From Archangiaceae bacterium (GTDB lineage Bacteria > Myxococcota > Myxococcia > Myxococcales > Myxococcaceae): a stretch of DNA of 17,031 nt. The notes beneath the pieces were generated by a model. It worked only from the letters and a program-made list of their open reading frames with translations. It did not search any database and was not told the origin of the DNA. Positions within the stretch are counted from its first letter, which is position 1; every line of letters starts with the position of its first letter. Location: the NCBI GenBank assembly GCA_043750125.1, contig JAYVCD010000026.1:1-17031 (forward strand), read 5' to 3'. Made by a program: the position numbers and the translations under genes. This document shows positions 1-17,031 of this stretch, piece after piece.

Positions 1-372
1 AACGGAATCCTCCGCCTCCCGCATCCGCTCGTTGACCAGTTGCCGAACCCAGTAGATGTCGGCCCCATCCTGGAAGACGACCGTCACGACCGAAAGGCCG
101 TACTTCGAAATGGACCAAACCTCTGTGGACTTGGGCAGCCCTGCCATCGCCCGCTCTACCGGCACGGTGACGTACTGCTCCACCTCCACTGGCGAAAGCG
201 CCGGCGCAGCGGTGATGATCTGCACCTGAACGTTGGTGACGTCGGGTACGGCGTCGATCGAAAGGTTTGTTGCGGAGCGAACGCCGACGGCGATGAACAA
301 CACCGTCGCCACCAAAACGATTGGGCGATTCTGGAGGGACCACCGGACGATTGCCGAGAAGAAGGTGAGCAT
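1..372 (-). CDS. czcA: CusA/CzcA-family heavy-metal efflux RND permease, N-terminal 124 codons (runs off the window)
   Basis: Not in the ORF track. Manual translation from ATG at 372: MLTFFSAIVRWSLQNRPIVLVATVLFIAVGVRSATNLSIDAVPDVTNVQVQIITAAPALSPVEVEQYVTVPVERAMAGLP...SISKYGLSVVTVVFQDGADIYWVRQLVNERM. DAVPDVTNVQVQ is the CzcA-type N-terminal motif. The start overlaps the adaptor stop (TGATG). Confidence 0.93.
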   Translation of the reverse strand, partial: MLTFFSAIVRWSLQNRPIVLVATVLFIAVGVRSATNLSIDAVPDVTNVQVQIITAAPALSPVEVEQYVTVPVERAMAGLPKSTEVWSISKYGLSVVTVVFQDGADIYWVRQLVNERMREAEDSV

Positions 373-1544
373 CAGTGCTCGTCCTCGGAGAGGGTGGACT
401 TGAGCAGGAGGCTCTTGAGCGTGAAGACCCCCGAGGTAACGACCTCTTCCCCTTCGTCCAATCCGGAGAGCACCTGAACGTGAGCGAGCGCGGCGTCGCC
501 GAGCGTTACCTCGTGAACGACGAAGTCCCCGTCTTTCGCCTTCACGAAGACCACGTTCTTGCTTCCGACCTCAGTCACTGCGGTCCGAGGCACGATGACC
601 TGCAGCGTTGCGCTGCTGGGTTCTGAAACCTCTACGTGAGCTGACCCAAACAATCCCAGACGCAGCCGGAGGTCGTCGTTCTTCAGCCGCACTCTCGCCG
701 TGAGCGTCCGAGCCACGGGGTCGGTCTGCTGGCCAACATATTCGACGACCCCCTCGAAGTGCTCGCTCGGGAATGCGTTGAGCTGCACTTCGCTCTTCGC
801 CCCGACGCGCAAGCGACTCAAGTCCTTCTCGAAGATTCGGCCGAGGAACCATACCTCCGACAGATCCACGATTGTCGCCAGGACGTGCTCAGCGTTGATG
901 GGCTGGCCGACTACCGCGTCTCGCGCAACGACCACACCCGTGATTGGGGCGCGAAGGGGGACCAGGTATCCGCCACCCCCTTCCGCGTTGACGCCAATGG
1001 CACCGAGCTGCTCACCAATCGCCTTGGCCTCGGCCTCCTGGGCATTCGCCTCGGCCTCCGCGTCCAACACCGCCTGCTCTGAGCCCAGCCCGGTCTCCTT
1101 CAGCGATTGCAGCCGGGCCGCATTCGAGCGGGACGCCTTCGCCCGGGCGGACGAAGCTGCATGGGCACCGCGAAGGCGCCCGACATCCGGCACGCGAAGC
1201 AGAGCCATCACGTCGCCCTTCTTCGCGATTGATCCTTCGTTGAACGTGACCTGGTCCAGCCGGCCCGCGGCAGCTGCCGACAAGCGCGCCGTTCGGTCAG
1301 GCTCGGCGGCGATTTCTCCGGGCAAGCTGACGATGGTCGCAAGCACCGCGCGCTTGACAGACTCGGTACGAATTCCAGAGGACACGACCACCTCGTCACT
1401 GACTCGAAGTTGGCGAGGCAGCTCCTCGTGCTCCTTTTCGTCGTGATGGGAATCGGCCGGCTCGCTGTGCGGCGGCTCATGCTCCGCGCACTTGCACCCA
1501 ACCAAGAGCATGGCCCCAAGGGCCGCCGACAAGACGGTTTTCAT
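372..1544 (-). CDS. czcB: RND efflux periplasmic adaptor (membrane fusion protein), CzcB/CusB family, lipoprotein
   Basis: 390 aa. Lipobox-like LLVGC, His/acidic segment (EHEPPHSEPADSHHDEKEHEE), MFP motifs LRAPITGVV, IVDLSEVW, DPVARTLTARV, LSGLDEGEEVVTSG. ATGA overlap with the upstream TolC-family gene. Confidence 0.92.
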   Translation of the reverse strand: MKTVLSAALGAMLLVGCKCAEHEPPHSEPADSHHDEKEHEELPRQLRVSDEVVVSSGIRTESVKRAVLATIVSLPGEIAAEPDRTARLSAAAAGRLDQVTFNEGSIAKKGDVMALLRVPDVGRLRGAHAASSARAKASRSNAARLQSLKETGLGSEQAVLDAEAEANAQEAEAKAIGEQLGAIGVNAEGGGGYLVPLRAPITGVVVARDAVVGQPINAEHVLATIVDLSEVWFLGRIFEKDLSRLRVGAKSEVQLNAFPSEHFEGVVEYVGQQTDPVARTLTARVRLKNDDLRLRLGLFGSAHVEVSEPSSATLQVIVPRTAVTEVGSKNVVFVKAKDGDFVVHEVTLGDAALAHVQVLSGLDEGEEVVTSGVFTLKSLLLKSTLSEDEH

Positions 1545-2806
1545 AGCGAGTCTCCTTCGAGGGAAAGTCCTGCCGCACGGGTCAGCCGCACTGACGCCAA
1601 GCAGAGGGCCTCGCGCGCGTCGATCTCCGCCTTCAACTGCTCGACCAACGCCTGCTGCGCGACCAGTGCATCGCGAACTGGGAGGCGCGCCGCCTTGATC
1701 TGAAGCGCGATGCTCTCGAGGCGGGCGCTTGCACGCTGAGTGCGTTCCCGCGTGTAGAGAACGCGGGCCTTCAGGCTCGCGCCGTACTCGGCGAAGGCGA
1801 CCATCAGCTCGGCTTGCAGCTCTCTGCCAACCCGATCGGCCTCTGCTTTGGCTCTTTCGGTAAAAGCCACGGCCTCGGAGATTTCTCCTGCCTGCGTGCG
1901 CCCAATCGGCTGTGGCAGAGGAATCGGAATGCTCAAAACCACCCCTAGGACTCGTTCATCGAACCCATCGCTCTGCGCAAAGAGGGACAGCGTCGGGTTC
2001 GGCACGCGCGAGCGCCGCAGCAGATCCACGCGACGGGCGAGTACCGCCTGAGCATCTCGAACTGCCAGAAGCTCGGGCCGCTCTCGCCCCACCGCGGTGA
2101 CCGCAGCGACGCTCTTGAGCGGTTCGAGATCGCCAACAACATTCACATCCAGGTCGTCGCCAACGAGAAACCGGAGCTGCGCTTGCCCGACTGCCACCAA
2201 CTCTTCGGCCTTCAGCCGGTCCTGAGCAGCTCGAATCGCGGCGGCATCGGAGACATCGGCGTCAACTTCCGAGGTGAGACCAGCCGCAACCATCCCGCGC
2301 ACGGTCGTTGCTACACCTTCGGTGGCGGCCTCCAGCCTCTCGGTCAGCTTCAGTCGCTCGCGAGCGGCGATCGACCTGAAGTATGCCAACCAGGCGTCCG
2401 CGGCGATTGTCCCCTTCGTGGCGGCGATCCTTTGGACCTGCACGCTCAGCTCCCCTTCAGCAAGATCGAGCCGCAGTCGACGCTGGCCTCCAACCTCAAG
2501 CTCCTGCGCGAGTCCGAGGTTCCAGTTGAGCTTTTGTTCAATCGGATTTGCGCGGGACGCGAGCCCACCCGACAGGACGGGGTTGGACGGCAAGATCGGC
2601 CGCGCTCCTTCGCGCCGACCTTCACCGGCTCGTAGTGAGGCGAGCTGTTCCCTCAGCGCCGGGCTGATCGCCAGCGTACAGGCGATCACGTTGCTCCGAC
2701 TCACTGGGCCAGCGCAGTGAGGTGACACCGGTTCGTCCGCCCAGCTGATGCAGGAAAGCAACAACACGGCGAGCCCGCAGGCCCCCGTCCGAAGAATGGA
2801 TCTCAA
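1541..2806 (-). CDS. czcC: TolC/CzcC-family outer-membrane efflux protein
   Basis: 421 aa. Signal peptide, outer-membrane factor motifs (PSNPVLS, QELEVGGQRRLR, RPEL, PNPTLSL, LSIPIPL). TTG start with GAGG at 2813-2816 just upstream. First gene of a CBA triad. Confidence 0.9.
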   Translation of the reverse strand: MRSILRTGACGLAVLLLSCISWADEPVSPHCAGPVSRSNVIACTLAISPALREQLASLRAGEGRREGARPILPSNPVLSGGLASRANPIEQKLNWNLGLAQELEVGGQRRLRLDLAEGELSVQVQRIAATKGTIAADAWLAYFRSIAARERLKLTERLEAATEGVATTVRGMVAAGLTSEVDADVSDAAAIRAAQDRLKAEELVAVGQAQLRFLVGDDLDVNVVGDLEPLKSVAAVTAVGRERPELLAVRDAQAVLARRVDLLRRSRVPNPTLSLFAQSDGFDERVLGVVLSIPIPLPQPIGRTQAGEISEAVAFTERAKAEADRVGRELQAELMVAFAEYGASLKARVLYTRERTQRASARLESIALQIKAARLPVRDALVAQQALVEQLKAEIDAREALCLASVRLTRAAGLSLEGDSL

Positions 2807-2812
2807 GACACA

Positions 2813-2893
2813 CCTCGCGTGAAGTGAACTGGCTCCAAGCCTGAGCCTGCGGCTCGACTCGAATGCCCTACGGCGGTGAACGGCTACGCGAGG
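2813..2893 (-). promoter_or_regulatory. Putative SD-sequestering RNA structure: anti-SD in the last codons of the upstream small ORF pairs with the czcC ribosome-binding site
   Basis: Perfect 8-bp inverted repeat: + strand cctcgcgt (2813-2820) and acgcgagg (2886-2893). In the mRNA, CCUCGCGU (end of leader ORF) can pair with ACGCGAGG (contains the GAGG SD). Two small inner hairpins (2831-2841, 2843-2855) shorten the loop. Confidence 0.55.
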
Positions 2894-3186
2894 GGAACTA
2901 TCGGGACGTGGAGGATTTCGCCCGGCTCAGGCGACTGGGGCACGGCAAGCAACCGCTCAGGCACTTCCGAGGACCCCGCCGGGAACACTGGCTTGATGTC
3001 CATGGATACGGGCATCAGCCGCAGGTGAGGGCAGCAGACACAGGTTGCGCAGTCAGGAGGACAATTGCCATTTGAGTCATCGTCCGGACACTGCTGCGAA
3101 CAAGCGCTTGCCCCAACGCCACGGGCCTCGCCTGTTGCGAAGGCGACGTAACAGGCCAGCCCAAGAGCAAGAGTGACTCTGATCAT
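2884..3186 (-). CDS. Small Cys-rich exported protein / putative metal-responsive leader peptide (CzcI/CutF/CruR-like in architecture and position)
   Basis: C-terminal 100 aa of track ORF 2884..3948, starting at ATG 3186: hydrophobic signal-like N-terminus MIRVTLALGLACYVAFATGEARG, Cys cluster CSQQCPDDDSNGNCPPDCATCVCCPH, Pro-rich tail PQSPEPGEILHVPIVPLA. Directly upstream of czcC on the same strand. Confidence 0.75.
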   Translation of the reverse strand: MIRVTLALGLACYVAFATGEARGVGASACSQQCPDDDSNGNCPPDCATCVCCPHLRLMPVSMDIKPVFPAGSSEVPERLLAVPQSPEPGEILHVPIVPLA

Positions 3187-3386
3187 TCGCGCGACCCTTA
3201 TCGTTTGCCTTCGCCCCTCGGTCAACTCCGACGCTCCGCCTCGCGCCCGAAGCTCGACCCAACGGGGCGGGCCGTGAGTCGGTTTCCACACGGGCCCATC
3301 AACACTCAACTGCCGCGATCCACCCGCCGTTTGAAGGGAGAAAAAAAAGCGACGCAGCCTCAGCCGGCGAGTAACCCGGCGGGTGC

Positions 3387-4322
3387 CTACCGAAGCTCGG
3401 GGTCGTAGGGCGTGCCCAACGCCGCCGGTGCCGCAGAGGCCGAAGGCTTTCGCGCCGCCAACACTCCCAGCGTCAGCAGGTACGGCAATGCCAGCAGCAC
3501 GCCTTGCGGCACGACTTCCAGCAGCCCGGGGGCTGACGAGGCCAGCCCGATGCGCAGCGCATTTCCAAAAGCGAAGAACGCCGCAGCGCCCGCGGCTCCG
3601 AGCGGCGTCCACCGACCGAACACCATCGCCGCCACCGCCATGAAGCCCAACCCCGCCGGCATGTGGTGCTCGAAGCGATCGAGCGTCGCGGTCGAGAGCG
3701 CCGCTCCTCCCAGGCCGGCCAACATTCCCGAGGCGATCACCGCTGCGAAGCGCAGCGCGTTGACGTTGATTCCCATCGCCGCGACTGCCTGGGGGTTCTC
3801 GCCGACGGCCCGCAGCCGCAGCCCGGTGCGGGTGCGCTGGATGAAGAGGTGCACGCCCCATGGGAGCACCAGCGCAAGCCAGGTCAGCGCGGTGTGCCCC
3901 GACAGGGCGCGCAGCAGCGGAATTCCCTCGAGGAACGAGAAGTTCCACCGCGTCAGCTGGACAATCGAGGGCGTCGCCGACGGTGAGGAAAAGACGGCCT
4001 CGAGCAGAAACGTTCCCAGCGCGAGCATCACCAGGTTCAGCGCCATTCCCGAGACGACCTGGTCGCTTCGCCAGCGAATGCAGAGCCAGCCGTGGATCGC
4101 CGCCACCGCGGCCCCCGCGAGCATTCCCACCCCCACCCCCAGCGGAGTCGGCATCGTCAGGGCCGCCACCGCGGCGGCGAACGCTCCGGCGCGCATCATC
4201 CCTTCGACTCCGACGTTCACCACCCCTGCCCGTTCGGACAAGGTCGCGCCCAGCGCGGCGAAGATCAACGCCGGCGCCGCCTCGAGCGTCGAAGACAGCA
4301 GCGCCTCGAGCAGCGCAATCAC
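3387..4322 (-). CDS. ABC transporter permease, nucleoside/CUT2 type (NupC/YufQ-like)
   Basis: 311 aa, hydrophobic. Motifs SERAGVVNVGVEGMM, DQVVSGMALN, GLRLRAVGENP, GFMAVAAMVFGRW, ALPYLLTL, APAALGTPY. GTGA overlap with the upstream permease. Confidence 0.92.
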   Translation of the reverse strand: MIALLEALLSSTLEAAPALIFAALGATLSERAGVVNVGVEGMMRAGAFAAAVAALTMPTPLGVGVGMLAGAAVAAIHGWLCIRWRSDQVVSGMALNLVMLALGTFLLEAVFSSPSATPSIVQLTRWNFSFLEGIPLLRALSGHTALTWLALVLPWGVHLFIQRTRTGLRLRAVGENPQAVAAMGINVNALRFAAVIASGMLAGLGGAALSTATLDRFEHHMPAGLGFMAVAAMVFGRWTPLGAAGAAAFFAFGNALRIGLASSAPGLLEVVPQGVLLALPYLLTLGVLAARKPSASAAPAALGTPYDPELR

Positions 4323-5401
4323 CCCGCCACCTTCTTCCCCAGCCGCGCCAACAGCTGCACCCAGACGAGCTTTCCGGCCACCAACAGCAGCGCCAGGCCT
4401 TGAATCAGCTCGGGGAAGCTCTTGTGCACTCCGAACAACTGCATTCGCGTTCCCCCTGCGCGCAAGGCTCCGAACAGGGCCGCGCTGGCCAGCACCCCCA
4501 GCGGGTGACCTTGACCGATCAACGCCATCGCGATTCCGTCAAAGCCATACGGAGCCCCCAGCGTCGCGGGGTATTTGTGCTCGGTCCCCAGGACCAGCAC
4601 CGCGCCGGCGAGCCCGGCCAATGCGCCCGAGACCGCCATCGCTTCGAGCATTCGGCGACCCACCTGGATTCCAGCGGCGCGCGCGGCTTCCGGCGCCAGG
4701 CCCACCGCGCGCCACTCGTACCCGCGCCAGGTGCGGCCAAACCAGACGGTCAGCGCGATCGCCGCGCCCAGGGCGAGAAGAAAACCTAGGTTCAGTCGCG
4801 AGTCGGGCCCCAGGAGCAACGGAAGCACCGCGGTGGAAGCGACTTCGTTGGTACCCGAGACCGAGTTGTCTCCACTCGCCACGCCCCGCAGCGGGCCCAC
4901 CACCAACCCATTGTCGATCAGCGCGACGGCGATCCAATTCAACATGATGGTGCTGATGACTTCGTGCACCCCGCGGCGGCGCTTCAGCTCGGCGGCGATC
5001 AACGCGTAGAGCCCACCGCCGATCGCTGCCGCGCTCAGACAGACCGGCAGGTGCAGCAGGCCGGGCAGTGAGAGCGAAGCGCCGCACACCGCCGCCACCA
5101 GAGCGCCGACCATCATCTGCCCCTGCGCGCCGATGTTGAACAACCCCACCCGGAACGCCACCGCCACCGACAGCCCCGTCAGCGTGAGGATCGCCGCCTT
5201 GGTCCCCGCTTCACCCAGCGGGCGCAACAGCACGCTGCTGCTCGCGCCGTCGAAGAAGCGGGGCCAGTCGCCGAACGCGCCCCACACCATCGCCGCGTAG
5301 GCATCGAGCGCGATGCCCAGGCCTCCGCGGGTGAGCGCGATTGCTGCGAAGCACACCGCCAGGGCGGTGACGACTGACAGCACCGAGGGAAGGGCCTTCA
5401 C
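4319..5401 (-). CDS. ABC transporter permease, nucleoside/CUT2 type (NupB/YufP-like)
   Basis: 360 aa. Motifs AFRVGLFNIGAQGQ, HEVISTIMLNWIA, GYEWRAVG, SGALAGLAG, GFDGIAMALIG. GTGA overlap with the ATPase. Confidence 0.92.
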   Translation of the reverse strand: MKALPSVLSVVTALAVCFAAIALTRGGLGIALDAYAAMVWGAFGDWPRFFDGASSSVLLRPLGEAGTKAAILTLTGLSVAVAFRVGLFNIGAQGQMMVGALVAAVCGASLSLPGLLHLPVCLSAAAIGGGLYALIAAELKRRRGVHEVISTIMLNWIAVALIDNGLVVGPLRGVASGDNSVSGTNEVASTAVLPLLLGPDSRLNLGFLLALGAAIALTVWFGRTWRGYEWRAVGLAPEAARAAGIQVGRRMLEAMAVSGALAGLAGAVLVLGTEHKYPATLGAPYGFDGIAMALIGQGHPLGVLASAALFGALRAGGTRMQLFGVHKSFPELIQGLALLLVAGKLVWVQLLARLGKKVAG

Positions 5402-6909
5402 GCTGCGCCCTCGGTGCCCAACATGCGCCGGCCCAGCTGAAGCTCGTCGACCGCTCCGCGCGCAAATTCACCGTTGAGCCGCCCGTCGAACATCACCAGC
5501 ACCCGGTCGGCCAGCGCCAGCACTTCGTCGAGATCCAGCGAAACCAGCAGCACCGCGCAGCCGCCATCGCGCACCCGCCGCAGATGAGCCCGCACCGCTT
5601 CGACCGCCGCCACGTCCAGCCCGCGGGTCGGCTGTACCACCACCAACAGCTTCGGCGCCGCGTCGAGCTCGCGCGCCACCACCAGCTTCTGCTGGTTGCC
5701 TCCCGAGAGGTCTGCCATTCGCTGGCCCGGCTCGCGCGGGCGGACGTCATGCTCTTCGAGCAGCTTCAAGGTGCGGGCGCGACGGCCCGCGAAGTCGACG
5801 AACGGCCCGCGCGCGAACGGCGGCGTGCGATGCCGCCCCAGCGCGACGTTCTCTTCGACGGTGAAGTCCCCGACCATCGCCCGCAGGTGCCGGTCTTCTG
5901 GAATGTGTGCCACCCCGAGCGCGCGGGCCCGATTGGGCGTCAAGGCCGTCAGCCGGGTTCCGCCGATGCTCACTGTTCCGTCCACCCAGGATCGCAGGCC
6001 CACCACCACCTCGGCCAATTCGCGCTGCCCGTTTCCGTCAACTCCGGCGATGCCGACAATCTCGCCCGCAGCGACCTCGAGGCTCACTGTTTTCAGCCCG
6101 CGCGCGATCACCCCACTGAGCACCAGGACGGCCAGGCCCCGAGGGACCGCGCGGGTCTCGGCCGCGTTCAGCAGCACGCCGGCGTCGCTTCCCACCATCA
6201 TTTCCGCCAGCGCCTGCGGCGAGGTCTGCTCTGGCTTCAGCCCGTCGGCGACCTTTTTTCCCCGCCGCATCACCGCAATCCGCGTTGCGAACGCGAGCAC
6301 TTCTTTGAGCTTGTGGGAAATCAACACCACCGTCTTGCCTGAGTCCGACAGCGCCCGGGTCACCGCGAACAGCTCGTCGGCTTCCTGCGGAGTGAGCACC
6401 GCCGTCGGCTCGTCGAGGATCAACGTCGTCGCCCCGCGGTGCAACGCCTTGACGATTTCCACCTTCTGCTGACTGCCCACGCTCAGGGTGTCCACCCGCG
6501 CGTTGGGGTCGAGCGCGAAGCCGAACCGCTTGCACGTCTCGTTCACTTCGCGAACCGCGCGCTGAAGATCCACCCGGCCGCGCAGCAGCGGCTCGGCTCC
6601 GAGCACCACGTTTTCCGCCACGCTCAAAGTCGGCACGAGCGTGAAGTGCTGCTGCACCATTCCCACCCCGCGCTTGAGCGCCTCGCGCGGGCTCTTGAGC
6701 ACCACCGGCGTCTGCCCAAACCGGACCACCCCCGCGTCGGGTTGGTACAGCCCGTAGAGCACGTTCATCAGCGAAGATTTTCCGGCGCCGTTCTCCCCTA
6801 CCAGCCCCAGGCGTTCTCCCGGGTGCAGCTCGAGCGACACGTCGTCGAGCGCACGCGCAGCGCCAAAGCGCTTGGTGATGTGCTCCAGCGAAATGACCCG
6901 AGAGCTCAG
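5398..6909 (-). CDS. ABC transporter ATP-binding protein with two NBDs, nucleoside/CUT2 type (NupA-like); probable CTG start at 6909
   Basis: Walker A GENGAGKS, signature LSVGSQQ, Walker B LILDEPT; second domain has a degenerate Walker A (GVDGNGQRE), LSGGNQQK and QPTRGLD. The track starts at GTG 6840, but the conserved N-terminus ISLEHITKRFGAARALDDVSL continues in frame up to CTG 6909, which overlaps the BMP stop. Confidence 0.9.
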   Translation of the reverse strand: MSSRVISLEHITKRFGAARALDDVSLELHPGERLGLVGENGAGKSSLMNVLYGLYQPDAGVVRFGQTPVVLKSPREALKRGVGMVQQHFTLVPTLSVAENVVLGAEPLLRGRVDLQRAVREVNETCKRFGFALDPNARVDTLSVGSQQKVEIVKALHRGATTLILDEPTAVLTPQEADELFAVTRALSDSGKTVVLISHKLKEVLAFATRIAVMRRGKKVADGLKPEQTSPQALAEMMVGSDAGVLLNAAETRAVPRGLAVLVLSGVIARGLKTVSLEVAAGEIVGIAGVDGNGQRELAEVVVGLRSWVDGTVSIGGTRLTALTPNRARALGVAHIPEDRHLRAMVGDFTVEENVALGRHRTPPFARGPFVDFAGRRARTLKLLEEHDVRPREPGQRMADLSGGNQQKLVVARELDAAPKLLVVVQPTRGLDVAAVEAVRAHLRRVRDGGCAVLLVSLDLDEVLALADRVLVMFDGRLNGEFARGAVDELQLGRRMLGTEGAA

Positions 6910-8042
6910 TGCGCGGCCGGTGCAGCGAAGCTCTCGAGCTCGACGCTGTTGCTGGGAACCTTCAGCGTTCCCGCGACGATCTGCCCCCTGAGCGCGGCGA
7001 CCTTCTCGAGCGCCGAGGCTTTGTCGGGAAAATCGAGCAGCACCGGAGCCAGGGACACCCCTCCCTCTTTGAGCCCCATCACCCGGTCTTCGGCCGAGAA
7101 CTTACCGTCGACCAGATCGCGGCTCGCTTCCCAGACCGCGAGGTCCACCCGCTTCACCATCGAGGTCAACATCGCGTCGGGCGCCAGGTGCGCCTGATCT
7201 GAATCGACTCCAATCGCGAATACTTTTTTGCCGGCGGCGCGGGCTTCTTTCACCGCTTGAATCGCCCCCAGCCCGTCGGAACCCGCTGCCGGAAAGAGGA
7301 TCTCGGCCCCCTTCGCGATCAGGTCCTGCGCGACCTGCTTTCCCGCCGCGACGTTGTCGAAGCTGCCGGTGTAGGTCGCGATCACCACCGCTTTCGGGTT
7401 CGTCGTCTTCACTCCCGCGCGAAAGCCCGCTTCGAATTTCTTGATCAGTGGAATCTCCATTCCGCCGATGAAAGCGACTTTCTCTTTCGCCACCAGCCCG
7501 GCCAGCGCGCCCGCGAGGAAGCTTCCTTCCTCTTCCTTGAACACCACCGTCCGCACGTTCGGCAGCGCCGTCGGCTGGCCTTTGGGGTCGAGAATCGGAG
7601 AGTCGATCAGCAGGAACTTCGCCTTCGGGTTCGCCCTCGCCACCGCCTCGACCGCGTTCTCGAGCATGAAGCCGGTGCCCACCACCAGGTCCGAGCCTTG
7701 ATCCACCAACAGCGAAAGGTTCGGTTGGTAGTCCTCTTGCGCCTTGCTCTGCACCACCAACGGACGAACTCCCAGCGCCTTCACCTGGCTCAACTCTTCC
7801 GGAACGCTCTTCTTCAGCTCGTCCACGGTCAGCGGCTCGTAGCTTCCGCTTTTGAAGCGGGCCCCCGCGGCCCAGGTCTCGAGCCCGCGCAACGCCGAAT
7901 CATTGAACGACTGGTCGCCTCGCCCGCCGATGTCCGTCACCAACCCGACCGTCTTCTTCAGGCTCGGCGGCGCCGGGTCCGATTTTTTGCAGCCGCAAAA
8001 TGTCACGAGCGCGACGACACACCAGAGCGGACGGTTGGTCAT
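6906..8042 (-). CDS. BMP-family (PnrA/TmpC-like) ABC substrate-binding lipoprotein, probably nucleoside-binding
   Basis: 378 aa. Lipobox-like TFCGC; BMP motifs GGRGDQSFND, FKEEEGSFLAG, FIGGMEIPLIKKFEAGF, IGVDSDQ, TSMVKRVD, GLKEGGV. Confidence 0.93.
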   Translation of the reverse strand: MTNRPLWCVVALVTFCGCKKSDPAPPSLKKTVGLVTDIGGRGDQSFNDSALRGLETWAAGARFKSGSYEPLTVDELKKSVPEELSQVKALGVRPLVVQSKAQEDYQPNLSLLVDQGSDLVVGTGFMLENAVEAVARANPKAKFLLIDSPILDPKGQPTALPNVRTVVFKEEEGSFLAGALAGLVAKEKVAFIGGMEIPLIKKFEAGFRAGVKTTNPKAVVIATYTGSFDNVAAGKQVAQDLIAKGAEILFPAAGSDGLGAIQAVKEARAAGKKVFAIGVDSDQAHLAPDAMLTSMVKRVDLAVWEASRDLVDGKFSAEDRVMGLKEGGVSLAPVLLDFPDKASALEKVAALRGQIVAGTLKVPSNSVELESFAAPAAH

Positions 8043-8121
8043 GGATGCGGCGGTTTAACCCACCCCTGTCGTCAGGGAAGAGTCGCTGCTAGGTTTTTAG
8101 GCAGCCGTCGCGCTCTGGCTG

Positions 8122-8372
8122 TTGAAGAAGAACTTGAACTCCGTTGAGCCATCGGACCTCGCTCGGGCGCTGTCGGCCGGATCCGACCGTGCGATTGCGG
8201 ACGATGAGCTCACCGCCCTGCAGCGCAAACTGGAAGAGATGTTGAAGGCCTGCCATCAGGCCTGGCCCAGCGCAAAGCTCGCAGATTTCGATTTCGTGCG
8301 GGCTTTGGGCGCCGGCTCAGCCGCGAGGGTCCGCTCTTCGACGCCCTCGATGCCTTTCACGCTCCCGACCTG
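8122..8372 (+). pseudogene. Truncated, frameshifted N-terminal remnant of a myxobacterial-type RNA polymerase sigma-70/ECF factor (resembles the Myxococcales family 1, TIGR03001-like proteins)
   Basis: Frame 8122 gives LQRKLEEMLKACHQAWPSAKLADFDFVRALG. After a 1-nt shift at GGG 8307-8309 it continues RRLSREGPLFDALDAFHAPDL, matching my recollection of the 'AWP...FV..L..RL...L..LH..DLYLA' N-terminus of that family. Similarity ends abruptly near 8372. It lies directly upstream of a kinase remnant. Confidence 0.55.
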
Positions 8373-8475
8373 ATAATCCGGCAAACTATTACCCCAGTCT
8401 TTAAATACCCGAACTCCGGACACCTACCGTGGCATCAACGATAGCGGTCACGGAATGCGGCACGCCACAGAGCCC

Positions 8476-9494
8476 ATGCAGTGTCTTGACGAACAGGCCC
8501 TGCGCGCTGTTCTGCTCGGCACCGCTTCGGTCGATGATCTCGAAGAAATAGAACAACACGTCGACGTCTGCCCGACTTGCCGTCGCCTCGCCGCAGCCGT
8601 CGTTCGTTCCAGCCCCAACCCTCTGGAAACCGCCAGTGAAGGCTTGCCCAGCCCGTCACTGCTCTCGTCTGGCGACGCCGTTGGACGGTACGTCGTCATC
8701 GAGCTCATCGGCCCCGGCGCGATGTCCGTCGTCTATGCCGCCTATGACCCCGAGCTCGACCGCAAGATCTCACTCAAGCTGCTGCGCGCAGACGTCGAAG
8801 GAGCTCTGGGGAGGGCGCCGCCGCTCGTCTCACCACCGAAGCCCTGGCCATGGCTCGCCTTTCCCACCCCAATGTCGCCGTCGTTCACGACGGAGGCAGC
8901 TTCAGAGGCCAACTGTTCCTCGCGATGGAATACGTCGCCGGCACCGACAAGCCCTTCGCAGACGCGATGTTTCGCGCCAGCGCACAAAGCCTCGACCTCG
9001 CCTCAGCCCGTTGGACCCAGACCTACCGCGAGGTGTGTGAAGCCACCTGGCTGCTCGGCGAGCAATCCGAAGAGCTGCTCGATCTGCGCATGGCCTGCCT
9101 CGAAAACCGTCGCACCGCGATGCGCGCACTCACCACCACCCTCGCCTCTGCCGACGCAACCGTGGTCGAGCGCGCGCTGGGCGCCGCAGCCGAAGAGACG
9201 TTGGTTCGCGCGATCGGTTTTGCAGAGGAAGCAGAGGCTACCCGCAGCGGCGCTCAGGCCTGGATCAACCTCGTCTTCGTTCAGGGTTACCTGTTGGCCC
9301 ACGTCCCCGAGCCCCACCGTTCGCAGATCGTCGCGCGCGCCATGCTGCATCGCATGGGACCCGATCTCGATCTCGAAGCCGAGCTCGAGAACGCCAACGC
9401 CACCACCCTTCGCACCGAAGGTCGCTCTCGCTTCGCCAAAGTGCGCGGGGCGCAGTGGGAAGGTCAACGCAAAGGGCCCGGCAAAGGGGATTGA
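8476..9494 (+). pseudogene. Decayed zf-HC2 zinc finger + Ser/Thr protein kinase + TPR-type gene (one frameshift, apparent internal deletions, 3' truncation)
   Basis: ATG 8476: CLDEQALR...HVDVCPTC (HxxxCxxC), then GRYVVIELIGPGAMSVVYAAYDPELDRKISLKLL (kinase subdomains I-II). A 1-nt shift near GGGG 8808-8811 gives ARLTTEALAMARLSHPNVAVVHD...LAMEYVAGT. The catalytic HRD/DFG lobe is absent; the frame jumps to the post-membrane segment CEAT...GEQSEELLDLRMACL typical of myxobacterial kinase-TPR proteins. Confidence 0.85.
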
Positions 9495-9537
9495 GAGCGG
9501 CGGTTCACCGCGTCTTGGACTAAATGGGCCGGTTCAC

Positions 9538-10842
9538 ATGCGTCCTTACGAATTGATCAAAGCCAAGCGCGATGGGCTGGCGCTTTCCCCTGACGACATC
9601 CGCGCGTTCCTCGACGGCTACACCCAGGGCTCGGTGCCCGACTACCAGATGGCCGCGATGTGCATGGCGATCTTCTTCAAGGGCTTGAATGACGTGGAAC
9701 TCGGAGCCTGGGCCCGCGCGATGCTCGAGTCCGGTGAAGTGCTGGATCTCTCGGACACGCCCGGGATCAAGGTCGACAAACACTCGACCGGAGGCGTGGG
9801 AGACAAGGTCTCGCTCTCGTTGGCTCCACTGGCTGCAGCGTGCGGAGTTCCGGTGCCGATGATTTCTGGCCGGGGCCTGGGTCACACCGGCGGCACGCTC
9901 GACAAGCTCGAGTCCATTCCCGGCTTCCGGGTCGACCTCAGTGTCCCGGAATATCGCCGCCTGGTCCGCGAAGTCGGAATGTGTCTGATTGGTCAGACCG
10001 CCACCCTCGCGCCCGCGGACAAGAAGCTCTACGCGCTGCGCGATGTCACCGCGACCGTCGACTGCATTCCGCTGATCGCTTCGTCGATCATGAGCAAGAA
10101 GCTGGCGGAAGGAATCGACGCGCTCGTGCTCGATGTGAAAGTCGGCAGTGGCGCGTTCATGAAAACGATTGAAAACGCACGCACGCTCGCTCAGACGATG
10201 ATTGCGATCGGGACCCAGATGGGCAAACGCGTCACCGCATTGCTCACCGACATGGACCAGCCCCTCGGGCGCACCGTGGGCAACGCACTCGAAGTGATCG
10301 AAGCCGTCGAGATGCTGCGCGGCAAAGCGCCCGCCGATTACACCGAGGTCACCCTGGCGCTCACCGCACAGATGTTGGTGCTGGGCGGGAAGGCGAAGAA
10401 TGAGACCGAGGCGCGGGCTCGGCTGCAGATGGTGATCGCCGACGGGTCGGCTGAGAAGAAATTGCAGCAGCTCGTCGCAGCCCAGGGCGGGGATCCCGCG
10501 GCCATCGCAGACCTGTCTCGACTTCCGCGCGCGAGATCGACGGTGGAGATCCTCTCGTCCGCGCGAGGCTTCGTGGCGGGCATCGACTCAGAGGCGATCG
10601 GGCTGGCCGCGATGGTGCTCGGCGCGGGCCGGGAAAAGTCGACCGATCTGATCGACCCCGCCGTCGGCTTCGTCCTCGAGCGGAAAGTCGGAGACGCGGT
10701 GGTGGTCGGTGAACCGCTGGTCACCGTTCATTACAACTCCGAGGCCCACCTGGCCGAGGTCAAGGCCAGGGTCTTGAAGGCCTACCGAATCGGCGCAGCG
10801 GCCCCCGCGAAGAGGCCGCTGATTCTCGAGCGACTCGGCTGA
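9538..10842 (+). CDS. pdp: Pyrimidine-nucleoside / thymidine phosphorylase
   Basis: Real start is ATG 9538 (MRPYELIKAKRDG), 434 aa. Motifs VPDYQMAA, DKHSTGGVGDK, SGRGLGHTGGTLDKLESIPG, LRDVTATV, SIMSKKLAEG, DVKVGSGAFMK, LGAGR, IDPAVG. Confidence 0.96.
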   Translation: MRPYELIKAKRDGLALSPDDIRAFLDGYTQGSVPDYQMAAMCMAIFFKGLNDVELGAWARAMLESGEVLDLSDTPGIKVDKHSTGGVGDKVSLSLAPLAAACGVPVPMISGRGLGHTGGTLDKLESIPGFRVDLSVPEYRRLVREVGMCLIGQTATLAPADKKLYALRDVTATVDCIPLIASSIMSKKLAEGIDALVLDVKVGSGAFMKTIENARTLAQTMIAIGTQMGKRVTALLTDMDQPLGRTVGNALEVIEAVEMLRGKAPADYTEVTLALTAQMLVLGGKAKNETEARARLQMVIADGSAEKKLQQLVAAQGGDPAAIADLSRLPRARSTVEILSSARGFVAGIDSEAIGLAAMVLGAGREKSTDLIDPAVGFVLERKVGDAVVVGEPLVTVHYNSEAHLAEVKARVLKAYRIGAAAPAKRPLILERLG

Positions 10843-10846
10843 GGAT

Positions 10847-12490
10847 TTACGGCGTGGGGTCGTAGCAGGCGTCTGCCTGGCACGTGTTGGCTGCGGAGCA
10901 CGTCAGGTGGTTCGCACACTGCAGGCCACCGGCGCAGCTCGCCCCGGCGCTGACCTTCGCCGCGCAGAACCCCGCGTTGCAGAAGAGCCCGTTGGCGCAC
11001 TCTTCCAGATTGCTCGCGAGGCAGGCGGCTCCGACAGTCTTCTGAATTGCGCAGGTTCCACGGGTTGTCGGAACCGCGTTCGGAGTGCAGTACAGCCCCG
11101 ATTTGCAGTTGAAATAGTACCAACACTGCTGACCTGCGGCGGAAGGGGGGCTGCAGGTACCAGGACCATTGGCGGTGGCGGAGTTGCAGAAGAGATCGTC
11201 AGCGCAGCGAACCGAAGGGCTGGCATTGCAGACACTCCCAACTGCCGCGCGAGCCGCGCAGACGCCATTGCTGCAGAGGTTGGGAGCGGCGCATTCGAGC
11301 TCGGACGCACAGCTGGTTCCGCTGCCCTTCTTCGCGACGCAGGTGTTGGAAGCGTTGCAATAGTTGTTGGCAACGCAAGTTTGCTGCTGAGTGAGGGGCG
11401 CGATGGCAGCGCACGAGCTTCCAGCGGCTACCGGCGCTCTGCACGACGCACTACTCACCCCGTTGATGGAGCCGTAACCATAGATGTAGAGGCCTGCCTG
11501 GCACTCGCGCGGGTCAAGCCCCGTAGCGCTGACTCCGACTGCCTTCCTCGGCTGACAGGACCCGGGACAGCTCGTCACGCTATCGAGGCAATATGAAGCG
11601 GTGCTGCATTCGAAGTTGGCGTAACAAGTTCCCCCGTTGGCGACGTTGCCGATCTGGAACCCTTGGCAATCCACGTCCGTGTCGAATTCGGGCGCGGTGC
11701 AGCTGAAGCTCGTCGCATATTTGTTGAGGCAACGTTGAGCGGCTGCACCATCAAACGTCATCCGACCGTCTTTGATGGCTGGCCTTTCCTGATAGCCCAA
11801 ACCCGTGACAAAGCGACCGAGGTAGTCGGCGCAGGAGGACTCGGTGGCAGTCAGACCGCACCGTGTTTCGTACGCGCAAACCTTGGACAAGATGGTTGCG
11901 TTGAACGCGTCATAGGCCGCAACGCCGCCGCCCGTTCCAGTGCCGCCGCCCGTTCCAGTGCCGCCGCCCGTTCCAGTGCCGCCGCCCGTTCCAGTGCCGC
12001 CGCCGGTTCCAGTGCCGCCGCCCGTTCCAACGCCGCCGCCGGTTCCAGTTCCTCCGCCCGTTCCAACGCCGCCGCCGGTTCCAGTGCCGCCACCGGTTCC
12101 AACGCCGCCGCCGGTTCCAGTGCCGCCACCGGTTCCAACGCCGCCACCGGTTCCAGTTCCGCCGCCGGTTCCAGTTCCGCCGCCGGTTCCAGTTCCGCCG
12201 CCGGTTCCACTGCCGCCGCCGCTGCCCGCGACGCACGCACCGCTTGAGCACACGTTGCCAGCGGTACACGCCTGACAGGCCACGCCCGCGTTGCCGCAGG
12301 TCGAACTGGCCTGCAGTCGGCAGGTTCCCGTCGAATCACAACATCCCGTCGCGCACGAGACCGCGTCACAGGGGGACGGAGGATGGCCGCACGCCGAAAG
12401 CAGCGACAGCAAGGACCCTGCGAAGAGCACCAGGCCTCTGCCTGAACGCAACGCAACCACGATCGAACCTTCGATTTCGCCACTTCGCAT
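10847..12490 (-). CDS. Cys-rich surface lipoprotein with a Gly/Thr repeat linker and tandem four-Cys modules
   Basis: 547 aa (alternative GTG start at 12460). Lipobox LLSAC, 10-Cys N-terminal module, (GGG[T/V/S]GT)16 linker, then 38 Cys, mostly in G-x-x-C...C...C...C modules; 49 Cys by manual count. Confidence 0.85.
   Translation of the reverse strand: MRSGEIEGSIVVALRSGRGLVLFAGSLLSLLSACGHPPSPCDAVSCATGCCDSTGTCRLQASSTCGNAGVACQACTAGNVCSSGACVAGSGGGSGTGGGTGTGGGTGTGGGTGTGGGVGTGGGTGTGGGVGTGGGTGTGGGVGTGGGTGTGGGVGTGGGTGTGGGTGTGGGTGTGGGTGTGGGTGTGGGVAAYDAFNATILSKVCAYETRCGLTATESSCADYLGRFVTGLGYQERPAIKDGRMTFDGAAAQRCLNKYATSFSCTAPEFDTDVDCQGFQIGNVANGGTCYANFECSTASYCLDSVTSCPGSCQPRKAVGVSATGLDPRECQAGLYIYGYGSINGVSSASCRAPVAAGSSCAAIAPLTQQQTCVANNYCNASNTCVAKKGSGTSCASELECAAPNLCSNGVCAARAAVGSVCNASPSVRCADDLFCNSATANGPGTCSPPSAAGQQCWYYFNCKSGLYCTPNAVPTTRGTCAIQKTVGAACLASNLEECANGLFCNAGFCAAKVSAGASCAGGLQCANHLTCSAANTCQADACYDPTP
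11921..12220. repeat. Coding tandem repeat: 16 full 18-nt units plus a 12-nt partial unit
   Basis: + strand unit [c/g]gttcc-[agt/aac/act]-gccgccgcc with synonymous variants, full units 11933-12220. Encodes GGGTGT/GGGVGT on the minus strand. Confidence 0.97.
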
Positions 12491-12523
12491 TTCGGACTGC
12501 CCCCTGGATTGTGCCGGGCCCGA

Positions 12524-12539
12524 TGCAAATCAAAGGCCG
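12524..12539 (-). promoter_or_regulatory. Possible sigma-54 (-24/-12) promoter for the Cys-rich lipoprotein gene
   Basis: Minus strand CGGCCTTTGATTTGCA has GG-N10-GC spacing with TTGCA, 33 nt before ATG 12490, and AGGGGG precedes that ATG. The -24 box departs from TGGCAC. Confidence 0.33.
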
Positions 12540-12634
12540 AACGTAAGCAATTGTAATCGCAGACCCTCCTATCCGTTCCTGACCTTCAAGGCAGGGCAGC
12601 CACGTCGCGGCGGACACGAATTTGATGCCGGTTT

Positions 12635-12991
12635 TCAATTCGCGACGGTCACCTTCTTCACTCCCCGCTTTTCGAGCAGCGCCGGCAGGCGATCGCGCTG
12701 GTCTCCCTGCAACACCAGCGCGTCGTCTTCGACCTGGCCACCACAGCCAAGCCCGGTCTTGAGCGCCTTGAGCCACTCGTCGCGATCCTTCACCGAAAGC
12801 TCGAGGTGAGAGACGATCGTCACTTCCTTTCCTCTGCGCCCGGCCCGTTCGAGCCGAACCACCGCGCGCGCGGGCGGCTTCTTCTCGGGCACCGCTTTCT
12901 GCCGCGGGGCTTTTCCCTCGGGCAGTTTGTCTTTCAGACCGGCGAGCGCAGCGAACGGATTGTGGAACGGTTTCTTCTCGTCGTCGGCCAT
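12635..12991 (-). CDS. yciH: Translation initiation factor SUI1/eIF1-like protein (YciH)
   Basis: 118 aa. NPFAAL N-terminus, RAGRRGKEVTIV, LKTGLGCGG, LVLQGDQRDRL...LEKRG are SUI1 hallmarks. Confidence 0.92.
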   Translation of the reverse strand: MADDEKKPFHNPFAALAGLKDKLPEGKAPRQKAVPEKKPPARAVVRLERAGRRGKEVTIVSHLELSVKDRDEWLKALKTGLGCGGQVEDDALVLQGDQRDRLPALLEKRGVKKVTVAN

Positions 12992-12994
12992 CCG

Positions 12995-14257
12995 TCACCG
13001 AGGCGGCGGCGGAGGAGGCAGCTTGGCGAAGTACTTCGTGTTGGCGTCGCCTTTCGACATCATCATCCCGTACAGGAACGCCGGGACTGGGGGCGTCTCG
13101 CGGCCATTGATCAACACCAGCGGCGTCCCTTCCGGGTTGTACAGCGACGCGTATTCTACGTCCTCGTCGACCCGGGCCTGGGTCTGTGGATTGTCGATGC
13201 ACGCCTGAAGCTTCTCGAGCGGCATCCCCTTCGACGCAATCTGAAGAATCTGTGCTTTGCCCAGCGCGGCCTGGTTCTCGAACATCTCCGTCCGCAGCGC
13301 CCAGTATTGCGGGCTGCTTTCCAGGCAAATCTGAGCCTTCGCCCCCAGGCACCGAACGCCATCGCCGGGCGAGGTCGACATCTTCTTGTTGCACTCGGCA
13401 TCGAGGGGGAAATACCGCGGCTCGATCGACAGGTTCGCGACGGGCACTGCTTTCTTCAGGCCCTCGAGCGTCGACAGCAACGTCCGGCAGTGGGTGCACA
13501 AGATGTCCGTGAACTCGACCAACTTCACCGGTGCATCGGCCGGCCCATAGCGCTGGTGCACGGGGAAAGCGGTCACGTCGGGGACGACCGATTTGAGCCA
13601 CGTCGCGCGCGCCTCGGACGCCGCCTGGGCTTCGCCCCACTGAAGTCCGGCGAAGTATTTTTCGATGTCCTCTTCCTTCGGACGTTCTTTGATCGCAGTC
13701 GCGGTTCCCTTCGGCGTCTGGCTGCCCGGCCAGAGCAGCACCAGGAAAACCGGCACCGCAATCGAAGCCAACCACGCCGCGGCGGGAGTGAACGATTCCA
13801 CCTTCGGCAGCAACAACAGCACCGGCAGCGCGAAGCAGATGGTCAGCGCGTACGTGCCCAGGCAGGTGAGGCAGAGGGCTCCCATCTTCGCCGACGCGAC
13901 GCTGAAGGTGATGCACGACAAGACGCCGAGCGCCGCCCAGACCTTGGCCGCCGCGATCGGCCCAGAGAGATCTCCGCCGACCAGCATTCTTCGGGCGAGC
14001 ACGACCGTCACCCCGAAAGCGGTCAGCCCCCAGACGAGCCCGAGACCTGCGACCGGCATTCCGAGCATCGCGTGCACCCGCAACGCGAAGTCCGAGTTCC
14101 ACACCGTCGCGCAGTTGACGGTGTCGTTGATCGCGCAGACCGCCGTGCCGCCTCCGCGAACCAGCAGCAGCTCCATCCACTGGTAGACGGACAACAGCGA
14201 TTCGGCCAGCGCCGTCACGAACATCAAGCTCAGAGCATTGGGAGAGATCTTGTTCAC
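12995..14257 (-). CDS. VKOR (vitamin K epoxide reductase family) - DsbA/thioredoxin-fold fusion, disulfide-bond formation
   Basis: 420 aa. VKOR loop cysteines (VCAINDTVNCATVWNSDFA), GMPVAGLG, CLTC, several TM helices; then GPADAPVKLVEFTDILCTHC and the cis-Pro loop EGTP of DsbA-like proteins. Confidence 0.9.
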   Translation of the reverse strand: MNKISPNALSLMFVTALAESLLSVYQWMELLLVRGGGTAVCAINDTVNCATVWNSDFALRVHAMLGMPVAGLGLVWGLTAFGVTVVLARRMLVGGDLSGPIAAAKVWAALGVLSCITFSVASAKMGALCLTCLGTYALTICFALPVLLLLPKVESFTPAAAWLASIAVPVFLVLLWPGSQTPKGTATAIKERPKEEDIEKYFAGLQWGEAQAASEARATWLKSVVPDVTAFPVHQRYGPADAPVKLVEFTDILCTHCRTLLSTLEGLKKAVPVANLSIEPRYFPLDAECNKKMSTSPGDGVRCLGAKAQICLESSPQYWALRTEMFENQAALGKAQILQIASKGMPLEKLQACIDNPQTQARVDEDVEYASLYNPEGTPLVLINGRETPPVPAFLYGMMMSKGDANTKYFAKLPPPPPPR

Positions 14258-14312
14258 GGCGCGCCGCTCTTAACGTGCAGCGAGAGCGCCGCAAAGCCTC
14301 TATATAGAGACG

Positions 14313-15218
14313 GTGTCCGTTTCGTCTTCGGCGTTGACGTATCGGGCCGCCCATGAGGCCGCGGCCTGGGTTGATTTGTCCGCACGCCAACAACTGCGGG
14401 TGATTGGCGGCGAGCGGGTCAGCTACGTGCAGGGAATGGTGACGAACGACGTAGAGAAGCTCGGCGTCGGGGCTTCCCTCTACGCGACGATGCTCACCGC
14501 CAGGGGCGCGATGGTCGCCGACCTTCGGGTGCTCAAGCGCGACGAGGACGTGGTGCTGGACCTCGAGCCCGGGGCGCTGCCGACGGTCAAAGCCTTCCTC
14601 GAGAAGTACCTCATCTCGGAAGACGCGGAAGTCATCGACGCCTCGGATCTCGCGGTGATTGGCCTGCTCGGCCCTCGCCACGCCGAGCTGCTCGGCAAGC
14701 TGCCGGCGGGGGCCCAGGTGGGAATGCTGGTGGGACTGCATGGCACCCCGATTGACCTGTTGATTCACCGTGACGCGCTCGAGTCCGTTCGCGCGGCGCT
14801 CGCCGATTTTCCCTGCGTCGACTTCGAGACCTTCGAGGTCCTTCGGGTCGAAGCGGGCCAGCCACGCTGGGGCGCCGAGCTGCTCGAGACCACCATTCCG
14901 CTCGAAGCCTCACTGGACCACGCCATCTCGTACACCAAGGGTTGCTACATCGGGCAGGAGGTCATCGCCCGCGCCACCCATCGCGGGCAGATGCAGCGAA
15001 AGCTTTCGGGGCTGTTGCTGGGAGACGCCACGGCCGAGCGCGGAACCGAGCTGCGCCGAGGTGAAAAAAAGGTCGGGTGGATTGGCTCGGTCGTCCGTTC
15101 GCCCAGGGTCGGGCAGACCATTGCCCTGGGTTACGTCCACCGCGACGCTCTGGCCGTGGGCACGGTGTTGACCCTGGCGACCGGACAGACCGCCACCGTG
15201 GCCGCGCTTCCGTTCTAA
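14313..15218 (+). CDS. ygfZ: Folate-binding protein YgfZ / GcvT-like
   Basis: 301 aa. YVQGMVTNDV, LRVEAGQP, signature KGCYIGQE, IALGYV. Confidence 0.93.
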   Translation: MSVSSSALTYRAAHEAAAWVDLSARQQLRVIGGERVSYVQGMVTNDVEKLGVGASLYATMLTARGAMVADLRVLKRDEDVVLDLEPGALPTVKAFLEKYLISEDAEVIDASDLAVIGLLGPRHAELLGKLPAGAQVGMLVGLHGTPIDLLIHRDALESVRAALADFPCVDFETFEVLRVEAGQPRWGAELLETTIPLEASLDHAISYTKGCYIGQEVIARATHRGQMQRKLSGLLLGDATAERGTELRRGEKKVGWIGSVVRSPRVGQTIALGYVHRDALAVGTVLTLATGQTATVAALPF

Positions 15219-16195
15219 GGCTTCATCAGCTCGGCCAGCCACGCGGCAAAGGCAGGCGCGGCGACCACTTCTGCCATGCGCGCCCTCAACGTCTGCCGAC
15301 CGAGAATCCGGTAGGCCTGCAGTTGACCACTTTCTTCGAGGACTTCTCGCAGCGAACGTCCGCCTTCGCGCAGGGTCAGGCGCTGGGCGATTTCCTTCAG
15401 CGCCAGGTCGGACGCGGGGGTGGCGATCCACTGCTCGAGGCCCTCGCGCAGCGCCTGGGTTCCGCCGGGAATGTCGAGGTTCATCAGCTCGCGCGCCAAC
15501 TGAGGTAAAGTCAGGTCGAGCACCCCCTCGAAGAAGGCCACCCGCAGCTCGGCTGCTTCGTGTGCCCGCTTCGGGTTGCTCACCGAATCGGCGAGCTCGG
15601 CGAACACCCCGGACAACGAGGCGTCGACGAAATCCACCGCCCGCTTCTCGAGCTGCCGTTCGACTTCGCTCGAGACGGCGCCGACCATCGAGCCGATCGC
15701 TCCGGACCGCGCTTTGGCGGTATCCACTGCAAACCTTGCGAGGCCTCCGAGAGACTTTGCGACTCCGGCGACGGGCGAGGTCACCTTTTTTCCGAAGTCG
15801 GTCACGGTCTGCAACAGCAGGCCGCGGATCAGCTCGCGCACCGGAGGGCGATCGATGATCGTCAGCACCAGCCGCCGGTCGGGCGAGTAGGGACGCTCGA
15901 GCAGCTGGACCAGGGTCGTCTTGAGGTCCTCGGCCGTGACTTCGCGCAGCGTGCGTCCGTCGCTTTGCAGCGCGTTGACCGCCGCTTCGACCAGTCGGTT
16001 GAGCGCGGGGACCGCCTGGGGCGACTGCAGCCACCCTTCGATCGCGAGCCGAAACGCGCGGACGGCGAGGTCCTCGGGGACCAGGGTCATCAGCGACGTG
16101 TCGAGCAGCCCGTCGAGGGTGAGCTCGGCCAGTTGGTCCAGCGGTCCACCGTCGGCGAGATTGCCGAGGCGTTGATTGAGGGCGGCGGGGTCCAT
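15215..16195 (-). CDS. Hypothetical protein, probably all-alpha-helical (326 aa)
   Basis: Start moved to ATG 16195 (MDPAALNQRL) because the track's extension to 16573 is antisense to orn. G/C-ending codons, Leu/Ala/Glu-rich. Its stop overlaps the ygfZ stop convergently (15215-15218). Confidence 0.82.
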   Translation of the reverse strand: MDPAALNQRLGNLADGGPLDQLAELTLDGLLDTSLMTLVPEDLAVRAFRLAIEGWLQSPQAVPALNRLVEAAVNALQSDGRTLREVTAEDLKTTLVQLLERPYSPDRRLVLTIIDRPPVRELIRGLLLQTVTDFGKKVTSPVAGVAKSLGGLARFAVDTAKARSGAIGSMVGAVSSEVERQLEKRAVDFVDASLSGVFAELADSVSNPKRAHEAAELRVAFFEGVLDLTLPQLARELMNLDIPGGTQALREGLEQWIATPASDLALKEIAQRLTLREGGRSLREVLEESGQLQAYRILGRQTLRARMAEVVAAPAFAAWLAELMKP

Positions 16196-16262
16196 GGTCG
16201 ACGGTGTAACTAACAGAAAGCCGCTCGACACAATGGGCTCGCCGTGAGAACACCTGACGCCT

Positions 16263-16823
16263 ATGGGCACGGCAAACACCGACATTCGTTTCGTGTGGTG
16301 CGATCTCGAAATGACAGGGCTGGATCCCGCCTCGTGCGCGATCATCGAGATGGGCATGATCATCACCGGGGGCGATCTGAAGCCGATCGCCGAGTTCGAG
16401 CGGGCGATCTGGCAGCCGGAAGACGTGCTCACCCGCACCGAGCCGTTCGTCAAAGAGATGCACACTCGCAACGGGCTGCTCGAACGGGTGCGCAAGTCCG
16501 ACTGCTCGTTGCGCACGGCCGAGAAGGAAGCCACCGCGCTGATCAGCCGCCACATCGACTTCGGCGAAGGCATTCTCGCCGGGAACTCGATTCACACCGA
16601 CCGGTCGTTCATCGCGAAGTTCATGCCCGGCTTCGATCGGTATCTTCACTACCGGATGCTCGATGTCTCGGGCCTGAAGATGCTGACCCGCGCGTGGTAC
16701 CCGAATGCGCCCGGGCGATCGAAGGTCGACGCGGCACACACCGTGCTGTCCGACCTGCGCGCGTCGATTGGCGAGCTTGCGTACTACCAGCAGACGTTCT
16801 TCAAGAACCCGAAGGACGTCTGA
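16263..16823 (+). CDS. orn: Oligoribonuclease (DEDDh exonuclease)
   Basis: 186 aa. WCDLEMTGLD, MHTRNGL, LAGNSIHTDR, LHYRMLDVS, HTVLSD...SI.EL.YY; the DEDDh residues are all present. Confidence 0.96.
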   Translation: MGTANTDIRFVWCDLEMTGLDPASCAIIEMGMIITGGDLKPIAEFERAIWQPEDVLTRTEPFVKEMHTRNGLLERVRKSDCSLRTAEKEATALISRHIDFGEGILAGNSIHTDRSFIAKFMPGFDRYLHYRMLDVSGLKMLTRAWYPNAPGRSKVDAAHTVLSDLRASIGELAYYQQTFFKNPKDV

Positions 16824-16986
16824 AGCGCGCGCTGTGGCTGTTGATGTTGACCGGCTGTGCCTGGCAGCAACGCTCTGACTCGCTTCGGGTCGTCGCCGCG
16901 CCGCAGATGGGTTGCCCCGCAGCGGACCTGAGCGTCTTCACCCGCGACGATCTGGGCCGCGTCCGAGGCTGCAAGCGGGAAGCGCT

Positions 16987-17031
16987 CTACATCCTCTCTT
17001 CTCCCAACCACTGGGTGATGGAGTCGATGTA
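16987..17031 (-). CDS. Possible C-terminal end of a gene entering from the right edge
   Basis: Minus frame TAC ATC GAC TCC ATC ACC CAG TGG TTG GGA GAA GAG AGG ATG TAG (YIDSITQWLGEERM*), mostly C/G-ending codons. Too short to identify. Confidence 0.35.
   Translation of the reverse strand, partial: YIDSITQWLGEERM

Follow-up and report, generated by a model that had tools for sequence, protein, structure and literature searches.

A candidate metal-sensing leader peptide with an HVP tail ahead of CzcCBA-type efflux pump genes

Results

A Cys-rich leader ORF heads an efflux pump operon

The window, the whole 17,031-nucleotide stretch of Archangiaceae DNA analysed here, carries on its minus strand genes for an outer-membrane efflux protein (OEP), a periplasmic adaptor and an RND pump, the last cut short by the contig end (Table 1). 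The 124-residue pump fragment matches TIGR00914 with an E-value of 5.6e-40, at a score that necessarily lies below the cut-off, and at two related loci full-length pumps pass this model with 818 and 1151 bits against a cut-off of 701. Judged by these matches, the pumps are of the CusA/CzcA type. At the TMH4 signature, the window's closest relatives and G008 have DFG..DGA..VEN and one Corallococcus locus has AVG..DAA..VEN; four other loci gave no match to the pattern used.

Upstream of the OEP gene, at a spacing of 77 nt (2883-2807), lies P0001, an ORF of 100 residues that runs from an ATG at 3186-3184 to a TAG at 2886-2884. An initial annotation had described this ORF with a Cys cluster and an ILHVP tail, the gap that follows it, a TTG start for the OEP gene and a complement between tail and SD; a read of the minus strand with its translations confirmed all of these coordinates. 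The cluster is formed by cysteines 29, 33, 42, 46, 49, 51 and 52 and terminates in CATCVCCPH, and a further cysteine, C12, falls within the hydrophobic N-terminus. The C-terminal tail reads PEPGEILHVPIVPLA. The proline codon of its HVP occupies 2904-2902, and the anti-SD begins 11 nt further on. Residues C29, C33, D35-37, G40, C42, C46, C49, C51, C52 and H54 are invariant in alignments A1 and A3, as are P83, S85, P86 and I91-P95 in A1. An AF2 model built from 46 sequences has a helix spanning residues 2-18, matching the signal-like N-terminus, and gave no confident fold for P0001 beyond it (pLDDT 67.8).

The leader and the OEP gene are neighbours in 37 of 39 metagenome loci and in all six genome loci scanned. 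The genes upstream of the leader are not conserved among related loci, and the earlier remark that no metal-responsive regulator is visible here extends to nine related loci, at which no linked one was seen. Promoter-like hexamers precede the leader at conserved distances in the window's clade, and the closeness of the -10-like hexamer to the ATG implies that the 5′ leader of the transcript would be very short or absent. A simple consensus scan of 2700-3500 returned no promoter by its rule, GTTGAC not being called, and the one terminator-like site found over the same range, within the OEP gene, is at chance rate. Rfam matched nothing across 2600-3500 at E ≤ 1.

Table 1. Features of the leader and the pump operon in the window
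Feature	Position	Strand	Basis
RND pump gene start, truncated at contig end	1..372	-	ACR_tran; TIGR00914 CusA/CzcA best NCBIfam match
Periplasmic adaptor (CzcB/CusB-like)	372..1544	-	HlyD_D23, E 4.9e-35; TIGR01730 above cut-off
Outer-membrane efflux protein gene (CzcC/TolC-like), TTG start 2806-2804	1541..2806	-	Pfam OEP, E 1.7e-14
ACGCGAGG, SD (GAGG 2816-2813) with 5′ flank, putative anti-SD partner	2813..2820	-	Sequence read; MFE fold
Predicted intergenic hairpin inside the tail/SD helix	2831..2867	-	MFE and centroid folds, window only
Leader gene P0001, 100 codons with TAG stop	2884..3186	-	Conserved length and motifs
Putative anti-SD CCUCGCGU: end of Pro98, Leu99, Ala100, first stop base	2886..2893	-	Minus-strand read, folds, permutation tests
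ATA (Ile96), very rare codon immediately 3′ of Pro	2899..2901	-	Codon counts
Conserved C-terminal segment P83-Q-S-P-E-P-G-E-I-L-H-V-P95, candidate arrest/pause peptide	2902..2940	-	Alignment A1
Linker, residues 55-82, length fixed, sequence poorly conserved	2941..3024	-	Spacing across loci
Putative metal-binding cluster C29-x3-C-x-DDD-x2-G-x-C-x3-C-x2-C-x-CC-x-H54	3025..3102	-	Alignment invariance
Signal-peptide-like N-terminus, residues ~1-21 (R3, then hydrophobic run)	3124..3186	-	Sequence; AF2 helix
-10-like hexamer GATAAG, 18 nt past -35, 10 nt ahead of ATG	3197..3202	-	Conserved spacing
-35-like hexamer GTTGAC	3221..3226	-	Conserved distance in the window's clade (WIN, L020, L021, L022, L049)

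P0001 represents a large unannotated family

Because the 17 kb hold 78 ORFs of at least 80 aa, in a genome of 65% GC where long ORFs are plentiful, an ORF of this size is not beyond chance alone. One reading is that P0001 arose by chance, or is conserved for an unrelated function and only happens to stand beside the pump, its complement to the SD being a product of Pro-Leu-Ala codons set against GAGG in GC-rich DNA, where CCUC/GAGG pairing easily arises. The conservation of its homologues shows that P0001 is a real gene. Five close homologues share 47-82% identity with it (four of 100 aa, one of 121), 30 genome loci in Myxococcaceae/Archangiaceae hold family members, among them named strains of Pyxidicoccus, Archangium, Myxococcus and Corallococcus, and the family as a whole comprises 988 cluster representatives at E ≤ 1e-3 (225 at ≤ 1e-10), nearly all of about 100 aa. 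With length and motifs conserved in hundreds of clusters, an OEP gene following in 37 of 39 loci and cognate tail/SD pairs exceeding permuted ones (see below), we regard a chance or unrelated ORF as very improbable, even given the weak column-wise covariation described below. On sequence evidence, P0001 belongs to a large unannotated family of real genes.

The build of the family is constant: a signal-like N-terminus, the Cys cluster, a linker of fixed length and a conserved tail of 13 residues, with the consensus PxSPEPx(D/E)I(L/F)HVP(K/I/R), usually five residues from the stop (95 of 148 representatives). In P0047 of locus L049 a His-rich stretch replaces the Cys cluster and the tail SPEPGDILHVPKAPLA is kept, which marks the tail as a separate module. 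Far outside the source genome, members keep the Cys cluster as well as (I)LHVP and stand ahead of an RND outer-membrane gene, as the initial annotation had asked to be checked; its description of a myxobacterial version is probably too narrow for a family whose size, at 988 representatives, is not only myxobacterial.

Pfam (E ≤ 0.01) and NCBIfam scans returned zero matches for P0001. Fifteen family members scanned at E ≤ 10, like P0001 at E ≤ 0.01, gave no match to the DUF2946 profile, PF11162, and a six-frame search of genome G000 with it at E ≤ 10 left the window untouched; its matches occur in none of 21 genomes of family f1 and in 3 of 151 Myxococcota genomes, all of them weak. UniRef and other public records label the homologues 'hypothetical protein' or 'Secreted protein'. 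The nearest ESM Atlas clusters are unnamed, with Myxococcota and Acidobacteriota the commonest phyla; DUF6660 also appeared there, at 0.95, and is a lead only, with no match to it in Pfam scans of family members.

Cluster-to-tail spacing is fixed and the codon after HVP is rare in Myxococcaceae

In 112 of 139 HVP-type representatives the last Cys and the Pro are 43-44 residues apart, and in all nine PP-type ones 43-45; counted from CCxH the distance is 41-42 in 31 of 32 loci. This fixed spacing bears out the CutF/CruR-like layout assigned to the ORF earlier, and resembles that of CruR (PMC9426467). Of 148 representatives, 129 have HVP (115) or HIP (14) as the xxP of the tail. As had been noted at the outset, the window's tail, EILHVPIVPLA, contains no RAPP or RGPP, and it has no PP either; a QPP ending is confined to a paralogous family (DIFQPPRA).

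Among Myxococcaceae loci (n = 33), the codon 3′ of HVP is ATA in 24, AAA in five and AGA in one. All 24 ATA codons among 3168 leader codons occupy this one position, Ile91 never being ATA, and in G000, judged by 1439 long ORFs, ATA makes up 0.4% of Ile codons. In the paralogous DIFQPPRA family the corresponding codon is AGA in 26 of 29 loci, with Pro codons there varying freely; AGA accounts for 1.4% of Arg codons in G000. Across 78 metagenome loci the post-HVP codon is AAG in 60, AAA in eight, ATA in six and ATC in four. The rare post-Pro codon is thus specific to the Myxococcaceae clade, and the common AAG dominates the wider family. Two candidate reasons for the ATA/AAA codon, a +1-frame TAG inside ATAG and a CCCAAAG slippery site, were rejected, neither being common to all variants.

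These patterns bear on a rival in which the leader encodes a stable accessory of the pump that binds metal in the periplasm or while anchored to the membrane, either a chaperone or a sensor acting in trans, as has been discussed for CzcI, and whose ILHVPK docks or is processed, with the tail/SD helix serving ordinary translational coupling. Cluster and tail are conserved at the protein level over 988 representatives, co-location with pump genes is strict, and the wider family mostly has Lys after the Pro, encoded by AAG, which fits a peptide-level constraint. A modest predicted switch energy (see below) and the proposal that CzcI is a metal-sensing regulator (PMC9973294) point the same way. 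Against this, AF2 found no confident fold, the linker keeps its length and not its sequence, and exchanging Cys for His leaves the tail intact. Ile, Lys and Arg after the Pro are chemically dissimilar yet all have A-N-A/G codons, and ATA and AGA are retained in two paralogous lineages despite strong codon bias. We consider an accessory protein possible but on balance unlikely.

The leader tail is complementary to the SD of the OEP gene

Within the window, CCUCGCGU (2893-2886) and ACGCGAGG (2820-2813) form an 8-bp complement, and CGCGAGG ahead of the OEP start is widely conserved. When 2790-2920 was folded, as had been suggested, the helix appeared in both the MFE and the centroid structure, but the fold overall did not exceed shuffled sequences in stability (z -0.41). 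Set against 1000 random 21-mers at the same locus, the tail/SD duplex energy of the window ranks at 0.034; over the 33 loci the median rank is 0.41, and in 28 of them the raw energy does not stand out from random 21-mers. Mean predicted pairing probability between tail and SD over the 33 loci is 0.71, versus 0.065 when random 48-mers replace the tail, and in 21 of them the observed pairing was unmatched by any of 25 random sequences; the SD is mostly paired even with random tails.

Cognate tails and SDs are more complementary than permuted ones, with 0 of 2000 permutations as good for 27 genome combinations and again 0 of 2000 for 48 metagenome combinations, in tests that ignore relatedness and include many loci that are close kin. 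The helices reach up to 10 bp, and the SD flanks vary jointly with the tail codons. Column-wise covariation in a fixed register was not significant (74.5% paired versus 73.1% shuffled, with 48 of 500 shuffles at least as high), and RNAalifold found no consensus structure in the 33-locus alignment. The compensatory changes expected by the initial annotation are supported by the permutation tests in two data sets but not by the column-wise count or RNAalifold. Masking the tail lowers the mean predicted RBS opening energy from 9.6 to 6.9 kcal/mol (9.3 to 7.3 in the window), and by at least 3 kcal in 10 of 33 loci, a modest predicted gain in accessibility. Of 50 metagenome loci, 25 have a predicted helix (P ≥ 0.5), and it is missing from some clades (L156, L159, L161, L162). 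For the long spacers, a four-segment model resembling an attenuator was rejected, the folds being simply nested, with the tail on the SD and the inner segments on each other.

The same sensor could instead have a CruR-like output, in which the paused ribosome blocks Rho and release of the pause leads to intergenic Rho termination, so that control would be transcriptional and the SD would play no part. Such an output has been demonstrated for CruR, with an intergenic region of 162 nt (PMC9426467). Across the 33 loci the intergenic spacers have a mean length of 96 nt and a C-rich composition (C 0.39, G 0.31), and the PP-type paralogues have spacers of 130-176 nt and generally no predicted tail/SD helix (predicted in 2 of 29). 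The window's own 77-nt spacer, however, is not C-rich (C 0.31, G 0.32) and is largely structured, and the tracking of tail/SD complementarity among loci would be superfluous under Rho. We therefore think a Rho-dependent output improbable.

Discussion

We propose, by analogy, that the pump operon begins with this ORF as its first cistron and that the ORF acts in cis as a metal-sensing pausing leader of the CutF/CruR kind, a reading whose chances we judge to be about even. The N-terminus would direct the nascent chain to the Sec channel. With the ribosome at ...SPEPGEILHVP and ATA next, about 43 residues would separate the PTC from the last Cys, and the Cys/Asp/His cluster would then be just emerging at the periplasmic side. 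Metal bound there could alter the dwell of the ribosome at HVP-ATA, making it longer or shorter. A ribosome at HVP-ATA, or at the stop five codons on, would cover CCUCGCGU; once uncovered, CCUCGCGU would pair with ACGCGAGG and hide the SD of the weakly initiating (TTG) OEP gene. A longer dwell would therefore mean more pump, the ribosome covering CCUCGCGU and freeing the SD. The sequences themselves show gene conservation, architecture, fixed spacing, the conserved rare codon of Myxococcaceae, linkage to OEP, CzcB- and CzcA-type genes and tail/SD tracking; that the leader is exported, binds metal, pauses its ribosome and acts in cis, together with any sign of its response, belongs to the proposal. 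The interpretation first offered for this ORF is thus partly supported: most computational checks favour it, while column-wise covariation, RNAalifold, the RBS gain and the spread of the helix and of the rare codon do not.

Extended to the family, the proposal becomes more tentative, and we hold it at somewhat under even chances: some 1000 clusters at 50% identity, unannotated and invisible to Pfam, may be Sec-exported nascent-chain metal sensors with a new arrest motif, (D/E)I(L/F)HVP(K/I/R), gating heavy-metal RND pumps directly at translation and needing no dedicated transcription factor, with the pause in Myxococcaceae reinforced by a rare A-site codon, AUA or AGA.

The regulation of metal efflux pumps is commonly ascribed to two-component systems, MerR/ArsR regulators or ECF sigma factors. 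Leader peptides sensing metal from inside the ribosome-translocon complex have, to our knowledge, been studied in two cases, CutF and CruR, both of them DUF2946 proteins responding to copper. If our proposal is right, the P0001 family would extend ribosome-based metal sensing to pumps of the CzcCBA type, contribute a second sequence family, unrelated to the first and with another pause motif, and combine a peptide motif and a rare codon in one leader. On the family-wide reading, ribosome-coupled periplasmic metal sensing would be a common, convergently evolved form of pump control in soil bacteria. Were the product a stable periplasmic protein, it would still be an unannotated and widespread fourth pump component. 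Family members are available for testing in culturable species.

Among the systems already described, the DUF2946-like CutF of Rhodobacter capsulatus (Ozturk et al. 2023, PMC9973294; Ozturk et al. 2025 preprint, 10.1101/2025.02.05.636593) is an exported ORF of small size that carries a Cys motif and, near its C-terminus, a conserved motif containing Pro, as P0001 appears to be. It lies directly 5′ of a gene for metal detoxification, the RBS of which is sequestered by an mRNA helix, and it is active in cis only (same sources). P0001 differs in having no PF11162 match, a (D/E)I(L/F)HVP(K/I/R) tail without PP, a 7-Cys/DDD/His cluster in place of CXXXC, an anti-SD that in the window is the ORF end itself, a rare codon after the Pro (in Myxococcaceae) and a CzcCBA-type pump as its putative target rather than a multicopper oxidase. 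The survey of CutF-like ORFs found OEP genes of RND systems to be their commonest neighbour (PMC9973294); the general idea of such an ORF before an RND OEP gene is thus already published. P0001 agrees with the CutF-like filter of Ozturk et al. 2023 (PMC9973294) in three of its four points and would be dropped on the fourth, since there is no PP among its last 15 residues. The CXXC/CXXXC motif of DUF2946 proteins has counterparts in C29-x3-C33, C42-x3-C46 and C46-x2-C49 inside the invariant, putatively metal-binding cluster. The PP-type paralogues, judged by their sequences, would pass. A Pro motif alone proves little, since CutF's own gave no stall in a LepB reporter (PMC9973294).

CruR (Bp2923) of Bordetella pertussis, also DUF2946, is an exported uORF too and stands first in a metal operon, the layout proposed for P0001 (Roy et al. 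2022, PMC9426467). Its CXXC-RAPP spacing of 45 residues is conserved within 1-2, compared with 43-44 in the P0001 family, a likeness that we take as analogous and that does not imply homology, and its motif too stops a few residues short of the stop codon. Unlike P0001, it has a RAPP motif with frequent codons, copper relieves its arrest, the output is Rho-dependent termination, and the downstream gene encodes a TonB-dependent importer that is copper-repressed (PMC9426467).

CzcI of Cupriavidus metallidurans czcICBA is a small ORF immediately 5′ of czcC, and the likeness to P0001 seen here is one of position. According to PMC9973294, CzcI is CutF-like, has been suggested as a metal-sensing regulator and lacks the C-terminal Pro motif, the counterpart of which is the most conserved part of the P0001 family.

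Lastly, the Sec/YidC-monitoring peptides SecM, ApdA/ApdP and the RQH family combine an N-terminal export signal with a C-terminal, Pro-ending arrest motif near the stop, much as P0001 appears to be built (Fujiwara et al. 2024, PMC10987492). HVP is absent from the text of PMC10987492. These peptides lie 5′ of secA, secDF or yidC and sense translocation activity rather than metal, which sets them apart from P0001; a Myxococcales QAPP peptide arrests in vitro and may be compared with the paralogue of P0001, which ends in IFQPP (PMC10987492).

Candidate leader gene and operon context

Reading of the minus strand, with translation, returned a 100-codon leader ORF, P0001, that begins with MIRVTLALGLACYVAFATGEA and ends with PEPGEILHVPIVPLA. 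Its cysteines occupy positions 29, 33, 42, 46, 49, 51 and 52, the cluster ending in CATCVCCPH, and the interval between its TAG and the TTG start of a 421-aa OEP product is 77 nt. Within the ORF end, CCUCGCGU is the exact complement of ACGCGAGG, which contains GAGG in the Shine-Dalgarno (SD) region. All coordinates of the initial annotation, together with its 8-nt ORF-end/SD complement, were confirmed by this reading.

Features of the window discussed in the text
Feature	Position	Strand	Remarks
Leader ORF P0001	3186-2884	minus	100 aa
CCUCGCGU, ORF end	2893-2886	minus	complement of ACGCGAGG
ACGCGAGG, SD region	2820-2813	minus	contains GAGG
Ribosome-binding site GAGGUGUGUCUUG	2804-2818	minus
OEP gene	TTG 2806-2804	minus	directly downstream of leader; Pfam OEP, E 1.7e-14
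CusB/HlyD-type adaptor		minus	downstream of leader; E 4.9e-35
RND pump, first 124 aa		minus	downstream of leader; best NCBIfam model CusA/CzcA TIGR00914
-35/-10-like pair	3197-3226	minus	GTTGAC-18 nt-GATAAG; ends 10 nt before ATG
PnrA-type nucleoside ABC transporter operon	3387-8042	minus	upstream of leader; operon end at 3387
795-aa ORF	8455-10842	plus	divergent from the ABC transporter operon
547-aa ORF	10847-12490	minus	Dickkopf_N-like Cys-rich match, weak (E 4.8e-5), just below cut-off

The -35/-10-like pair is kept in the window's clade (loci L020, L021, L022 and L049), while other clades (Corallococcus/Myxococcus) carry cgTGCTAGAAg (TGCTAGAAG) in front of a GTG start, at a distance of 9-10 nt. 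A promoter-like pair so near the start suggests that the leader may be the first cistron of a transcript with almost no 5′ untranslated region. Elsewhere in the window, the 795-aa ORF consists of an N-terminal part of ~360 aa, with a weak zf-HC2 match (E 0.0039), fused to thymidine/pyrimidine-nucleoside phosphorylase domains that are complete.

The position ahead of a czcC-type gene, first remarked in the window, recurred at other loci: of 39 metagenome loci, 37 have an OEP gene next, one an adaptor gene and one a TonB-dependent receptor gene, and OEP is also next in all six genome loci scanned. At L027 and L034 the order is OEP, adaptor, pump; at the other four genome loci the scan beyond OEP covered the pump alone. 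At L082 (G008:C1:4252000-4268000; tail DELLKVPRTSQR) the leader is the first gene of an operon that continues with OEP, adaptor, RND pump and CDF (Cation_efflux) genes. The genes upstream of the leader vary between loci, and the initial impression that no metal-responsive transcription regulator is visible on this side of the operon held among nine loci, where no metal-type regulator was consistently linked; what comes closest is a LysR gene and hybrid kinases on the upstream side and, in genome G008, an ArsR-rhodanese gene beyond the CDF gene. The pumps of the window's closest relatives (L020, L080 and L082) contain DFGLLVDGAVIIVEN and the Corallococcus pump of L034 contains AVGLLVDAAIIVVEN, signatures that would mark divalent and monovalent metal types, respectively; the signature pattern had no match in four other pumps.

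A large family with a constant architecture

P0001 matched no Pfam or NCBIfam model, and the PF11162 (DUF2946) profile did not recognise its family. A word-indexed search found five homologues with 47-82% identity, of which one has 121 aa and the other four have 100 aa. When each species was scanned through a single genome, 30 loci emerged, all from Myxococcaceae, Archangiaceae, unclassified Myxococcales records or one 'uncultured delta proteobacterium' MAG; matches were present in 14 of 61 related genomes. When a profile was run against 1.84 billion representatives, 988 proteins passed E<=1e-3, of which 225 also passed <=1e-10; almost all are ~100 aa long. Homologues are publicly named 'hypothetical protein', 'Uncharacterized protein' or 'Secreted protein'. 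P0001 is thus a real gene and belongs to a large family without annotation.

Locus alignments and 148 cluster representatives show a constant plan. Basic residues and a hydrophobic stretch at the N-terminus precede a cluster with the pattern C-x3-C-x-DDD-x2-G-x-C-x3-C-x2-C-x-CC-x-H, a linker whose length is kept while its sequence is not, and a tail, PxSPEPx(D/E)I(L/F)HVP(K/I/R). The Cys cluster and the LHVP motif, both singled out in the window, are therefore kept among homologues. In 31 of 32 loci the tail proline follows CCxH at a distance of 41-42 residues; counted from the last cysteine, the distance is 43-44 in 112 of 139 HVP-type (P0001-like) representatives and 43-45 in all nine of the PP-type described below, lower values being due to stray cysteines within the linker. 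Among the 148, the tail reads HVP in 115 and HIP in 14, the next residue is K (86), I (29) or R (28), and five residues follow the proline in 95. AF2 on 46 sequences predicted an N-terminal helix only (mean pLDDT 67.8, pTM 0.27).

The leader gene itself, its architecture and the linkage to the pump are firmly supported. That P0001 acts as a pausing leader is the best-supported reading of its function, on which we would place about an even chance. The main rival, a stable accessory protein, is possible if rather unlikely. A His-rich stretch, HGSHEGAHGHHPHHGSDH...HPHVH, replaces the Cys cluster in P0047 (L049:5001-5309), and this member keeps a normal tail, SPEPGDILHVPKAPLA, with a predicted tail/SD helix (P 0.98).

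Predicted pairing of the tail with the SD region

The anti-SD helix proposed for the window appeared in both the MFE and the centroid structure of 2790-2920, although this fold was no more stable than shuffled sequences (z -0.41). Across 33 genome loci, the SD core is predicted to pair with the final 18 nt of the ORF at a mean probability of 0.71 (>=0.7 in 24 of 33), against 0.065 when random same-locus 48-mers were substituted for the tail; in 21 of the 33, none of 25 random sequences matched the observed value. In a separate, independent set of 50 metagenome loci the mean was 0.46 versus 0.11 for random sequences, with values >=0.5 in 25 and the observed value reached by none of 15 random sequences in 23. 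With related loci counted as they stand, uncorrected for relatedness, permuted pairs equalled or bettered the cognate tail/SD pairs in 0 of 2000 permutations for 27 distinct genome combinations, and cognate pairs surpassed all 2000 permutations for 48 distinct metagenome combinations (mean energy -13.5 versus -11.6 +/- 0.3; mean longest helix 7.19 versus 6.35 +/- 0.14).

Helices reach 10 bp, and the bases flanking GAGG vary jointly with the codons preceding CTC GCG, as in GCUCCUCGCG with CGCGAGGAGC, CCCCUGG with CCAGGGG (genome set) and UCCUCUG with CAGAGGA (metagenome set). The compensatory change expected of such a helix was supported by the permutations but not by fixed-column covariation, which was not significant, or by RNAalifold, which found nothing on the alignment of the 33 genome loci. 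Raw duplex energy was unremarkable against random 21-mers in 28 of 33 genome loci, and some clades of the metagenome set have no complement to the SD. When a ribosome was placed with Pro95 in its P site and the mRNA hidden as far as its +15 position, the predicted opening energy of the ribosome-binding site fell only from a mean of 9.6 to 6.9 kcal/mol (window, 9.3 to 7.3). A variant in which the pausing leader has a Rho-type output appears distinctly improbable.

Loci with long spacers (e.g. L028:5222-5328, L050) contain an element, GGGAG(G/A)(G/C)GUGUG(C/U)CC, 20-45 nt after the stop; it makes up the 5′ strand of an inner hairpin and resembles the window's real ribosome-binding site.

Rare codons and a paralogous family

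Among the 33 genome loci, of which many are closely related, the codon after HVP is ATA in 24, AAA in five, ATC in two, and AGA and AAG in one each. All 24 ATA codons among 3168 leader-ORF codons fall at this single position, the Ile91 codon being ATC or ATT in 33 of 33. In 1439 long high-GC3 ORFs of genome G000, the share of each codon among its synonyms is 0.4% for ATA (Ile), 1.4% for AGA (Arg), 1.7% for ACA (Thr) and 20% for AAA (Lys). At 78 metagenome loci the codon is mostly AAG (60; AAA 8, ATA 6, ATC 4), so the rare codon is a feature of the Myxococcaceae lineages and not of the whole family.

PP-type paralogues (L050-L078; e.g. L050, G031:C9:296099-299395) are ~100 aa long, end in DIFQPPRA* and were found in 61 of the 208 genomes from the same family (60 of 207 without G161, which is flagged as unpublished). 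They combine a signal peptide, MQxLLRxLAVLLVLxTGGVFQTLAFAS, with a Cys cluster ending in CxCCPLR, and are followed, after 130-176 nt, by a gene whose secreted product has CEHGVQKSLCTRCNP-type Cys/His motifs. The rare codon of their tail is AGA in 26 of 29 loci (AGG, CGA and ACA-Thr in one each), the two proline codons use all four synonyms, and a tail/SD helix is predicted in 2 of 29. In eleven of the 29, rare A-N-A codons also cluster a second time, at a fixed position 44 codons before the stop.

Comparison with known leader peptides

Among the papers listed by literature searches, no title or abstract opening described such a myxobacterial ORF. Fujiwara et al. 2024 (PMC10987492) report that a Myxococcales QAPP peptide upstream of secA causes arrest; the HVP motif is absent from that text. 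CruR, in the sections of PMC9426467 that treat it, is an exported DUF2946 uORF with 45 residues between CXXC and RAPP, and its arrest is relieved by copper, followed by Rho termination before the next gene. For CutF, passages of PMC9973294 and 10.1101/2025.02.05.636593 describe how periplasmic copper brings about a stall at a Pro-rich motif, and how this stall melts a stem-loop covering the cutO ribosome-binding site. Unlike CutF and CruR, the P0001 family lies outside PF11162. It also lacks PP and would fail the PP filter of the CutF-like set in PMC9973294, a filter that the PP-type family would pass. The text of PMC9973294 has no instance of the string 'Myxococc'. Parts of that paper name OEP genes of RND systems as the commonest gene after CutF-like proteins and treat CzcI as CutF-like without the Pro motif, and the concept is therefore already in print.
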